From Halobacteriovoraceae bacterium (GTDB lineage: Bacteria; Bdellovibrionota; Bacteriovoracia; Bacteriovoracales; Bacteriovoracaceae), in contig CAVRCF010000003.1 in assembly GCA_963719505.1 (NCBI GenBank), forward strand, positions 32,001-96,000: a stretch of 64,000 nt of DNA, in the 5' to 3' direction. The notes below the pieces were generated by a model that saw only the letters and a list, made by a program, of their open reading frames with translations, was not told where the DNA came from and searched no databases. Below are positions 1 to 64,000 of this stretch, piece after piece. Position 1 is the stretch's first letter. Each line of letters begins with the position of its first letter. The position numbers and the translations under genes are program-made.

Positions 1-1203
1 AACATTGCCAACGCGGGGACACACGGTTTCAAACGCTCAAGAGCAGAATTTCAAGACATGTTAGCAAAAAGTCTAAAAGGTATCGATGGTGGAGATCAGA
101 TCGGTTCAGGGACAAAACTTGCTCACGTCACAGCTCAATACTCTCAAGGGAGTATCAAAAGAACAGAAAATATTACAGACGTAGCCCTAAATGGAAATGG
201 ATTTTTCACAATTAAGGCTCCATTTGGTCAAGGTTATACAAGAGATGGTGCTTTCCACTTCGACAAAGAAGGTCAATTGATCACTGGTGATGGTTACCAA
301 GTTATGGGTTTCCAAGCTGATGACAAAGGAAAGATCACAGCAAAACAAGATGTTATTAAATTAGGAAATACAACAGTTCCAGCTGAAGCAACTTCAGAAG
401 TTGAGTTCTCTATGAACGTTGACTCAAGAGAGAAGCCTAAGCAGTTTAACCCACTTAACCCAGAAGACACTTCAAACTTTAATACAAGTGTTACTGTTTT
501 TGATAATATCGGAACTCAAAGAGTTGTCACGATGTACTTTAACAAACTAGGGCCAAATCAGTGGGAATACCATGCAATGGCAGATGGCAAAGACGCTCAA
601 GGTGGAGTTGAAGGTCAGATGGTTGAGATGGCAAAAGGTAATTTACAATTTGATTCAAGAGGTAGACTTCAGTCAGAAACTCCACAGTTAAACTCTTTTA
701 ACTTTAATAATGGAGCGGCTGCGGGACAAGAAATCAAGTTCAACTTTGGTGAATCAATTGCTGAAGGTGGAGATGGAAAAGGTGCAAGTACACAGTACGG
801 AACTGACTCTTCAATCGCAAGACATACACAAGACGGGAATAGTGCAGCAACTCTTTCTTCATTATCATTTAATGACGACGGTGTTCTATCAGCTTCTTAC
901 GATAATGGTACAACAAGAGATATCGCACAAATTGCCATCGCAAAATTTGAAAACAACGAAGGTCTCTTCAAGACAGGTAAAAACCTTCTTAAAGAAACAA
1001 GAAAGTCTGGTCAACCGGCAATTGGTCAACCAGGAAAAGATGGAAGAGGACAAGTTTACTCTAAGTCTATCGAGCTTTCTAACGTTGATATCGCAAATGA
1101 ATTTATCGATATGATGGGTGCACAAAGAAACTTCCAAGCAAACACAAGAACGATCACAACGAGTGATCAGATGCTTCAAGAAGTTCTTAATATCAAGAGA
1201 TAA
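1..1203 (+). CDS. flgE: Flagellar hook protein FlgE (5' end outside window)
   Basis: Frame open from base 1 (NIANAGTHGFKRSRAEFQDM); YTRDGAF motif; C-terminal ELSNVDIANEFIDMMGAQRNFQAN of hook/rod proteins; hook-length insertion domain. Confidence 0.93.
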   Translation, partial: NIANAGTHGFKRSRAEFQDMLAKSLKGIDGGDQIGSGTKLAHVTAQYSQGSIKRTENITDVALNGNGFFTIKAPFGQGYTRDGAFHFDKEGQLITGDGYQVMGFQADDKGKITAKQDVIKLGNTTVPAEATSEVEFSMNVDSREKPKQFNPLNPEDTSNFNTSVTVFDNIGTQRVVTMYFNKLGPNQWEYHAMADGKDAQGGVEGQMVEMAKGNLQFDSRGRLQSETPQLNSFNFNNGAAAGQEIKFNFGESIAEGGDGKGASTQYGTDSSIARHTQDGNSAATLSSLSFNDDGVLSASYDNGTTRDIAQIAIAKFENNEGLFKTGKNLLKETRKSGQPAIGQPGKDGRGQVYSKSIELSNVDIANEFIDMMGAQRNFQANTRTITTSDQMLQEVLNIKR

Positions 1204-1352
1204 TCTCTAGGTATTAAAAAATAAAAAGTATAAGTTGCAATTGAGGTAGATGTGAGAGACCTACCTCAATATTCACGCAACGAAATGGAAGCAAGAAGCC
1301 TCCAAATTCTTTTTGCTGACATAAAACACATAACAACAAAATATCAACGAAG

Positions 1353-1382
1353 AAAAAGCCCCAGGAATTTGGGGCTTTTTTT
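1353..1382 (+). terminator. Intrinsic terminator downstream of flgE
   Basis: AAAAAGCCCCA-ggaatt-TGGGGCTTTTTTT. Confidence 0.8.
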
Positions 1383-1392
1383 GTGAGAGAAA

Positions 1393-1995
1393 GTGATGAA
1401 AAAAATTATAGAGAATATGCCAAAGGTTTATGAAGACAATGCAGAAGCTTTTCATAAGCAAAGAGATAAGTCGTTGTTTGAAAAGGCGTGGCTCGATAAA
1501 TTCCTTAAGCACGTTGACGGAGAGGTCCTAGATATCGGCTGTGGGAGCGGAGATCCCATTACTAGGTATTTGATAATTGAGGGATATAAAGTTACTGGTG
1601 TTGATCAATCTAATTCAATGATAGGAATAGCAAAGAAAAATTTTCCAAAAAATGAATGGCTTGTAGGAGATATGAGACAGATTAGTCTGGATAAAAAATT
1701 TTCAGGTATTATTGCTTGGAATAGTTTTTTTCATTTAACAAACTCTGATCAGAAAATGGCTTTTAAAAAGTTCTTGTATCATCTTCTACCTGAGGGCGTG
1801 CTCATGTTTACTGCTGGACCAAGTAATGGTGAAGTTTTAGGACGTGTCAATGGTTTTGACGTTTATCACAGTAGCATGTCAAGCGATGAGTATAAAACTG
1901 AACTAGAGAAACTTGGAATGCAAATTATCGATTATAAACTTGAAGACTCAAGTTGTAATATGCATTCAGTTTATCTAGCTAAAAGAATGACCTAA
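1393..1995 (+). CDS. Class I SAM-dependent methyltransferase
   Basis: VLDIGCGSG motif I, GVDQS, AWNSFFHL. Confidence 0.9.
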   Translation: MMKKIIENMPKVYEDNAEAFHKQRDKSLFEKAWLDKFLKHVDGEVLDIGCGSGDPITRYLIIEGYKVTGVDQSNSMIGIAKKNFPKNEWLVGDMRQISLDKKFSGIIAWNSFFHLTNSDQKMAFKKFLYHLLPEGVLMFTAGPSNGEVLGRVNGFDVYHSSMSSDEYKTELEKLGMQIIDYKLEDSSCNMHSVYLAKRMT

Positions 1996-2523
1996 AGTCT
2001 CTTTATAGAGATACCATGTAACTAAAACTAATGAATGGTTTATAACACCAGAATCAATCATCTGTTGAACCTCGGAAATGCTTTCCTTTACAACTTCAAT
2101 TTCTTCATGCTCATCTAGTTTAAGATCTCCAAAACTATCAAGTCCTGTGGCCAAAAAGTGATAACAAAAATTATTAAAATGAGCGGGATTAGGTCTGCAA
2201 CTTCCAAGTTCTTTGATATCAAATTGACTAGCTCCAGTTTCTTCAAGGAGTTCTCTTTTGGCAGCCTCTAGTGGATTTTCACCCTCATCAATGATTCCCG
2301 CTGGGAATTCATAGGTAACTTCACTGGTTCCAAATCTGAACTGTTTCACTAGGATAACCTCACCATCACGAGTTATCGGTAGCACATTGACCCAGTTTCT
2401 GGACTCAATGACAGTAAATTCAGATTGTTTACCACTTGTAGGTGATTGAAATTGTTGAAAAAAGACTTTAAAGATCTTTGCGTCAAGAACTTCGCGTTTT
2501 TTGCCACTTATCCACTTTTTCAT
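1975..2523 (-). CDS. NUDIX hydrolase (ADP-ribose pyrophosphatase-like)
   Basis: Nudix box GIIDEGENPLEAAKRELLEETG; QFRFG..EFPAG. Confidence 0.9.
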   Translation of the reverse strand: MKKWISGKKREVLDAKIFKVFFQQFQSPTSGKQSEFTVIESRNWVNVLPITRDGEVILVKQFRFGTSEVTYEFPAGIIDEGENPLEAAKRELLEETGASQFDIKELGSCRPNPAHFNNFCYHFLATGLDSFGDLKLDEHEEIEVVKESISEVQQMIDSGVINHSLVLVTWYLYKETLGHSFS

Positions 2524-2576
2524 TCTTTGCCTTTATAATAATAGAATAGTAAGTTAAATATATACTCGGAGAAAAT

Positions 2577-3014
2577 ATGAAGTTAGTCATTATCATGCTT
2601 TTAACATTATCATCAGCTTTTGCAAAAAACTCATTGGTTGGAGCTTATGCCGAGTATAACTTTGATGCGGGTAATATCAAGGGAACGATGAAAGTTGAAC
2701 TCACAAACTACAATCCAGCTTCAAATACTTTCACACAAACAACAACGACTCATTCCGAAGGCAATACAAATGTAGATACTGATACTGTGTCTGCAGATGA
2801 TATCAATACTCAGGATGAGAATTTAATGATCTTAAGTATCTGTGAGACTGAGCTAGGTGGAAAACTTCAGCAGCTTACAGTTGCGGCCGGTACATTTGAA
2901 ACTTGTAATATCTCTGATACAGATACGAGATTCTACTTTGCCAATGTTCCTTTTGGATACGTAAAACTCATCTCTACAATTCAAACAGTAGAGCTAAAAA
3001 GCTTTTCTTTCTAA
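2577..3014 (+). CDS. Secreted hypothetical protein
   Basis: Signal peptide ending SAFA; GGAG RBS; beta-rich mature region. Confidence 0.75.
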   Translation: MKLVIIMLLTLSSAFAKNSLVGAYAEYNFDAGNIKGTMKVELTNYNPASNTFTQTTTTHSEGNTNVDTDTVSADDINTQDENLMILSICETELGGKLQQLTVAAGTFETCNISDTDTRFYFANVPFGYVKLISTIQTVELKSFSF

Positions 3015-3874
3015 GAAGCTTTTAAAAACTTTCTAACAAAATACCTTTTTATAAAAATCATCCACACGGGCTTTGGTTTTTCTACTTTATGTGTCCATGG
3101 ATTAATAAAGTATCCCCTGTAATTGGAAACATCTGTAATACCTAAAACATTTCGAATCACTTCATAGGCCATAAGTGTTCCGGTATTAATGACCATTGGA
3201 GAAAAAGAAATTCTCTTTCTCGTGCCCGCAGCAATTTCTTTAGCAATATCAGGATCGATATAATCAACATTAGTTGTATGGGTCATAACGAATTCAATCT
3301 CTTTTAAAAAACATCCAGAGAGTACATCTTCACTTAGCTCAGAGTTTTTCTTACCGACACTTGGATAGTCTAGAAACTCTTCCGGTCTAGGATCCCTTGG
3401 TCTCACTGTGTAGACATTAGGAAAGAGGGAAGCATAAGCATCAATGGCTATTTTTCCGTGCTCTTTAGCTTTTCGCATAAGATTAATGGAGGCAAAAGTA
3501 TCATCACACCCATTGACGACAATATCGACTTTGGACAGAATTTTATCTAGCTCAGGCACCCAATCCTCTGGTGCTCTTTCGATCTTTAAATCGGGGTTTA
3601 TCTTTAAGCATCTTTCTATCGTCGATTCTAATTTTGATTCGTCAACATTGTCTAAATCACAAAACACTTGGCGATTCATATTGGAAACTTCAAAGGTATC
3701 AATATCCACTAGTATGAAGCTTTCAATCCCTGCTCTGACCATCGTCATAAGAGCGGCACCTCCCATCCCCCCAACGCCTGCAACAAAGACTCTCGTCTCT
3801 TTTAACTTCTCTTGTTGTGTTGGTGTCACGAAGCCAATATTTCTTGTCGTGAATTCCGAATAGTTAAATGTCAT
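3011..3874 (-). CDS. ThiF/MoeB/E1-family adenylyltransferase lacking Zn-binding CxxC motifs
   Basis: GVGGMGG loop, D-x-D-x-F-E-x-SN-x-NRQ, K and GCDD motifs; start reassigned to ATG 3874 (AAGGA RBS). Confidence 0.88.
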   Translation of the reverse strand: MTFNYSEFTTRNIGFVTPTQQEKLKETRVFVAGVGGMGGAALMTMVRAGIESFILVDIDTFEVSNMNRQVFCDLDNVDESKLESTIERCLKINPDLKIERAPEDWVPELDKILSKVDIVVNGCDDTFASINLMRKAKEHGKIAIDAYASLFPNVYTVRPRDPRPEEFLDYPSVGKKNSELSEDVLSGCFLKEIEFVMTHTTNVDYIDPDIAKEIAAGTRKRISFSPMVINTGTLMAYEVIRNVLGITDVSNYRGYFINPWTHKVEKPKPVWMIFIKRYFVRKFLKAS

Positions 3875-4823
3875 GAGTATCCTTTGAGTTCGGTATAAGC
3901 CATCTAAAGTAGGGAAGAACAATTGTTAAAAATAAAGCTAAGAAAATGTTTACAATAAAATTACCAAGAGCACCTTGTATAACTTTATTTTTTAAAGTAC
4001 GAATAATAAATTTAATATCTAAAAACGCGACCTGCATAAAGTCATCACCGCGGGCATAGTCTAGACTGTCTTCCAAAAAGACATCCACTCTTGTGTCTGC
4101 TCTATATTTTGCACATTGAGCAAACGTCTTTTTAAGGTTATCAGATCCCCCTGTATAGGAGTCTTCTATGATAAAGTCCTCAGCTAGAAAAATAGCTTCC
4201 TCTCCAACTCCGAAAGCCTGTTTATGCTCATTAAATATTTTCTGGGCAATAATTTTTTGCTCCTGGTTGGGTTCATCTTGGTACATTGACGGATAGCAAG
4301 AGGTATAAAAGTCTTGCACGAGACCAAAGGCTGCTGGGACTTGAGTAACGTTACTTATCCATTGTTTTCTAAATCCATTTTTAAGGAGAATGAAAAGGTT
4401 AGGTAGCCCGTATATTAAAGTTGTAATATTTTTTCCACGTGAGGCTTTAGAGACAAAAGCCAGGCCTAAATGGAGAACTTCTTCTGTCGTCGCTCCCAGC
4501 TCAATATGAAAATAGATCTGGGCTGACATGGCAATAGGTCTATCATCCTTGTCGTAGATGATACTAATAATCCTTTTAGCTAAGTCTGATGCTTCGCCTT
4601 TTAAAACACCATATTCTGGGACATCAATTGCATCTTCTGAGTTTGCCACAACATCGGTGACATCTTTAATGATTCTTTGAAGTTGTTCCTCTGTGCACCA
4701 AAGAGCTGGCTTTTCCCAAATTTCAAACTTTAAACCACCGCGAAGTTCTATGCGACAATTAAATCTCTCACTGTCCGTTGTAACAGCTTTTATAATGGAA
4801 TAGAGATTTCTAGCGACGAGCAT
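3864..4823 (-). CDS. Hypothetical protein with GNAT-like acyl-CoA-binding motif and C-terminal TM helix
   Basis: LHLGLAFVSKASRGKNITTLIY resembles GNAT motif A; hydrophobic C-terminus; start ATG 4823 with GGAG RBS. Confidence 0.6.
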   Translation of the reverse strand: MLVARNLYSIIKAVTTDSERFNCRIELRGGLKFEIWEKPALWCTEEQLQRIIKDVTDVVANSEDAIDVPEYGVLKGEASDLAKRIISIIYDKDDRPIAMSAQIYFHIELGATTEEVLHLGLAFVSKASRGKNITTLIYGLPNLFILLKNGFRKQWISNVTQVPAAFGLVQDFYTSCYPSMYQDEPNQEQKIIAQKIFNEHKQAFGVGEEAIFLAEDFIIEDSYTGGSDNLKKTFAQCAKYRADTRVDVFLEDSLDYARGDDFMQVAFLDIKFIIRTLKNKVIQGALGNFIVNIFLALFLTIVLPYFRWLIPNSKDTHDI

Positions 4824-6003
4824 AGGTATCTCCAATGATGAGAGCGGTAATTTTTCCAAAACACAGGCTCATCTCGTCTATACTCTCTGATGGGTAAACC
4901 TCGACAGTTAATATCGTTTCATCATCGAGATAATAAAAGACATGACATTTGTAAAACTTGAAGGCTTTTTCTATTTCAATCTTAAGCTCTCTACAAATAT
5001 CTAATTCCTCCTGATGAAGGGGACTATCCAGCAGATCGATGGAGAGGACTCTGGACTTATCTTTTAGAAACTGTTGAAAATGAATGAATTTATTTTCATT
5101 GAGCTCATTGATATTTATATAGCGAGTTCTCTTTACGTAATTGAGAAGCTCTATATCTCTCACTTCTTTAAAATGGATAAGCTCTTTAGTTGCAGACTTT
5201 ATATCAAAGCGGTAGATCTTAGAAATATTGCTAAAGATCGACTTAAAGGTGAGTTCGATAAGAAATGAGGCTATGACAATAAATGAAAAGATACTCCAGT
5301 CAGCATTTGGAATGAGAAAGTAGAGGGTATAGGAGAATCCTAATATTTTAATAATCGAGAAAAACGAGCCCAATAACATATTTTTTCGTGTTAAGGAGTG
5401 TGAATTATTGATCATGGCCGTGACGATGAAGACAATAGGAAAAATAAGAAGCGCTGAGGGACGAGTTGAAAAATAATTTCGACTTAGTGTCCAGTCAACG
5501 AGAAGAATAATTAAGGCAGAAGCCATGGCGATAAGAGAGCCAGAGTATCTTCTTTTTTCAAAGTTTGATTTCGCTGATTGAAGACCCTTGAAGTTTAGAG
5601 CATACAGATAGCCAAATATAGATATTTGCCAAATGAACGATAGGCCCAACCAATATACTGTAACGTGGTAGTCTGTCGCTGTTCCTATTAAAAGAATAAA
5701 GAAGATAGTGCTAATGTAGAGCTTAAACTTTATGGAGAGCCTAAGTTTTCCAATTTTTTCAAAGAAAATGAGAATACTAAACATGCATAGGGTGAGAAAA
5801 AAGTGCTCTAGATTATAGGCGGTAGACTCAACGGTTCTTTCAGAAATGGATCTAAAACTATAGGCCAGCCCTAAACTGAGTGTCATAAATCCGTAAATGA
5901 TTCTAATAGAATCCTTCTTTTTCATGATAAATGCGGACGCGGCTAAAAGAATGAGACTCAGCGAAGCCAGAGCATTCAGTTTAGCGATAAGAATATCTGT
6001 CAT
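4810..6003 (-). CDS. Multi-pass membrane protein with soluble C-terminal region
   Basis: About 8 hydrophobic segments followed by a ~140 aa hydrophilic tail; overlaps the next gene. Confidence 0.75.
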   Translation of the reverse strand: MTDILIAKLNALASLSLILLAASAFIMKKKDSIRIIYGFMTLSLGLAYSFRSISERTVESTAYNLEHFFLTLCMFSILIFFEKIGKLRLSIKFKLYISTIFFILLIGTATDYHVTVYWLGLSFIWQISIFGYLYALNFKGLQSAKSNFEKRRYSGSLIAMASALIILLVDWTLSRNYFSTRPSALLIFPIVFIVTAMINNSHSLTRKNMLLGSFFSIIKILGFSYTLYFLIPNADWSIFSFIVIASFLIELTFKSIFSNISKIYRFDIKSATKELIHFKEVRDIELLNYVKRTRYININELNENKFIHFQQFLKDKSRVLSIDLLDSPLHQEELDICRELKIEIEKAFKFYKCHVFYYLDDETILTVEVYPSESIDEMSLCFGKITALIIGDTYARR

Positions 6004-6009
6004 GATGCC

Positions 6010-6037
6010 TTATCGGAGTAGTTGACAAAAACATTAA
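6010..6037 (-). promoter_or_regulatory. sigma28 (FliA)-like promoter for the 6003 operon, probably leaderless
   Basis: Minus strand TTAA-N16-TCCGATAA, then 6 nt, then ATG; no SD. Confidence 0.6.
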
Positions 6038-6062
6038 AGAATTCTTGAGGTTTTGACGATAT
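6035..6062 (+). promoter_or_regulatory. sigma28 (FliA)-like promoter for the 6069 gene, probably leaderless
   Basis: TAAA-N16-GACGATAT, then 6 nt, then ATG 6069; no SD. Confidence 0.55.
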
Positions 6063-6068
6063 GAACCT

Positions 6069-7166
6069 ATGGAAATTAAAACTGATAGATTTAAAGACTT
6101 TTTTGAAGTCCCGTTTAGTATTTATAAAGGCTCAAACTACGTTTCACCTTTCAAAGATGACCTTAAACGTTTTCTCAATAAAAGGAACCCCACATTTGCG
6201 GGTAAGGATAATTTTGAGATCTTTACTCTTTATCAAGGTGGCAAGTGTATCGGAAGGATCTGTGCACATGTTCATGGAAAGTATAATTCCCACTACAAAT
6301 CCAAAACAGGATTCTTTGGCTTTTTTGATTGTATAAATGACCAGGCAGCAGCCAACCTCCTTTTGGATTCAGCTTGCACTTGGCTCAAGCATAAAGGGAT
6401 GACAGAGGTGTGGGGAAACTTTAATCTGACAACCCAGCAACCTTTTGGCGTGATGACTGAGGGATTTGAAAATAAGCCCTATATGGAAATGCTCTATAGT
6501 CCAAAATATATAGCTGATCTCTTGAGAGCTCGTGGGTTTAGTCCCGACTTCCCAGTGACAACCTTTGAAATTGATTTAGATAATGCTCTTGAAAATGACT
6601 TACAATCCGCTAAAGTTGCAGAGATTTTAAGCAGTGACGACTTTGAAATCAGAAAGGTTTCAAAGAAAAACTTTAAAAAACAAATGGCCCAGTGCTGTGA
6701 ACTTTTAAATATATCTTTTGCAAAAAATCCACTCTTTGTTCCCATTTCAAATGAAGAATTTTGGTTTCAAGCCAAAGAGATGACTTATATTTTAGATGAA
6801 GAGATTACTCAATTTATTTATCATAAAGAAGAAGTTGCAGGTGTTGTCGTCTGCGTCCCTGACCTAAACCCTGTTCTTGAAAAGTTTAAGTCACGTCTTG
6901 GATTAGGACTTATTTATAATCTTCTTCGTCTTAAGAAAAATAAGGATCGTGCTCTTTTGGTATTCGCATCAGTAGATCCGAAGTTCCATTCCCAAGGCTT
7001 AGGTGCCGCTATGTTTATCCGCTGTATTGAAAACCTTGTAAAAAATGGATACAAAAGTCTAGGAATAACCTGGGTTAGTGATTCAAACAAAGCGTCTTTA
7101 GCCGGGATTAATAAACTCAAGCATAAAAAACTTCATAGGCTTTATATCTTTAAAAAAGCTTTATAG
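6069..7166 (+). CDS. YghO/bacterial ceramide synthase (bCerS)-like tandem GNAT acyltransferase
   Basis: FFEVPFSIY..PF, GRICAH, GFFGFFD, GVMTEGFENKPY, C-terminal VDPKFHSQGLG acyl-CoA motif, ITWVSDSN. Confidence 0.8.
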   Translation: MEIKTDRFKDFFEVPFSIYKGSNYVSPFKDDLKRFLNKRNPTFAGKDNFEIFTLYQGGKCIGRICAHVHGKYNSHYKSKTGFFGFFDCINDQAAANLLLDSACTWLKHKGMTEVWGNFNLTTQQPFGVMTEGFENKPYMEMLYSPKYIADLLRARGFSPDFPVTTFEIDLDNALENDLQSAKVAEILSSDDFEIRKVSKKNFKKQMAQCCELLNISFAKNPLFVPISNEEFWFQAKEMTYILDEEITQFIYHKEEVAGVVVCVPDLNPVLEKFKSRLGLGLIYNLLRLKKNKDRALLVFASVDPKFHSQGLGAAMFIRCIENLVKNGYKSLGITWVSDSNKASLAGINKLKHKKLHRLYIFKKAL

Positions 7167-7706
7167 AGGTGATATCATCGAACGAAGATGCTTATTGAAT
7201 TTCTCTAAAAGCTCTTCCGTTGGAACAAGTTGTCTTTCTGTAATTCCAGCAAGATCAAAAATCTTTTTTGCAATCTTATGACTCTCAGTAAGAGCGTGCT
7301 TGTTTGAAAGGTAAATGACTTCTTTCACACCAGAGCTGGCCAGTAACTTTGCACATTCATTACAGGGAAATAACGTTACATAGCAGCGGCTGTTTTTTAG
7401 ACTTCGAGGTGAGTGTAAAATAGCATTGGCTTCAGAGTGGACGACATAGCCGTATTTTTGATGCTCTAAAGGCTGAGATTTGTCTTTTCCCCATGGGAGT
7501 TTAGTCTCATCAATCCCAGCAATAAAACCATTGTAGCCCATTGTTATTTGGTGGTTAAATTCATCAACAAAAACACTTCCCACTTTTGTGGCAGGATCTT
7601 TTGATTTAAAACTGGCCATCATCGCTTGCAACATAAAGTACTCATCCCAAGTGAGAGCACTTTTGGCTTCAAAGTAATTTGGATTTTTGCTTAAATCTTC
7701 AGGCAT
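7161..7706 (-). CDS. Deoxycytidylate (dCMP) deaminase
   Basis: WDEYFM, SKDP, GYNG, HSEANA and PCNEC zinc motifs. Confidence 0.92.
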   Translation of the reverse strand: MPEDLSKNPNYFEAKSALTWDEYFMLQAMMASFKSKDPATKVGSVFVDEFNHQITMGYNGFIAGIDETKLPWGKDKSQPLEHQKYGYVVHSEANAILHSPRSLKNSRCYVTLFPCNECAKLLASSGVKEVIYLSNKHALTESHKIAKKIFDLAGITERQLVPTEELLEKFNKHLRSMISPL

Positions 7707-8674
7707 TAGAAACTCACACTATCTGGGTCAACACCAATAGAGTCGTCAGGCGTGTAGTTTTCTGTATTGTATTCCTGTTCTGTTGAATCTGCTTTCATAA
7801 GTGGTTTTTTGTTAAGCATGATTACCTGATCGAGATGATTGCGAAGAGTTGAGAGGCCTTTGATCACCTTTTCCATATCTTCGTGATTAGATGTCATCTC
7901 TTCAAGAATGACTTTAGCTGCGAGCTTATTAAGTCTTTTCGTTAGGGTATCAATACTTTTATATTCTTTTGGAAAACTTGGTGCAAATAAGACATCGTCA
8001 ACTGCTTGGTCAACGCCCTTTGATTTAATTGCCTTAACTAAATCTTTCACTTCACGAGTTGATTTGTCTTTTACCATATCAACAATCTTGTCTTGATCTT
8101 CTTTACCAAGTTTAATTATTTCGTTCGTTTGTGAAGCGTTTAATTCTCCGTGCTTTCTATACTCTTTAACTTTATCAGAAGAATTAGCATCTCTATCAAT
8201 AGCACTTTTTATTACTTTTTTAGAAAGACCCGTTTTCTCAGAAGTTAGGTCGATGAAAGATCGTTCTTCATTAGGGAGATCAACATGAGTGTTTACGCCT
8301 TCTTGAGTTGTCATATCTTCATCTTTAACTTTCTTAGCATTTGGATAAAGTTCTTCGTAGATTTCTCGTCCACGATTAAGGCATTTTTCGAATTCAACTT
8401 TGGTAAGGTCTTTTCTAACAAGGTTTTCATCAATTGAGATAAGCTCTTGTTCAGCTTCTGTTTTATCAACACGGTAAACGGGAACTTCCGACACACCTAG
8501 CTCTTTTAGAGCACTATATCTTCTGCCGCCAGCGATGAGTTCATTGTTATTATTGATAACGAGAGGACTGATAAGTCCCACTGTCTCTATACTCTTTTTT
8601 AGTTTTTCGATATTTGTTTCAACTCTTAAATATGAACTTTTAGTTTTGATGTCAGTGATTGAAATCATTTCCAC
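7706..8674 (-). CDS. ParB/Srx N-terminal (CTPase) domain protein with HTH
   Basis: SIETVGLISPL, IAGGRRY (GxRR), DENLVRKDL; HTH-like SEKTGLSKKVI; GTG start with AGAGG RBS. Confidence 0.85.
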   Translation of the reverse strand: MEMISITDIKTKSSYLRVETNIEKLKKSIETVGLISPLVINNNNELIAGGRRYSALKELGVSEVPVYRVDKTEAEQELISIDENLVRKDLTKVEFEKCLNRGREIYEELYPNAKKVKDEDMTTQEGVNTHVDLPNEERSFIDLTSEKTGLSKKVIKSAIDRDANSSDKVKEYRKHGELNASQTNEIIKLGKEDQDKIVDMVKDKSTREVKDLVKAIKSKGVDQAVDDVLFAPSFPKEYKSIDTLTKRLNKLAAKVILEEMTSNHEDMEKVIKGLSTLRNHLDQVIMLNKKPLMKADSTEQEYNTENYTPDDSIGVDPDSVSF

Positions 8675-8822
8675 GAGTACCTCTCTAGTTGGTGTCTATA
8701 AAAGTTAAATGCAATTGTGTGTGTGCGCTGGAGTTTGCTTCAAGGGAATAATAAAGTCTAGGATTTTCTAAAAAGAGGGTAATAATTCAGGGTTTTGGGC
8801 GGTGAGTTTAAAGTGGTTTTGT

Positions 8823-9059
8823 TTACTCTTCGCCGTCATCACCAATGGCACCAACCGGGCAGCACGCAAGAGCATTTTCACATTCTTCTTTGGCTTCTTC
8901 AGTTTCTGGCTGATTTGTAACAAAAGCATGACCGTCATCATCGTTCATGGCAAAAAAGCCAGGGGCTTCAACAACACAGGCATCACAAGCAATACATTGA
9001 TCATCAACGTAGTATCTGCCTTCTTTATTCATTGACCACTTTGCTTCTTTATCTGCCAT
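8823..9059 (-). CDS. Ferredoxin (single cluster)
   Basis: CIACDAC...CCPVGAI. Confidence 0.9.
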   Translation of the reverse strand: MADKEAKWSMNKEGRYYVDDQCIACDACVVEAPGFFAMNDDDGHAFVTNQPETEEAKEECENALACCPVGAIGDDGEE

Positions 9060-9089
9060 CACTTATCCACGTGCTCTTGATTAAAGAGC

Positions 9090-9117
9090 AAAAAAAAGCC
9101 CACCTAAAAGATGGGCT
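9090..9117 (-). terminator. Intrinsic terminator after ppiD-like gene
   Basis: AGCCCA/TGGGCT stem followed on the minus strand by a T run. Confidence 0.6.
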
Positions 9118-9139
9118 CTAAAGGTATTTATAGTCTTTC

Positions 9140-10633
9140 TTACAATAGATTTGGATATGTGACAACCTTTGCGTTGTCCTGAAGAAACTTTGAGATATCA
9201 GTTTGTAGTTGATTAGTCAGTCCGGTTGATGCAACTTCTTGCTCAGTCTTTAGGGCTTGTTCAACTTCAGCTTTTACTTCATCGTCAGTCATTCTTTTTG
9301 TCACTTTCGCCATCGATATATTGAGAGCGCTCTCTTCCATGATAAAGTCTTTTTTCGCTGTGAAAATCTCTTTTACTTTGTCAGTCGGTATAGTCACCTC
9401 TTCAACTCTTAGGTCAAATTGATTCACTTTTGCCTGCGGTTTGTGAGTAAAACCATATTTCTTTGCAAGAGCTGTTACTTCACCGTAGTTTTCATCTTGG
9501 TAAGCTTTCTCTAGCTTTCCTTTAATGGACTCAACGAGATCGTTAAGAGCTTTTCTATTACTTTTTTGAAGGTGATTTCTCGCCACTTTATTTTGAACTT
9601 CAGAGAGTTCTTTCTCAACAGCAGCCTCTTTATCGGTAACATAGATAATGTGATACCCATAGCTAGTTTTAATAGGTTCAGATATTTGACCCTTTCTCAT
9701 TGAGAAAGCAGCATTTTCAAATTCTGGAACCATTCTACCTTTTGTGAACCAACCAAGCTGCCCACCTTTGGCACCTTGACCTGATGGATCTTCAGTCTCT
9801 TTACCTGCAATCGTTTTAAAGTTCGATCTGGTAAGTCTTTTCTTTGTCGCTTTTGCTTTCTTTAAAACATCAGCCTCACTATTATTAGCATCAATTTTGT
9901 AAAGGATGTGACGGGCTTCAACTCGAGCCGGTTTATTGAATTCTGACTTCATAGAATTGAATAGACCCTCTAGGATCTTTTCATTTTTCTTTTCTTCAAC
10001 AAAGGCTCTAACTTCTTTATCTGAAACCGTAACATACTTTGTTAAGTCTTCTTTTTTTACTTCAACAGCATTAGCAGTTACCGCATTTTTCTTAAATCTT
10101 TGGATATCTCTAATATAACCTTTTGAAGGAGACAAAGAGGAGATAATTGTCGAGATTTTTCTGGTTGCAATATCATTGGCAATAAGTTCTTCGTATTTGG
10201 CAGGAGCAAAGTTATTTTGAGCCAAAAGTGCTCTATACTTATTCACGTCAAATTTCTTATCAGTTAAAAAGTATGGAGTTTTTTTAATCTCTTCTTTAAT
10301 CTCTGTCTCTCCAGCATCAAGATTCATATCTTTCGCAAGATTTAAGATAAGCTTTTGCTGCACAAGCCTATTTATAACGCCTTCTTTTATTCTAAATTGA
10401 CGTATTTGCTGATTCGTTAGAGCCTTGCCTCCAAACATTTGAGAAAAGCGGGCAAGTTCTTGATTATAAGCGTTTTGATACTCGCTAAAAGTTATTGGCT
10501 CACCGTCGACAGTTCCTACAGCACCTTGGCTGGAATTAAAGCCATCAAAGCCTGTGAGAGCAAAGCTGACCATGATTGCACCGAGGAAAAAAGTAATGAT
10601 CACGTATGATGTTTTACTTTGAAATTTATTCAT
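9140..10633 (-). CDS. ppiD: PpiD/SurA-type membrane-anchored peptidyl-prolyl isomerase
   Basis: N-terminal TM, SurA N-domain, parvulin motifs ARHIL, GGQLGWF, MVPEFE, YGYHII. Confidence 0.85.
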   Translation of the reverse strand: MNKFQSKTSYVIITFFLGAIMVSFALTGFDGFNSSQGAVGTVDGEPITFSEYQNAYNQELARFSQMFGGKALTNQQIRQFRIKEGVINRLVQQKLILNLAKDMNLDAGETEIKEEIKKTPYFLTDKKFDVNKYRALLAQNNFAPAKYEELIANDIATRKISTIISSLSPSKGYIRDIQRFKKNAVTANAVEVKKEDLTKYVTVSDKEVRAFVEEKKNEKILEGLFNSMKSEFNKPARVEARHILYKIDANNSEADVLKKAKATKKRLTRSNFKTIAGKETEDPSGQGAKGGQLGWFTKGRMVPEFENAAFSMRKGQISEPIKTSYGYHIIYVTDKEAAVEKELSEVQNKVARNHLQKSNRKALNDLVESIKGKLEKAYQDENYGEVTALAKKYGFTHKPQAKVNQFDLRVEEVTIPTDKVKEIFTAKKDFIMEESALNISMAKVTKRMTDDEVKAEVEQALKTEQEVASTGLTNQLQTDISKFLQDNAKVVTYPNLL

Positions 10634-10787
10634 TAAGAATCCCTTTTTATCTTTTAAATTTAAGTTAAAATTCTATTATCTTTTTGAGTAAAGTCAATCA
10701 ATAACCCCCGTTTAGAGATTGGCATAAGCCTTTCGTTTGGGTAGTGTTGAATGAATATTTAATGTCTTTTTACTGCGCGGTGTTGCT

Positions 10788-11669
10788 TTGAGAAATTTTA
10801 CAGTTGATTCTTCCCGCTGGAAGCTTGCCAATAATATAATTGTCTTGGTGATAGCCTTGTGGGGAGTGTCAAAACATCAATATACCATCAATAGTGTTTC
10901 AACTTTTGAATCATTTTTGATCGAGGCTTTTGCTCCAATCCAAAGGGGAACTCTTTCTGTTAAAGAGAGAATCTCCTATATGTTCGACCACTATATTATG
11001 ATTGTGAACACCTCAAAAAATAATGAGGAGCTCAAGGACCAAGTGGCCACACTAGAGAATGAAATTTTTGGTCTTAGCGAAGTTGAAAAAGAAAATGAAA
11101 GATTAAAACAGCTGTTAGAGTTTGGGAAAAATATCCCAAGAAAAAAAGTTCTCGCTCAAATCGTCTCACTTGACTCTTCCAATGAGTTTAAAGTTTTGAG
11201 GATTAATAAAGGTGAAAGCGATGAACTCAAGCTCTATAGTCCGGTCATCACCATGACTGGGCTGGTGGGGTATGTGTACCGATTGACTCCCAATTATGCC
11301 GATGTTCTCACAATCTTAGATCAAAATAATAGAGTGGATGCCATCGTTGCAAGAACTCGCTCTCACGGAATCGTCGAGGGAACTGCGGGGTTTAAAACAA
11401 GGCTTAAGCACGTCAATAGAACTGAGGCGATAAAAATTGGTGATGAAATTGTCACGGCCGGTTTGGGGGCCATTTATCCCAAAGGCATAAAAATTGGAAA
11501 AATTTCTCAAATCGATAAAGAGAATTTTGGTATCACCCAAGACGTAGAGGTTGAGCCATCTGTTGATTTTAATAAGTTGGAGGAAGTTGTTGTGCTTCTT
11601 GAAGATCCGACTCTTCCAGCGATGAGTGAAGAAATTGAAATCGAACAAAAAGTGGAGGAGAACAAATGA
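10788..11669 (+). CDS. mreC: Rod shape-determining protein MreC
   Basis: TM plus coiled coil ENERLKQLL, INKG, GLVG, TAGLGAIYPKGI; operon context. Confidence 0.93.
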   Translation: MRNFTVDSSRWKLANNIIVLVIALWGVSKHQYTINSVSTFESFLIEAFAPIQRGTLSVKERISYMFDHYIMIVNTSKNNEELKDQVATLENEIFGLSEVEKENERLKQLLEFGKNIPRKKVLAQIVSLDSSNEFKVLRINKGESDELKLYSPVITMTGLVGYVYRLTPNYADVLTILDQNNRVDAIVARTRSHGIVEGTAGFKTRLKHVNRTEAIKIGDEIVTAGLGAIYPKGIKIGKISQIDKENFGITQDVEVEPSVDFNKLEEVVVLLEDPTLPAMSEEIEIEQKVEENK

Positions 11670-12199
11670 GATACTCTGCCTTAGAAATTTTTTATGGAAC
11701 GATTAAGACTTGTCTGCTTTTAATCTTTTTAGAAATTTTTACTACAGCTTTTTTACCTAGTATGGGCATTGAAAACTTTAAGCCTGCTTTTAGTGTTCTC
11801 ATTGTTCTGTTTTTGGCTTTTCGATTTGATAACCCTTTTCTTCCCTATTTAATTTTTATCACTCAATACCTCCATTCTATCTTCTCTATTGAGGGGTGGG
11901 CCATTGGAACTCTGGCGGGAATACTCGTTTCATTGTCGTTAAGATTTTTAAAAGATCTCCTCGATTTCTCTACGGCCATATCGACAATTATCGTTGTTCA
12001 GATTTTTCAATTAGCTTGGTTTGTCTTGATCTCACTGATGTTGTCGATAAAGCTTGGAACATTTGATTCTTTTATAAGTATCTTTTGGCAGTTTGTTCCA
12101 GAGAGTTTTGTTCTATCGATTTGTTCTCCCTTTTTCTTCTCAATTCTTGAGAGGTTTTGGAAAGTTAACCGCTCTCACAGTCACGGAGTTTCAATTTAA
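11666..12199 (+). CDS. mreD: Rod shape-determining protein MreD
   Basis: Hydrophobic 177 aa protein between mreC and mrdA. Confidence 0.75.
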   Translation: MRYSALEIFYGTIKTCLLLIFLEIFTTAFLPSMGIENFKPAFSVLIVLFLAFRFDNPFLPYLIFITQYLHSIFSIEGWAIGTLAGILVSLSLRFLKDLLDFSTAISTIIVVQIFQLAWFVLISLMLSIKLGTFDSFISIFWQFVPESFVLSICSPFFFSILERFWKVNRSHSHGVSI

Positions 12200-14196
12200 T
12201 GTTTGGTGAAGAAGATCTGATCAAGGTTCATAAGGCCCGTGGGGTTCAGGTTGCAAATATTATATTATTTTGCTTTAGCTTAATTTTTATCAGGCTTTGG
12301 TATCTGCAAATCTTTAAAGGGGAGCTCTATCATAAGTTCTCCCTTCAAAATAGACTTCGAAAAGAAATCGTTCGCGCGCCCAGAGGGATGATCTTTGATC
12401 GTAACGGCGAATTGCTGGTCGATAATATTCCGCGCTTTGATGCCATCCTTACAAGGCAGTTTCTTTCTAATAAAAAAGAAACTCTCGACAGACTGTCTGA
12501 TATTTTATCGATGGATGTAAAGGATATTAAAAAGATCATAAAAAAGATGTCTTTTCAGGCGAAGTATCGACCTATTATTATTAAGAAAAATATCAGTCTA
12601 AAAGAAGTCGCGAGAATTGAGACTGAGAATGCTTTCTTGCCAGGTGTCTCGGTAGATACTTTTATCTCTCGTGAGTATGTTGATAAAAATGTTGGAGCAC
12701 ACCTTCTCGGATATATCTCAGAGATTTCCCAAACTCAACTTCCCAAATACAAAAAAAGAGATAATATCGACTACAAGCTGGGAGATTTTATCGGCCAGTT
12801 TGGTATTGAAGAACAGATGGATAAATCGATTCGTGGAACCAATGGTTTTGAATATGTGGAAGTTGATGCTCTTGGAAGAAAGAAAAAGTTTATTAATACG
12901 GATGACCTTTTTCAAGGCGAAGAAAATGTTAAGCCAACTCCAGGGGATAACTTAAGACTGACAATTGATCGCGATATGCAGATCAACGGTTTTAAAGCTC
13001 TTAAAGGAAAGACGGGAAGTGTTGTGGCCATTGATGTTGAAACGGGACAGGTCTTAACAATGGTTTCTACCCCCGCTTTTGATCCTTCACAGTTCAGTCG
13101 AGGGTTAACCACTGAGTATTGGAAATCTCTTATTAATAATGAAGAAAATCCTCTTCGGGACAGAAACATTCAAGAACATTTCTCTCCAGGATCAACCTTT
13201 AAACCTTTTACCGCAATCGCTGCTCTTGAAGAGGGCATTATAGATGAGAACACAAAAATCCGTTGTCATGGCTCTTTTAGACTTGGACGAAGAGTTTATC
13301 ACTCTTGGAAAAAATACGGGACAGAGAAAGTAAATGTTAAAGATGCCTTGATGCAGTCTTGTAATATTTTCTTTTATAAAGTTGCAACAGAGTTAGATAT
13401 TGATGATCTTTCCCGCTACGCCAATATGTTCGGTTTTGGAAGTCGAACGGGAATAAGACTTCCTAGAGAAGTTTCAGGTCTTATGCCAACGAAAGAGTGG
13501 AAACTCAAAAGAAATGGAGAACCTTGGCAGCAAGGGGAGACTCTTTCTTGCTCGATTGGTCAGTCCTATGTTTTAGTTTCAAGCCTACAACTTGCTAACG
13601 CCTTTGCGGCTATCGCAACCAAAGGGAAACTTTTTAAACCCTACGTTGTTAAAGATGTTGTGGATAATAATGGCAACGTTTTAAAAACAAATGAGCCAGA
13701 GTTGATAAGAAATATTGAATTAAAAGAGAGTACTTGGAATAGCGTTCGGGAAGGTCTTTATCGAGTCATGAATGAACCCAAGGGTACTGGATGGTGGAGA
13801 AGAGGCGCTGGAAATCAGATGGCCGGAAAAAGTGGAACCTCTCAGGTTATACGGGCTCAAAGTGCTGATCAGCTTTACTCAAAATGTAAGGATATGGATT
13901 ACAAGTTTAGACACCACGGAGTCTTTGTTGCTTTTGCACCTTTTGATGATCCCAAAATTGCCGTGGCTGCTCTGGTAGAACACGGTTGTGGTGGCTCTAG
14001 TGCCGCTGCTCCAGTAGTGGAGAAAGTCGTGAGCACCTATATGGAAAAATATTTTCCAGAGAAAAAAGAAAAATTCGCTGTCATGGAAAAAAAGCAGTTT
14101 TTAAGTTTTATTAGAAAACGAAATGCAGCGAAAGCAAAAGCTGAGCAAGAAGCAGTCGAAGAGAGCGAGGTGGAAGTTGAATCAAACGATAATTAA
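12199..14196 (+). CDS. mrdA: Penicillin-binding protein 2
   Basis: APRGMIFDR, PGSTFK (SxxK), SCN, KSG motifs. Confidence 0.95.
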   Translation: MFGEEDLIKVHKARGVQVANIILFCFSLIFIRLWYLQIFKGELYHKFSLQNRLRKEIVRAPRGMIFDRNGELLVDNIPRFDAILTRQFLSNKKETLDRLSDILSMDVKDIKKIIKKMSFQAKYRPIIIKKNISLKEVARIETENAFLPGVSVDTFISREYVDKNVGAHLLGYISEISQTQLPKYKKRDNIDYKLGDFIGQFGIEEQMDKSIRGTNGFEYVEVDALGRKKKFINTDDLFQGEENVKPTPGDNLRLTIDRDMQINGFKALKGKTGSVVAIDVETGQVLTMVSTPAFDPSQFSRGLTTEYWKSLINNEENPLRDRNIQEHFSPGSTFKPFTAIAALEEGIIDENTKIRCHGSFRLGRRVYHSWKKYGTEKVNVKDALMQSCNIFFYKVATELDIDDLSRYANMFGFGSRTGIRLPREVSGLMPTKEWKLKRNGEPWQQGETLSCSIGQSYVLVSSLQLANAFAAIATKGKLFKPYVVKDVVDNNGNVLKTNEPELIRNIELKESTWNSVREGLYRVMNEPKGTGWWRRGAGNQMAGKSGTSQVIRAQSADQLYSKCKDMDYKFRHHGVFVAFAPFDDPKIAVAALVEHGCGGSSAAAPVVEKVVSTYMEKYFPEKKEKFAVMEKKQFLSFIRKRNAAKAKAEQEAVEESEVEVESNDN

Positions 14197-15286
14197 CTAT
14201 CTTAAAAGGTACGACTACAGTTTTCTTGTAAGTATGTTGGTCATTTTTATTATTGGAATTTTAAATCTCTACTCGGCGACTCATGCTCACACTAGTGAAA
14301 CAATGCAAAACCTTTATAAGTCACAGCTTATGTGGTTTGTTCTGGCCAATATCACAGCTTTTGCTGTGTCTTTATTTCCGCCTAAATCTCTTTTTCGATT
14401 CTCTTATTGGATTTACGCGCTCAATGTTTTTCTTTTAATTCTCGTCCTCGTTATGGGGAAAAAGGGAATGGGGGCGCAAAGATGGCTTGTGATAGGTGGT
14501 TTTAGACTCCAGCCTTCAGAGCTGATGAAAATATCCGTGGCTTTGGCCTTGGCGCGCTTTTACGCGAAAAGTAATCCAGAAAGAGAGCTTTATTTAAAAG
14601 ATCTCATCATTCCTTTTTTAATGACTATTGTGCCAACTGTTCTGATTGTCCTGCAACCAGATCTTGGGACTGGACTTCTTTTACTTTTGATCTTTCTCGT
14701 TATCACCTTCTATAAAAGACTTCGCTGGAAATCTATTGGTATTCTCGCTGTGATGGGTATTGTCGGTGGACTACTCATGTATAACTTTGGTTTGAAAGAG
14801 TACCAAAGAAAAAGGATTCTCACCTTCATTGATCCCCAAGCTGATGCCAAGGGGTCAGGATATAATGCAATCCAGTCACAAATTGCTATTGGCTCCGGAA
14901 GAATTATGGGAAAGGGTTTTAAAAACTCTTCTCAAGCTTCATTAAATTATCTTCCTGAAAATCATACAGACTTTGTGTTCTCAATTTTTAATGAAGAGCA
15001 CGGATTTTTCGGATCCATCGTTTTGGTAGCTCTTTATATTATTCTGATCATGCGCTTTATTTGGCTGTCCAGTTCGGTGCTGAGGTTTTACGAGTCGGTG
15101 CTGGCCATTGGGATCATGTCCATTTTCTTTTGGCATACCTTTATAAACATGTCGATGGTAATGGGGCTGATGCCCATTGTGGGTCTGCCTCTGCCTTTCA
15201 TGAGCTACGGGGGATCCAGTCTCCTAACCTTTGGAATCTGTATAGGAATTGCGACCTCATTGAGTAATGCACGAAATCTCTTTTAA
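14177..15286 (+). CDS. rodA: Rod shape-determining SEDS protein RodA
   Basis: GAQRWL, QPSE, LQPDLGT, LPENHTDF, PFMSYGGSS; likely TTG start at 14177 after GAGGTGG. Confidence 0.93.
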   Translation: MNQTIINYLKRYDYSFLVSMLVIFIIGILNLYSATHAHTSETMQNLYKSQLMWFVLANITAFAVSLFPPKSLFRFSYWIYALNVFLLILVLVMGKKGMGAQRWLVIGGFRLQPSELMKISVALALARFYAKSNPERELYLKDLIIPFLMTIVPTVLIVLQPDLGTGLLLLLIFLVITFYKRLRWKSIGILAVMGIVGGLLMYNFGLKEYQRKRILTFIDPQADAKGSGYNAIQSQIAIGSGRIMGKGFKNSSQASLNYLPENHTDFVFSIFNEEHGFFGSIVLVALYIILIMRFIWLSSSVLRFYESVLAIGIMSIFFWHTFINMSMVMGLMPIVGLPLPFMSYGGSSLLTFGICIGIATSLSNARNLF

Positions 15287-15373
15287 CTGTTAAATCCAAG
15301 ACTTAGGCTAAGCATTGATGTAGAAGTTACACGTTGCGTTGTGGCTGGTCTTACTTTAGTGTATTCCTAATGG

Positions 15374-17671
15374 ATGAAAGTTTTTATCCCTCTATTCGTG
15401 GCCGTTTTTGGTCTTAATGCACTAGCTGTCGACTCTAGTGGATTGCTGCTTTCTGCCTTTTGTCCAAATACAGGAACTCAGACCGCTCAGGCTTTAAACC
15501 AAAGTCAGCAACTGGGAAATATCGTTGAGATCCTCAAAACTGATCCCGAGTGTAGTGGCTTAGCCTCTGGAACTCAGAATCTTATTAATAACGTGGCTTC
15601 ACTTGAGAGTATTAGAACTTCAGCGGACGAGACTTCAAGGATAAGAGAAAAGCTAGAACTCTTTGAAGAAAATGCAGCGATTGAAAGATCAAATATTTTG
15701 GCCAATTTTGAGGCACAATTTCAAGCACAGTATATGGCCGATAATCCAAGTGCAACAACATCTGAAGTTGAGCAGCAAGTATCGTTAGCGGTTGGCGGCC
15801 ATGTTCCTTACTCTGATTATTTGAGCTCCCTTGAACTGACAGTCAACGAGTTGAGAATTGAACAATTTTCTAATAGGCTAGAAGTGGGTTTTGATGCCGA
15901 TGATAGAGCAGTTGAGCATCAACAAATTGCTCTCATTCAATCAAATATGAGCTCACTCCTATCGACTCTTTCAACCTCAACAAGTTGTACGAATGCGAAT
16001 GAATCAATCGCTCCAGCGGTTGTATCAAATGTCTTGGGCTTGGCCTCATCGGTTATTCCCGGTATCGTCGGCTCAGTGGTGGGCCTTGGGGCAAGTATCG
16101 TCAATGGTTCAGCTCAACTTATTAGAAACTTAAAGTATAACGGTCTCTCTCGTTCGGTAGAGAGAAACCAGATGAAGCAAGCCCTAAGCTGCACTTTCGA
16201 GGGGCTTACGAATACTTATTGTAAAGCTCAAGATAGTTTAAACCTCATTAAATACAACCAAGAAATGGAAAGAGATAACTGCTTCACTTCAGATTGTAAG
16301 CTTTTGAAAGTGGGGATAGATCTTCTTTCAAAAAAATCAAATTCTCTTAACTCCTGGATCAATCTTATTATTTCTGGTGCAACGCCAAGTAATGCTGATG
16401 CCGTTTTTACTTATGAGCGTGCCATTAATCTCCAAGCGAGATTTAATATCAACACGCAAGAACTTGAAGGTGTCCTCAATGGTGCAAGAAATGAGCTTTC
16501 CAGACCGGGTGCCAGAGAGACGACAATTTTGAGAAACTTAATGGAAACACTTGCAACTAGAGTGGCCTTTAGATCTTTCGAAGAAGGAAATTCATTTGGT
16601 ACTGGGAGAGCACTTCCGTATGCCGACTTCTTTCAAAGAAACGGAGATAAGGAATGTGGTGCCTTTGCTTACTTCTTTAATCCTGATCGAGATGACCGTC
16701 AGCTAGAAGAGAGAGATGCAACCAACGGAGAGTCTTGTATTGTCGCTGCAAATAATACTTATCCACTGCCACTGACTGTATCAATCGCTGAACTTCAAGA
16801 AAGGGTAAGGCTTCTTACTGAAGAAACATCAGCTACAGTGGCTTTTCAGGTTCAATTGGTCTCAGAGGAGAACACAAGTAGTATTCTTTCTCGTTACGAA
16901 TCAGTAGATAATCTCTTTAACTCTTCACCAAAAAGATTTCTTAAAGACCTTAGGAAATACTATGCAGACTTTGAAAGCTACCTAGATAAAAATGACATAG
17001 ATAGACCTCTATTGAGAAACTATATTGAAAGAGCTGTTAACCAGTCTGCTAAAGTTGAAACTATTATTCGCGCAAACAGTTGCACTGATTTTGACGATGT
17101 CGCTGATGATTGTGATGTTGAAACAACAAAGCTCACTTTACTTAGAAGAACTCTCGCTCCAAGTCAGCAGGTTCTATCAGTTCAAAATTCTTTAAGAGGA
17201 ATCTTTAGAGAGCACGTTGAGATCTCTAAACTCAATAATGATATCTCTGATGAAGATCTCCTTCTTCTTTTAGATACAAGTACTGAAGATAGTTCAAATA
17301 TACTCGCACGAAATAATTTGGACCAACAAGCTGTTCTTGAAGATGCTGATACGGCAAAAAGTATATCCAAAGGAAATTTGAAAAATTTCTGGGATATTTT
17401 TGAGCGCGGAATTTATGGAACCTTAAAAGAGCTAAGAAGAGATGGAGACTTAAACGTTTTAGGTCGACTATGCGTGAGAGCTGCCATTTCTCCTTTGTCA
17501 AAAAGACAGTATCGAAAACTCACCAAGTATTGTGGTGGGACAGTTTACAAAAGCGTTAATCCAAAGATTGCTGATATTAAGTTTGATGACGTGATTAACA
17601 AAGCCTTTGAGTCTAAAGCTTGTTCAGTCTTCAACTTTAAAAGAAGACAGTTATTTCTTAATAACAACTAG
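15374..17671 (+). CDS. Large secreted Cys-containing hypothetical protein
   Basis: Signal peptide ending ALA, 765 aa ORF, paired cysteines; no family recognised. Confidence 0.8.
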   Translation: MKVFIPLFVAVFGLNALAVDSSGLLLSAFCPNTGTQTAQALNQSQQLGNIVEILKTDPECSGLASGTQNLINNVASLESIRTSADETSRIREKLELFEENAAIERSNILANFEAQFQAQYMADNPSATTSEVEQQVSLAVGGHVPYSDYLSSLELTVNELRIEQFSNRLEVGFDADDRAVEHQQIALIQSNMSSLLSTLSTSTSCTNANESIAPAVVSNVLGLASSVIPGIVGSVVGLGASIVNGSAQLIRNLKYNGLSRSVERNQMKQALSCTFEGLTNTYCKAQDSLNLIKYNQEMERDNCFTSDCKLLKVGIDLLSKKSNSLNSWINLIISGATPSNADAVFTYERAINLQARFNINTQELEGVLNGARNELSRPGARETTILRNLMETLATRVAFRSFEEGNSFGTGRALPYADFFQRNGDKECGAFAYFFNPDRDDRQLEERDATNGESCIVAANNTYPLPLTVSIAELQERVRLLTEETSATVAFQVQLVSEENTSSILSRYESVDNLFNSSPKRFLKDLRKYYADFESYLDKNDIDRPLLRNYIERAVNQSAKVETIIRANSCTDFDDVADDCDVETTKLTLLRRTLAPSQQVLSVQNSLRGIFREHVEISKLNNDISDEDLLLLLDTSTEDSSNILARNNLDQQAVLEDADTAKSISKGNLKNFWDIFERGIYGTLKELRRDGDLNVLGRLCVRAAISPLSKRQYRKLTKYCGGTVYKSVNPKIADIKFDDVINKAFESKACSVFNFKRRQLFLNNN

Positions 17672-17674
17672 AGG

Positions 17675-17690
17675 TGGCATTCTTTTTGCT
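17675..17690 (+). promoter_or_regulatory. sigma54 (-24/-12) promoter
   Basis: TGGCAT-TCTTT-TTGCT, close match to TGGCAC-N5-TTGCW. Confidence 0.7.
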
Positions 17691-17747
17691 TCTTAAAGGG
17701 TAGTGAGACGAGATTCACTACCTACACAGACGGAAAAAGGAATAAAT

Positions 17748-17972
17748 ATGTCTAAACTTTTAACAGTTGTTGCCCTTATTAGCAGTATTTCCTATACATC
17801 TTTGGCCTTCGGATTTGACCATATTTTGCCAGGACAGTTATCGACAAAGGGCTTAGTCAGAATGAGTCTTTGGTATGAAGGAGTTGATTCTCAGGCTGAA
17901 GCAACAGAAAATCAGGAGCTTAAGGGGCATAAAATCTCTGAAGAGCTTGATAGAGCCCTCTCGGATCTCTAA
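17748..17972 (+). CDS. Small secreted hypothetical protein
   Basis: AAGGA RBS, ATG 17748, signal-peptide-like N-terminus. Confidence 0.65.
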   Translation: MSKLLTVVALISSISYTSLAFGFDHILPGQLSTKGLVRMSLWYEGVDSQAEATENQELKGHKISEELDRALSDL

Positions 17973-17991
17973 ACAAAAAAAAGTATGACTT

Positions 17992-18020
17992 TGATACTAT
18001 ATCGTACTATTATAGTATCA
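17992..18020. promoter_or_regulatory. Inverted repeat, probable MarR autoregulatory operator
   Basis: TGATACTATA-N9-TATAGTATCA, a perfect 10-bp inverted repeat ending on the A of the start codon. Confidence 0.6.
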
Positions 18021-18478
18021 TGAAGAAGATTTCAATTATTGGAAGCCTATTAAAAAAAATCTACAGAAAGTTCAATTCAGATCTTCTTGAAGCCCTTCAA
18101 GCTAAGGGTTTTCTTGACCTAAGACCAAGCTTTTTAGAAATTCTCTTATTCGTCTGTGACGTTGATGCGCCATCGATTAAAGAGATTGGTTTTGCCTGTG
18201 GCCTAAAAAAACAAACCATGACAAGTCATCTCAATGAGTTGGAAAAAAGAGGGTATATTACTCGTCAACCAAGTCTTAGTGATAAAAGAGAGCTCAACGT
18301 TTACCTTACAGAGTATGGTCAAAAATTTAAGGTTATTTTGTTAGAAGTTATTACGGATTTGGAACAGAACTATCTCAATTCGATCGGAGAGGTGGAATTA
18401 GAGCGGATTGCTCATACACTCGATAATTTTCATACTAAAATTTATTCCCACGATTTGGAACAACAGACACTTATTTAA
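18020..18478 (+). CDS. MarR-family transcriptional regulator
   Basis: wHTH KQTMTSHLNELEKRGYITR..DKRE..VYLTEYG. Confidence 0.9.
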   Translation: MKKISIIGSLLKKIYRKFNSDLLEALQAKGFLDLRPSFLEILLFVCDVDAPSIKEIGFACGLKKQTMTSHLNELEKRGYITRQPSLSDKRELNVYLTEYGQKFKVILLEVITDLEQNYLNSIGEVELERIAHTLDNFHTKIYSHDLEQQTLI

Positions 18479-18999
18479 GCAACTTCTTTAAGAACAGTTT
18501 TTTGAACTTTCGATTCTGGCCAATACTTATACCCACCTGAGACATTGTTAACATTATAGAATCCCAAATGATTTAAAAGCTCACAAGCAAGTATTGAACT
18601 TACGCCATCTTCGCTTATGACGAGAATTGGAGTCGCTTTGTTGATGATCTCACTATATCTAAAATTGAGTTCATCAAAAGGGATGTGAAGAGCTTCTTCT
18701 ATTTGTGTCGAGGGTTGAAAACCTTCAGCGCTAACATCTAAAACAATAAATTGTGAGTCCTGCTTTTGAAAAAACTTATAAGCAGATTCAGGAGACATAT
18801 CATTATACTTTCTACCGTTGAGAATATAATCGTCTGATAGCTTTTCACCATTTTTAACACGCAAAAGATGGCATCTTTCAATTTCTTGATAGGTCTCAAG
18901 TTTTTGATTGAGTTGAATAATTTGCTGTTGTAAATCCACCACCGTATTGGAGAGATTGTTAATAGCATAAAAGACATTTTTCTGTAGTTTTGTTTTCAT
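18475..18999 (-). CDS. Rhodanese-like domain protein with N-terminal coiled coil
   Basis: VLDVS, ALHIP, LGFYNVNNVSGGYKYW; Ser at the usual catalytic Cys position. Confidence 0.75.
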   Translation of the reverse strand: MKTKLQKNVFYAINNLSNTVVDLQQQIIQLNQKLETYQEIERCHLLRVKNGEKLSDDYILNGRKYNDMSPESAYKFFQKQDSQFIVLDVSAEGFQPSTQIEEALHIPFDELNFRYSEIINKATPILVISEDGVSSILACELLNHLGFYNVNNVSGGYKYWPESKVQKTVLKEVA

Positions 19000-19007
19000 C
19001 ACCTTCT

Positions 19008-19035
19008 TTATCGGCGAAAAAATCAAAGAGCTTTA
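19008..19035 (-). promoter_or_regulatory. sigma28 (FliA)-like promoter
   Basis: Minus strand TAAA-N16-GCCGATAA; both boxes match consensus. Confidence 0.7.
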
Positions 19036-19038
19036 GTC

Positions 19039-19926
19039 CTAAAAGAAAGGATAAATAGTACCAAAGTGAATTTGTCCGATAATGATTGAAGCCAAAAAGG
19101 CACAGGTCAGGAAGAGGGCTCCCTCGTATATACCCTGTCCAGTGTGAAGAGCATCATTATCTTCGGTTGTATGAATAGGGTTGATTTTAAAGATATATCC
19201 GATACCAAATCTAAATATTGGTAAGATCAAAGCTCCTAAAAGAACTTTTAAGATGACTTGGATGCAGTATGAGGTGATATCGTGGTGCTCATGAGAGAAA
19301 GCTGCACTAATAAGGACGGTATTTCCCATAAGAAAGCCACTGTAGGAGACGGCCAATCCAATATTTTTCTGAATCATAAGACTATTAAAGGTGAGGCTTG
19401 AGGCGTACTTGTAAAGTTTAGTGGCAAACCCAAAAATGACGAGGGCGAAGAGCCACAGGATCATGAGAATAACCAAAGAAGTCTCCGACTCTTTAAAAAT
19501 AGTTCGAATGATATAGGCCAGACAAATTGATAGAGTGAAACTCACAATACCGTAGGCCATATTCTTTTTCTTCAGCACTTCAGTTTTATACTCGAAATTA
19601 TAAAGAATAATACTTTCCATAATCCAAATGGATAAAAGATAAAGGACAAAACCTATAATCCCCCACACAAAAAAGTGGAAAGAGCTTATAAAGACTCCAA
19701 TATACTCGTTGAATTCAAGTGTTGAAAAAATTAGGGAGACTCCAATAAGTCTTGAAAAAATATGCAGAGTATCTACTGGATTCTCAGAAGGGTAAATCTT
19801 TTTCAAGATTTGCTTTTTCTTCGATGGATAAAATATCGTATGAGCGTACTTATATAAAAAGAGGGCTATACAGATAAAGCATGTAAAAAGGATTCTAATT
19901 AATAGTTTATCAAAAATTTCATTCAT
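19039..19926 (-). CDS. DUF350-type membrane protein
   Basis: Duplicated multi-TM module with KKKNMAYG and QKNIGLAV signatures. Confidence 0.7.
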   Translation of the reverse strand: MNEIFDKLLIRILFTCFICIALFLYKYAHTIFYPSKKKQILKKIYPSENPVDTLHIFSRLIGVSLIFSTLEFNEYIGVFISSFHFFVWGIIGFVLYLLSIWIMESIILYNFEYKTEVLKKKNMAYGIVSFTLSICLAYIIRTIFKESETSLVILMILWLFALVIFGFATKLYKYASSLTFNSLMIQKNIGLAVSYSGFLMGNTVLISAAFSHEHHDITSYCIQVILKVLLGALILPIFRFGIGYIFKINPIHTTEDNDALHTGQGIYEGALFLTCAFLASIIIGQIHFGTIYPFF

Positions 19927-19938
19927 CTTTTATTTCCT

Positions 19939-20607
19939 TTAGAAGTTTCTTTTTAGGTAGTCTTTAAAGAAACCTTTAAAATCTATTTTACGTTCTTTGT
20001 TTCGCTGAAAGTATTGAGGATAGTATTTTTTTGTTAGTTCGTTTTCAAAGCCAAACTCATCGTTAAAACCATAAAAAGGTTTATTATTATTTTCTCTGAC
20101 TAAAGCCTCTTGGTAGAAGCTGTATGTCGGAGTAAATTCGCCCCAACCTAAATAACTTGGCAGGTGTCTGTAAACTCTATAGAACTTCCACACTTTGTCC
20201 TTGTCTTGATTCTTTCTCCAAGATCCAAAGTTTCGATCACCAATAAAAATTGTTCCAGGGGGCAGAGGAGTGTCAGTAATTCTTTCATCTTGGTATCGCC
20301 TAAAAATAGAAAGACCAATATTCTTTTGATTTTTATCGTTAAATTGACCAGAGACTCTCGCTATAATTTCTTCATATGATTGAAAGCCATAAACGACTTT
20401 GTATTTGTGATAGTAGGTCTTAATAATAAAACCAGTCGAGTGAATATCCGTGAGGATCACAGAAGCCGGTCCCGCTCCGATAAGCTTAGATAGAGACTCA
20501 GTGTTGTGAACATAATTGACACCGTATTCAGAAGGAGAAAGACTCTTGGATAAACCTAAGTAGACTAAAAGTAAAAGGATGTAGATTACAACATTATTTA
20601 ATTTCAT
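19939..20607 (-). CDS. Hypothetical membrane-anchored protein (DUF350 partner)
   Basis: N-terminal hydrophobic anchor; PPG..FIG..FGSW..WKFY; operonic spacing. Confidence 0.7.
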   Translation of the reverse strand: MKLNNVVIYILLLLVYLGLSKSLSPSEYGVNYVHNTESLSKLIGAGPASVILTDIHSTGFIIKTYYHKYKVVYGFQSYEEIIARVSGQFNDKNQKNIGLSIFRRYQDERITDTPLPPGTIFIGDRNFGSWRKNQDKDKVWKFYRVYRHLPSYLGWGEFTPTYSFYQEALVRENNNKPFYGFNDEFGFENELTKKYYPQYFQRNKERKIDFKGFFKDYLKRNF

Positions 20608-20608
20608 T

Positions 20609-21907
20609 TTAGGATTGAACGATCTTTAGAATATTCTTCTTATGAAGGGAACTGAGATCACCAAATTCACAGTGAATTCTATCGACTGAATGAGAGTGAC
20701 TAAACTTTTCAAACAGAGAAGTTGCCTTGTGAATATCTTGAATAAAAAGTTGTTCTGAAAAAATACCAGATTCTCTCACAACTTTAAGGGGATATTTATT
20801 GGATTCCGTATCCGCACCATTGTAATACTTGGATAGACGTCCACTAGATGAGCATTTAATAAAATCAATCCCTTGTTCTGTGAGATAATTCTCTAACTGA
20901 GACAATTGATCTTTTTGTGAAATGCCAAAGGTTTCAAATATCTTTTGAGGGATATGATTTCTCACTATTTTTTGGGCCCATTCATTTTTTGAATTTCTCA
21001 AGGTTTTCATCAAGCGATGATCGTCGTGTTCAAGGTACTTTTCAATATCTGCTGGTATGGAATATTCCTCTGGAGCGTGAGTAAAATATCGCTTGAGCAT
21101 CTTCTCTAAACATACTGACTTATAGTGGAAGTAGACCATTAAGAACATATGAAAACGACAAAGTAAAAAGTCATCAAAAGTTGCAACGGCCCTTTCACTT
21201 ATTCCAAGAAACGCTTGGTCTTTGATGATAGCGATTCTGAGGTTATCGATGATCCAATCGAGATCAAATTTTCCATAGCTGACACCACAAAAATAGCTAT
21301 CTCTAAGAAGGTAGTCCATTCTGTCGCAGTCCATCTCACTTGAGACGAGCTGATGCATAAGAGGGAAATAGTTAATACCTTGCAAGGTGAAGTACTCAGG
21401 ATTTGTTGTTTCTCCTACAATAAGCTCTGCAATATTTTGGGGATTAACACCAAACTCTTCAATCACACCTGCAAAAGCTTCTGTAAAGGATGAATCAATA
21501 ATAGATTTTATAGTATAGTCTTCATGGGTTGCTTGAGCTTGTGGGTTTCCAATAAAACTTTTTGGAAGGTGAAGCTCCTTGACTGAAGGCATGACAAACT
21601 CTGTTGTGTGACTCAAAGGAGCGTGTCCGATATCGTGAAGAAGACAACCAAGACGAACGGTCTCTTTGAGTTTCGCAAGTTCTGGTGTTTTATCGTGGTC
21701 TCTGAATAATCCATCAAAAACCTTGCTGGCGATATCCATCACTCCAAGAGAGTGAAGATAACGGGTATGTGTGGCTCCAGGGAAAACAAATTCCGAGAAA
21801 CCTAGTTGTTTTATATTTCTTAAGCGCTGAAAGAATGGATGCTCTAAAATTTCTATTTCAGAATCTTGAACTTTAATAGATCCGTGTACTGGGTCTCTTA
21901 CTTCCAC
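20609..21907 (-). CDS. HD-domain phosphohydrolase (SAMHD1/dNTP triphosphohydrolase-like)
   Basis: RDPVHG, FQRLRNIKQLG, HTRYLHSLG, LLHDIGHAPLSH, DCDRMDYLLRD. Confidence 0.9.
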   Translation of the reverse strand: MEVRDPVHGSIKVQDSEIEILEHPFFQRLRNIKQLGFSEFVFPGATHTRYLHSLGVMDIASKVFDGLFRDHDKTPELAKLKETVRLGCLLHDIGHAPLSHTTEFVMPSVKELHLPKSFIGNPQAQATHEDYTIKSIIDSSFTEAFAGVIEEFGVNPQNIAELIVGETTNPEYFTLQGINYFPLMHQLVSSEMDCDRMDYLLRDSYFCGVSYGKFDLDWIIDNLRIAIIKDQAFLGISERAVATFDDFLLCRFHMFLMVYFHYKSVCLEKMLKRYFTHAPEEYSIPADIEKYLEHDDHRLMKTLRNSKNEWAQKIVRNHIPQKIFETFGISQKDQLSQLENYLTEQGIDFIKCSSSGRLSKYYNGADTESNKYPLKVVRESGIFSEQLFIQDIHKATSLFEKFSHSHSVDRIHCEFGDLSSLHKKNILKIVQS

Positions 21908-21910
21908 GGC

Positions 21911-22162
21911 TTAGCCTTTTATCTTTTGAGCGTTTTGTTCTAACCAGGCAACGATATCACTTGATTCAAACATAGGTTTATCATCAATATAGAGGCATGG
22001 TGTCGTTGAGCGACCCGTTGTTTTTTGATGAAACTTTAAAGCGTCTGAGTCTTCATGAATGTTTTTAAAGTCGATATGATCTTTCAAACCGAGAGATTCA
22101 ATCTTTCTTAAAACCATTTGGCAAAAGGGACACTGAGTAAAATAATAAAGTTCTAATTTCAT
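21911..22162 (-). CDS. Glutaredoxin / GST N-terminal domain protein
   Basis: CPFC, TPCLYID, MFESSDI. Confidence 0.85.
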   Translation of the reverse strand: MKLELYYFTQCPFCQMVLRKIESLGLKDHIDFKNIHEDSDALKFHQKTTGRSTTPCLYIDDKPMFESSDIVAWLEQNAQKIKG

Positions 22163-22175
22163 AGGGGTTTTATAC

Positions 22176-22202
22176 AAAAAAAAGTGGCCATCTGGCCACT
22201 TT
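22176..22202 (-). terminator. Intrinsic terminator after the H1-like gene
   Basis: AAAGTGGCCA/TGGCCACTTT stem with minus-strand T run. Confidence 0.7.
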
Positions 22203-22241
22203 AAATCAATTTATGTTGCAGTGTGTAGTTCTTTGTACAAG

Positions 22242-23057
22242 CTAATTTTTATCGATATCAAAACCAACTGGTTTACCGCTATGGGCATACTCAGCATCTT
22301 CATCAAAAATTTCATCTTCGTCTTCAATATCTTCTGGAGAGTCTAATCCCTCGTTGTAGCTCCAACCATAACCAAATGCATTTGATTCAGTTTCATCGTC
22401 TGAGTTGTATTCATCAGAGAGAAGCTTCTCACTATCGTTTGCGATAGGGGCTTGGGCAACAGGATTCTTCTTTGGAACATCAGAAACTGGAGCTTCTAAG
22501 GAGTCCATAGCAATATCGTCATCGTCCAACATATCATCTTGAATCAGATCTATATCTTTTGAAATGACGGGAGCCAGTTTTTCAACTTTTGGCTGCGGTT
22601 TTTCAACTTTTGCTTTTACTTTCTTTACAGCTTTCTCAACCACTTTGGTTGCTTTCTTAGCAACTTTCTTTGCTTTTTTCGTTACTTTCTTAGCCGCTTT
22701 TTTTGCAACTTTTTTCTTTGTGGCTTTCTTAGTAACTTTTTTAGCTACTTTCTTCGTTTTCTTTGCGACTTTCTTCGCTTTCTTAACAGCTTTTTTTACA
22801 ACTTTTTTCTTGGTGGCTTTCTTTGCTACTTTTTTAGCTTTTTTCGCAACCTTCTTGGCAACTTTTTTAACTTTCTTTGCTGTCTTTTTCACTGCTTTTT
22901 TAGCAACTTTTTTCGCCGTCTTTTTCTTCGTCGCTTTCTTTGCTTCTTTTTCAGCAGCTTTTTTAGCAACTTTTTTTGCTGGTTTCTTTGCTATCTTTTT
23001 TGCTGCTTTCTTCGCAGTCTTTTTCGTCGCTTTTTTTGCTGTTTTCTTTTTTGCCAC
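22242..23057 (-). CDS. Histone H1-like Lys/Ala-rich protein with acidic C-terminal tail
   Basis: GTG start with AAGGA RBS; ~150 aa of KKxA repeats followed by a D/E-rich tail. Confidence 0.8.
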   Translation of the reverse strand: MAKKKTAKKATKKTAKKAAKKIAKKPAKKVAKKAAEKEAKKATKKKTAKKVAKKAVKKTAKKVKKVAKKVAKKAKKVAKKATKKKVVKKAVKKAKKVAKKTKKVAKKVTKKATKKKVAKKAAKKVTKKAKKVAKKATKVVEKAVKKVKAKVEKPQPKVEKLAPVISKDIDLIQDDMLDDDDIAMDSLEAPVSDVPKKNPVAQAPIANDSEKLLSDEYNSDDETESNAFGYGWSYNEGLDSPEDIEDEDEIFDEDAEYAHSGKPVGFDIDKN

Positions 23058-23127
23058 TTTAAAATCCTTGTTAGTTAATTTAGACTAAAATTATATATTT
23101 CGTTTACCTAAAGTGTAAATGTTTGTC

Positions 23128-25843
23128 TTAATGTTTCAAGTCCCCAAGATCTAAACCTATACGTTGGAGATTGAGAGGATTAGCGAATTCCTTCTGCCCT
23201 GTCGCTCTTGCGGCACCTAGTGATGCCTCATTGCCCTTCAGAGTGAATGGGGATACCAGCACCGTTGGAGCTTTCTAGGAATGTTGGAGAACTCCCTGAT
23301 TGCAAGGATTTGAGGGTTACAAACTTAGAGGAATAAAAGTTTCGTTTCATATTTTGAGAGTCGGATCTCACAGCATTATTCCATATTCCACTTGCACTTG
23401 CGTCATTTTGCGGGCCAGGTCGATAAGCTGAAAAAATAATATCTTTTGTGTCATCTTTTATTGAGAGCGTCGTGTTGAAAAAATCATTGTCTATATTTGT
23501 CGAAAAATACTTCTTCATCATTCCTACTAGGTAGGAATCTTCTGGGTCAACTCCTGCGGGAACACAGCCGGTTGTATTGGCGAGAACCCCAAGGTCTAGT
23601 GCTCGATTGCCCAGGTAAAAGTAGGCGAACTTTCCTGCAATGCTGGCACAAGTTGGTTTCGCATCATCGCTTTGAGAAGCTGCTTGAGAGCTTAAGTAAC
23701 TCACATCAATATCTGAGATCAGTTTTGCAGCAGCTTCTCCAAGATTTCCTCCAGTTGCAGCAGAGCTATTTTCCAAGTAAATAGAAGAAGCCGCCGAATT
23801 CATCGACTTTATATATTTTTTCACGGCAAGTATCTGTTTACCAAGATAGTCATTTAGGACTCCTTCAACTTCATTGGCATTGCTAAGAAGAGCATTTGGA
23901 CCGTAAAGAGGAGCGTAGAGACTCATATTGTAGTAGCGAGTTCCATTGGGAAGAGACTGTGGATTTTCAGCAGCTCCAACGAGTCCGAATGAATCTAGTC
24001 CTAGGCTGCTATTCATCTCTTCTGGACTTGGAATGAGATAGTTATTGGCATCCCATTTTGTAGGTGCTCTAACGCTAAGAAAAGCATCGCCAATTTGCCC
24101 AACGGAGGGACTCGTTGATGCGAGATTGGCTTTAAACTTCCTAAACATCGCTGCATTATAAAGCCCTGACTTTAATTCCTGGGCAGGATTTGAAGGGTCT
24201 AGAACGGTTATATTTTCGTCGTCAAAGTATCCACCTTCATCCGGAGATCCGTTAGGGTAGTCATAGATTAAATTGGGAACAGCAAAGACTATTTTAGATT
24301 CATCATCAAGCCAACCACCAACGGCTGCGTCTTGAGCTGATTGCCAAAAGGCAGATCCTGTTGGATCAACTGGAAGAGGAGCTCCAGGTGCGTATTGTCC
24401 TGGAGCAAGTGTTTGGCCTTTTCTATCGACAAAGCTTGTCGATTTCATTCCAGTTAAAAAGGCGCTTGAGATTTTTTTTACAGCACCACCGGAGGTGACT
24501 CTTGGCCTAACCGCTGAGCTGTCAGACATATCGAAAAGCATCGGACCCACTCTTCCTCCAAATGGTTTTGCTGCGGCATAGGCTGAAATCATGATGCCAC
24601 CGTCATCATCAAAAGGATTGAACATACCGATGAACTTAGCCTTGCCCTCAACGGCATAATAAGTCAGAACATTTGGGTTTTTGACAAAGCCAAGTGGGTA
24701 GCCTGGAATAGGAAGACCAGTCTTGGTAGAGGCACAGGCTGCTTCAGTATCAATGGTTGAACCTTGAAAAGTGATATCGTCTTTTAAAGAAGTAAAGATC
24801 GTATAAAAAGTTGCAAGGTTTAGGGTCATTAGTTTTAAGTCGACATAGTATTTGTCTTGGAAGGTAGAGCTAGTCTGGGGAATGAGAAGATTAGATGTAG
24901 ACTGTAGACTTTCATCTTTATATGGCTGAGGTGGAAGTTCTCTTAGGGTAAAACTTCTTCTTAGTTCTTCAGATTCATCCCCTTCAGAGCCTCCTAAGTT
25001 TCTCACTCCAGAGAAAAAAGCCTTATTAATTCTCTCTTTCCCGGCCCTTCCTCCATCAATGACATTATTAATGGACTGTGAGCAAAAATCTGAATTGGAA
25101 TCATTTGGTTGAAGACACACTCCATCTAACTCTGGTGGCTCATTCATATGAGCTTCAAGACTTCTCATTCTAAGACCCAGTTCAAAGGCTCTTGGAAAAG
25201 CTCCTGAGGCTTCCGATCCAATCTCTGGAGCAAGTGTCTGCAGAGCATTCTTCTCGCTAGTTTGAACATTGTAAGCCCAAAGAGTAATGGTTAAAAAGTT
25301 GATTTGTGAACGAAGGGCACAGTCTTTATTTTTTTCACTTGTAAGAGTGTCGAGAATTGAGTTGGTTGTTTGATCTAAACTTCCAACGTTTATAGGCTTA
25401 AATCTAGGAAGTCCTGGAATGACATAGTTTTTACAAAGGGCCGTAACTCCCTGACCAGCGAAGTCGATACATCCACTAGGAACATTGTAGCGATCAGAAA
25501 CATTTGCGGCAGAGTTGTTGTAAGTTTGCATATTAAATTTGGTCGTATCCCCAGAAGGGTTTCCAGCGACATCATTAATATTGAGGTTTCCCAAAACATA
25601 ATATTTGAGCATCCACTCTTTATAGACGTTTCTCATTTCAAAATTTAAATGGGAGATATTTGTTAATTGTCTGGCCTGTACACTTGCTCCAGCAAAGGCT
25701 GCAGCATCGACCGCATTTTGAAGGTTAATTTTCACCTTCACAAAAATACCGATATTAATGACAAAAGCCAAAAAGGACATCAGCACAAACAACGTTGTGG
25801 CAAAAAACAAACTGATTTGTCCCTTTTGTTTCTTCGTATCCAT
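23128..25843 (-). CDS. Tad/TadG-like pilin-domain protein (ORF stops at 23228; probable indel, true end likely 23128)
   Basis: KGQISLFF prepilin-like N-terminus with NLQNAVDAAAFAGA; a +1 frame continues 34 codons to TAA at 23128. Confidence 0.8.
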
Positions 25844-25950
25844 TGATCCTAGCTTTACTTAAACGTCTTTGGCCCCGGTAAAAATTTCCCCTGGGCGCGA
25901 TGTGTCACTACTTTGTAGATTTATCATTAGTATAGCTTAGTACTTTAGTA

Positions 25951-25995
25951 TAAGTCACTGATTAATGGAAGGAGTGTTTTGGTATGGAACTTGAA
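25951..25995 (+). promoter_or_regulatory. IHF-like site plus sigma54-like promoter facing a non-coding region
   Basis: TAAGTCACTGATT (1 mismatch to YAANNNNTTGATW) then TGGTAT-GGAAC-TTGAA. Confidence 0.5.
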
Positions 25996-26004
25996 GTATA
26001 GAGG

Positions 26005-26141
26005 GTGTCTCGAAGGGTGCCGATCTTCGAGTGTAGTACGTAAACTGAACTCGGCGTACATTTCTCGTTCACGTCTGTTAAAATTTACTCTTCGTAAATT
26101 CACCCCTGGAGTATGGAGATACTCCAGAGGTCCTTTTTTTT
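26005..26141 (+). ncRNA. Candidate structured small RNA (~135 nt)
   Basis: Four hairpins (26009-26031, 26036-26059, 26082-26100, 26106-26127) and a plus-strand U-tail, between two minus-strand genes. Confidence 0.5.
26103..26141 (+). terminator. Plus-strand intrinsic terminator
   Basis: CTGGAGTAT-GGAG-ATACTCCAG 9-bp stem, then TCC and 8 T. Confidence 0.7.
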
Positions 26142-26142
26142 C

Positions 26143-28032
26143 TTACTTAAACTCTTTAACGAACTGTTCAAATTCTCTTTGGGATAAATCCTGCGAGCTT
26201 ATAGAGAAGCACTTCTTCGTCGCTTCAAATTTATCAAAATCTTGTGAGGTCTTAAAAGACGCTGGCTCAATTTCTTTATCGAAGACAAATTTATTATGCT
26301 GAAACCTTTGATTGTCGTGATTATATAAGCCTCTCACTTTATGGAAAGTGACCTCTCCTTTGGAGACCGTTCCCCTTGGTAGTGGCTTCTCGTAGCTATC
26401 GAGTCTTGCGCAAACCATAAGACCCGTCCTTCTTACCTTAAGTTTACTCAAACCTTTATCAAGCCATTTATAACTTTCGTCCACATGCAAGATATCGTTG
26501 AAGTTTTCCTCAGCGACAAATTTTTGCTTTGAGAGTTTGATCAATTTTTCGATGTACTGATCTTTGTCTTTAAAGGGAACCTTAAAGTTTAGGGGAGACA
26601 TAAGTTGGTTATGAAGCTTTTCATCGTACTTAATACTTGTCTTAATTTTAAACTTTAAAGCTTGCTGTAAGTGAATAAAGTCAGAGGATACGTCAATCTT
26701 TAAATAGGAATTATAAACCTCTGGATAGGAGTAAGAGGTATCCAGGTAAATATCGTAGTCAAGAAAGTAGAGAGCTTCTCCCTCGTGAATGACCTTTTCT
26801 TTGTAAGGTTTGAAAACAAACTTTAACGAACTTTGAGTAGCTTGAACCTCTCTAATATTCGGGGCAATATCACTGATATCAGCCTCACTTGCAATTAAGT
26901 CGTCATAGACTTTTTGAGTCTCTCTATGTTTATGTTCAATAGCGCTTATGTTTTCTTTGTTTGAGTCTTCAACTATTGAATCAAGAAAACTTTGAGGAGC
27001 TAGCTTTGCAGTATCAAACTCCACAGAGACAGCATCGACTGAAAGTAGTGAAGCCGTAAACTCGAATGCACCTTTATTCTTTCGAAGACGTCTTGATCTG
27101 TCGGGCTGATTGATTCCACACTCTATCGTTTCCCTGTCTTTAAAAGCTAATCGACTACTTGGATGATTTGAAAAATCATAGATCCACTGGGATCCATCAA
27201 TTCTGGTAACTCGACAAAGAAGGGCGTAGGGCTGGTGCTCTTTTGAAAGGGAACTGTTTCTTGCTCGCTCTTCACTTGTTCCTACAGGGCCTAGGACTCC
27301 AACTCGATGAAAGTCTATCGTTCCAGTTGGAGGAAAGATCATGATGCCTGAATCCTTTGCAAGTTTTATTTTATATTGATATCCGTGAACATTTGAACTG
27401 ATTTTTACTTTCTCTTTCTTCCCAATACTTTGATGCATCTCTTTGTGGTCAGCGTATAGACTTGGAGAGCTTAAATATTTTAGATGGTAAGAAAAAATTC
27501 TTTTGAAATCTTCTGAAATATTATCTGAGCTGAGAAGACTTTCAGAAACGGCAAACTCCTCAATTTGATCAACACTAAAAAGGAGGTTTTTTTGAAGCTT
27601 AAAAGTGACCTCTACTTTTGAAGAGTCACTAAAGTTATTATTTTTACACATGACTTTTTCAAAACTTAAAATGCCATGATCTATCACTTGGTATTCATGA
27701 TTTTCTAGTAATTTTCCTTTATTCACACCGGGGCTTTCATCGACACATTCAAAATCATTTCCAGATAAAATAAAAGAATAGTTTTGGAGACCGAAGATTT
27801 TATCTTTTGAGTGGGTGGAGAAACCATAATCCAGCGGAAGCCTGATCTCATGGATTCCATGTTCTGGCTTTGAAAGATGATAAGTCGTTTTGATATAGTA
27901 GTGGCCATCTTTTTCTACATAGGTGAAGTCGGGATCATCAATGCTAGAGATGGTTCTTCCTCTAAAAGGAGAGTTAAAGGATGCACACGAAGTAGCGGCA
28001 AAAATTACAAGTAAAAACAATGGTTTAAACAT
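26143..28032 (-). CDS. Hypothetical lipoprotein
   Basis: Lipobox-like ATS-C, GGAGG RBS, 629 aa. Confidence 0.75.
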   Translation of the reverse strand: MFKPLFLLVIFAATSCASFNSPFRGRTISSIDDPDFTYVEKDGHYYIKTTYHLSKPEHGIHEIRLPLDYGFSTHSKDKIFGLQNYSFILSGNDFECVDESPGVNKGKLLENHEYQVIDHGILSFEKVMCKNNNFSDSSKVEVTFKLQKNLLFSVDQIEEFAVSESLLSSDNISEDFKRIFSYHLKYLSSPSLYADHKEMHQSIGKKEKVKISSNVHGYQYKIKLAKDSGIMIFPPTGTIDFHRVGVLGPVGTSEERARNSSLSKEHQPYALLCRVTRIDGSQWIYDFSNHPSSRLAFKDRETIECGINQPDRSRRLRKNKGAFEFTASLLSVDAVSVEFDTAKLAPQSFLDSIVEDSNKENISAIEHKHRETQKVYDDLIASEADISDIAPNIREVQATQSSLKFVFKPYKEKVIHEGEALYFLDYDIYLDTSYSYPEVYNSYLKIDVSSDFIHLQQALKFKIKTSIKYDEKLHNQLMSPLNFKVPFKDKDQYIEKLIKLSKQKFVAEENFNDILHVDESYKWLDKGLSKLKVRRTGLMVCARLDSYEKPLPRGTVSKGEVTFHKVRGLYNHDNQRFQHNKFVFDKEIEPASFKTSQDFDKFEATKKCFSISSQDLSQREFEQFVKEFK

Positions 28033-28056
28033 TTATCCTCCAGATAGTACACCACC

Positions 28057-28083
28057 TTATCGGATGAATTCGCTCAGGCTTTA
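28057..28083 (-). promoter_or_regulatory. sigma28 (FliA)-like promoter
   Basis: Minus strand TAAA-N15-TCCGATAA upstream of the lipoprotein RBS. Confidence 0.65.
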
Positions 28084-28153
28084 GGAGAGATGGCAATATT
28101 TTTCATATTATATGGATGGCCCAGCTTTGCTATACTGTTCTAGGAGGGTTTTG

Positions 28154-28606
28154 ATGCAATTTAAAACAGATATATCGAGCTTAAAAAATAAGAAATTTTT
28201 TAAAGTTAAAAATTCTAAAAACGAATTCTTATGTGCTCTATGTAAAGCACCCAGACAAATGCGCTACTCTAAAAATCTCTCCAAAATGTTTTACTTCCGC
28301 CTTTTTCTCTTCAGTGCTTTCTTAGCTTGGGCCGCTTACGCATTTCTTGGACCTAAAGCGATGTCTGCAATCATAGTCATTTGGCCTATTGCTGAGTTCG
28401 TGAACAAAATCCTCTATAGAAAAGAGATCCCTTGTCCATATTGTGGCTTTGATGCCACTTGGTATCGCCGAGATGTAAAAGTTGCAAAGAAAAAAGTAGA
28501 GTCCTTCTGGTCTGAAAGGCTTCCTGAGCGCCAAGAAAAAGCGCAAATTCAAAAACCCATGGTTGACCCTAAAAAACCACTTCGAAATGAAGAACTTGAG
28601 ATTTAA
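28154..28606 (+). CDS. Hypothetical membrane protein with two CxxC motifs
   Basis: CALC...two TMs...CPYC; AGGAGG RBS before ATG 28154. Confidence 0.75.
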   Translation: MQFKTDISSLKNKKFFKVKNSKNEFLCALCKAPRQMRYSKNLSKMFYFRLFLFSAFLAWAAYAFLGPKAMSAIIVIWPIAEFVNKILYRKEIPCPYCGFDATWYRRDVKVAKKKVESFWSERLPERQEKAQIQKPMVDPKKPLRNEELEI

Positions 28607-28782
28607 CTTCCCCCTGTAGTCTAGTGCATAGTGTCGCTCGTTCGCGATTACGATACCTTACAAACTCCAATTATAATCAGCTTCTTGAATAGTGGCTAGC
28701 AGTTGAAAAGTTTCTAAATGAGGCTTTTATATTGGAATAATTTGTTATAAGTATTAACGATAAACACATGTAAGGAGAGACA

Positions 28783-29247
28783 ATGAGCGTTAACAAAGTC
28801 ATCATTTTAGGTCGTCTAGGACAAGATCCAGAAATTAAGTACACACCATCTGGAGCAGCAGTATGTAATTTTTCATTAGCTACATCTGAGACTTGGAATG
28901 ACAAAAACTCAGGTCAAAAACAAGAAAGAACTGAATGGCACAGAGTTGTTGTTTGGGGAAAACTAGCTGAGCTTTGTAATCAATATCTTGCAAAAGGTAG
29001 ACAAGCATTTGTTGAAGGGAAACTTCAAACAAGATCTTGGGATGATAAAGACGGAAACAAACGATATACAACAGAAATCAATGCAACGACTGTTCAGTTT
29101 ATTGGTGGACAAGCAAGTGCTGGTTCAAGTGATAATTATTCAAACAATAACCAATCGAATAATAATCAATCCAACAACGATGCTCCTTCACAGGATTACA
29201 ATATCTCATCTGATGCAAACTTTGCCTCTGATGATATACCGTTCTAG
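28783..29247 (+). CDS. ssb: Single-stranded DNA-binding protein
   Basis: [22 protein letters not shown]-terminal DDIPF. Confidence 0.97.
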
Positions 29248-29278
29248 GAAAGAAATAAATCTTATAGAAATACCCGAT

Positions 29279-29304
29279 AAGCCCACTTATAAGTGGGCTT
29301 TTTT
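29279..29304 (+). terminator. Intrinsic terminator after ssb
   Basis: Palindrome AAGCCCACTTATAAGTGGGCTT plus T run. Confidence 0.8.
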
Positions 29305-29369
29305 ATTGGATTTTACCCTATAATGCCACTGATATGCTAAAATGTGATTACTAATTTTAGGGAGAAACT

Positions 29370-30488
29370 GTGAGCAATAAAAGTTACTTTTCTGTGAGTT
29401 ATGATCTTATTCAAAAGGGTAAGAAGCTTCCCTATGATCTGTACGTCAACTCATCATCAGTTGAGGACAAGCAAAAATTTGTTAGAATTTTTCCCTCGGG
29501 AGATACCCTCGATCTTAGCGACCTCGAAAGATTTAAGAAAAAATATTTTCAGCTTTATCTCGACGAAGATCATAGAGAGATCTACATGAGAAGTCTTGTG
29601 GATTCAGAGGATAGAGATGACCTCCAGACGACAAACTTTATTAAAGATTCTGCTGTTCAATATCTTCATAAAATCTTCGACTCAGGAAAAGAATTTAATA
29701 CTGAACTTCTCTCAGAAACAATAGGTGAGTGCCGAGGTGCCGTTGAGTCCATGGTAGATGTTTTTGATAAACATAATATTAGTTCTATTACTAATCTTAT
29801 TGGAAATTTAAGCAGCCACGACTTCTACACCTTCGATCACTCAATAAATGTATCCATGTATTGTATATCAATCCTTAGGGCCTTAAAACCAAATGCCACA
29901 AGAGATGAGCTAATCCATGTGGGTCTTGGTGGCCTTTTACACGATTTAGGGAAAATAAAAATCCCCACTCAAATTCTGAATGCCCCTGGAGGGTTAAGTG
30001 ATGCTGAATACGGCGAAATAAAAAAGCACCCAAAACTTGGAATAGACCTTTTGACTTCAGGAGAAGTTGATGTCGCTGATGATCTTGATCTAAATATTAT
30101 TGGCAGAGTTGTGCACGAACACCACGAAAACTGGAATGGTAAAGGTTATCCTTCAGGGTTGATGGAAAACGATATTCACGTCTATGCTAGAATTTGTACT
30201 ATTGCTGATTTCTTTGATGCTCTCACGACAAAAAGGTCTTACAATGAGGTGATGAGTGTATCTAAGGCCATCGATGTTATGTCCAAGTTTAGCGGTGTAA
30301 AGTTAGACCCTAAACTTTTCAAAGCATTTACAGGCCATGTTGATCATCAAAAGTTAAAGAATAAGACACCTTTAAAGTTAGCTGATAGTTTTGACCCAAC
30401 GATTCCCTATGAGAAGATTCCGTTAGAAGAAGTAAAAGAAATCTTTGATGAGGAAAACTTTGGAAAAATTAGAGTAGCAAAAAATTAA
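29370..30488 (+). CDS. HD-GYP domain phosphodiesterase
   Basis: HSINVS, LLHDLGK, HHENWNGKGYP, ADFFDALTTKRSY. Confidence 0.92.
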   Translation: MSNKSYFSVSYDLIQKGKKLPYDLYVNSSSVEDKQKFVRIFPSGDTLDLSDLERFKKKYFQLYLDEDHREIYMRSLVDSEDRDDLQTTNFIKDSAVQYLHKIFDSGKEFNTELLSETIGECRGAVESMVDVFDKHNISSITNLIGNLSSHDFYTFDHSINVSMYCISILRALKPNATRDELIHVGLGGLLHDLGKIKIPTQILNAPGGLSDAEYGEIKKHPKLGIDLLTSGEVDVADDLDLNIIGRVVHEHHENWNGKGYPSGLMENDIHVYARICTIADFFDALTTKRSYNEVMSVSKAIDVMSKFSGVKLDPKLFKAFTGHVDHQKLKNKTPLKLADSFDPTIPYEKIPLEEVKEIFDEENFGKIRVAKN

Positions 30489-30501
30489 AAAAAGAGAATG
30501 A

Positions 30502-31725
30502 ATGAAAATAGACTTTAGTGAATTTGAAAAAGCGCAAGAAAAACTAAGCAAAATACTCCCTCCAACTCCATTGATAAAGAATGATTGGTTGTCTGCAAAG
30601 TACGGAGCAAATGTTTTCTTAAAGCTAGAAAACATGCAGCCAGTGGGCTCCTTTAAGTTGAGAGGGGCCACCAATAAAATGGCCAACTTTACGGATGAAC
30701 AAAAAGCAAAAGGTGTTGTTGCCGTTAGTGCAGGAAATCATGCCCAAGGGGTAGCGTGGGCAGCGAAACGTTTAGGAATAAAAGCCACCATTATTATGCC
30801 GGTGCCTTCGCCTCTAGTAAAAATCTCAAATACAGAGAACCTTGGAGCTGAGGTTATTCTTCAAGGCGAAAATGTTGATGAAAGCTTTGAGTTTTGTAAA
30901 AAATATTTAGAAACAAATGATAAAATATTCGTCCACCCTTTCCACGATGCAGAAGTCATTGCAGGACAAGGCTCAATTGCTTTTGAGCTCGTTAAACAAC
31001 TCGATAAGATTGATTTTATCTTTGGCAGTATTGGCGGTGGCGGCCTTATGTCTGGAATTGGAATGGCGCTGAAACAGCTTATGCCTGATTGCAAACTCAT
31101 TGGAGCACAAGCTGCCGGAGCAAATAGTATGGTGCAGTCCTTACAAAAAGGAGAACTTGTCTCCACTGACACGGTTGCCACTTTTGCTGATGGAATTAAA
31201 GTTAAGAATCCTGTTCCAGAAATGTATGAGCTCTTAGATAGTATTATTGATGAAGCGGTAGATATTCCTGATGATTTAACAGCGGCTGCAGTTTTACGTT
31301 TAATGGAACAAGCTGGAATAATAGCAGAAGGAGCAGGGGCGATTAACCTTGCAGCTTTTCACGAGTTATATGAATCTAACCCTCGTCGCTTTAAAGGTAA
31401 GAATGTTGTTCTTATTATTTGTGGTGGGAATATTGATATTAACGTGATCGATAGAATTATTGACAGAGGCTTGGTTGAGACTAAAAGAAGAATGAATATT
31501 TCGATCCTTTTAAATGACAAACCAGGAGCCCTTCAAAACCTCACTGAAGTTATTAGTAAGACGGGCGCCAATATTTTAGAGATTCAACACGAAAGAACAT
31601 CGCCTGATATTGAGCTTCAGCAGTCAGTGGTGAGAGTTACCTTGGAGACTAAGGGATCACTTCACTCTAAAGAGATTTTAGATACAGTTGGTAGAGGGTT
31701 TAATATTTTTACTCAAGGTAAATAA
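30502..31725 (+). CDS. ilvA: Threonine ammonia-lyase with ACT domain
   Basis: SFKLRGA PLP lysine, SAGNHAQG, GGGGL, DKPGAL. Confidence 0.92.
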   Translation: MKIDFSEFEKAQEKLSKILPPTPLIKNDWLSAKYGANVFLKLENMQPVGSFKLRGATNKMANFTDEQKAKGVVAVSAGNHAQGVAWAAKRLGIKATIIMPVPSPLVKISNTENLGAEVILQGENVDESFEFCKKYLETNDKIFVHPFHDAEVIAGQGSIAFELVKQLDKIDFIFGSIGGGGLMSGIGMALKQLMPDCKLIGAQAAGANSMVQSLQKGELVSTDTVATFADGIKVKNPVPEMYELLDSIIDEAVDIPDDLTAAAVLRLMEQAGIIAEGAGAINLAAFHELYESNPRRFKGKNVVLIICGGNIDINVIDRIIDRGLVETKRRMNISILLNDKPGALQNLTEVISKTGANILEIQHERTSPDIELQQSVVRVTLETKGSLHSKEILDTVGRGFNIFTQGK

Positions 31726-32501
31726 TGGCAAAAAAAGAGACAATCTTTTCAAAAGTACCACAAGTTAATCATAAAGAACCTGCTCATGAGATTGATTCAA
31801 ATGAATTTCAAAAGCTAATTGAAAGTAGAAGAAGCGTTCGAGTCTACACGGATGAACCGATCCCAGAAGAGATCATATCAAAATGCATCGACGCAGCTTT
31901 GCTTGCACCGAACTCTTCAAATCTTCAACCTTGGGAATTTTATAGAGTAAAAACTCCAGAGACCAAAAGGCTTGTGGCAAAGTACTGCCTCAATCAACCG
32001 GCTGCAAAAACGGCGAGTGAACTTATTATTTGTGTTGCAAGACGTGATACATGGAGAAAGCATGCTAAGCAGATGGTAGAGTTTTTTCAAAATCAAGAAG
32101 GGGAGACACCAGAGTCCGTTTTGTCTTACTATTCAAACTTAGTATACCTTGCCAATACAGTAGGTCCTTTTGGGATCGTAGGTTGCTTTAAAAAACTTCT
32201 TATTGGAGTAAAGAGACTGTCGGGCATAAGTCCTGGTGGAAATAGCTCTATCGCTGATATGAGGGTTTGGGCCCATAAGTCTACAGCTCTTGCTTGTGAG
32301 AACATGATGCTGGCCTTTAGGGCCTATGGATATGACTCATGTCCTATGGAAGGATTTGATGAGAAAAAAGTAAAGAAGCTTCTCAAACTACCTAGAGGAG
32401 CAGAACCTACCATGATTATTTCCGCGGGTAAGCGTGCGGAAAATGGTGTTTATGCTCCAAGAATACGATTTCCTAAAGAGCAGTTTTATTTTGAGATCTA
32501 A
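31725..32501 (+). CDS. Nitroreductase family protein
   Basis: RRSVR, APNSSNLQPWEF, SCPMEGFD. Confidence 0.92.
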   Translation: MAKKETIFSKVPQVNHKEPAHEIDSNEFQKLIESRRSVRVYTDEPIPEEIISKCIDAALLAPNSSNLQPWEFYRVKTPETKRLVAKYCLNQPAAKTASELIICVARRDTWRKHAKQMVEFFQNQEGETPESVLSYYSNLVYLANTVGPFGIVGCFKKLLIGVKRLSGISPGGNSSIADMRVWAHKSTALACENMMLAFRAYGYDSCPMEGFDEKKVKKLLKLPRGAEPTMIISAGKRAENGVYAPRIRFPKEQFYFEI

Positions 32502-32589
32502 AGTCCCTCAAGTGTCCAAGTTCTAGGCACCTAAGAGTAATACTTTCAATACATGCCTTATTGAAAACTCTTATTGATATAATGGACAG

Positions 32590-33285
32590 ATGAAAAAATA
32601 TTCTGCCATTATTGTCTTTATTCTCTCTATCTCCACTGCTTTCGCAGATGTTGATCTCGCTATCGAAAGAACACATTCCATGAACTCTGAGTTTAACTTG
32701 CTCACCCAAGGAAGTATCTCTATCAAAGAACTTTCCCTTGATATCCAAAACTTAGACTGGGAGAAAAAGTCAAACCCCGAGCAAAAAGGCAGTCTACGGG
32801 AAGTAAGCTACAACTTTGGCCTTGATGAAAATGGTGATTTCATCGTTGAAAATATATATGTCGGCTCAAGTAACTCAGCTCAAATTACTATGGCCCATCA
32901 CAAAATTAAAAAGTGGCTTGGACAATTTCATTCCCATCCCTATAAGTATGAATCCGTGAGAAATAACCCCTTCAGTACTCAAGATATTTTTATGGCTTTT
33001 GAAAAAGTTCGACATACGGATAAGGGATTTATTTGGCTATTGGGAGCAGGAGATTATTACTTTGCTCTTGAAGTTTTAGATCCTCAAAAGATGACAGATT
33101 TCTATAAGGAACAAACAATTATAGCGAAATCAAAAGGCTACCAATTTGTGCGAGACTATTTACAGAAAAAGTATTATGGAGCCAGAGGTGGTAGTTCGGT
33201 TTTAGAAACAATGTCCAATTCGGTTATGGCCATTGTTCAAGATGAGAAAGTATCGGGATTGAGATTTCTCACAATCCCCAGATAA
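32590..33285 (+). CDS. Secreted protein with JAB/MPN+ (DUF4329-like) metalloenzyme motif
   Basis: Signal peptide ending AFA; RE...FHSHP...FSTQD. Confidence 0.6.
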   Translation: MKKYSAIIVFILSISTAFADVDLAIERTHSMNSEFNLLTQGSISIKELSLDIQNLDWEKKSNPEQKGSLREVSYNFGLDENGDFIVENIYVGSSNSAQITMAHHKIKKWLGQFHSHPYKYESVRNNPFSTQDIFMAFEKVRHTDKGFIWLLGAGDYYFALEVLDPQKMTDFYKEQTIIAKSKGYQFVRDYLQKKYYGARGGSSVLETMSNSVMAIVQDEKVSGLRFLTIPR

Positions 33286-33293
33286 TTCAAAGA

Positions 33294-33665
33294 TTATTTT
33301 TTGTCTTCAGTTGCTTCTGATTCAGGAGCAGCCGTTGGAGCTGTATCAGTTGGAATCGCTGATCCAGCGTTTGCAGCATCATTATTAAGAGGAGCAGCTA
33401 CAGGAGTTTCATCATCAAAGATAGATTCTTTCGATGTTTTAGATGTCAGTGATGTTAAAATTACTGAATTAACCATGAATGCAATGGCCAAAAATGTCGT
33501 CATCTTTGTAAAGAAGTTTCCTTTTGAGCTTGATGTAAACACAGCTTGAGAAGAACCCCCGCCCATCATTGCACCTGCTTCAGCACCTTTTCCAAATTGA
33601 ACAAGAACTGTAACAGTTAAAAGTATACATATAACAACGTGTAAAATAATTAATCCAGATAACAT
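33294..33665 (-). CDS. secG: Preprotein translocase subunit SecG
   Basis: Two TMs flanking QFGKGAEAGAMMGGGSS; follows tpiA. Confidence 0.92.
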   Translation of the reverse strand: MLSGLIILHVVICILLTVTVLVQFGKGAEAGAMMGGGSSQAVFTSSSKGNFFTKMTTFLAIAFMVNSVILTSLTSKTSKESIFDDETPVAAPLNNDAANAGSAIPTDTAPTAAPESEATEDKK

Positions 33666-33760
33666 GTTTGATTTCCTTAATTTAATCTATCTCTAATAAT
33701 CAAATGATTATAAACATTTCCAAGCTATTCTTCTAGCAAATAAAGTTTCTCTTTGCAAGA

Positions 33761-34495
33761 TTATGCGTTGCAAAGATCTATAAAGCTTTCTGCATCAAGG
33801 CTAGCACCACCAACGAGGCCACCATTTATATTCGGCTGAGCGAGAAGCTCTGCAACATTTGATGGCTTAACCGATCCACCATATAAAATGCTGATATTGG
33901 CACCGTGAGCATGGTAAAGCTGTCCAATTTTTTCTCGAATAGCCCCGTGAACTTCTTCTGCTTGTTCCGGACTTGCCGTTTTTCCCGTACCAATTGCCCA
34001 AACTGGCTCGTAGGCTATAATAATATCGTCAGGGCTCTTAAGACTTATATTTTTTAACGCGGCACTTAGCTGTCCTAAAACAACATCTAAAGTTTCACCA
34101 TTCTCGCGTTGCTCTAAGCTCTCTCCAATGCAAATGACTGGAACGAGTCCAATCTCTAAAAGCTTTTGGGTCTTCTCATTAATGAGCTGATCAGTTTCAC
34201 TAAAAAGAGATCTTCTCTCTGAGTGTCCAACCAAACAAAAATGAGCTCCAATTTCTTTTAAATTTACAGGGGAAGTCTCGCCTGTGAATGCACCGGAGTC
34301 ATAATTGGAGCAATTTTGCGCTCCAATTTTAATTTTCCCGCTGTGCTTGAGGCATGTACTTATGTGGAGAGTCTGAGGAGCAACCCAGTAATTTCCTTTT
34401 TTAAGATTAGCTTCTTCAATTGTGTAGAAGAAATCATTGATCTCTTCTAAACTTTGATTCATCTTCCAGTTTCCAATCATATAAACTTTTGCCAT
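33761..34495 (-). CDS. tpiA: Triosephosphate isomerase
   Basis: GNWKMN, GHSERR, AYEPVWAIGTG, LVGGASL. Confidence 0.97.
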   Translation of the reverse strand: MAKVYMIGNWKMNQSLEEINDFFYTIEEANLKKGNYWVAPQTLHISTCLKHSGKIKIGAQNCSNYDSGAFTGETSPVNLKEIGAHFCLVGHSERRSLFSETDQLINEKTQKLLEIGLVPVICIGESLEQRENGETLDVVLGQLSAALKNISLKSPDDIIIAYEPVWAIGTGKTASPEQAEEVHGAIREKIGQLYHAHGANISILYGGSVKPSNVAELLAQPNINGGLVGGASLDAESFIDLCNA

Positions 34496-34496
34496 C

Positions 34497-35684
34497 TTAT
34501 ACTCCAAACCTTAAAGCTTTCACTCCAGGGAGCTCGCCTCTTTCGATGTATTCTAAACTAGCACCACCACCAGTTGAGATATGTGAAAATTTGTCTGCAA
34601 ATCCTGATTTATTAACGGCACTAACTGAATCTCCACCACCGACAAGTGAAAAAGAGTCTGAGTTTGCCACTGCTTCAGCTATGGCCATCGTCCCTTTAGC
34701 AAAGTCAGCATTTTCAAAAAGCCCCATCGGACCATTCCAAAGAACAGTTTTCGCTTCATTGATAATTGCTTGATACTGGCTGATTGTACTTGGGCCAATA
34801 TCAAGTCCCATACAGTCTTTAGGAATATCTTTAGTTTCGCAAAGCTGTGGTTTTCCACCAAACTCTTTGGAGATAATATGATCAGTAGGAAGTTTTACCT
34901 TAAAAGCCTTGTCGGCTTTTAAAATTTTGGTGGCAAGGGCCACATCTTCATCACTACAAAGAGAAGTACCAACCTCAGCACCCTTTGACTTAAGAAATGG
35001 ATAAGCCATAGCTCCACCAATGATGAGACTATCTACATTGACAATGAGCTTCTCTATCGTTTTGATTTTATCACTAACTTTTGCACCACCAACGATGGCA
35101 ACAAATGGCTTGTCTGGTTTACCCAAAATTTTATCTAAGGCTTGAATTTCTTTTTTCATAAGAAATCCACCGTAGTTTCTCGCCTGGAAAAATTTATTGA
35201 TAATATGAGTTGATGCATGCTCTCTATGAGCTGCACCAAAGGCATCATTGAGGTAAACCTCACCGTACTGGGCTAGCTTTGCAGCAAAGTCCTCATCATT
35301 CTCTTCTTCTTCTGGATGAAAACGCAAGTTCTGTAAAAGGACAATTTTGGTCTGCCCAAGAGTAAGAAGCTCCTTGACCCCTGCATCTACAGCTGATTCC
35401 GCCATAATGACATCGACATCTAGCTTGCTTGCAAGATAAGTGGCAACTGGCTCTAAGCTATAATCCATATTCACTTTACCGTCAGGTCTCCCAAGGTGGC
35501 TCATAAGAGTAATCTTAGAAGCCCCGTTGTCGAGAAGGTACTGGATCGTTGGAAGAGCTAAATCAATACGACTTGTATCTGTGATTTTAGTTCTATCTTT
35601 TTTATCCAAAGGCACGTTGAAATCAAACCTCGCAAGTACTCTTTTTCCCTGTAGGTCAGCTTCGTCTATGAACTTTAAAGCCAT
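34497..35684 (-). CDS. pgk: Phosphoglycerate kinase
   Basis: RFDFNVP, SHLGRP, DAFGAAHR, ISTGGGASLE. Confidence 0.97.
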   Translation of the reverse strand: MALKFIDEADLQGKRVLARFDFNVPLDKKDRTKITDTSRIDLALPTIQYLLDNGASKITLMSHLGRPDGKVNMDYSLEPVATYLASKLDVDVIMAESAVDAGVKELLTLGQTKIVLLQNLRFHPEEEENDEDFAAKLAQYGEVYLNDAFGAAHREHASTHIINKFFQARNYGGFLMKKEIQALDKILGKPDKPFVAIVGGAKVSDKIKTIEKLIVNVDSLIIGGAMAYPFLKSKGAEVGTSLCSDEDVALATKILKADKAFKVKLPTDHIISKEFGGKPQLCETKDIPKDCMGLDIGPSTISQYQAIINEAKTVLWNGPMGLFENADFAKGTMAIAEAVANSDSFSLVGGGDSVSAVNKSGFADKFSHISTGGGASLEYIERGELPGVKALRFGV

Positions 35685-35714
35685 TGTTTATTCCTTATTT
35701 ATTATCGGTTACAA

Positions 35715-36737
35715 TTACATTTTACTTGCAACATAAGATGCAAGATCAACAACTCTATTTGAGAATCCAACTTCATTGTCATACCAAGTAACGATCTTTG
35801 CAGAGTTACCGATAACATTAGTTAGGCCTGGATCAAAAATAGATGAATGAGGGTTACCGAGGAAGTCAACAGAGACAAGAGGCTCTTCTTCATAACCTAA
35901 AATATTTTTCATTGATCCCATGCTAGCTTCTTTCATAGCATTATTAATTTCTTCTTTTGTTGCAGCTTTTTTCAGATTAACAGTTAAATCTACCATTGAT
36001 ACGTCAGGAGTTGGGACTCTTACTGCATAACCATCAAGCTTCCCTGCAAGTTCTGGAAGAACAAGTCCAACTGCTTTTGCTGCACCTGTTGTTGTTGGAA
36101 TCATGCTCATCGCTGCTGCGCGAGCACGTCTTGGGTCAGAGTGCGTTTTATCTAAAAGGTTTTGATCACCAGTGTATGCATGGATAGTTGTCATAAGACC
36201 GTTTTCAATTCCAAAAGTATCGTTTAGAACTTTTGCAACTGGCGCAAGACAGTTTGTTGTGCAACTTGCGTTTGAAATAATATGGTGGTTAGCTGGGTCA
36301 TAACTTGTGTGGTTAATACCAAAGACAAAAGTTCCATCGAGATCATTTCCTGGAGCACACATAATAACTTTTTTAACTGTTCCACCGATATGTTTTCCAA
36401 GTCCTGCTTTATCTTTAAAGATTCCAGTTCCATCGATAACGATATCAACTTTTTCCTCAGACCAAGGAATCGCACTTGGATCTTTGTCACCAAAGATAGT
36501 CATTTTCATATCACCTGCGTGAAGAACATTACCCTCAAGATTTACTTCAGCTGGAAATTTTCCATGAAGTGAATCGTATTTGAAAAGTCTCGCCAACTGA
36601 TCAAGCTTACCTGGATTATTGATGGCAACGATCTCAATATTGGAATAAAGGCCTTCTTGTTTTCTTTTATAAAACTCTCTAACAACTGTTCTACCAATTC
36701 TTCCGAATCCATTTATTCCTAGTCTGATTGTACTCAT
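35715..36737 (-). CDS. gap: Glyceraldehyde-3-phosphate dehydrogenase, type I
   Basis: GINGFGRIGR, ASCTTNCL, WYDNE; start ATG 36737. Confidence 0.97.
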   Translation of the reverse strand: MSTIRLGINGFGRIGRTVVREFYKRKQEGLYSNIEIVAINNPGKLDQLARLFKYDSLHGKFPAEVNLEGNVLHAGDMKMTIFGDKDPSAIPWSEEKVDIVIDGTGIFKDKAGLGKHIGGTVKKVIMCAPGNDLDGTFVFGINHTSYDPANHHIISNASCTTNCLAPVAKVLNDTFGIENGLMTTIHAYTGDQNLLDKTHSDPRRARAAAMSMIPTTTGAAKAVGLVLPELAGKLDGYAVRVPTPDVSMVDLTVNLKKAATKEEINNAMKEASMGSMKNILGYEEEPLVSVDFLGNPHSSIFDPGLTNVIGNSAKIVTWYDNEVGFSNRVVDLASYVASKM

Positions 36738-36868
36738 CTTTACCACCTTGTGCTTTGCAAAAATAATGTTTAAAAATTTCAAGTGAGTTTATCCCATTTA
36801 ACGCTATCTTGCTAGATTTCTAATGAATTTTCTGCCACACTTTGGGCTTAATTTAATGAGGAGAATAA

Positions 36869-37960
36869 ATGTCGCTGCCGCGAGTAAAAATTGCTGATCT
36901 AAAGCCAAAAGAAAATATAAAATCTGTCTTTCTCATTAAATACATCGCTGTAATGGAAGCTAAAGATGGGAAAAAGTATCTGAATATCATCTTAACTGAT
37001 GGAAAAGGGGACTTGGAAGGTAGATCCTGGTCTCAAGCCGAAGAAATTGAAGAAAAATTCAAAAAGGGTGACTTCATCCTTGTCGAAGGAAAGATCAATC
37101 TCTTTCAAGGCCGAAAACAGTTTATCATGCAAAGATATGACTCAGTGGACTCAAGTTTGCTCAACTTAGATGACTTTATTTTAAAATCAGATAAAGACCC
37201 TGAAAGAATGTATGAAGAGCTTTTAGCTATCGTTAAGAATCTCGATGACTACTATATAAGAGAGCTTATTCTAAGCATCATCACGGACGATGAGATTTCA
37301 AGGCGATTGAAAACCTGGCAAGCGGGCAAGACAATTCATCATGCCTATAGGTCAGGTCTCCTTGAACATATCCTTTCTTGTACCAATTTAGCTGTAACCC
37401 TTAGTCCCCATTACAATGTAAATGTAAATTATGTCGTAGCAGGAACTATTTTGCATGACCTTTGCAAGGTCTATGAACTTACCGACGGGGTCAATATTGA
37501 ATACACCGAAGAAGGTAAACTGGTTGGACACTTGGTGAAGATACTGGAAGTCATGGATCGATTTAGTTACAAGATAAAGGATTTTCCTTACCAGTTAAAG
37601 CTCCACTTAAAGCATATTATGCTCTCTCATCACGGCCACTATGAGTATGGATCTCCAAAGATTCCTCAAACCTCTGAAGCAATGCTTGTGCATCTTATCG
37701 ATATGATGGATTCCAAAATGCACTCATTTGAAACGGTGAAGAGAAACGATAGCAATACTGGTCACTGGACAGGTTTTGTAAAACATCTCGATAGAATTAT
37801 CTATAAGGATGAACTTCCTTTTTTCCCAGAACCCATCTCGGACAGTAATAGTAGAAGCCCTGCTAAGACTCCGACAAAAAATAATTCAAAACCCATTAAT
37901 AAAGAAATTAAAAATAACTTAGGAAGTCTGCTCAAAGACTTTAAGGTAGGTGAAGAGTGA
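36869..37960 (+). CDS. yhaM: YhaM-family OB-fold/HD 3'-5' exoribonuclease
   Basis: N-terminal OB fold, HHAYRSGLLEH, LHDLCK, SHHG. Confidence 0.85.
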   Translation: MSLPRVKIADLKPKENIKSVFLIKYIAVMEAKDGKKYLNIILTDGKGDLEGRSWSQAEEIEEKFKKGDFILVEGKINLFQGRKQFIMQRYDSVDSSLLNLDDFILKSDKDPERMYEELLAIVKNLDDYYIRELILSIITDDEISRRLKTWQAGKTIHHAYRSGLLEHILSCTNLAVTLSPHYNVNVNYVVAGTILHDLCKVYELTDGVNIEYTEEGKLVGHLVKILEVMDRFSYKIKDFPYQLKLHLKHIMLSHHGHYEYGSPKIPQTSEAMLVHLIDMMDSKMHSFETVKRNDSNTGHWTGFVKHLDRIIYKDELPFFPEPISDSNSRSPAKTPTKNNSKPINKEIKNNLGSLLKDFKVGEE

Positions 37961-38481
37961 CTGTATTATTAAAACAAATCTTTGGATTTTTAAAACTTCT
38001 CAATTCAGACAAAGGTGAAAACCAAATAGCCGTGGGCATAGCCTGTGGCTTAATTTTAGGTTTTGCTCCAAGCTTCTCCTTACAAACACTTATTGTTATT
38101 GTGATTCTTTTTTTCTTTCGCATTCAAATCGGTGCCGCAATGATAGGTATGTTCTTTTTTGCCATCATTGCTTGGATTTTTGATCCTGTGTTTGATTCGA
38201 TTGGAAGAGCAACGCTTGAATTGTCCAGTATGAAAGGTCTCTTTACAGCAATGTACAACATGCCAATCGTTCCTTTTACGAAATTTAACAACTCTGTTGT
38301 CATGGGGTCTTTGGTCTTGTCCTTTATTTTAGCACCACTAGTTTTTATCATTTCAAAGGTTCTCATTATTAAATACAGAATAGCTGTCTTTGAGAGGTTT
38401 AAAGATTCAAAATTCTTTAAAGCCGTTAAAGCGACGGGATTCTATAAATGGTATGCAAAATACGATTCACTTTATAATTAA
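37957..38481 (+). CDS. TIGR03546-family membrane protein
   Basis: QIAVGIACG, PFTKFNNSVVMGS; paired with the next gene. Confidence 0.8.
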   Translation: MTVLLKQIFGFLKLLNSDKGENQIAVGIACGLILGFAPSFSLQTLIVIVILFFFRIQIGAAMIGMFFFAIIAWIFDPVFDSIGRATLELSSMKGLFTAMYNMPIVPFTKFNNSVVMGSLVLSFILAPLVFIISKVLIIKYRIAVFERFKDSKFFKAVKATGFYKWYAKYDSLYN

Positions 38482-38495
38482 TTTTAGGAAACAAT

Positions 38496-40382
38496 ATGTC
38501 TGATGAACTTAAAAATAAAAAAGTAAAAAAACAAAAAGGTCCTATTCGAACTGGAGCAGTGCTACCTTTTATCATTTTTGTTGCTGTTGTCACGGTGTTC
38601 AATATTTTCTTTCTCGATAATATTGTAAAAAACTCTATGGAGTATATTGGGCAAAAAGCTAACGGGGCTGAGGTGAATATAAGTCAAGTTAATATTGGGT
38701 TAACAGACTTAAGCTTTAAAGTCTTAAAGATGGAGTTCACGGATCCAGAAAAACCAGATTTTAACCGTTTTGAAATTGGTGAGATTAGTTTTAAGGCATT
38801 GTGGGATGGAGTTTTAAGGGCGAAGCTCGTTGTCAATAAAGCTTTCTTAAGAGATATAAAAGCTAAAACAAAACGAAGTTTTACCGGTTATGTTGTCCCT
38901 GAGGAAGAGAAAAAAACAGCCTTCACTGCTGAAGTCCTTGAGAAAACCCAAAAGGAATTCGCTGGAAATGTTCTAGGAGATATTGCCTCTCTCATCACGG
39001 GAACAAGTGTAACGAAAGGGATGCGAGTTGAAGATAACTTAGAAAGTAAAAAGAAGTACGAGGAACTTTCAACCCAGGTGGATGAAAGGGCCAAAGAGAT
39101 GGATCAAGCCTTTAAAAGCCTTCCCAATAAAGACCAGCTAGAAGATTTAAAAAAGAGATTTGAAAAAATCAAATGGAATGACATTGGTAATATTACCAAG
39201 GCCCCTAAAGTTTTAGCTGATATTGATCAACTAAAAAAAGATGTGGACGATACAAAAGAAAAGATTGAAAGAGCAAATAAACTAGTGAACCAAAACGTAA
39301 AGTTTATCAATGAAGGGCAAAAAGAAATTCAAACTCTTGTCAAAAAAGACATTGAAGGAGTTCAAAAAAGACTAAAACTTCCAACGCTTGATACTAAAAC
39401 AATCGCGAAGCTTCTTTTTGGAAACCAGGTTCTCGATAAAATCCAAACGGCTGAGAGACTTCACGCTCAAATAAAGGATTATCTACCACCTAAGAAAACA
39501 AAAGAGCAAAAAGAGGCGAGTAAGCCAGACTATACTAAGCACCCAAGAGGTAAAGGGCTAGACTATCAGTTTGTGAAAACGAAATCCTATCCACCAGTTT
39601 GGATTCAAAAAGTCATTATTGACTCACAAAATGATCAAGGGAAAGTATCAGGTGAGATAAATGATATTACTAATAACCAAAAGATAGTAGGAAAGCCGAC
39701 AACACTAAAGATCCAAGCGGACCTGGTGAAAGAGAACTTAAGAGATATTGTTATCACGGGATCATTTGATCACAGAGATATTTCAAAAGATAGTGTGGAC
39801 ATGACCATTGGAAGTTATCCTGTGAGTAATAAAGCACTTTCGAAATCTAAGTCCGCTAAGCTTATTATCGATAAAGCTCGCGGTGAAGCTGTTTTTAACG
39901 TGACTTTCATTGAGTCAATCCTGAGCTTTAAAGCAACAAATTATTACAAAGAAATTGTTTATGAGTACGATGCCGAATCTGACACAATGAAAGAGGTTCT
40001 GGGTGCAATTGCGAATGATACAAAAGTTATATCAATGCAAGCAACTGCTAAAGGAAAAATAAATGATTTAAATTGGGATATTAGAACTAACCTTGCGAGT
40101 GCGATTCAAAAATCTGTTGGGAACCTTATTCAAAATAAAATCAATAAAGCTAAAGCTGATATCGAAAATGAAATTAATAAATCTCTTTCTGGATCCAAAT
40201 CCCAGTTAAACTCAAAGCTTGCTTCATTTAAAAATGAATACGAGTCAAAATTGAATAAACAAAAGAGTCAGTTTGATAATTTTAAAGATCAGATTGATGA
40301 TAGACGAAAGAAAGAAGAGAAAAAAGCGAAGTCGTCACTTGAGGATAAAGCTAAAAAGCTCTTCAAGGGAATTAAGTTTTAA
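38496..40382 (+). CDS. TIGR03545-family protein
   Basis: N-terminal TM, ANGAEVNI, coiled coils, RGKG.DYQF; follows the TIGR03546-like gene. Confidence 0.75.
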   Translation: MSDELKNKKVKKQKGPIRTGAVLPFIIFVAVVTVFNIFFLDNIVKNSMEYIGQKANGAEVNISQVNIGLTDLSFKVLKMEFTDPEKPDFNRFEIGEISFKALWDGVLRAKLVVNKAFLRDIKAKTKRSFTGYVVPEEEKKTAFTAEVLEKTQKEFAGNVLGDIASLITGTSVTKGMRVEDNLESKKKYEELSTQVDERAKEMDQAFKSLPNKDQLEDLKKRFEKIKWNDIGNITKAPKVLADIDQLKKDVDDTKEKIERANKLVNQNVKFINEGQKEIQTLVKKDIEGVQKRLKLPTLDTKTIAKLLFGNQVLDKIQTAERLHAQIKDYLPPKKTKEQKEASKPDYTKHPRGKGLDYQFVKTKSYPPVWIQKVIIDSQNDQGKVSGEINDITNNQKIVGKPTTLKIQADLVKENLRDIVITGSFDHRDISKDSVDMTIGSYPVSNKALSKSKSAKLIIDKARGEAVFNVTFIESILSFKATNYYKEIVYEYDAESDTMKEVLGAIANDTKVISMQATAKGKINDLNWDIRTNLASAIQKSVGNLIQNKINKAKADIENEINKSLSGSKSQLNSKLASFKNEYESKLNKQKSQFDNFKDQIDDRRKKEEKKAKSSLEDKAKKLFKGIKF

Positions 40383-41142
40383 AAAATAAATTTAAGGAAT
40401 TTTCATAAAAGTATTTGGCCGCAACTTCAGGACTTACTCCCTTCAGTTCGGCCATCTTGTCTAAAATAAAAGGCAGATAAAAAGGAGCATTCTCCTTACC
40501 TCTATGTGGCACTGGGGTTAAAAATGGGGCATCAGTCTCTATTAAAAGGTTTTCAATCGGAGCGTATTTTACATTCTCTCGAACCTCTTCAGCTTTTTTA
40601 AATGTAATAATACCGTTAAAACCTAGATAAAAACCTTCATCTATAGCCTTAGTTGCTAATTGACGAGTGGAGGTAAAACTATGGATAACGCCTTTTCTAC
40701 TTAGCTTAGGAGCATATTCACTAAGCATGGCAATCATATCCTCATCAGCATCCCTTGAATGGATAATGACGGGCTTTTTAGTATCGACAGCTATTTGAAG
40801 TTGCTCTTCAAAAACTTCAAGTTGTTTTTTTCTTGGAGAATTATCATAGTGGTAATCAAGCCCAATTTCGCCTACGGCTACCATTTTTGTTTCAGATGTT
40901 CTTTGCGCAATTTTTTTCATTACCTCTTGGGTTGATTCTTTTGCATCGTGGGGGTGAATACCCTGAGAGAAATAGATGAGATCATTATTCGTCGAAATCT
41001 CAAAAACTTTATCCAAATTCTCTGGATCAACACCGATGGTGATAATTTTTTCAATTCCAACATCGGTGCATTTTTGAATAATCTCATCAAGTGGAAGCTG
41101 TTTGAGGTAGTCCAAATGACAATGAGTCTCAATTATTTTCAT
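40372..41142 (-). CDS. tatD: TatD-family hydrolase
   Basis: THCHL, GIHPH, GEIGLDY, IETDAPFL. Confidence 0.93.
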   Translation of the reverse strand: MKIIETHCHLDYLKQLPLDEIIQKCTDVGIEKIITIGVDPENLDKVFEISTNNDLIYFSQGIHPHDAKESTQEVMKKIAQRTSETKMVAVGEIGLDYHYDNSPRKKQLEVFEEQLQIAVDTKKPVIIHSRDADEDMIAMLSEYAPKLSRKGVIHSFTSTRQLATKAIDEGFYLGFNGIITFKKAEEVRENVKYAPIENLLIETDAPFLTPVPHRGKENAPFYLPFILDKMAELKGVSPEVAAKYFYENSLNLFFKT

Positions 41143-42314
41143 TATTTTTTACTTCTTTTTAAAATCTCATCCATAATTGCGGTCATAACACTGACCCCTC
41201 TGGCTCCTTCGAGTTTTCTTCCGTTGAGGATAATTGTGGGAGTTGACTGAAGATTGTACTGATCTCCTGAGAGAATCGTCATCTGAATATCTTCCTGAAT
41301 ATTTTTATTTTCAAAACAATTCGAGAGCTCAAATTTCTCTCTCCACTGCTCAATATTTTCATAACTTAATTGGCTTTGGTTTTCAAAGATAAAGTCATGA
41401 ACTTCAGGAAACTTTTCTTTGTCACAAGCCGCAAGGTACGCTGCACGGCAGGCGAACTTGTGAAAGGATGATTTTATTTTTGGGTTACAGCTATTATCAA
41501 GTGGATAAAACATATACTGAACATTGATATTGCCTTTGTATTTTTTTATTAACTCATCAACATTAGCGGCGACATTTTTACAAAAGGGACATTCAAAGTC
41601 CGAATAAAGAGAAAGTCTAAGCGGGGCATCCGAAAATTTTTCTGTACTCATCACAAGCTTATATGGAGACTCTGAGGCAGGGTCGCCAGGGATAGAGAGC
41701 TTAAAGAACTGCTCAATATACTGTCCATTTAGACTTTCCTGACTCTTCTTCTTTGATACAAAATGATTATGCATGAAAATTGCAGGAACGATCGTAATCA
41801 CAGCAAAAGGTATAATCGTCTTTAATCCTAATCCAAAGCGAGCATCACTTTTCTTAATGAATATAAAAGCGGCAATGAAAGAGAGAATGTAGTAGACGGT
41901 ACACATTGGGCAAAGTCCACCAAGAGCCACTAAAGAGTAGATAAAAAGAACTGCACATCCTAGGGCATTGAAAATAACAAGAGTTTTTACCGTTTTTTCA
42001 CTTTCTTCACTTGGAAAGATATTAGCAAAAATTCCCATGACCCCAATAATAATTCCGAAAAAGGCAGTGGGCACGTGGAAGAAACTTCCTAAAGGAGATA
42101 GGGAGGCTTTATCACATCCCCAAAACTCATTTATTGAGCAAAATGAATCGCCTGTGATACCAGTTGGAAAATGAGCCTCGTAAAAATGATTAGTGAGGTA
42201 GCCACTAACAATAATCATACCGACTGAAATAAGAAGATAAATGAGATTTGGAGTTGTAAGTCCATTAAGAGTCAGTCGTTGATTCCCGTTTTGGTTAGCA
42301 TTTTTGTTTTTCAT
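41142..42314 (-). CDS. VKOR-DsbA/thioredoxin fusion protein
   Basis: VKOR domain (CSINEFWGC, LCPMC) fused to DFECPFC...STPT. Confidence 0.85.
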   Translation of the reverse strand: MKNKNANQNGNQRLTLNGLTTPNLIYLLISVGMIIVSGYLTNHFYEAHFPTGITGDSFCSINEFWGCDKASLSPLGSFFHVPTAFFGIIIGVMGIFANIFPSEESEKTVKTLVIFNALGCAVLFIYSLVALGGLCPMCTVYYILSFIAAFIFIKKSDARFGLGLKTIIPFAVITIVPAIFMHNHFVSKKKSQESLNGQYIEQFFKLSIPGDPASESPYKLVMSTEKFSDAPLRLSLYSDFECPFCKNVAANVDELIKKYKGNINVQYMFYPLDNSCNPKIKSSFHKFACRAAYLAACDKEKFPEVHDFIFENQSQLSYENIEQWREKFELSNCFENKNIQEDIQMTILSGDQYNLQSTPTIILNGRKLEGARGVSVMTAIMDEILKRSKK

Positions 42315-42340
42315 TATTTCACCTTTTTCTTTTTATTATA

Positions 42341-42931
42341 CTAGATTGAGAAGATATTCCAATTTCTTTTGTCGGTTTTGTCTCTGCGATAGCTATTGTA
42401 GTGGAGATTTTCAAAAGTACACTGTGCGCAATTTATGGTGTAGATACCAGGGAAATTTATATTGAGTTGCTTCATGGCTTCAGCTTGAAGATTAAAAGTT
42501 AATTGATGCTTTTGCTCAAAAAAACCGGAAGAGTTTTGAAAATGATCCTTAAACTCTTTAGTAACAATAAAATTGCGAGCACTAATAGAGGGTCCTATAA
42601 ATGCTACCGTGGGTTTTATTTGTGCGAGCTTTTTACTGGCAATAATTTTATTGGCCAAGCCTCTCCATCCGGCGTGAAGGAGAGCGACCTTTTCTTCACC
42701 AAAAAGAAGAATTGGTAAGCAATCGGCTGTCTTTATGGCAAAATGATATTCTTTTGCTTGAGATTTACTAAAAATAACTCCATCACACTCGGACAAAGTC
42801 TCTGAAGGATCAAACTCTAAGACAATATTAGAGTGAGTTTGTTGAAGTGATATAAGTTTTTTAAAGTCAGGTTTGTCGTTATAGACCTTAAACGATCCCA
42901 TATCAAAACTATGCTCAAAAATTTGTTCCAT
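42341..42931 (-). CDS. PgeF/YfiH (polyphenol oxidase) family protein
   Basis: QTHS, TADCLP, HAGWRG, SYRR; follows rluD. Confidence 0.88.
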   Translation of the reverse strand: MEQIFEHSFDMGSFKVYNDKPDFKKLISLQQTHSNIVLEFDPSETLSECDGVIFSKSQAKEYHFAIKTADCLPILLFGEEKVALLHAGWRGLANKIIASKKLAQIKPTVAFIGPSISARNFIVTKEFKDHFQNSSGFFEQKHQLTFNLQAEAMKQLNINFPGIYTINCAQCTFENLHYNSYRRDKTDKRNWNIFSI

Positions 42932-43886
42932 TCTTTTTCTCTTTTAATGCTTGTAGCATCTTTTTGAATACAGTTGGGGGCTCTACTTCAAAGCGCAGAG
43001 CCTCTTTTGTTATGGGGTGAATAAAACCTAACACTTTTGCGTGGAGAAGAGGGTGCTCATAGTCCTTTAAAAGGGTCTTCATTTCAGAATTAAATCTGAG
43101 CTTTTCTTCTTTTTCTCTGCCATACATTGGGTCGTTTACTATAGGTGAATTTAAAAGCTCTGATAAATGAACTCTTATCTGATGTGTTCTTCCTGTTTCC
43201 AACTTGAGTTCGCAGTGTGAAAAATGATCGTAAAACTCAAGGACTCTCATATGGGTAATGGCGTTTTTACCTTGAGTCACTTGGGTCGACATCTTTAATC
43301 TATTCGTGGGATGTCTTGCAATTAAAGATTCTAGTTTTTTGTTGGACTCTAGTCTAACACCTAAGACAATGGCTTCATAGAACCTCTCTATATCGTGTTT
43401 GCTAAAGAGCTCAACAAGTCCTTCATGGGCTTTTTGACTTTTGGCGACAACCATAATTCCGCTGGTGCCTTTATCAAGTCTATGAACAATCCCTGGTCTT
43501 TTTTCATTCCCAATTCCAGAAAGGTTTGGACAGTGAAATAAAACAGCATTAACTAAGGTTCCATCGGGATTTCCAGGGGCTGGGTGAACCACAAGTCCAG
43601 CCTGTTTATTAATAATTAATAGATGATCGTCTTCAAACAAAATCTCTAGTGGAATTTCTTGCGGTTTTATATCTGTATCTTTAAGCTCTGGCGTTTTAAA
43701 GATAATCGTCGTTCCGGTGTCGGGTAGTTTTTTTAGATTTAACTGCTCGTTACTTATAAAGAGTCCATTGATAAAATGCTTCTTTATAAGTGATCGACTG
43801 ATATCGGGAAGTTTTTCACTAAGATAGGTATCGAGTCTTTTATGACTTTCTTTGTCTTGATCATTAATTGTAAAACTTAGATCCAT
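42915..43886 (-). CDS. rluD: RluD-type 23S rRNA pseudouridine synthase
   Basis: S4 domain, HRLDKGTSG, GRTHQIRVH. Confidence 0.9.
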   Translation of the reverse strand: MDLSFTINDQDKESHKRLDTYLSEKLPDISRSLIKKHFINGLFISNEQLNLKKLPDTGTTIIFKTPELKDTDIKPQEIPLEILFEDDHLLIINKQAGLVVHPAPGNPDGTLVNAVLFHCPNLSGIGNEKRPGIVHRLDKGTSGIMVVAKSQKAHEGLVELFSKHDIERFYEAIVLGVRLESNKKLESLIARHPTNRLKMSTQVTQGKNAITHMRVLEFYDHFSHCELKLETGRTHQIRVHLSELLNSPIVNDPMYGREKEEKLRFNSEMKTLLKDYEHPLLHAKVLGFIHPITKEALRFEVEPPTVFKKMLQALKEKKNGTNF

Positions 43887-43894
43887 CTCGCTTT

Positions 43895-44668
43895 TTATTG
43901 GTTAGCTTGAGCTTTTAACTGTCTCACGTGGTGCAGATAGCTTGTCGCAGCTAACTCAGGATTAAGCTTAAGAGTTTTTGCGTATTGGTAAACAAACCCT
44001 CTAGTATAGACATCCGCTGGTAGTTTTGAGTACTCATCGCTTTCAATATTTTTGATATAAGTTTTAGAGATTCGAGTCATATCTGCGAGTCTTTCAATAG
44101 AGACATTTTTATATTCTCGAACTTTCTTGAGAAATGCTCCATTGTACTCTGTTGTGTTCTCTATTTCTGTTTCAACACTTGGAACGACATCATAGTTTAG
44201 TCCAAACTTTTTAAAAGCTTGAACCTTTGACACGGAGACTTGATTTCTGTTTGAGTGTTCTTGGTTGTATTTGAACTGCTCTCTTTGCTCTTCTTGTTTC
44301 ATATCAAATGAATCAGAACTAGCATTATTCGTTTCGCTGATCAGATCACTAAGAGAGTTTTGAGGTTGATAGTCCGGTCTTTTCATAAACTCTTCTTGAA
44401 AGCCTTCGGGAGTATTATTTTGGTTTAAACCTTTTACTTTGTCATACTCTAGTCTTTTATCAGCCACACCAAGAACAGAATAAGCTTCTTCTATTTGGCT
44501 AAGAATTTGTTCGCACTCATGTTGAGTCATTAAAGAGTAGAGGGCTGCACTATCCCCTGAGTATGCATTCTTTGCTCGAACATAAGCATTATGTATTTCT
44601 TGAAGAGTTGCATTTGTTTGCGTCTCAAGAATATCGTAGTAGTTTTTATTGTCGCTTAAATTTGTCAT
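43895..44668 (-). CDS. J-like domain (no HPD) plus RodZ-type HTH protein
   Basis: NYYDILE..IEEAYSVL..RLEYD; C-terminal LKKVRE..TRISKTYIKNIE..YTRGFVYQYA. Confidence 0.75.
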   Translation of the reverse strand: MTNLSDNKNYYDILETQTNATLQEIHNAYVRAKNAYSGDSAALYSLMTQHECEQILSQIEEAYSVLGVADKRLEYDKVKGLNQNNTPEGFQEEFMKRPDYQPQNSLSDLISETNNASSDSFDMKQEEQREQFKYNQEHSNRNQVSVSKVQAFKKFGLNYDVVPSVETEIENTTEYNGAFLKKVREYKNVSIERLADMTRISKTYIKNIESDEYSKLPADVYTRGFVYQYAKTLKLNPELAATSYLHHVRQLKAQANQ

Positions 44669-44672
44669 TTTA

Positions 44673-45620
44673 TTATCCCATCTCTATGAGTTTATGCACG
44701 ATTTTATCAAAATTATTTACAAGGCGAGAATTTGGGAATTCCATCAATAAGGGCTTTCTCTTTTTCACACTTTGCCAAACGCTTGGATCGTAGTCTAGAT
44801 ATCCTGCATAATCGATGTCTATACCAAAATATCTTTTGCAAACACTTTGAATAGAGAACCCGATATCAATATCATTTTGACCACGAATCTGATTCATAAT
44901 AATTTTAGGTTTAAACTTACTAATTTCAGCTTTTAATTTCATTCCCATTGTTGGGTTAATTTCAATAACACGTCTTACAAGATCTACCGGAGTGCTTTGT
45001 GCTGTCGAAATTTTTGAGTTCATTGCTTGATTAATAAGAGGTTGTATGTCGAGAAGATCTTCAATCATTTTTAATCGTCTGTGGTAAACCGACTTGATAA
45101 AACGGTAAGTATTCTCAATTGAAGTAGGCTCAGGTAAAATAACGAGAACACCTTTGTCTGCTGAGATAAAAAAGTCGAGCGTATTAAAAGTTGTACCAGC
45201 CCCTAAGTCTAACAAAACGTAATCAGCATCCAGCTCATTGAGCTTGGATAGAATTTTATTCTTATGCATTTGTTTAAGGTTGGCTATTCCAAGGTCATCC
45301 TGAGCTCCTGAGATTATTTGGAGATTTTTAATAGGTGTTGGAACCAGAAGATCTTTTAAACTTGGAACTTTTTTTGAGATATAATCTGAAAGTGTTTTTT
45401 CAGGAATAGGTATTCCTAAACAGGTGTGCATATTTGCTCCACCTAGATCAAGGTCTACAGTTACTACTTTATAACCCATAAGGGCTAAGCAGATAGAAGT
45501 ATTGGCCGTTACAAGGCTTTTTCCAACTCCACCTTTTCCACCACCAATGGCCCAAACTTTACAGTTTCTTCCATTTCCAAGCAGTGAATTGTTTTTATTT
45601 AGTTCGTCAGCTATGTTCAT
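44673..45620 (-). CDS. MinD/FlhG-family P-loop ATPase
   Basis: GGKGGVGKS, DLDLGGAN, DLGAGT, PEPTSIEN. Confidence 0.88.
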   Translation of the reverse strand: MNIADELNKNNSLLGNGRNCKVWAIGGGKGGVGKSLVTANTSICLALMGYKVVTVDLDLGGANMHTCLGIPIPEKTLSDYISKKVPSLKDLLVPTPIKNLQIISGAQDDLGIANLKQMHKNKILSKLNELDADYVLLDLGAGTTFNTLDFFISADKGVLVILPEPTSIENTYRFIKSVYHRRLKMIEDLLDIQPLINQAMNSKISTAQSTPVDLVRRVIEINPTMGMKLKAEISKFKPKIIMNQIRGQNDIDIGFSIQSVCKRYFGIDIDYAGYLDYDPSVWQSVKKRKPLLMEFPNSRLVNNFDKIVHKLIEMG

Positions 45621-45711
45621 ATTATAAGTTGTTGATTTTCCATTAAATATTAGTATATATATCTAACGTTATTATAGGTTCTTTTCTCCGTTTTGAAAGA
45701 GATAAAATCAC

Positions 45712-45739
45712 TTAAGATAGAGAACAAAGTAGCCGACAA
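45712..45739 (+). promoter_or_regulatory. sigma28-like promoter
   Basis: TTAA-N16-GCCGACAA. Confidence 0.5.
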
Positions 45740-45766
45740 GGAAAGTACACTAATTTTAGGACTATT

Positions 45767-46414
45767 ATGAATTTAAATGTAAGCAAGCTAGCAAGAAGAA
45801 CTGATCTCCATATGCTGAGAAAAATTTGGCATATTGTTTTTGGTTCTATCTGTCTTTTTATCTATAAATCTATGGATGTGGAAATAACGTTCTGGGGATA
45901 TTTTGCAACCTTCTTTGCTATTGGTGGGTTTGCGATGGACCTTGTTCGTCTCAATAATAAAAAGATAAACAAAATTGTTCTTAAAGTCATGGGCCCCGTT
46001 ATGAGGCAATCAGAGGCGAAGAGCTTCTCTGGGCTTCCATTTTATGCACTTGGTGTTGGGCTCTCAATTTTATTTTTTAAAGAAGATATCGCCGTTCTCT
46101 CGATTATGTTTTTAGTTTTTGCCGATCCGATTGCCTCTTTTGTAGGTGTTAATTATGGTCGCGATAAAATCCTGCCCAACAAGTCTCTTCAAGGAGCAGT
46201 GGCCTCTTTTATCACTTGCGTATTCATTACCATTTTTTATTTTTATCAAGTTGAAATTTCCGATTTAAATCTTATCCTTTTCTCTTTGGCCGCAGGCTTA
46301 ATTGGTTGTCTCTCAGAGTTAGCGAGTGCATTCAATATTGATGATAACCTGACTATTCCAGTTCTTTCTGGTGCTGGTCTTACTCTTATTAATGGTCTTT
46401 TGGGAATATTCTAA
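45767..46414 (+). CDS. CTP-dependent diacylglycerol/polyprenol (phytol/dolichol) kinase family protein
   Basis: RKIWH, ADPIASFVG..YG, KSLQG, DDNLTIP. Confidence 0.85.
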   Translation: MNLNVSKLARRTDLHMLRKIWHIVFGSICLFIYKSMDVEITFWGYFATFFAIGGFAMDLVRLNNKKINKIVLKVMGPVMRQSEAKSFSGLPFYALGVGLSILFFKEDIAVLSIMFLVFADPIASFVGVNYGRDKILPNKSLQGAVASFITCVFITIFYFYQVEISDLNLILFSLAAGLIGCLSELASAFNIDDNLTIPVLSGAGLTLINGLLGIF

Positions 46415-46422
46415 AGTCTTAT

Positions 46423-46449
46423 TAAATAAATTTAAGTTTTTGTCGATAA
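46423..46449 (+). promoter_or_regulatory. sigma28-like promoter
   Basis: TAAA-N15-GTCGATAA just before the 46453/46459 start. Confidence 0.5.
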
Positions 46450-46452
46450 GGA

Positions 46453-46740
46453 ATGAGTATGGCAACAACTAAAGAATGCACAATCTGCAAACATATTGGA
46501 AAGAGAAGTACAGACCAGGCTGATCCAGAGGCCGGTTTCCTATTCAACGATATAGAGCATCCTTCAACAATTCAGATTAGACTTTGCCGCTCTCATTCAG
46601 TAGAGCTTTTTAAGATTGGTCAAAAAAAGTTTTTGCTTGAGTATCACCATATTTTACATGATCTCGTTAACTCAGATGAAATGGAATTTATTAAGCTTCT
46701 TGATCGAGTAGTCAAAAAGAATTTAGACGCAATATACTAA
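46453..46740 (+). CDS. Small hypothetical protein, possible Zn-binding (CxxC...CxxH)
   Basis: CTIC...LCRSHSVELF; fills the intergenic space. Confidence 0.65.
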   Translation: MSMATTKECTICKHIGKRSTDQADPEAGFLFNDIEHPSTIQIRLCRSHSVELFKIGQKKFLLEYHHILHDLVNSDEMEFIKLLDRVVKKNLDAIY

Positions 46741-46855
46741 GCAACTAGTATCTCGTAAAACTCAATAAAATTTAAAGAATTTTTCACTTCAGATGTCAGA
46801 CTATTTTAAAAAATATTCTCTGGCCGTAATGCCAATTGACACTTATTCTTAAACT

Positions 46856-46911
46856 ACACAATATGTAGACGAACAAAACGATTCTGACACAAGAACAACA
46901 CAATATGTAGA
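46856..46911 (+). promoter_or_regulatory. Tandem NrdR boxes
   Basis: ACACAATATGTAGA at 46856 and 46898 (42-bp period), matching acaCwAtATaTwGtg; TTGACA at 46836. Confidence 0.85.
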
Positions 46912-46964
46912 TTAGAAAGTCAAAAGAACGACAAAAAATTGACAGTAGCGGAGAGAGGCTTACG

Positions 46965-47944
46965 ATGACGAAAGAAGTATTACTCGACAAAAGTAACGAC
47001 AGGTTTGTTTTATTCCCAATTAAGTACGATGACATTTGGGAGATGTACAAAAAAGCAATGGCATCATTTTGGACGGCAGAAGAGATTGATCTTTATCAAG
47101 ACCTTGATGATTGGAACAATAAACTGAATGATGACGAAAGACATTACATCAAACACATCCTCGCTTTCTTTAGCGCTAGTGATGGAATTGTTAATGAGAA
47201 TTTATGCCTACGTTTTTATAACGATGTTCAGATTCCGGAGGCGAGATGCTTCTATGGTTTTCAAATCGCTATGGAAAATATTCATGCAGAAACTTATGGT
47301 CTTTTGATTGATACTTATATTAAAGATCCAAAAGAGAAAGATTATCTCTTTAATGCTATCGACAATATTCCTTGTATTAAAAAGAAAGCCGACTGGGCTA
47401 TAAAATGGATTTATGGACAAGATGACTTTGCTCTAGACTTTTAGCTTTTGCTGCTATCGAGGGAATCTTCTTCTCAGGATCTTTTTGTTCAATCTTTTGG
47501 TTGAAAAAACGTGGTCTAATGCCAGGTCTAACTTTCTCTAATGAGTTAATCTCAAGAGATGAAGGTCTTCACACTGACTTTGCTTGTCTTCTTTATAGAT
47601 ATATTCAAGACAAACCATCTAAGGAAAAAGTTCTAAGCCTCATTAGAGAAGCAGTTGAGTTTGAGCAAGAATTTATCACGGAAGCACTTCCGGTATCTCT
47701 TATTGGGATGAACTGCGGATAGATGAACGATTATGTTGAGTTTGTTGCTGACAGACTTCTTGGTGAAATTGGTATGGAGCCAATCTACGGTTCAAAAAAT
47801 CCATTTGACTGGATGGAGTTAATTTCTCTTCAAGGTAAAACAAACTTTTTTGAAAAAAGAGTTTCTGAATACCAAAAAGCAGGAGTTATGAACTCAGTTA
47901 GGTGATCGGTATGACTTTGACTTTCAATGGACGCAGATTTTTAA
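46965..47944 (+). pseudogene. nrdB: Class Ia ribonucleotide reductase beta subunit, interrupted as assembled (missing base ~47434, TAG 47720, TGAs 47903-47920)
   Basis: [52 protein letters not shown]-terminal DADF spread over fragments; may be intact in vivo. Confidence 0.85.
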
Positions 47945-47977
47945 CTCAATTAAAAATAATTAAATAAGGAAATAAAA

Positions 47978-50300
47978 ATGTTTGTTATTACAAGATCAGG
48001 AAAAAAAGAAACAGTAAAATTTGATAAAATTACTCATAGAATTCAAAAACTAACTTACGGTCTAGATACATTTTTTGTTGATCCAATGGAAGTTGCTAAA
48101 AAAACAATTCAAGGATTGTTTGATGGAATTACAACTGATGAATTAGATAATCTTTCAGCGGAGGTTGCAGCCTACTTATCAAGCGTGCACCCGGACTATT
48201 CTAGATTAGCCTCAAGAATCTCAATGAGTAATCTTCATAGAAATACGAGTGATTCATTTTTAGAAACAGTTGAGAAGTTAGAAGAATCAATTGATGAAAA
48301 AGTTATAGAACTGGCAAAGAAATATAAAGATAGAATTTCTGCTGAAATCGCTTACTCAAGAGATTTTGAATACGATTACTTTGGATTCAAAACACTTGAG
48401 AGAGCCTACCTTCTTAAAAAAGATGGGAAGATTGTTGAGCGTCCTCAGCATATGCTGATGAGAGTTGGACTTGGAATTCACGGAGAAGATATTGAGTCAG
48501 CAATTGAGACTTACCACCTTCTTTCTCAGAAGTGGTTTACTCATGCGACGCCGACACTTTTTAATGCCGGGACAAAGAAGCCACAAATGTCTTCATGTTT
48601 TCTTTTAACAATGAAAGACGACTCTATTGATGGAATTTACGATACTTTAAAACAATGCGCACTAATCTCTCAATCTGCAGGGGGAATTGGTCTAACCATT
48701 CACGATATTCGTGCAAAAGGTAGTTTTATCAAGGGAACCAATGGTACATCGAATGGAATCGTTCCGATGCTAAAAGTTTTTAACGATACTGCCAGATATG
48801 TTGATCAAGGTGGTGGAAAGAGAAAAGGATCTTTCGCTATTTATCTAGAGCCATGGCATGCTGATATCCATGACTTTTTAGATCTTAAGAAAAACTTTGG
48901 TAAAGAAGAAATGAGAGCAAGAGATTTATTTTATGCTCTATGGATTAACGACTTATTTATGGAAAGAGTTGAAGCGGACGCTCAGTGGTCTCTTTTCTGT
49001 CCAAACGAAGCTAAGGGCTTAGCTGATACCTATGGTAAAGAGTTTAATGCTCTTTATGAGAAGTATGAAAAAGAGGGCAGTGCTAAGAGAAAGTGTAAGT
49101 GCAAGAAAACTTTGGTATACAATCTTAGAATCTCAAGTTGAAACAGGTTCTCCGTTTATGCTTTATAAAGATGCAGCAAATGAGAAATCAAATCAAAAGA
49201 ACTTAGGAACTATTAAATCAAGTAACCTGTGTACAGAAATTATTCAATACACAAGTGATAAAGAAGTTGCTGTTTGTAATCTAGCTTCAATTGCTCTTCC
49301 AATGTTTGTTGAAGATGGAAAGTATAATTTTGAAAAGCTATTTGATATTACAAAAACAATTACAAAAAACTTAAATAAGGTTATTGATGTTAATTACTAT
49401 CCAGTAAAAGAAGCAGAATATTCTAACCTAAAAAATCGTCCGATTGGTATTGGTGTTCAAGGACTTGCAGATACTTTCGCAATGTTGAGAATGCCATTTG
49501 AATCGGATGAGGCGAAGCTTTTAAACCAAGAAATTTTCGAAACAATTTATTTTGCAAGTTTAACAGCTTCAAATGAATTAGCTGAAAAAGATGGAGCTTA
49601 CGAGTCTTACCCAGGGAGTCCAGTATCACAAGGAATTCTTCAGTATGATATGTGGGGAGTTAAGCCAACTGATATGTGGAACTGGGAAGAGTTAAAGAAA
49701 AAGATCTCTTTGCATGGAACGAGAAATTCACTTCTTTTAGCTCCAATGCCTACTGCTAGTACATCTCAGATCCTTGGAAATAACGAATGTATTGAGCCTT
49801 TTACTTCAAACATTTATACAAGAAGAGTTCTAAGTGGAGAGTTTACTGTCGTTAATAAATATTTAATCGAAGATCTTATTAAGTTGGATCTTTGGAATGA
49901 CTCAATGAAAAATAGAGTTATTGAGGCAAACGGATCTGTTCAAGCAATTGAAGAAATTCCTGCAGATCTTAAAGAGCTTTATAAAACTGTTTGGGAAATT
50001 AAGCAAAAGAGAATTCTTGAGATGGCAGCAGATCGTGGAGCATTTATCGATCAGTCTCAATCTCTCAATATTCATATGACAGATGTAAATATGGGTAAAT
50101 TGAGTTCGATGCATTTTTATGCATGGAAAAGTGGCTTAAAGACTGGAATGTATTACTTGAGAACCAAAGCTGCTGCTGATGCAATTAAGTTCACAGTTCA
50201 GAAAACGGAGAAAACTCCAACTGCTGAAGCTATGACTACGGAAGAGGCCATGATGTGTAGTCTGGATAATCCAGATGACTGCATCGCTTGTGGAAGTTAA
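47978..50300 (+). pseudogene. nrdA: Class Ia ribonucleotide reductase alpha subunit with ATP cone, split by one extra base at ~49073-49087
   Basis: [31 protein letters not shown]-terminal CIACGS; two overlapping ORFs; may be intact in vivo. Confidence 0.88.
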
Positions 50301-50326
50301 ATTTCAAATCATTAACAAATAAATTC

Positions 50327-50358
50327 GGCCTGAAACAATCTGTTTCGGGCTTTTTTTT
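50327..50358 (+). terminator. Intrinsic terminator after nrdA
   Basis: GCCTGAAACA-atc-TGTTTCGGGC plus 8 T. Confidence 0.8.
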
Positions 50359-50501
50359 AAGTCCTTGATTACACATTGAATTGATTATGTATAAACTTCA
50401 CTGCTTAAGTCTAAGCATCTCTTTTTTCTCAATTTCTGCTAAGAGAGCATTAGAATCATTCGCAAAATGATAAAGACCTTACCCCTCCCAAGGAGAAACA
50501 A

Positions 50502-51656
50502 ATGATTAAAGCAAAATCCCTGATTGTTTTTACAACCGCTTTTATCTCTATGAATTCGTTCGCACTCGTTTGCCAGACGGATATGGTTAGAGCAAATGGA
50601 AATATTATAGACTCCTTCTACGGAGAAGGTTTCTCCGAACAAGAGGCTTGTAAAGAAGCAAGAAAAGAATGTAGCAAGGCCCTAAGACTTGGAGATAGAG
50701 CTGGCCAATTTCCAAATGCACAATGTGTTTTGATTGGAGTTGTTGGTTCTGGTGGAACGACGAATCCTCTTCCAAATCCGACACCGATTCCTACTCCGGT
50801 ACCAACACCAAACCCATACCCAACTCAACCTCATGGACAATTTGATTACCAACTTGACCAAATCGAAAGAGATATAAGCACTGGTGGTTGGCAAAGAAGA
50901 AGATATGCAGTTGAAGAATTGACAAAATACCCAGCTCCAAGAGCGATCAGTATCGCTATTAAAGCTATGGGAGATTCAGATAGTGATGTTAGAAATTCTG
51001 CGAGTAGAGTTTTAAATGAACTTCCAAGACTAATGGACCTCAGCTACAATGCACTTGAAATTCTAAACCTCGTTACTCCAACATTAAAAAATGGTGGATG
51101 GATGGCCAGACAAGCGGCTGCAAAACTTATTGGAAAACTCCAAACAGCTCAAGGGATTATTCCTCTTCTTAGCTCAATGGGTGATTCAGACAGTGACGTT
51201 CGTACTGCTTCTTATAATTCATTAAATACGCTAAAGCAGTCTTATGACTTTCAAGAAGTTATGAGAAGTAACAAACATGTAATGGAGCAAATCTTAGGTT
51301 CAAGTACATGGACTGCTCGTCAAATGGTTGTTCGCTTGATTGGTGAATCTCAAGTCAATCGATATATTGATACTGTTGTCGCTGCAATGGGAGATTCTGA
51401 TTCTGACGTAAGAACAGCTGCCTATAATGCTATTCGTAAAATTACTCAGTCGAGAAACTATACGAACTTAAGTATCAACCTTATTAATAAGCTTGGACAA
51501 TATTCTCAGGGTGGCTCTTGGATGGTAAGACAGCAAGCAGTATTCGCTCTAGGTGAGACAAGAAACTATGCGGCTAGAAATTTTGTTATTAGAGCACTTG
51601 ATGACAATGACTCTGACGTAAGAACAGCTGCTAGAAACGCTCTTAATAAAATTTAG
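50502..51656 (+). CDS. Secreted HEAT-repeat protein
   Basis: Signal peptide, Cys domain, PT linker, four repeats containing W.xR...D(S/N)DSDVR. Confidence 0.85.
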   Translation: MIKAKSLIVFTTAFISMNSFALVCQTDMVRANGNIIDSFYGEGFSEQEACKEARKECSKALRLGDRAGQFPNAQCVLIGVVGSGGTTNPLPNPTPIPTPVPTPNPYPTQPHGQFDYQLDQIERDISTGGWQRRRYAVEELTKYPAPRAISIAIKAMGDSDSDVRNSASRVLNELPRLMDLSYNALEILNLVTPTLKNGGWMARQAAAKLIGKLQTAQGIIPLLSSMGDSDSDVRTASYNSLNTLKQSYDFQEVMRSNKHVMEQILGSSTWTARQMVVRLIGESQVNRYIDTVVAAMGDSDSDVRTAAYNAIRKITQSRNYTNLSINLINKLGQYSQGGSWMVRQQAVFALGETRNYAARNFVIRALDDNDSDVRTAARNALNKI

Positions 51657-51681
51657 TTTTATTTAAATTCTGCAAATAAAT

Positions 51682-51706
51682 AAGCCCCATAAAATGGGGC
51701 TTTTTT
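51682..51706 (+). terminator. Intrinsic terminator between convergent genes
   Basis: AAGCCCCAT-aaa-ATGGGGCTTTTTT. Confidence 0.8.
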
Positions 51707-53595
51707 TATAACTTTTTCTTTAAGCTTTCAACGATTTCAGGATTCAACAAAGTCGATGTGTCCCCAATAGAATCAAATTCTCCGGCTGCAAGTTTTCTTA
51801 AAATTCTTCGCATAATCTTTCCCGAGCGGGTTTTTGGAAGATCTTTTGTGATGACAACCTTATCAAGCTTCGCTATTGGTCCAATTTGTTTTGTGATGAT
51901 CTTATTGAGCTGTGTATGGAGTTCTTGCTCACTCAAGGTGTTTGTGCTCGATGAGATAACATAGGCCATAATACCCTGACCTTTTATATGGTGAGGAAAT
52001 CCTGTTACAGCGGATTCAATAACATCGGTGTGAAGTCCGATTGCATCTTCAACTTCCGCCGTCCCAATTCTATGCCCGGAGACGTTAATAACATCGTCCA
52101 CGCGGCCGGTAATTCTGTAGTTTCCCTTGGCATCTCTTTTAGCGCCATCTCCAGTGAAGTAGTATCCCTCGTAGGTTGAAAAATAAGTTTGTCTGTATCT
52201 TTCGTGATCGCGATAAATAGTTCGTGCAATTCCTGGCCATGGTCTTTTTAAACAAAGATTTCCCTCAGCTGGATTACCTTCAACTATTTTTCCTTCGCTA
52301 TCAACTAAAATGGGCTCAACACCAGGCAGGGGCGTGGTAGCATGTCCTGCTATGGCCGGTGTGACTCCAGCTAGATTTGAAATCATAACCCCACCTGTTT
52401 CAGTCTGCCACCAAGTATCGACGATAGGGCATTTCTCTTTTCCAATATTTTTATGATACCAATTCCATGCCTCTTCATTGATGGGCTCACCAACTGTTCC
52501 TAAAACTTTGAGACTGTCTAAAGTACTATTTTGAACGTAGGAGATGTTACAGGCCTCAAGTGCTCTTATGGCCGTTGGAGCTGTATAAAAATGGGAGACT
52601 TTGTACTTATCTATAACTTCCCAAAAACGAGCAGGAGTTGGAAAAGTTGGAATCCCTTCAAACATGACCTGAGTAGCCCCATTGAGAAGCGGCCCGTAAG
52701 TTATATAACTGTGTCCTGTTATCCAACCAATATCAGCTGTGCACCAAAAAATATTTTGATCGTTAAACTGAAAGACTTTTTTAAATGTTTCACTGGCCCA
52801 AACCATATAACCCGCAGTCGAGTGCTGAAGTCCTTTTGGCTTACCTGTTGATCCTGATGTGTACAATATAAAAAGGGGATCCTCGGAATTCATGGGTTCT
52901 GCTGGGCAGTCAGTTGAGGCATCATTCAGTAAAGTTGCAAGGTCAAAGTCGCGTCCCTCTTTCATAGGAACTTCTGTCTGTGTTCTTTTAAAAACCAGAA
53001 CTTGTTTTACACATGTCGCTCTATTACATGCCTCATCAGCAATAGCTTTTAAGGGAATGACCTTGTCTCCTCTTGGTCCTTCATTACAAGTGATGAGAAC
53101 CTGTGAGTCGCAGTCAGTAAGTCTGTCGGCAAGCGCGTTGGCAGAAAAACCACCAAAAACAACAGAGTGAACGGCTCCAATTCTGGCCGTAGCGAGAACT
53201 CCAAATAAAAGTTCAGGAACCATTGGCATATAAAAACAAACTCGATCACCCTTTTTGACGCCTTTATCCTTTAACACATTTGAAAATTTCTTCACTTGTT
53301 CGTGTAACTCAGCGTAGGTAAAGACTAAGGCTTCTTCACTAGGATCGTTTGGCTCCCAGTAGATCGCAACTTTTTCAGGATTCTTATCCACATGACGATC
53401 GATACAATTTTCTGTAATATTTAAAACACCGTCTTCGAACCATTTGACATCAAGATCTTTAAAGTCACCTGTATGAACGATACTAGGCTCTTTATGCCAA
53501 GAAAAACTTTTCGCTATATTCGCCCAGTATTTTTCTGTGTGGGTAAGGCTTAAATCATAAGCCTTTCGATAGTCTTCAATTTTCTTAACTTCCAC
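51706..53595 (-). CDS. acs: Acetyl-CoA synthetase
   Basis: YTSGSTGKPKG, DTWWQTETG, PKTRSGKIMRR. Confidence 0.96.
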   Translation of the reverse strand: MEVKKIEDYRKAYDLSLTHTEKYWANIAKSFSWHKEPSIVHTGDFKDLDVKWFEDGVLNITENCIDRHVDKNPEKVAIYWEPNDPSEEALVFTYAELHEQVKKFSNVLKDKGVKKGDRVCFYMPMVPELLFGVLATARIGAVHSVVFGGFSANALADRLTDCDSQVLITCNEGPRGDKVIPLKAIADEACNRATCVKQVLVFKRTQTEVPMKEGRDFDLATLLNDASTDCPAEPMNSEDPLFILYTSGSTGKPKGLQHSTAGYMVWASETFKKVFQFNDQNIFWCTADIGWITGHSYITYGPLLNGATQVMFEGIPTFPTPARFWEVIDKYKVSHFYTAPTAIRALEACNISYVQNSTLDSLKVLGTVGEPINEEAWNWYHKNIGKEKCPIVDTWWQTETGGVMISNLAGVTPAIAGHATTPLPGVEPILVDSEGKIVEGNPAEGNLCLKRPWPGIARTIYRDHERYRQTYFSTYEGYYFTGDGAKRDAKGNYRITGRVDDVINVSGHRIGTAEVEDAIGLHTDVIESAVTGFPHHIKGQGIMAYVISSSTNTLSEQELHTQLNKIITKQIGPIAKLDKVVITKDLPKTRSGKIMRRILRKLAAGEFDSIGDTSTLLNPEIVESLKKKL

Positions 53596-53597
53596 TT

Positions 53598-54269
53598 CTA
53601 CACTCCAGTGTTGTTCGTTCTAATTGGTAACTCGTATGTCACTTTTCCATGTTTTTCATAAGTCACTTCAAGGTAAATGCTATTTGGGATTTTACCGTAT
53701 GGTATTTTTAAAAGAATCCATCTCTTTACAACTAGTCCTGCCGGAATTGAAATATTTGAATAGAGGTGTCCTCGTGGAATCATTTTTGCTCTTTCTAGTT
53801 CACTTATGCCATCGGCAATTTCATTTGCTGCGAGAACTCCTACTGAACCGGTGTAGAGGGCGGCACCAGCAATGGCCCCACCTCTATTTCCACTTGCTGC
53901 CATAGTGACGACACCTGCAGCTGCAATGGAGCCCAAAAGGACTTCTCTATTATGTTGATCAATAGCAATTTTATTTTGAATAGCATCAGACCAATCAGTC
54001 AGATCTTGTCCTAGAACAACAGAGGCTTTATTTGCTTCTTGAGACTTTAGATCTAACGAAATACTTTTAATTCTTGTCCAGTCTTCTGTTTGATTTCCAA
54101 AAGTAAATTGTATTAGAGCGTAGTGATCTGTGGTGAAGTCTTGATCAATGTAGCCGGTGATAGGTGTATTTCTAGGATGATTGCCTTTAACTATAAGAGC
54201 ACCTTGACCAGGTTGATAAGAGGCACAGCTCGATACAAAAAGAGCGACTGAGAGAATAAAAAATTTCAT
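53598..54269 (-). CDS. Hypothetical lipoprotein
   Basis: Lipobox-like VSS-C; Gly/Ala-rich helical pair. Confidence 0.75.
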   Translation of the reverse strand: MKFFILSVALFVSSCASYQPGQGALIVKGNHPRNTPITGYIDQDFTTDHYALIQFTFGNQTEDWTRIKSISLDLKSQEANKASVVLGQDLTDWSDAIQNKIAIDQHNREVLLGSIAAAGVVTMAASGNRGGAIAGAALYTGSVGVLAANEIADGISELERAKMIPRGHLYSNISIPAGLVVKRWILLKIPYGKIPNSIYLEVTYEKHGKVTYELPIRTNNTGV

Positions 54270-54473
54270 TTTTCTTTCCTTTTTTAAAATTTTAAAGCCA
54301 AATTCTCCTAAAATAAGTCCAATAAGTCACTGGCCACAGAGTCTAGAGATTATCTTTTCCTAAGTCTAAGTCCCTGATTTAAATAGGAAGTTAGTAAGGT
54401 AATTTCTTCAAGTGACATTGCGCGCCGCGCTGGGGCGTGGTACTCAAAGCTTTAAATTACCCTAGGAGATCAA

Positions 54474-55928
54474 ATGAAGCACCTACTAATAAGTTTAGCT
54501 ATTTTGCTCATAAGTCAAAGTTTGTTTGCGAATAGTGAGTATACATGTATCAACACAGAGAACAGTTCGAAAGCTACTTTAAAGTTAAAAAGCGCAAGCT
54601 TGACATTAGTACTAGACAACTCAACGAAAGTATTTACTTTCAAACGTGCAACAGATTCAAAAATTGTTCTAAAAAATGGTTTTTCAAGTCTTCGTGTTGA
54701 AAATAATAGTGGACTCGTTCAAATTATATATAAGCCGAATTTATTTAAAAAAATAGTTATTGAAGAATGTCAGAAAAGTGAAAAAGTGATTCCTCTTACA
54801 TTTCATATAGCTGGAAAAATCATAATTCCAAAACATAAAATTTTTAAACAATATGGAAAACTCGCAAAAATAAAGTATCAGCCTGTCACTTCTCCGTTGA
54901 ATTTTAAATATGATCTGGTTTACTACATACCTCAAAAGTTAAAAGGAAAAAAAGATTTAAAAGCTCTCGTTTTTCTTCATGGTGGTGGAGCAAGTACCAG
55001 CGATAGATCAGGCTCTTTAAGAGTTATCGATATGTACGCAGCTGATTTGAAAGCTATGGCTGACTCTTTAGGATTTGTTTTGGTTATGCCTTCTGGATCT
55101 GGACTAAACTGGGGATCTCATATGTTTAATTACTTGAGAGACCTCAACCAATCTCTTCGAAACGACTTGCCCCTAGACGCTAATAAAATTGGTCTTACTG
55201 GCCACTCTATGGGCGGGATGGGAATAACAAGAGCTGGTCATTGGCTAACGGATGACTACGCTTTCTTTATGCCAGTAGCTGCCGGAATGGATGAGAGACA
55301 CCAAGTTGAAAAGAATCTCCTACCTTACTTTAATATGAAGTATTACCACCTTCAAGGATTGAACGACCACTTTGATGTTTTTATCTCTCGTTGTAAAAAA
55401 CAAAAAGTTGAAATCGAAAAACTTGAAAGAAAACTTGGAAAGAAGTCTGGTTTTGTTCTCGACCTCTATAATGGATCACATAATTATCCAAGAGCTCATT
55501 ACCAAAATGTATTAGGAAAACTTTTCAAAGAAAACTCTCGGGACCTCTATCAAACAGAACTCTCTGGTATGTTCTACTTTAGAGATGAGATTTACACTGA
55601 TCAATGGAGTAATGGTAACGATTTTTATCTAGCTCCAAGAGATAGATACTTTTGGTTAAAAGCGACTGAGTTTTCTAAAGATAAAACGGTCGTGGAAATG
55701 AAAGCAAAGATCGTTTCCAACACAATCAAAATTACAATTGCTCCAGGGGTAAAATCCTTGAGAGTTTACTTATCCTCAAAAAATCTAGATCTTACTAAAG
55801 AGATAGAAATTGTTGCAAACGGTGCTGTTAAGTTTAAGGGGATGGCTCCAAGTGGACAGGATATGTCCGCTGAAATTAAACGCGATGCTGGTTATATTTT
55901 CAATGGCTATATCGATATTACTCTTTAA
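54474..55928 (+). CDS. Secreted alpha/beta hydrolase (esterase/peptidase-like)
   Basis: Signal peptide, FLHGGG, GHSMGG nucleophile elbow. Confidence 0.85.
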   Translation: MKHLLISLAILLISQSLFANSEYTCINTENSSKATLKLKSASLTLVLDNSTKVFTFKRATDSKIVLKNGFSSLRVENNSGLVQIIYKPNLFKKIVIEECQKSEKVIPLTFHIAGKIIIPKHKIFKQYGKLAKIKYQPVTSPLNFKYDLVYYIPQKLKGKKDLKALVFLHGGGASTSDRSGSLRVIDMYAADLKAMADSLGFVLVMPSGSGLNWGSHMFNYLRDLNQSLRNDLPLDANKIGLTGHSMGGMGITRAGHWLTDDYAFFMPVAAGMDERHQVEKNLLPYFNMKYYHLQGLNDHFDVFISRCKKQKVEIEKLERKLGKKSGFVLDLYNGSHNYPRAHYQNVLGKLFKENSRDLYQTELSGMFYFRDEIYTDQWSNGNDFYLAPRDRYFWLKATEFSKDKTVVEMKAKIVSNTIKITIAPGVKSLRVYLSSKNLDLTKEIEIVANGAVKFKGMAPSGQDMSAEIKRDAGYIFNGYIDITL

Positions 55929-55947
55929 TTCATGAGATAACATCAGC

Positions 55948-55978
55948 AAAAAAAAAGCCCCTAAAAGGGGCTTTTTTT
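55948..55978. terminator. Bidirectional intrinsic terminator
   Basis: A9-GCCCCT-aaa-AGGGGC-T7. Confidence 0.85.
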
Positions 55979-58379
55979 ATTTCGCGACAAAATTACAAAT
56001 CTTTCCAGGAACATAGATCTCTTTCACAATTGTTTTACCTTCAAGGTATTTAGCAACTCGTGGATCCGCCTTGGCTTTCGCCATAAAATCTTCTTTTGAA
56101 ATATCGGCTTCGACCTCAATCGTTGCACGAGTTTTTCCCATAATTTGAATGGCCATGGTAATGGTCTCATCCTTGGCAAGCTTTTCATCAAACTGTGGCC
56201 AAGTCGTAAAGCTTAAACTTTCTGAGTGGCCTAAGAGCTTCCAAATTTCTTCCGCAGCATGAGGAGCATAAGGTGCGACAAGTTGAGCGAAGATTGAGGC
56301 TGTTTTTTTAGTAAATTTTTTCTCTTTGGCACAGTGATTAGTGAAAATCATCATTTGAGAAATAGCGGTATTAAACTTCATCTCTTCAATATCACTTGTT
56401 ACTTTTTTTATTGTTTGATGAAGAATTTTCGTTGTCTGTGCATCTTCTGATTCACTCCAAAATTCAGAGTTGGCAAAGGTTTTATAAGCTTTAGAGATAA
56501 AACCGTAGACACCTTTAACACCGTTCATAGACCAAGGTTTTGTTTTCTCAAGAGGACCCATAAACATTTCATAGAGTCTAAGGGTATCAGCACCATATTC
56601 TTCTACTACCGAGTCGGGATTTATAACGTTTCCACGAGACTTACTCATCTTTTCGCCATCTTGTCCAAGAATCATTCCTTGGTTAACAAGTTTTTTAAAA
56701 GGCTCTTTTGTTGAAACTAAACCGAGATCAAAAAGAACCTTGTGCCAAAAGCGAGCGTAAAGAAGGTGCATTACTGCGTGCTCCATACCACCGATATATA
56801 GATCTACAGGCATCCAATATTTTTCTAAATCTTCATCCCAAGGCTTTTCCGTATTTTTGGGATCAATAAAGCGAAGGTAGTACCAACAAGAACCGGCCCA
56901 TTGAGGCATGGTGTTTGTCTCTCTTCTTACTTCTTTTCCTGAAACTTCATCTTTAAAATATAACCATTCATCGATCGTTGCCAGTGGAGACTCACCAGTT
57001 CCAGATGGCTCGTATTTTTCAACTTCTGGTAAAACCACTGGAAGTTCATGAGGCTCTAGACAACGAACGACCTTTCCAGTCTCTTTGTCTTTAAGAAGTG
57101 GAAATGGTTCTCCCCAATATCTTTGTCTAGAGAAAAGCCAGTCTCGTAATTTATAGTTTATAGTTTTTTTACCAAGCTTCTTTTCTTCAAGATATGTATT
57201 TATTTTTTCAATGGCTTCTTCTTTTCCAAGTCCGTCTAAAAAATCAGAATTAATATGCTTTCCATCTCCAGTAAAAGCTTCTTTCTCAATATCTCCACCA
57301 TCTAAAACAGGAGTAATCTTTAAATTAAATTCTTTAGCAAATTCCCAGTCTCTTTGATCGTGAGCTGGCACGGCCATGATCGCACCTGTTCCATAAGTCG
57401 AAAGAACATAGTCAGAAATCCATACCGGTACTTTTTCTCCACTCACAGGATTGATTGCAAAAGCGCCTGTATGGACACCCGTTTTATCTTTGTTGAGCTC
57501 TGTTCTCTCTAAGTCAGATTTTCTACTTGCTTCAATTGCATAAGCCTCAACAGCTTTTTTATTCTCATCGGTTGTTATCTTTGAAACGAGTTCATGGTCT
57601 GGAGCAAGAACCATATAAGTTGCTCCAAAGAGAGTGTCAGGTCTTGTTGTGAAAACACTTATCGTGTCACCGGATTCTGTTTTAAAATCAACTTCGGCAC
57701 CAACACTTCTTCCAATCCAATTTCGTTGCATTTCTTTGACTGACTCAGGCCAATCCATATCCTCTAGGTCTTCTAAAAGACGATCTGCATACTCAGTTAT
57801 TTTAAGCATCCATTGTTTCATAGGTTTTCTGATAACAGGATGTCCTCCGATCTCACTTTTTCCATTCACAACTTCTTCGTTTGCTAAAACCGTTTTAAGC
57901 TCAGGGCACCAATTGACATTCATCTCACTTTCGTAAGCCAGTCCTTTATTATAAAGTTGAACAAAGATCCACTGAGTCCACTTATAATAGTCTACCGAAC
58001 TGGTCGCTACTTCTCGCTCCCAGTCATAAGAAAAACCAAGCATTTGAAGTTGTCTTTTAAAGGTCTCAATATTTTTCTCAGTTGTTGCTTGTGGGTGCGT
58101 TCCTGTTTTTATGGCATAGTTTTCGGCAGGTAGACCAAAGGAGTCCCAGCCCATGGGGTGAAGGACGTTAAACCCGTTGGCTCTTTTGTATCGAGCCATA
58201 ATATCTGTGGCTGTGTATCCTTCAGGGTGACCTACGTGAAGACCTGATCCAGAAGGGTAGGGAAACATATCCAGAACATAATACTTTGGCTTTGATTTAT
58301 CCATTTGAGTTTGAAAAGTTTTATTTTCGGCCCAAAAGTTTTGCCAATTTTTTTCTATTTCTGAGAAATTGTAATCCAT
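55977..58379 (-). CDS. leuS: Leucine--tRNA ligase
   Basis: MFPYPSG..HVGH, KMSKS; start ATG 58379. Confidence 0.97.
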
Positions 58380-58490
58380 TAAAATAATCCTTGTTCGTTG
58401 CGTAAAAATCTTTGTTAATTTAACACTTAATAATGGCGTTTGTGAAATAAAATACACACTGATCAGCTCTATTTCTGGTAAGATATCCGG

Positions 58491-60275
58491 ATGACTTTAG
58501 GAATTTTAGAAACATTGGGAATTGTCTTTTCACTTGGTATCACTTCACAGTGGCTTGGTTGGAAACTTAAAATTCCTGTTATCATTTTACTCACCCTGTC
58601 GGGACTGCTAGTAGGACCCGTTTTCGGACTGGTTAACCCTCATGCTGTCTTTGGGAATTTACTTCACCCTCTTATCGAGCTTGGTGTTGCTATTATTCTT
58701 TTTGAAGGTGGGCTTCTCTTAAAGGCCAGTGAATATAGAAAACAATCTGGAGGAATGAAGAGACTTTTCTCGGTAAGTGTTCTCCTCAACTGGGGTCTTG
58801 GGACCTTGGCCTGTCACTACATCGCGGGTGTCGACTTAAATATTAGTTTACTTATTTGTGGTTTGCTCATCGTGACAGGACCCACAGTTATTCTTCCTGC
58901 CCTCCGAGAGGCAAGATTAAAGAAGAGAGTTTCCAATTACCTAAAATGGGAAGGGATTGTAAATGATCCTATTGGTGCGATACTGGCCATTCTCGTTTAT
59001 GAATATATCCTTTTTTCAAATACCTATGTGACCAGTGGCATGCTCTACGTAAGTTTGGTGAAGATAGTACTTCTGTCGTTGGGCTTTAGTTATGGGGCGA
59101 GGTGGTTAACACTTTGGCTAACGAAGAGGGCTTTGATTCCTGAGTTTTTAAAGCTACCTTTTTTAGTCTCATCGGTCATTGGACTTTTTGCCCTTTCAGA
59201 AACCTTCCAGCACGGTACAGGTCTTATGACTGTAACTCTCTTTGGTATCCTTCTTGGAAATTCTGATTACTCTTCACTGGGAGATGTAAAGAAACTTGGG
59301 GAGTCCATTTCAATATTCACAGTGAGTGGTGTTTTTATTATTTTATCAGCGACGATGAATATGGAAATTATCTCCATGTTAAAGCCTCAGCATTATATTT
59401 TTATTGTGCTTATTGCTTTTATTATTAGACCCGTTTCAATTTTAATTTCAACTTTGGGCTCAGAGATGTCTTTTAATGAAAGACTTCTTATTGGTTTTTA
59501 TGGGCCTAGAGGGATCGTCGCAGCCTCTGTGGCCGGAGCTATTGGCTCAAAACTAACTTCCCAAGGTATAGAGGAGGGAAAATATATTCTTCCCATTATT
59601 TTCCTCGTTATTATTGTGACAGTTGTCTTTCATAGTTTGAGCCTTTCTCCTTTAGCAAAAAAATTGGGATTAAAAAATAAAGGCGAGCACGGTGTGATGA
59701 TTGTCGGAGCAAGTGTTTGGAGTGTCCAACTTGCAATAAAGCTTCGTGAACTAAAGATTCCAGTCCTTATTTCTGATACCTCTTGGTATAAATTAACCCG
59801 GGCTCGAATTAGAGGAATTGACTTCCACTATGGGCAGGCGATAACAGACTACGATGGTGGACAAATAGATTTAACTGAAATTAATTATCTTTTAGCGGCC
59901 AATGAAGACGATCATTATAACTCTCTTGTCTGCAATAAATTTGGAGATATTCTCGGTAAAGAACATGTTTATCAGATTGCCATTCACGATGCTACTTATA
60001 GACAGCAACATGGCTTAGGTCAAAGAGATATCTGCTTTTTACATCGACCTGGTGTTGGAAGATATGAAATTTTGAACAATAAATATCATGAAGGTTGGAA
60101 CTTTCATAATATTGAGATAACAGAAGATTTTACTTTGGATGACTTCAAGGCAGATCATAAGGATGAGGAAGTTATTCTGTTTGCTATTATTGGCAGTGGC
60201 AGAGTTATAGAATTTATTTCTCCAGATCATGACCTCAGAACCACGACCGGAAATCTTATCTATTATGGTGCATAA
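58491..60275 (+). CDS. CPA1 (NhaP-type) cation:proton antiporter with C-terminal RCK-like domain
   Basis: [28 protein letters not shown]. Confidence 0.9.
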
Positions 60276-60312
60276 AAAAAAAGCCAAAGCTTAGGGGGAA
60301 GCTTCGGCTTTT
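60274..60312. terminator. Terminator between convergent genes
   Basis: A run, AAGCCAAAGCTT-aggggg-AAGCTTCGGCTT, T run. Confidence 0.75.
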
Positions 60313-60345
60313 CTTTGGTTATTTAATCTCAAAATTTTTATGAGA

Positions 60346-60687
60346 TTAGATATTTTTACAAGTTAATGGGTATGTCATTTTATGCCCTTTTGGGTTAGTG
60401 ATCGCTAGAAAGTCCTCACTTTGTGAAAAGGCATTTTGGTTCTCTATATTAATTGTGTGTTTATTTCCGTCTATATACATTGTCTTTCTAAAACCCTTTG
60501 ATGTCTTTGAAGACATAACTCCAAGAGTTGAAGAGATACTTCTTCCACCTTCACTTTTTTTGTAAAAAGCGACTGATGATTTTTCAATGGTAAATGCCTT
60601 CTCTCCAAAAGCTGTTTCACACTCAACTGAAGAAAATGCTTGGCCTGCGATAGTCATAAAAAAGATTGCTGTTAGTAATGATTTCAT
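60346..60687 (-). CDS. Small secreted hypothetical protein
   Basis: Signal peptide, two terminal Cys, AGGGGGA RBS. Confidence 0.75.
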   Translation of the reverse strand: MKSLLTAIFFMTIAGQAFSSVECETAFGEKAFTIEKSSVAFYKKSEGGRSISSTLGVMSSKTSKGFRKTMYIDGNKHTINIENQNAFSQSEDFLAITNPKGHKMTYPLTCKNI

Positions 60688-60720
60688 GTAATCCCCCTTG
60701 TTTGGTTACACTTATATATA

Positions 60721-60736
60721 TACAAGCTAGGTGCCA
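60721..60736 (-). promoter_or_regulatory. sigma54-like promoter
   Basis: Minus strand TGGCAC-CTAGC-TTGTA. Confidence 0.55.
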
Positions 60737-60828
60737 AAAAAAATCTCGTCTTTTTAAGGGGTTACAAGTCAATAAGTGTGTAAAAATTCTGGAGGGTGTC
60801 TAAATTTTAGTCGATTTTTATAACAGAA

Positions 60829-61425
60829 TCAGTCTACAACATTAACAGAGGCTTTAGTGATAGCGTCTTCTGACCATGCTGGAGCATCTTCAAGAACCTG
60901 GAGGATATCGTCAAGACTTTCACAAACGGAGTACATTTGCCTATGAAGCGGACGGTGAAATTTTTCTTTTTCCATATTATCTAAAAGGGTAAGGAGGGGA
61001 TCGTAATATCCCTCAAAATTCATAATAATAAGGGGCCCAGTATGAAGGCCAAGTCTTTTTGAGGTTAACCACACAAAGAACTCCTCAAGAGTTCCAGAGC
61101 CACCAGGTAAGAAAATTGTCGCATTGGCCTTTGTCATCATTAGATGCTTTCTCTCATCCATAGAACCTGTAATTTGGAGGTTTGTAAGACTTGGGTGTTG
61201 CCATTCAACTTCGATCATAAATTGGGGGATATAACCATGGACAACTCCACCGTGAGCTAAAGCGCCGTCGGCCACTTGTCTCATCAGGCCTTTTGCTCCA
61301 CCGCCGTAAATAACTTCGTGATTATTTTTGGCCAAAATTTCACCTAAAGAGTGGGCCATTTCTAGAAATTTTTTATCGCAGGCATCACTAGAGCCGCACA
61401 TCACACCAATAGTTTTATATTTCAT
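60829..61425 (-). CDS. LOG-family (TIGR00730) nucleotide phosphoribohydrolase
   Basis: YGGG..GLM, MDERK, LPGGSGTLEE. Confidence 0.92.
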   Translation of the reverse strand: MKYKTIGVMCGSSDACDKKFLEMAHSLGEILAKNNHEVIYGGGAKGLMRQVADGALAHGGVVHGYIPQFMIEVEWQHPSLTNLQITGSMDERKHLMMTKANATIFLPGGSGTLEEFFVWLTSKRLGLHTGPLIIMNFEGYYDPLLTLLDNMEKEKFHRPLHRQMYSVCESLDDILQVLEDAPAWSEDAITKASVNVVD

Positions 61426-61550
61426 ACTTACCTTTTTCACTCAAGCTTTGACCGCGTCGTCATGCAGTATTCTCATATTAAGTTATAATAATGCGGTTGA
61501 GAAATAAAGCAACTATAGATTGAGCTATAGCTTATTTCAAAGGAGCAAAT

Positions 61551-62936
61551 GTGTTAGACAAAACAGTGGCCAACGATGTTATTCAAGCAGCTTTAGAGTG
61601 CGGTGCAAGTTTTTGCGATATCTTCGTTGAGAGAACGACAAATCAATCAATTAGTTTTAGAAGCTCCGAGGTGAAAGATATCAAGTCTGGAATTGATTTT
61701 GGAATTGGTGTTCGATTAATTTTTGGAACTCAAGCTCTTTACGCTTATACAAACTCTAAGAAAAAAGATGATCTTATCGGTATGACAAGAAACCTTGCGG
61801 CTTATTATAAAAGAGATCAAACGGTAAATCCTGGGACATTGAATTTTTCAAAACCTGTCGACTATAAGACAGTGGAGTCTATTGGAGATACAGATGTTTC
61901 CTTGGAGCACAAACTAGAAGTCTTAAAAAAACTAGATCTTTTAACCAGAAAAGAGAGTGATAAAATTTCACAGGTAAACTTAGGACTTTGGCAGTTTAAG
62001 CAAAATATTGAAGTCTTTGATTCAGAAGGTTTATACGCTACAGAAGAAAGACCTTATATACGGTTAAGCTCAACGGCCATCTCAAGTGATGGAACAAATC
62101 AATCCACGGGAAGTGATAATCCAGGCGCTAGAGGTGGTTGGGACTATATTGAAAGTGTGAATCTGGAAAGACTTGCAAAAGATATTACAAAACAATCGTT
62201 AACAGTATTAGATGCTGATCCATGTCCTGCTGGAAATATGCCCGTTGTTATAGACAATGGCTTTGGCGGAGTTATTTTTCATGAGGCTTGTGGCCACCTA
62301 TTGGAAACAACAAGTGTTGAGAAAAAAGCAAGTGTGATGTGGGATAAAAAAGGTGAGATGGTTGCTCACGAGGCCTTAAGTGCCGTTGACGATGGAACTA
62401 TTGCTGGTGAGTGGGGTTCTCTTTCAATTGATGATGAAGGAATGGCTACGCAGAAAACTCAGCTTATAAAAAATGGAAAACTTGAAAACTTTATGTGCGA
62501 TAGATTAGGCCATATGAAAACTGGTCATCCAAGAACAGGATCAGGAAGAAGACAAAATTATAAATACGCTCCAGCAAGTAGAATGAGAAATACATTTATC
62601 GAAGGTGGAAATCATAAGCTTGAAGAGCTCATTGGAAGTCTTGGAGATGGTCTCTACGCTAAAAAAATGGGCGGAGGATCAGTGAACCCTGGAACTGGAG
62701 AATTCAACTTCTCTGTGCGAGAAGGTTACCTTGTCAAAAATGGCAAAATTGATAAAGCGATAAAAGGTGCAACCCTAATTGGTAAAGGGGCAGATGTCCT
62801 AAAGAAGATTAGTATGGTGGGAGACAACTTTGAGTTGTCGGTCGGAATGTGTGGCTCTGTGAGTGGCAGCATCCCTGCAAATGTAGGGCAGGCGGCTATT
62901 AAAGTTGATGAGATCCTAGTAGGAGGTCAAGCGTGA
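61551..62936 (+). CDS. tldD: TldD metalloprotease
   Basis: FHEACGHLLE, IDDEG, RMRNT, CGSVSG. Confidence 0.92.
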   Translation: MLDKTVANDVIQAALECGASFCDIFVERTTNQSISFRSSEVKDIKSGIDFGIGVRLIFGTQALYAYTNSKKKDDLIGMTRNLAAYYKRDQTVNPGTLNFSKPVDYKTVESIGDTDVSLEHKLEVLKKLDLLTRKESDKISQVNLGLWQFKQNIEVFDSEGLYATEERPYIRLSSTAISSDGTNQSTGSDNPGARGGWDYIESVNLERLAKDITKQSLTVLDADPCPAGNMPVVIDNGFGGVIFHEACGHLLETTSVEKKASVMWDKKGEMVAHEALSAVDDGTIAGEWGSLSIDDEGMATQKTQLIKNGKLENFMCDRLGHMKTGHPRTGSGRRQNYKYAPASRMRNTFIEGGNHKLEELIGSLGDGLYAKKMGGGSVNPGTGEFNFSVREGYLVKNGKIDKAIKGATLIGKGADVLKKISMVGDNFELSVGMCGSVSGSIPANVGQAAIKVDEILVGGQA

Positions 62937-64000
62937 ACAATGAACTAAAACAAAACCTTGAAAAGATAATTGAATTTGCAAAGAAAAACGGTGCTGATAG
63001 TGCGGATGCTATTCTCAACACGGGAACATCATTCTCAGTGAGTGCTCAAGACGGTGAGATCGATAAGTATAAACTCTCAGGATCTTCAGTTATTGGAATC
63101 AGAACTATAAAAGACAATAAAGTTGGGCTGTCCTACACAGAGGCGATGGACAATGAATCTTTAGAGTTTGCAGCAAAAGCAGCTATCGAAAATGCCATAA
63201 ACACTGATGTTGATGAATATCAAAAGATTAGTATAAAGTCAGATGGTGATCTTATTTCTGAAAGTAAATTTAAAAAAGAAGATATTTCAACTCAGGAGAA
63301 AATTGATTTTTGTCTCAAACTTGAAAGCGAAGTTCAAAAAAGAGACAAACGAGTTCAAGCCGTTCCTTACAATGGTTTGAGCGAGGGAGAATCAGCCACT
63401 TACTATTTAAATAGTCTCGGTACTTTCGGATTTGATACTGAGTATTACACCAGCTGTTACACATCAGCTTTAATTCACGAAGGCTCAGACAATTCAATGC
63501 ACTACCACAGCTCCATGGGCCGAAAGCTGGCCGATCTAAATTTAGAAGAGTGTGTTGAAGAGAGTTTACTTCACGCATCAAACTGGTTAGGTGCCCAGCC
63601 GATTAAAACAGGTGCTTACGATATTATTTTTACCGAAGACTCCTTGCAAACAGTTCTAGGAAGCTTTGGAAATATGTTCTCTGCCAAAGCAGCTATTGAA
63701 AAAACAAATCCGTTTGCCGGAAAACTTGGAGATAAGGTTGCCGTGGAGGAGCTATCGATAACCGATATGCCTCGCTATGAAAAAGCTTTCTTTCATTATG
63801 AATTTGATAGTGAAGGAGTCAAACGAGAAGATTTACAATTAATTGAAAATGGAAAACTAAATTCTTTCTACCACAATAGTGCAACAGCCAATTTTTATAA
63901 AACACAAACGACAGGTCATGCCTCAAGAGGACCAAAAAGTGCAATGGGAACTGGGGGGACGACTAAAGTTATCCAGCCTGGTAAAACGAGTGATAGTACG
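62933..64000 (+). CDS. pmbA: PmbA/TldE protein (3' end outside window; missing from the ORF track)
   Basis: GTGA overlap with tldD and AGGAGG RBS; MNNELKQNLEKIIEFAKKNGADSADA..., FDSEG, TGHA. Confidence 0.85.
   Translation, partial: MNNELKQNLEKIIEFAKKNGADSADAILNTGTSFSVSAQDGEIDKYKLSGSSVIGIRTIKDNKVGLSYTEAMDNESLEFAAKAAIENAINTDVDEYQKISIKSDGDLISESKFKKEDISTQEKIDFCLKLESEVQKRDKRVQAVPYNGLSEGESATYYLNSLGTFGFDTEYYTSCYTSALIHEGSDNSMHYHSSMGRKLADLNLEECVEESLLHASNWLGAQPIKTGAYDIIFTEDSLQTVLGSFGNMFSAKAAIEKTNPFAGKLGDKVAVEELSITDMPRYEKAFFHYEFDSEGVKREDLQLIENGKLNSFYHNSATANFYKTQTTGHASRGPKSAMGTGGTTKVIQPGKTSDST

Follow-up and report, generated by a model that had tools for sequence, protein, structure and literature searches.

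The four genes described here, three overlapping minus-strand genes for a membrane protein (Mem), a GNAT-fold protein (P2) and a ThiF-family enzyme (ThiF) and a divergent gene for a second GNAT (GNAT2), form a conserved module that is associated with the membrane and present here in reduced form. The module is widespread and so far undescribed; most likely it is a version of a bacterial pathway type, itself discovered only recently, that joins fatty acids to amino acids and is able to close the products into rings, giving small signal-like lipids. Such pathways combine an acyltransferase, a ThiF cyclase and, where present, a flavin oxidase; the last, the desaturase, was not found in this genome. 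The genes lie in the window, i.e. the whole stretch of 64,000 nucleotides analysed from Halobacteriovoraceae bacterium (GCA_963719505.1, CAVRCF010000003.1:32001-96000). A reading of this DNA from sequence alone (hereafter the sequence-only reading) had proposed a candidate new system; this stands as far as the version is undescribed, but the system is a variant of a pathway type that was not recognised in that reading. The gene order, with the tandem GNAT 65 bp from the operon, was confirmed at the level of the open reading frames (Table 1). P2 and ThiF overlap by 11 nt and Mem and P2 by 14 nt, and the divergent gap between Mem and GNAT2 spans positions 6004-6068. The cluster is flanked by unrelated genes whose ends overlap, and therefore no free room is left at the cluster for a precursor ORF.

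Table 1. Genes and promoter motifs of the cluster (positions counted from the first nucleotide of the window).
Feature	Position	Strand	Description
ThiF	3011-3874	-	287 aa, ATG start; longer TTG frame extends to 3922
P2	3864-4823	-	319 aa; alternative TTG start at 4859
Mem	4810-6003	-	397 aa; first gene of the operon
GNAT2	6069-7166	+	365 aa; divergent from Mem-P2-ThiF
sigma-28 (FliA)-type promoter of Mem-P2-ThiF	6011-6037	-	TTAAT-N16-CCGATA, 7 nt, ATG at 6003; leaderless geometry
Possible second sigma-28-type promoter, GNAT2	6035-6061	+	TAAAG-N16-ACGATA, 7 nt, ATG at 6069

The arrangement is far beyond chance because the same genes co-occur in many genomes, which on this point favours the sequence-only reading. 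At least 596 stretches encoding P2 were recovered in a genome scan, and the best 80 of them, from six phyla by their record labels, were used for a census of the loci. Besides P2 itself (80 loci), 72 loci have Mem beside P2, 60 have ThiF and 51 have GNAT2. Genes of two other kinds also recurred, one coding for a flavin oxidase that resembles Acg and belongs to the nitroreductase superfamily (48 loci), the other for a di-haem cytochrome c lipoprotein (35 loci), and unbiased clustering of all ORFs in the 80 loci revealed no other broadly shared family. All 43 of the 57 loci with long flanks that contain ThiF also contain GNAT2 and/or the oxidase. P2 and Mem stand alone in 13 of the 57, and the core function therefore needs no ThiF. 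The present genome lacks both additional genes as assembled (83.5% complete): no flavin oxidase was detected in the assembly either with the homologue from the cluster or with the Acg-family model (best score 20.6 bits), no nitroreductase-superfamily oxidase occurs in positions 1-12000 of the window, and the cytochrome c lipoprotein was likewise not found in the assembly. That the pathway is self-contained, as had been supposed, is accordingly doubtful, since most relatives carry these two genes.

Expression of the cluster is probably driven by FliA-type promoters, i.e. during the motile attack phase. The motif upstream of Mem-P2-ThiF fits the published attack-phase FliA consensus of predatory bacteria, TTAAG-N16-CCGATA, with an identical -10 box and TTAAT in place of TTAAG. 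Genome-wide, 52 copies of the full motif were counted; 24 lie at most 40 nt from the start of a long ORF, against 0-1 for three scrambled -10 boxes. This sharp positional peak defines a leaderless class to which the Mem-P2-ThiF promoter belongs. The possible GNAT2 promoter, whose -35 box overlaps that of the divergent promoter, likewise fits the consensus, but its ACGATA variant is not enriched genome-wide (2 of 679 ACGATAT sites at that spacing). The earlier proposal of sigma-28 control in the motile phase thus finds support in the motif and in its genome-wide positional enrichment.

P2, the family-defining gene of the cluster, is on the basis of its predicted structure a GNAT-fold acyltransferase with a putative C-terminal membrane anchor. 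No Pfam or NCBIfam model matched the protein. Its 533 relatives at E<=1e-3 define a family with 37 invariant columns, including HLGL, WxSxVxQVP, YTGGSD and RGDD, and the HLGL strand is followed by a conserved R-x-K-(G/S/N) segment, the putative beta4-alpha3 segment for CoA binding. The AF2 model (pLDDT 84.8) shows a GNAT alpha/beta fold, which the sequence-only reading had suspected from a motif-like segment: Foldseek returned 56 matches at E<=1e-3, those listed being all acetyltransferases, and the 50 matches listed by VIA all carry GNAT-type titles (Z 11.3-9.1). The closest structural matches are protein N-terminal acetyltransferases (NatD, RimI) and not FeeM or AHL synthases. The presumed anchor is a hydrophobic helix at residues 285-309. 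GNAT2 is recognised by Pfam Acetyltransf_1 (6.3e-7, residues 242-345), as are all 23 members of its family. Its N-terminal half looks like a degenerate duplicate of the GNAT domain, the two halves being aligned by hhalign with E 1.7e-4 and a probability of 50%. Nothing pointed to the ceramide-synthase likeness that the sequence-only reading had assigned to GNAT2, and no sphingolipid gene recurred in the 80 loci.

Mem matched no Pfam or NCBIfam model. Its AF2 model (pLDDT 81.9) comprises nine membrane helices and a C-terminal alpha/beta domain at about residues 268-396 that is predicted to be cytoplasmic. The first seven helices are predicted to form a bundle resembling that of 7TM receptors. 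In VIA, residues 1-201/259 matched GPCRs, rhodopsins, ACER3 and AdipoR2 with Z 16.6-13.0, only modest values in a range common for any helical bundle, and Foldseek gave nothing at E<=1e-3 (best E>=0.029). E82 and K94 are the only residues invariant in all 28 rows of the family alignment. A complex of P2 with Mem is weakly supported by structure prediction: it scored 0.42, the best of three controls scoring 0.00, on a scale calibrated with known cases. Of 80 solved complexes 58 attained the mark, as did 2 of 110 mismatched pairs, but at <=0.60 this holds for only 7 of the 80 solved complexes and for both mismatches. Contact agreement between the runs was at least 65% and the partner pLDDT at least 74.

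ThiF has intact adenylation motifs and is predicted to use ATP to activate or cyclise an N-acyl amino acid. It matches the Pfam ThiF family with 2e-34, and its ATP and adenylation motifs (R11, GxGGMGG 33-39, DxD 57-59, SNxNRQ 64-69, K81 and NGxDD 121-125) are invariant in the 25 family members, the copy in the window included. The enzyme lacks a CxxC and zinc motifs, no Cys is conserved across the 25 members, and the C-terminal tail is basic. It remains below every NCBIfam cut-off, the best scores being 102 bits for PRK08223 and 94 bits for PRK14851, a model of ThiF-oxidase fusions. The scores for TcdA, ThiF and MoeB are 46.8, 85 and 82.7 bits for cut-offs of 304, 159 and 266 bits, respectively. 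An identity as TcdA was rejected, as the match covers residues 39-116 only and falls far short of the cut-off; a separate TcdA-like gene elsewhere in the genome matches the model over its full length with 246 bits. A role as ThiF/MoeB sulfur-carrier adenylyltransferase or ubiquitin-like E1 was also discarded, given the sub-cut-off scores, the lack of a conserved Cys, the lack of any ThiS match over its cut-off in the assembly and the lack of a conserved small gene in the 80 loci. The earlier view that the genes do not look like thiamine or molybdopterin biosynthesis or a ubiquitin-like system is in line with these results. As no ThiS/MoaD exceeded its cut-off anywhere in the 83.5%-complete assembly and the enzyme has neither CxxC nor conserved Cys, a small-molecule substrate fits.

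The domain content of the multidomain ThiF relatives suggests free N-acyl amino acids in the main. Among 1.84 billion proteins searched, the best 150 matches include 15 of at least 500 aa, all of which were scanned with Pfam. Seven of them contain a nitroreductase domain, which is the OxzB/TrzS architecture. Single cases carry PilZ with an FeeM N-acyl amino acid synthase, a PlsC acyltransferase, a methyltransferase, a glycosyltransferase or a RoxA-like cytochrome c; a second ThiF is present in two, and one has nothing else. In four loci of a sister ThiF subfamily from the same phylum, an FeeM synthase gene adjoins ThiF in three, a nitroreductase gene in one and a gene for a 7TM ceramidase-family protein in one; no significant similarity between the latter and Mem was detected by hhalign.

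By analogy we propose, with chances that we put at about even, a pathway bound to the membrane: a GNAT would transfer an acyl group to the nitrogen of an amino acid or amine, and ThiF would then activate the product or close it into a ring. P2 would be anchored in the inner membrane through its C-terminal helix, beside the 7TM-like Mem, and would N-acylate an amino acid or amine from acyl-CoA or acyl-ACP. ThiF would adenylate the free carboxylate of the lipo-amino acid, and attack by the amide oxygen would yield a 5(4H)-oxazolone (azlactone). In most relatives, the Acg-like flavin oxidase would then desaturate the oxazolone, with a possible further step in the periplasm by the di-haem cytochrome c lipoprotein. 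Because oxidase and cytochrome c are missing from the genome as assembled, the pathway here would end with an N-acyl amino acid that stays saturated or with a reactive azlactone. GNAT2 may transfer this product to another amine or acylate it a second time, and Mem would bind, hold or export the lipid. The flavin oxidase is a defining part of the known pathways, and that it was not found in the window or in the 83.5%-complete assembly counts against the oxazolone reading. Also to be weighed against this reading are the protein N-terminal acetyltransferases as best structural matches of P2, the lack of significant profile similarity of P2 and GNAT2 to FeeM-type synthases, the low score of ThiF on the Rv1355c model, the Acg-type affinity of the cluster oxidase, the lack of counterparts of Mem and cytochrome c in the published pathways, and the loci with P2 and Mem alone. 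A more ambitious reading, which we hold only tentatively and judge rather unlikely in its full extent, takes P2 and Mem as a new membrane machine of two parts, a GNAT with a tail anchor that docks onto the 7TM-like Mem, in which a lipo-amino acid is produced at the inner membrane and then passed to the outside. Step by step, ThiF, the Acg-type oxidase and the periplasmic di-haem cytochrome c would turn it into a reactive lipid of the oxazolone type, serving as signal or weapon. In predatory bacteria, FliA would turn on the reduced version during the attack phase, for a role in prey contact or envelope remodelling. If true, the long-orphan Acg/Rv3131-type oxidases would gain their first pathway context outside actinobacteria.

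The chemistry proposed has precedents in OxzA/OxzB, TyzA/B/C and TrzA/TrzS, which perform acyl-CoA-dependent N-acylation, ATP-dependent cyclisation by ThiF and O2-dependent desaturation (de Rond et al.; Grigg 2023; Kleetz 2025). Together with the domain fusions of the ThiF relatives, these precedents agree with what the sequence-only reading suggested as product, a lipid or signal with an amide link; a flagellar-sheath target, also considered there, finds no support. All three acyl-oxazolone pathways were described in 2021-2025. In OxzAB of Pseudoalteromonas rubra and other proteobacteria, an N-acyltransferase gene adjoins a ThiF-family ATP-dependent cyclase and a nitroreductase-superfamily oxidase (de Rond et al.), an arrangement shared by the cluster family with its putative N-acyltransferases. 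OxzAB acts on a small-molecule substrate, as ThiF of the cluster would, neither has a Ubl partner, and OxzAB likewise comes from aquatic proteobacteria. The OxzB-type fusion of ThiF and nitroreductase is that of the seven long relatives mentioned above. Unlike OxzAB, the cluster family encodes ThiF and oxidase in separate genes and has two different GNATs, one of them with a predicted membrane anchor, and its module includes the 7TM-like Mem and the cytochrome c lipoprotein, for which the published acyl-oxazolone pathways have no counterpart. The mycobacterial TyzABC pathway consists of separate proteins, an acyltransferase (TyzA, 322 aa), a ThiF cyclase (TyzB, 318 aa) and a single-domain lidded flavin oxidase (TyzC), with the acyltransferase gene divergently transcribed as in the cluster (Grigg 2023). 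A transmembrane protein gene, mmpL9, lies near the mycobacterial TyzABC/TrzAS genes and may be compared to Mem. TrzS requires a conserved Asp of the adenylation motif (Kleetz 2025); the matching NGxDD is invariant in the ThiF family and intact in the window, where the motif suggests that D124/D125 correspond to D217 of TrzS. There are also differences from Tyz and Trz. The Rv1355c (TrzS) family model gives the ThiF of the window no more than 38.8 bits, whereas the ThiF and MoeB models give it 83-85 bits; the cluster hosts belong to Gram-negative phyla, and Mem, GNAT2 and cytochrome c are additional. The cluster oxidase matches the Acg-family model with 3e-35 to 2e-46; it also aligns with the Rv1355c and PRK14851 models in their C-terminal halves, but scores best on the Acg/Rv3131 model and may not be of the FDO-A type. 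Acg and Rv3131 fall within the FDO-B group of Grigg et al., for which no link to oxazolones is drawn there.

N-acyl dehydrotyrosines (stieleriacines, thalassotalic and kyonggic acids) come from NasY-ThiF-nitroreductase clusters, where the gene for an N-acyl amino acid synthase is accompanied by overlapping genes for ThiF and nitroreductase. Species without the latter two genes make saturated N-acyl amino acids only, a parallel to the loci with P2 and Mem alone. Their synthases are nevertheless of the FeeM/NasY type, to which neither P2 nor GNAT2 shows significant profile similarity in hhalign. LitM, from the lipothrenin N-acyl-threonine cluster of Streptomyces aureus, is like the enzyme of the window a lone ThiF (about 297 aa) with no flavin oxidase partner; it differs in being described as TcdA-like and tied to the conversion of L-Thr to D-allo-Thr, and the amide is formed there by a fatty-acyl AMP ligase and an ACP, not by a GNAT. 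TcdA, ThiF and MoeB share the Rossmann adenylation core with the window enzyme, which differs by the missing CxxC and Ubl partner and by scores far below each family cut-off. TcdA, the t6A to cyclic t6A dehydratase, itself reportedly cyclises the carboxylate of an N-acylated threonine to an oxazolone.

The same genes could be read in terms of the envelope. P2 and GNAT2 would acylate or aminoacylate a phospholipid head group, lipid A, a peptidoglycan precursor or an exopolymer, with ThiF supplying an adenylate-activated carboxylate in place of aminoacyl-tRNA and Mem acting as flippase or scaffold. Such a role, which we consider unlikely, would suit the predicted membrane-anchored P2 beside a polytopic protein in 72 of 80 loci, the restriction of P2 loci to diderm phyla, the periplasmic cytochrome c lipoprotein of the full module and the ThiF relative fused to a PlsC-type glycerolipid acyltransferase. 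It would also suit the weak FemAB-like Acetyltransf_6 match of GNAT2 (23.4 bits, the cut-off being 22), which 6 of the 23 members of its family share. However, no envelope-biosynthesis gene recurs beside the cluster, the multidomain ThiF relatives mainly indicate free N-acyl amino acids, and the patchy distribution (5 carriers in a sample of 301 genomes of the phylum) is more in keeping with an accessory metabolite than with a core envelope trait. Quite improbable in our estimate is a sensory device. Mem, as a 7TM receptor, would then use its cytoplasmic domain to control P2, a protein acetyltransferase in this view, and the ligand would be made or modified by ThiF, GNAT2 and the oxidase as accessory proteins. 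The receptor-like bundle, the resemblance of P2 to protein N-terminal acetyltransferases, the loci with P2 and Mem alone and the PilZ domains of sister systems speak in its favour, as does a language-model search placing Mem near HisKA_7TM/GAF clusters, a lead only, at a score of 0.88 below the 0.9 line. On the other side, no kinase, cyclase, HTH or other output domain was found in Mem by Pfam or recurring nearby, and the unspecific Z values and the two invariant residues of Mem also argue against it.

The characterised ThiF-like enzymes act mostly on protein or peptide C-termini, and MccB (1e-9) and PaaA (2.7e-9) are among the PDB sequence matches of ThiF. The enzyme might then adenylate a C-terminus encoded elsewhere, as for RiPPs, microcin C, pantocin or ubiquitin-like proteins, with the GNATs serving for immunity or tailoring. 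We regard this as very improbable. The 287-aa ThiF aligns from residue 1 and has no N-terminal peptide-clamp extension, and PADLOC models match its Rossmann part only. No conserved small gene was found in the 80 loci, where gene junctions are mostly 4-nt overlaps that leave no room for one, and genes for E2, JAB, proteases or exporters do not recur. Combined with the lack of a ThiS/MoaD match over cut-off in the assembly, this bears out the earlier statement that no Ubl, E2, JAB or precursor peptide is nearby.

Gene fusions among the relatives of the cluster also speak for the proposed pathway. ThiF and GNAT2 are joined by a Ser/Ala linker in locus L032. P2 and ThiF are fused in P0121, which may represent read-through of overlapping genes.

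The three minus-strand genes Mem, P2 and ThiF overlap by 14 nt (Mem/P2) and 11 nt (P2/ThiF), and GNAT2 diverges from Mem across a short gap. The positions claimed for the four open reading frames by the sequence-only reading were confirmed with the same coordinates. Among the four, Pfam recognised only ThiF and the C-terminal half of GNAT2. The surroundings consist of unrelated housekeeping genes, coding for a FlgE-like hook protein, a methyltransferase, a NUDIX protein, a dCMP deaminase, a ParB-like protein, a PpiD-like isomerase and MreC. The end of a small convergent gene overlaps that of ThiF by 4 nt; the other loci do not keep this gene next to the cluster.

Features of the cluster in the window and of related genes in the host genome G000 (positions without a contig prefix refer to the window)
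Feature	Position	Strand	Description
145-aa protein	2577-3014	+	signal-peptide-like N-terminus; no family match
ThiF	3011-3874	-	287 aa; Pfam ThiF 2e-34
P2	3864-4823	-	319 aa; no Pfam or NCBIfam match
Mem	4810-6003	-	397 aa; no Pfam or NCBIfam match
Promoter motif of Mem	6004-6037	-	TTAAT-N16-CCGATA, then 7 nt, then ATG
Divergent gap Mem/GNAT2	6004-6068		65 bp
GNAT2	6069-7166	+	365 aa; Pfam GNAT domain 6.3e-7, C-terminal half
Shorter P2 paralogue	G000:C1:969148-969897 (L009 1489-2277)	+	262 aa; no C-terminal helix; 24% identity
Second ThiF-family gene	G000:C4:240863-241573		TcdA-like, 246 bits, full-length alignment, below the cut-off of 304

P2 relatives are numerous: 533 were found at E<=1e-3 in a clustered protein collection, nearly all without a name. 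A scan with P2 of one genome per prokaryotic species matched at least 598 stretches. A relative of P2 is encoded in at least 596 of these, and the later comparisons used the 80 best loci. By record title these belong to Bacteroidota, Bdellovibrionota, Myxococcota, Pseudomonadota (alpha, beta, gamma), Acidobacteriota and Gemmatimonadota. All their open frames were searched with the window proteins and with the neighbours met on the way. P2 was present in 80 loci, Mem in 72, ThiF in 60, GNAT2 in 51, a nitroreductase-superfamily protein (hereafter the oxidase) in 48 and a cytochrome c of ~550 aa in 35. All-against-all clustering of the ORFs of the 80 loci recovered the same six families and no further broadly shared family, except antisense shadow frames and lineage-specific synteny. 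The junctions between cluster genes are mostly 4-nt overlaps.

The architecture was recorded in the 57 loci whose sequence extends at least 4.5 kb left and at least 6 kb right of P2. All six genes occur in 19 of them, Mem being inferred in 3 of these 19 only from the gap between ThiF and GNAT2. The cytochrome is missing from the set in ten loci and the oxidase in six; Mem, P2 and ThiF are accompanied by the oxidase alone in six others and by GNAT2 alone, as in the window, in two. Mem and P2 occur with the oxidase in a single locus and by themselves in 13. This census identifies P2 and Mem as the invariant core, and none of the 57 loci has ThiF while lacking both GNAT2 and the oxidase. About a dozen loci of the Mem-P2-only form (L065, L043, L026 and similar Rhodobacteraceae and Rhizobiaceae loci) have a glycerate-kinase-like gene (DUF4147+MOFRL) after the pair and FGGY kinase and sugar-isomerase-like genes before it. 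These kinase and isomerase surroundings are probably lineage synteny; the glycerate-kinase-like, FGGY kinase and ABC ATPase neighbours in Rhodobacteraceae were rejected as parts of the system on the same judgement.

Within the host phylum the cluster is rare, with high-scoring P2 orthologues (378-445 bits) in 5 of the 301 genomes sampled, G000 included. A family of shorter P2 paralogues occurs in 10 of the 301, again including G000, where the gene is flanked by a classical nitroreductase (Pfam 1e-28) and an M20 peptidase. The cluster oxidase was not found in the G000 assembly (83.5% complete), which contains only partial paralogues of the cytochrome c (30% identity). A metagenome scan with P2 returned a single short locus, irrelevant here.

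P2 is predicted to adopt a GNAT fold (pLDDT 84.8), as the sequence-only reading had supposed. Foldseek returned 56 matches at E<=1e-3, headed by NatD (2.8e-6), and all 50 matches listed by VIA have GNAT-type titles (Z 11.3-9.1, residues about 30-270). The fold is followed by a C-terminal hydrophobic helix with an invariant P...W. The predicted structure of Mem (pLDDT 81.9) has nine helices in the membrane and an alpha/beta domain in the cytoplasm. Its helices 1-7 resemble 7TM receptors, rhodopsins, ACER3 and AdipoR2 with Z 16.6-13.0, values common among helical bundles, and Foldseek found nothing for the model at E<=1e-3. In the alignment of 28 family members E82 and K94 are the sole invariant residues, and the window copy shares only 10-18% identity with the others. 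A predicted complex of Mem and P2 scored 0.42 against 0.00 for the best of three controls, which is weak support. Of 80 solved complexes 58 passed the mark, as did 2 of 110 mismatched pairs; the range up to 0.60 holds only 7 of those 80 and both mismatches. Contact agreement between the runs was at least 65% and partner pLDDT at least 74.

The GNAT domain is found in 23 of 23 members of the GNAT2 family. The N- and C-terminal halves of GNAT2 align with each other (hhalign, E 1.7e-4, probability 50%), and a tandem GNAT is therefore plausible, from one hhalign result rather than from a structure. Sequence and profile searches of GNAT2 against the PDB gave only weak generic GNAT matches (E>=0.026). 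The oxidase of the relatives matches the Acg-family FMN oxidoreductase model (3e-35 to 2e-46, below the cut-off) as well as the C-terminal halves of the Rv1355c and PRK14851 fusion models, and Acg is its sole PDB sequence match of note. The cytochrome carries two CxxCH motifs and a lipoprotein-type signal in all five copies examined; the models it matches are of the RoxA-like and di-haem peroxidase types.

All adenylation residues are retained in ThiF, together with a conserved basic C-terminal tail; it has neither CxxC nor any conserved cysteine. Its top NCBIfam scores are for PRK08223 (102 bits) and PRK14851, a ThiF-oxidase fusion model (94 bits), followed by ThiF (85), MoeB (83), TcdA (47) and Rv1355c (39). 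No NCBIfam equivalog cut-off was reached, those of TcdA and MoeB included. The G000 assembly contains two ThiF-family genes above the Pfam cut-off, the second being TcdA-like, and no ThiS/MoaD family match above cut-off; sulfur-carrier and tRNA roles are thus covered elsewhere or absent. Of the cluster proteins, PADLOC matched only ThiF, in its Rossmann part and to E1-E2 models; P2, Mem, GNAT2, the cytochrome c and the oxidase gave nothing, and a reading as a defence system was therefore dropped.

The kin of ThiF were searched with the family profile among 1.84 billion representative proteins. Fifteen of the best 150 matches are at least 500 aa long and all were scanned with Pfam. A nitroreductase domain is additionally present in seven, a second ThiF in two and no recognisable extra domain in one; the others carry, one each, PilZ with an FeeM N-acyl amino acid synthase, a PlsC acyltransferase, a methyltransferase, a glycosyltransferase or a RoxA-like cytochrome c. 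Fusions also involve the cluster's own proteins: one locus (L032) encodes ThiF joined to GNAT2 by a Ser/Ala linker, and in one protein (P0121) P2 is fused to ThiF, possibly through reading across the overlap of two genes. The close ThiF-family members P0126, P0135 and P0146 are either tandem ThiF-ThiF proteins or fusions in which a hydrophobic segment separates ThiF from a RoxA-like di-haem cytochrome c; the cytochrome fusion may have arisen from two genes merged in annotation. A sister subfamily of lone ThiF genes in other genomes of the phylum (loci L103-L106), matching the ThiF segment of PRK14852, adjoins FeeM synthases, some of which carry PilZ, in three of four loci; one locus has a neighbouring nitroreductase and one a 7TM protein of the ceramidase family (PF05875). 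These loci form a parallel theme of ThiF, acyltransferase and 7TM protein; comparison of Mem with the ceramidase-family neighbour by hhalign was not significant. Full-length PRK14852 proteins were found in none of 151 genomes of the phylum, where the matches are lone ThiF genes only.

The gene combination and the ThiF fusions are the signature of recently described pathways pairing an acyltransferase with a ThiF cyclase. According to the published accounts, OxzA uses acyl-CoA to N-acylate tyrosine, and OxzB, a ThiF-nitroreductase, turns the product into an oxazolone by cyclisation and oxidation. TyzA, TyzB and TyzC split the equivalent chemistry over three proteins, and TrzA and TrzS produce tryptazolones, cyclisation obligatorily preceding. 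N-acyl dehydrotyrosines are accompanied by NasY-ThiF-nitroreductase clusters, and LitM is a lone ThiF of 297 aa in an N-acyl-threonine pathway. By analogy, a chemistry can be proposed for the gene association, folds and motifs observed here. P2 would N-acylate an amino acid or amine at the membrane, and ThiF would adenylate the carboxylate of the product so that the amide oxygen closes an oxazolone ring. The flavin oxidase, where present, would desaturate the oxazolone, and the periplasmic cytochrome, where present, may process the product further. Mem could bind the lipid or pass it on, and GNAT2 might add a second acyl group or amine. As the oxidase is missing in G000, a saturated N-acyl amino acid or azlactone-derived lipid would be expected there.

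The window cluster resembles the acyl-oxazolone pathways in this way, but lacks the desaturase and uses acyltransferases from different families; membership among them is therefore not proven. Several results weigh against the proposed chemistry. Neither P2 nor GNAT2 showed significant similarity to FeeM domains by hhalign, the top fold matches of P2 are protein N-acetyltransferases, and the ThiF score on the TrzS (Rv1355c) model is weak. The oxidase appears Acg-like, a group that Grigg et al., in the portion available, did not link to oxazolones. P2 and Mem alone, moreover, make up 13 of the 57 loci.

In literature searches on the gene combination and on homologue locus tags, neither P2 nor Mem nor the six-gene module was found described, and one supplementary file of Grigg 2023 had no match for the taxa searched. 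The ThiF or oxidase subfamily may already lie within the published similarity networks of the Tyz and Trz papers and of a preprint. Acyl-oxazolones and related N-acyl amino acids were found in 2021-2025, and their physiological role is still open according to the Oxz, Tyz and Trz papers. The cluster would widen this chemistry to at least 596 matching stretches, the best 80 loci representing six Gram-negative phyla, with two core proteins that have no family model, and would tie it to the membrane and periplasm. It also provides a gene context for the orphan Acg-like flavin oxidases.

The promoter motif of Mem is close to TTAAG-N16-CCGATA. Karunker et al. assign this sequence to FliA and report that 92 of 140 attack-phase promoters in Bdellovibrio bacteriovorus have it. 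In G000, 13 ORFs of 100 aa or more have a CCGATAA whose end lies exactly 6 nt ahead of their first start codon; seven control heptamers give 0-3 such cases. The full motif has 52 sites. At 24 of these a long ORF starts no more than 40 nt away, and three scrambled -10 boxes give 0-1 such sites. GNAT2 is preceded by a mirror-image TAAAG-N16-ACGATA-N7-ATG whose -35 box overlaps that of the opposite promoter; its -10 variant ACGATA is not enriched in G000. The motif, the consensus and the genome-wide counts make the sigma-28 assignment of the sequence-only reading well founded as a motif, with positional enrichment across the genome. It points to the attack-phase regulon, whose mRNAs are probably leaderless here. 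In this predatory-type bacterium the cluster appears to be under the attack-phase sigma factor, and this offers a definite stage of the life cycle for the search for a function. Putative sigma-28-type promoters very near the start codon form a genome-wide class in G000: the box lies 4-8 nt ahead of the start in 31 genes, many with signal-peptide-like N-termini by eye, and mRNAs of this class should be leaderless because the box is so close to the start codon. Two of the seven flagellin genes carry TAAAG-N14/15-GTCGATA, farther upstream.

Follow-up and report, generated by a model that had tools for sequence, protein, structure and literature searches.

What is encoded in a 299-base intergenic gap (25844 to 26142) that separates two minus-strand genes, when the terminator-like U-tail inside it lies on the plus strand? 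The question arises in the window, which here means the whole 64,000-nt stretch of DNA that was analysed, from a member of the Bacteriovoracaceae, a family of marine and freshwater predators of other bacteria. An earlier note on the window had proposed a new structured small RNA, driven by sigma-54 and IHF; the strands of both neighbours and of the U-tail are as it described them, and all of the sequence elements that it listed are found where it had placed them. The analysis supports the interval from 26006 to 26141 (+) as a conserved, single-copy, structured predicted RNA gene, whose parts and surroundings are collected in Table 1.

Table 1. Coordinates of the predicted RNA, its control region and its neighbours, numbered from the first nucleotide of the window
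Feature	Position	Strand	Remarks
Tad-like gene	23228-25843	minus	871 aa; left of the gap
Conserved upstream block, GGGCGCGATGTGTCAC...TTTATCA	25893-25927		candidate enhancer and/or Tad-like promoter
IHF-like site, TAAGTCACTGATT	25951-25963	minus	about -55 to -43; one mismatch to WATCAANNNNTTR
Sigma-54-type promoter	25979-25995	+	-24 TTGGTAT, 5-base spacer GGAAC, -12 TTGAA
Predicted RNA	26006-26141	+	about 136 nt; start from promoter geometry (+/-2), end at the U-run
Stem-loop 1, CUCGAAG/CUUCGAG, loop GGUGCCGAU	26009-26031	+	strands 26009-15 and 26025-31
Pseudoknot 5′ strand, GCCGA	26019-26023	+	in loop 1; pairs with 26051-26055
ACGU	26038-26041	+	in the loop connecting stem 1 and the pseudoknot 3′ strand; 51/53 homologs
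Pseudoknot 3′ strand, UCGGC	26051-26055	+	from covariation; about 25 nt downstream of loop 1
Linker	26056-26098	+	pyrimidine-rich tract, then variable region
C-rich anti-Shine-Dalgarno-like element, UUCACCCC	26099-26106	+	foot of the 3′ hairpin
3′ hairpin	26102-26131	+	12 pairs, one C.A mismatch, tetraloop GGAG (GNRG in relatives)
U-tract, eight T	26134-26141	+	two or three bases past the stem
Lipoprotein gene	26143-28032	minus	629 aa, predicted lipoprotein; right of the gap
Small-protein gene	28154-28606	+	about 150 aa, zinc-ribbon-like membrane protein

The Tad-like protein has a single recognised part, an N-terminal TadE/G-like segment (PF13400, E 5e-7), and apart from this domain no family name was obtained for the three neighbouring proteins. 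In particular, a profile search returned no family match for the lipoprotein, and the small protein, which carries FFKVKN..FLCALCxAPRxMRYSKN followed by hydrophobic stretches and a second Cys pair, matched no Pfam or NCBIfam family. The small-protein gene always lies directly upstream of ssb in the Bacteriovoracaceae, and the usual gene order, kept in most genomes, is Tad-like (minus), RNA (+), small protein (+) and ssb (+), with the small protein starting about 50-90 nt past the 3′ hairpin in most homologs. Between the RNA and the small-protein gene, the lipoprotein gene forms a lineage-specific insertion, which is common only to the window genome and one metagenomic relative (L027), at 71% identity.

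The RNA stretch occurs once in the 3.69-Mb genome to which the window belongs, where a covariance model matches positions 26003-26141 with 134 bits. In a BLAST search of 40 relatives, one congener had a copy with 79% identity and another had a partial copy. A search pattern of two invariant blocks recovered nine true copies from Bacteriovoracaceae/Halobacteriovoraceae MAGs, where 3 of the 12 loci were G+C-rich chance matches, and five true copies, two of them new, from metagenomes, where chance matches made up 7 of the 12 loci. The covariance model R1, built from 12 sequences, finds one copy each in 45 of 151 Bacteriovoracaceae genomes (19 of 69 genera) and detects the RNA in all 26 genomes of genus g51 that were searched. 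A further model, R2, from an alignment omitting eight loci with reverse-strand partial matches to the palindromic hairpin, raises these numbers to 87 of 151 genomes and 38 of 69 genera, which is an undercount because R2 misses real divergent copies: all five R1-negative genomes that were inspected via their small-protein gene contain a divergent copy at or near the syntenic site, each with a sigma-54-type promoter, and R2 under fast filters misses two of the five. Outside the Bacteriovoracaceae, 3 of 127 genomes gave matches, all of them marginal (E from 0.001 to 0.004). The presence of one copy per genome rules out a repeat or mobile element.

The element matches no catalogued RNA family. The earlier note had recognised no known family in it, and the Rfam 15 cmscan that it proposed, run over 25600-26400 with E values up to 10, likewise returned no match within the RNA. 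The same scan gave a weak match to a Tetrahymena C/D-box snoRNA at 25702-25763 (+), with 22.7 bits, where the gathering score is 60, and an E of 0.14; it lies inside the Tad-like coding region and is almost certainly a chance match. A search of the literature, with most subscription journals outside its reach, found nothing on sigma-54-dependent or other small RNAs in Bacteriovoracaceae or Bdellovibrio. Moreover, ORFs beginning within 230 nt of the promoter reach 24 aa at most, and a conserved short ORF is ruled out: no reading frame is kept across the homologs.

A sigma-54 promoter is characterized by GG at -24 and GC at -12 with a fixed spacing (TGGCAC-N5-TTGC). At a fixed distance from the RNA, TGG-N9-TTG is present in all 32 close homologs (27 found by a regular expression and 5 variants by eye) and in all 33 of a wider set (31 and 2, respectively), with the general form TTGG(T/C)A(Y)-N5-TTG; the -24 TGG and the spacing are found in the window genome and in all 53 distinct homologs. 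The -12 element varies among the 32 close homologs, reading TTGC in 15, TTGAA in 14 and TTGTA in 3; the window genome is among those with TTGAA rather than TTGC and thus departs from the canonical GC. Across the window genome, there are 46 intergenic sigma-54-like motifs, whose -12 element is mostly TTGCT. The genome encodes rpoN (one Sigma54_DBD match of 206.9 bits) and yields 14 Sigma54_activat matches, ten of them with at least 83 bits, indicating about ten enhancer-binding proteins. The sigma-54 promoter proposed by the earlier note gains support from its position in all 53 homologs and from the encoded sigma factor and activators. No gene for an enhancer-binding protein is found among the 27 proteins around the RNA (within about 15 kb).

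Further upstream, the reverse complement of the IHF-like site (AATCAGTGACTTA) has one mismatch to WATCAANNNNTTR, and sites with at most one mismatch are present in 17 of 53 homologs as compared to 9% of shuffled regions. They mostly start at -54 or -64, positions separated by one helical turn, in a single orientation, and an IHF-alpha equivalog above cut-off is encoded in the window genome; the IHF-like site in the earlier description thus gains comparative support. In relatives (loci L038-L066), TGTCAC-N7-9-GTG(C/T)CATTTTAnCA is also kept, about 75-110 bases before the start of the RNA. On the minus strand, this block reads as an extended -10-like element, TGnTAAAAT, and then, where the Tad-like mRNA begins, as the short palindrome CAC...GTG. 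The block could be a candidate enhancer of the small RNA, an extended -10 promoter with a 5′ hairpin for the Tad-like gene, or both. From these motifs, we infer that transcription of the RNA depends on sigma-54 and an enhancer. The compact control region is common to the RNA and the divergent Tad-like gene, which suggests that the two are regulated together.

Comparison across relatives is decisive for the structure of the RNA, a single sequence folding just modestly better than its shuffles on the plus strand. When 32 distinct homologs are aligned to R1, 96.6% of the cells are paired and 20 of 25 pairs have double changes; none of 500 shuffles yields pairing statistics as high, and no slid register comes close. 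In particular, stem 1, with a length of 7-9 bp, has compensatory double changes in 8 of 9 pairs, while the upper stem of the 3′ hairpin has them in 8 of 9 pairs with 100% of cells paired. The helix between loop 1 and its downstream partner is paired in 99.4% of cells and has double changes in three of its five pairs, with GC/AU/GU exchanges at one pair and, in one genome, changes from CG to GC and from CG to UA.

In the larger set, loop 1 can pair with the stretch after ACGU over at least 5 bp in 47 of 51 homologs and over at least 6 bp in 39 of 51; shuffled loops attain 6 bp in just 12% of cases. At least 14 different duplex variants occur across these 51 homologs, for example, UGCCGA:UCGGCA, UACCGA:UCGGUA and UGGUGA:UCACCA, and further GUCGAG:UUCGAC, AACCGG:CCGGUU and GCCAGG:UCUGGC. 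The geometry is that of an H-type pseudoknot, with loops of about 3, 0-1 and about 20 nt and two covarying helices of 7-9 and 5-6 bp. Covariation shows that the predicted RNA forms a 5′ H-type pseudoknot, which the earlier note had offered as one possible outcome of its GCCGA/TCGGC complementarity and had proposed to examine by collecting homologs. The ACGU in the connecting loop is replaced in two of 53 homologs, by AUCGU and CCCGU.

Beyond the pseudoknot, the linker opens with CCUCU, CCCUU or CCCUC in most relatives and with ACAUUUCUC in the window genome, following the pattern nnnCCYYY; its variable region contains a clade-specific hairpin at 26082-26100. The length of the linker varies by 0 to about 50 nt, through indels that do not come in threes. 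The four hairpins drawn by the earlier note divide into two groups: stem 1 and the terminator stem are conserved, whereas GTACG/CGTAC, which would overlap the pseudoknot 3′ strand, is not conserved among the homologs and AATTTAC/GTAAATT occurs only in the clade of the window genome. A pairing of GGGUG in loop 1 with CACCC at the foot of the hairpin was rejected, as its variants do not compensate each other (GGGGG/CGCCC; GGGUA/CACCU). Minimum free energy folds of single sequences disagree with the comparative structure and were set aside.

The 3′ hairpin has the form of an intrinsic terminator in the window genome, a stem of 9-12 bp followed by eight U. A simple terminator scan reports the hairpin at 26106-26127 and its T-run as a plus-strand terminator; the scan returned three terminator-like sites compared to 1.1 expected in shuffles. 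Behind the hairpin, 17 of 32 homologs have a T-run of at least four, which the other 15 lack. In the inspected homologs of genus g51 (L057 and L059-L063), GYnCGUCCAAAA or a similar sequence follows the hairpin without a U-run, and transcription there may continue into the small-protein gene, which lies about 70 nt further on. On the opposite strand of the window genome, the stop codon of the lipoprotein gene is a single base away from the A-run of the hairpin, and the hairpin probably also ends this convergent gene. At the foot of the hairpin, UUCACCCC is invariant inside TTCACCCCTGG in an alignment of 12 sequences, which had themselves been collected with that motif; most homologs found by the model keep it, with variants such as UUCGCCCC and UUCACCUCC, and its conservation drops in the wider set. 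The GGA of the hairpin loop, in which the earlier note had seen a CsrA-like site, proved not to be conserved, the relatives having GCAG, GAAG, GUAG or GCGG instead. The window RNA contains two GGA motifs, one in the loop (GGAG) and one paired. A CsrA sponge is ruled out by the unconserved loop GGA and the lack of motif repeats, although CsrA is encoded in the window genome (C1:257718-257873).

Two alternatives would deny the element its own gene. According to one, no plus-strand RNA exists and the hairpins belong to a minus-strand transcript, either at the end of the lipoprotein gene (terminator or 3′ UTR) or in a long 5′ UTR preceding the Tad-like gene. In the window genome, the element does fold better on the minus strand (z of -4.83 against shuffles, compared to -2.80 on the plus strand, where values ranged from -2.3 to -2.8), and, given the adjacent stop codon, the hairpin may serve the lipoprotein gene here as well. 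However, wobble pairs across the homologs number 68 G.U and 3 A.C cells when read on the plus strand, so that only three would be G.U on the minus strand, and this asymmetry places the RNA on the plus strand, as the earlier note had claimed. Both the promoter and, where present, the U-run of the homologs point the same way, which leaves the minus-strand folding energy without weight. Moreover, most relatives lack the lineage-specific lipoprotein gene and keep the element, so the hairpins are not its 3′ UTR, the explanation that the earlier note had named as fatal to its own proposal. We regard a purely minus-strand origin as very improbable. The other alternative is a cis-acting leader or attenuator, in which the sigma-54 promoter would drive the small-protein gene and ssb while the pseudoknot senses a ligand or protein and sets termination against read-through. 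The small-protein gene does follow on the same strand within about 50-90 nt in most homologs, with ssb behind it, and 15 of 32 homologs have no U-run. Further, nnnCCUCU after the pseudoknot can pair with AGAGGnnn in the 3′ foot of the hairpin (26056-26063 with 26126-26133) in switch-like competition with its bottom pairs. This alternative helix has 8 bp, in four covarying variants, in 7 of 32 homologs (L044, L045, L047, L054, L056, L058 and L064), but just 4-6 bp in the other 25, including the window genome, where it is weak; it could hide a seed or modulate termination. Strong U-runs in the window genome and many others also speak against a leader, as do two features of the downstream genes. 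In 5 of 32 homologs, again including the window genome, an opposite-strand gene lies directly behind the 3′ hairpin and cuts the RNA off from the small-protein gene, and yet the RNA is intact; the inserted genes belong to at least three unrelated groups. Between the window genome and L027, which share their insertion, the RNA differs at 16 of 140 columns, with the invariant motifs, both pseudoknot strands and the 3′ hairpin unchanged; the single change in stem 1 retains a G.U pair. In addition, an extended -10 promoter belonging to the small-protein gene itself occupies a fixed position in 17 of the 21 cases where the motif can be placed, including the window genome (TGCTATACT at about 28127, next to the ribosome-binding site). 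Together, the insertions with an intact RNA and the separate promoter lead us to read the RNA as an independent gene with the hairpin as its 3′ border, genetically independent of the gene downstream. A leader function is thus, in our judgement, decidedly unlikely. Judged by its comparative record, the element is a real, new and family-wide small RNA gene of a known general kind, with an unusually well-supported predicted 5′ pseudoknot.

How such an RNA would act is a separate matter, and the explanation to which we incline, with moderate confidence, is a stand-alone trans-acting small RNA of about 136 nt that is controlled by sigma-54 and IHF and represses mRNAs by base pairing. Sigma-54 RNA polymerase would start at about 26006, activated by an enhancer-binding protein on the block at about 25893-25927 and helped by IHF bending the DNA at 25951-25963, and transcription would end at the hairpin and U-run (26102-26141). 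The product would fold into a 5′ H-type pseudoknot with a 20-nt connecting loop that carries ACGU, followed by a single-stranded C/U-rich tract, the variable region and the 3′ hairpin. Acting in trans, the C/U tract after the pseudoknot and UUCACCCC would pair with purine-rich ribosome-binding regions and repress those mRNAs, and the pseudoknot would protect the 5′ end or provide a contact for a protein or ligand. The C/U-rich tract and the UCACC(C/U)CC element resemble the anti-Shine-Dalgarno end of 16S rRNA and are natural seed candidates against ribosome-binding sites.

Stand-alone RNAs can also work by binding, as 6S RNA and CsrB do when they titrate a protein, and the RNA might instead use its pseudoknot, as an aptamer or docking site, to capture a small molecule or to titrate a protein. 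For a small RNA that simply base-pairs, an invariant pseudoknot whose loop is conserved is unusual. Its geometry, with loops of about 3, 0-1 and about 20 nt, is the classical one seen in several riboswitch aptamers, and conservation extends beyond what pairing needs, covering the loop GGGUGCCGAUC, the ACGU in 51 of 53 homologs and the GNRG tetraloop. Base pairing, for its part, left no trace in a target search: RNAduplex calculations of the linker and L3 loop against 6,627 candidate start regions of the window genome gave no signal, since five shuffled linkers reached equal or lower energies (the 0.5th percentile was -27.8 for the real linker and -28.6 to -31.9 for the shuffles). No Hfq match is found in the window genome, which is 83.5% complete, so that a base-pairing chaperone is not evident, and a U-rich stretch before the 3′ hairpin is present in one clade only. 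Against a binding function stand the lack of any match to an aptamer or protein-binding family in Rfam at E values up to 10, the lack of the repeated binding motifs of sponges (a single GGA is exposed, and it is not conserved), and a gene context from which no ligand or partner can be named. We consider a binding RNA unlikely, if less so than a leader. Rather doubtful, too, is the more specific idea that the pseudoknot and ACGU sense a ligand or protein, making the RNA a riboswitch-like regulator produced by sigma-54, whose C-rich anti-Shine-Dalgarno-like tract is exposed or hidden by the signal.

The base-pairing reading has precedents among sigma-54-dependent small RNAs. Pxr of Myxococcus xanthus and its relatives is described as a sigma-54-promoted RNA of about 110 nt with several stem-loops, which occupies a single syntenic intergenic position throughout a lineage once assigned to the Deltaproteobacteria and whose targets are still unknown (PMC5568312; PMC11928866). 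The window RNA shares with Pxr a sigma-54-type promoter and the syntenic intergenic site, and differs from it in sequence and structure, with no match in the Rfam scan. Moreover, Pxr is described as having three stem-loops and adjoins a likely activator gene, nla19, whereas the window RNA has a pseudoknot and no activator gene nearby. In Enterobacteriaceae, GlmY and GlmZ are described as having a sigma-54 promoter with activator sites more than 100 bp upstream and IHF sites of the form WATCARXXXXTTR, and the activity of the glmY promoter as requiring IHF (PMC3045617). The layout of the window RNA gene is similar, combining a sigma-54-type promoter, a candidate activator block upstream and an IHF-like site; in contrast, the Rfam scan finds no homology, GlmY and GlmZ have no 5′ pseudoknot, and the GlrR site of that system, TGTCN10GACA, is not exactly matched by the TGTCAC-N7-9-GTGYCA block.

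The Qrr small RNAs of Vibrio are sigma-54- and enhancer-dependent, terminated and Hfq-dependent, and have a conserved single-stranded seed and several copies per genome. The window RNA is like them in its sigma-54-type promoter and terminator, and its genome carries further sigma-54 units without ORFs; it is unlike them in having a pseudoknot, a single copy and no Hfq match, and it is not homologous to them by the Rfam scan. Among predatory bacteria, Bdellovibrio has in merRNA, a stand-alone riboswitch-like RNA, an earlier example of an aptamer-like RNA that lacks a regulated gene. In its compact, highly conserved pseudoknot with an intrinsic terminator behind it, the window RNA recalls merRNA and pseudoknot riboswitch aptamers, but there is no Rfam riboswitch match, no conserved alternative pairing has emerged, and a separate gene is favoured by the type of promoter and by the orphan copies.

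The window genome also contains three further sigma-54-type promoters (TGGCAY-N5-TTGCT) at C1:774633(-), C1:990237(-) and C4:148275(-), each followed by 100-150 nt without an ORF of at least 64 aa and then by a T-run, with a CCCCACCU motif in two of the three. The covariance model has no match to these units, which would accordingly represent other RNA families. Taken with the RNA of the gap, these units suggest that a group of small RNAs is transcribed through sigma-54 in these predators.

To our knowledge, post-transcriptional control has hardly been described in the Bacteriovoracaceae. The RNA, single-copy, syntenic and family-wide, has one of the better covariation-supported pseudoknots of those obtainable without experiments and is a candidate for a new Rfam family. 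It offers a defined deletion target in cultured Halobacteriovorax or Bacteriovorax, and a clean reporter for one of about ten enhancer-binding proteins. If the sensor reading were true, enhancer-dependent and metabolite signals would be joined in the control of the predatory life cycle.
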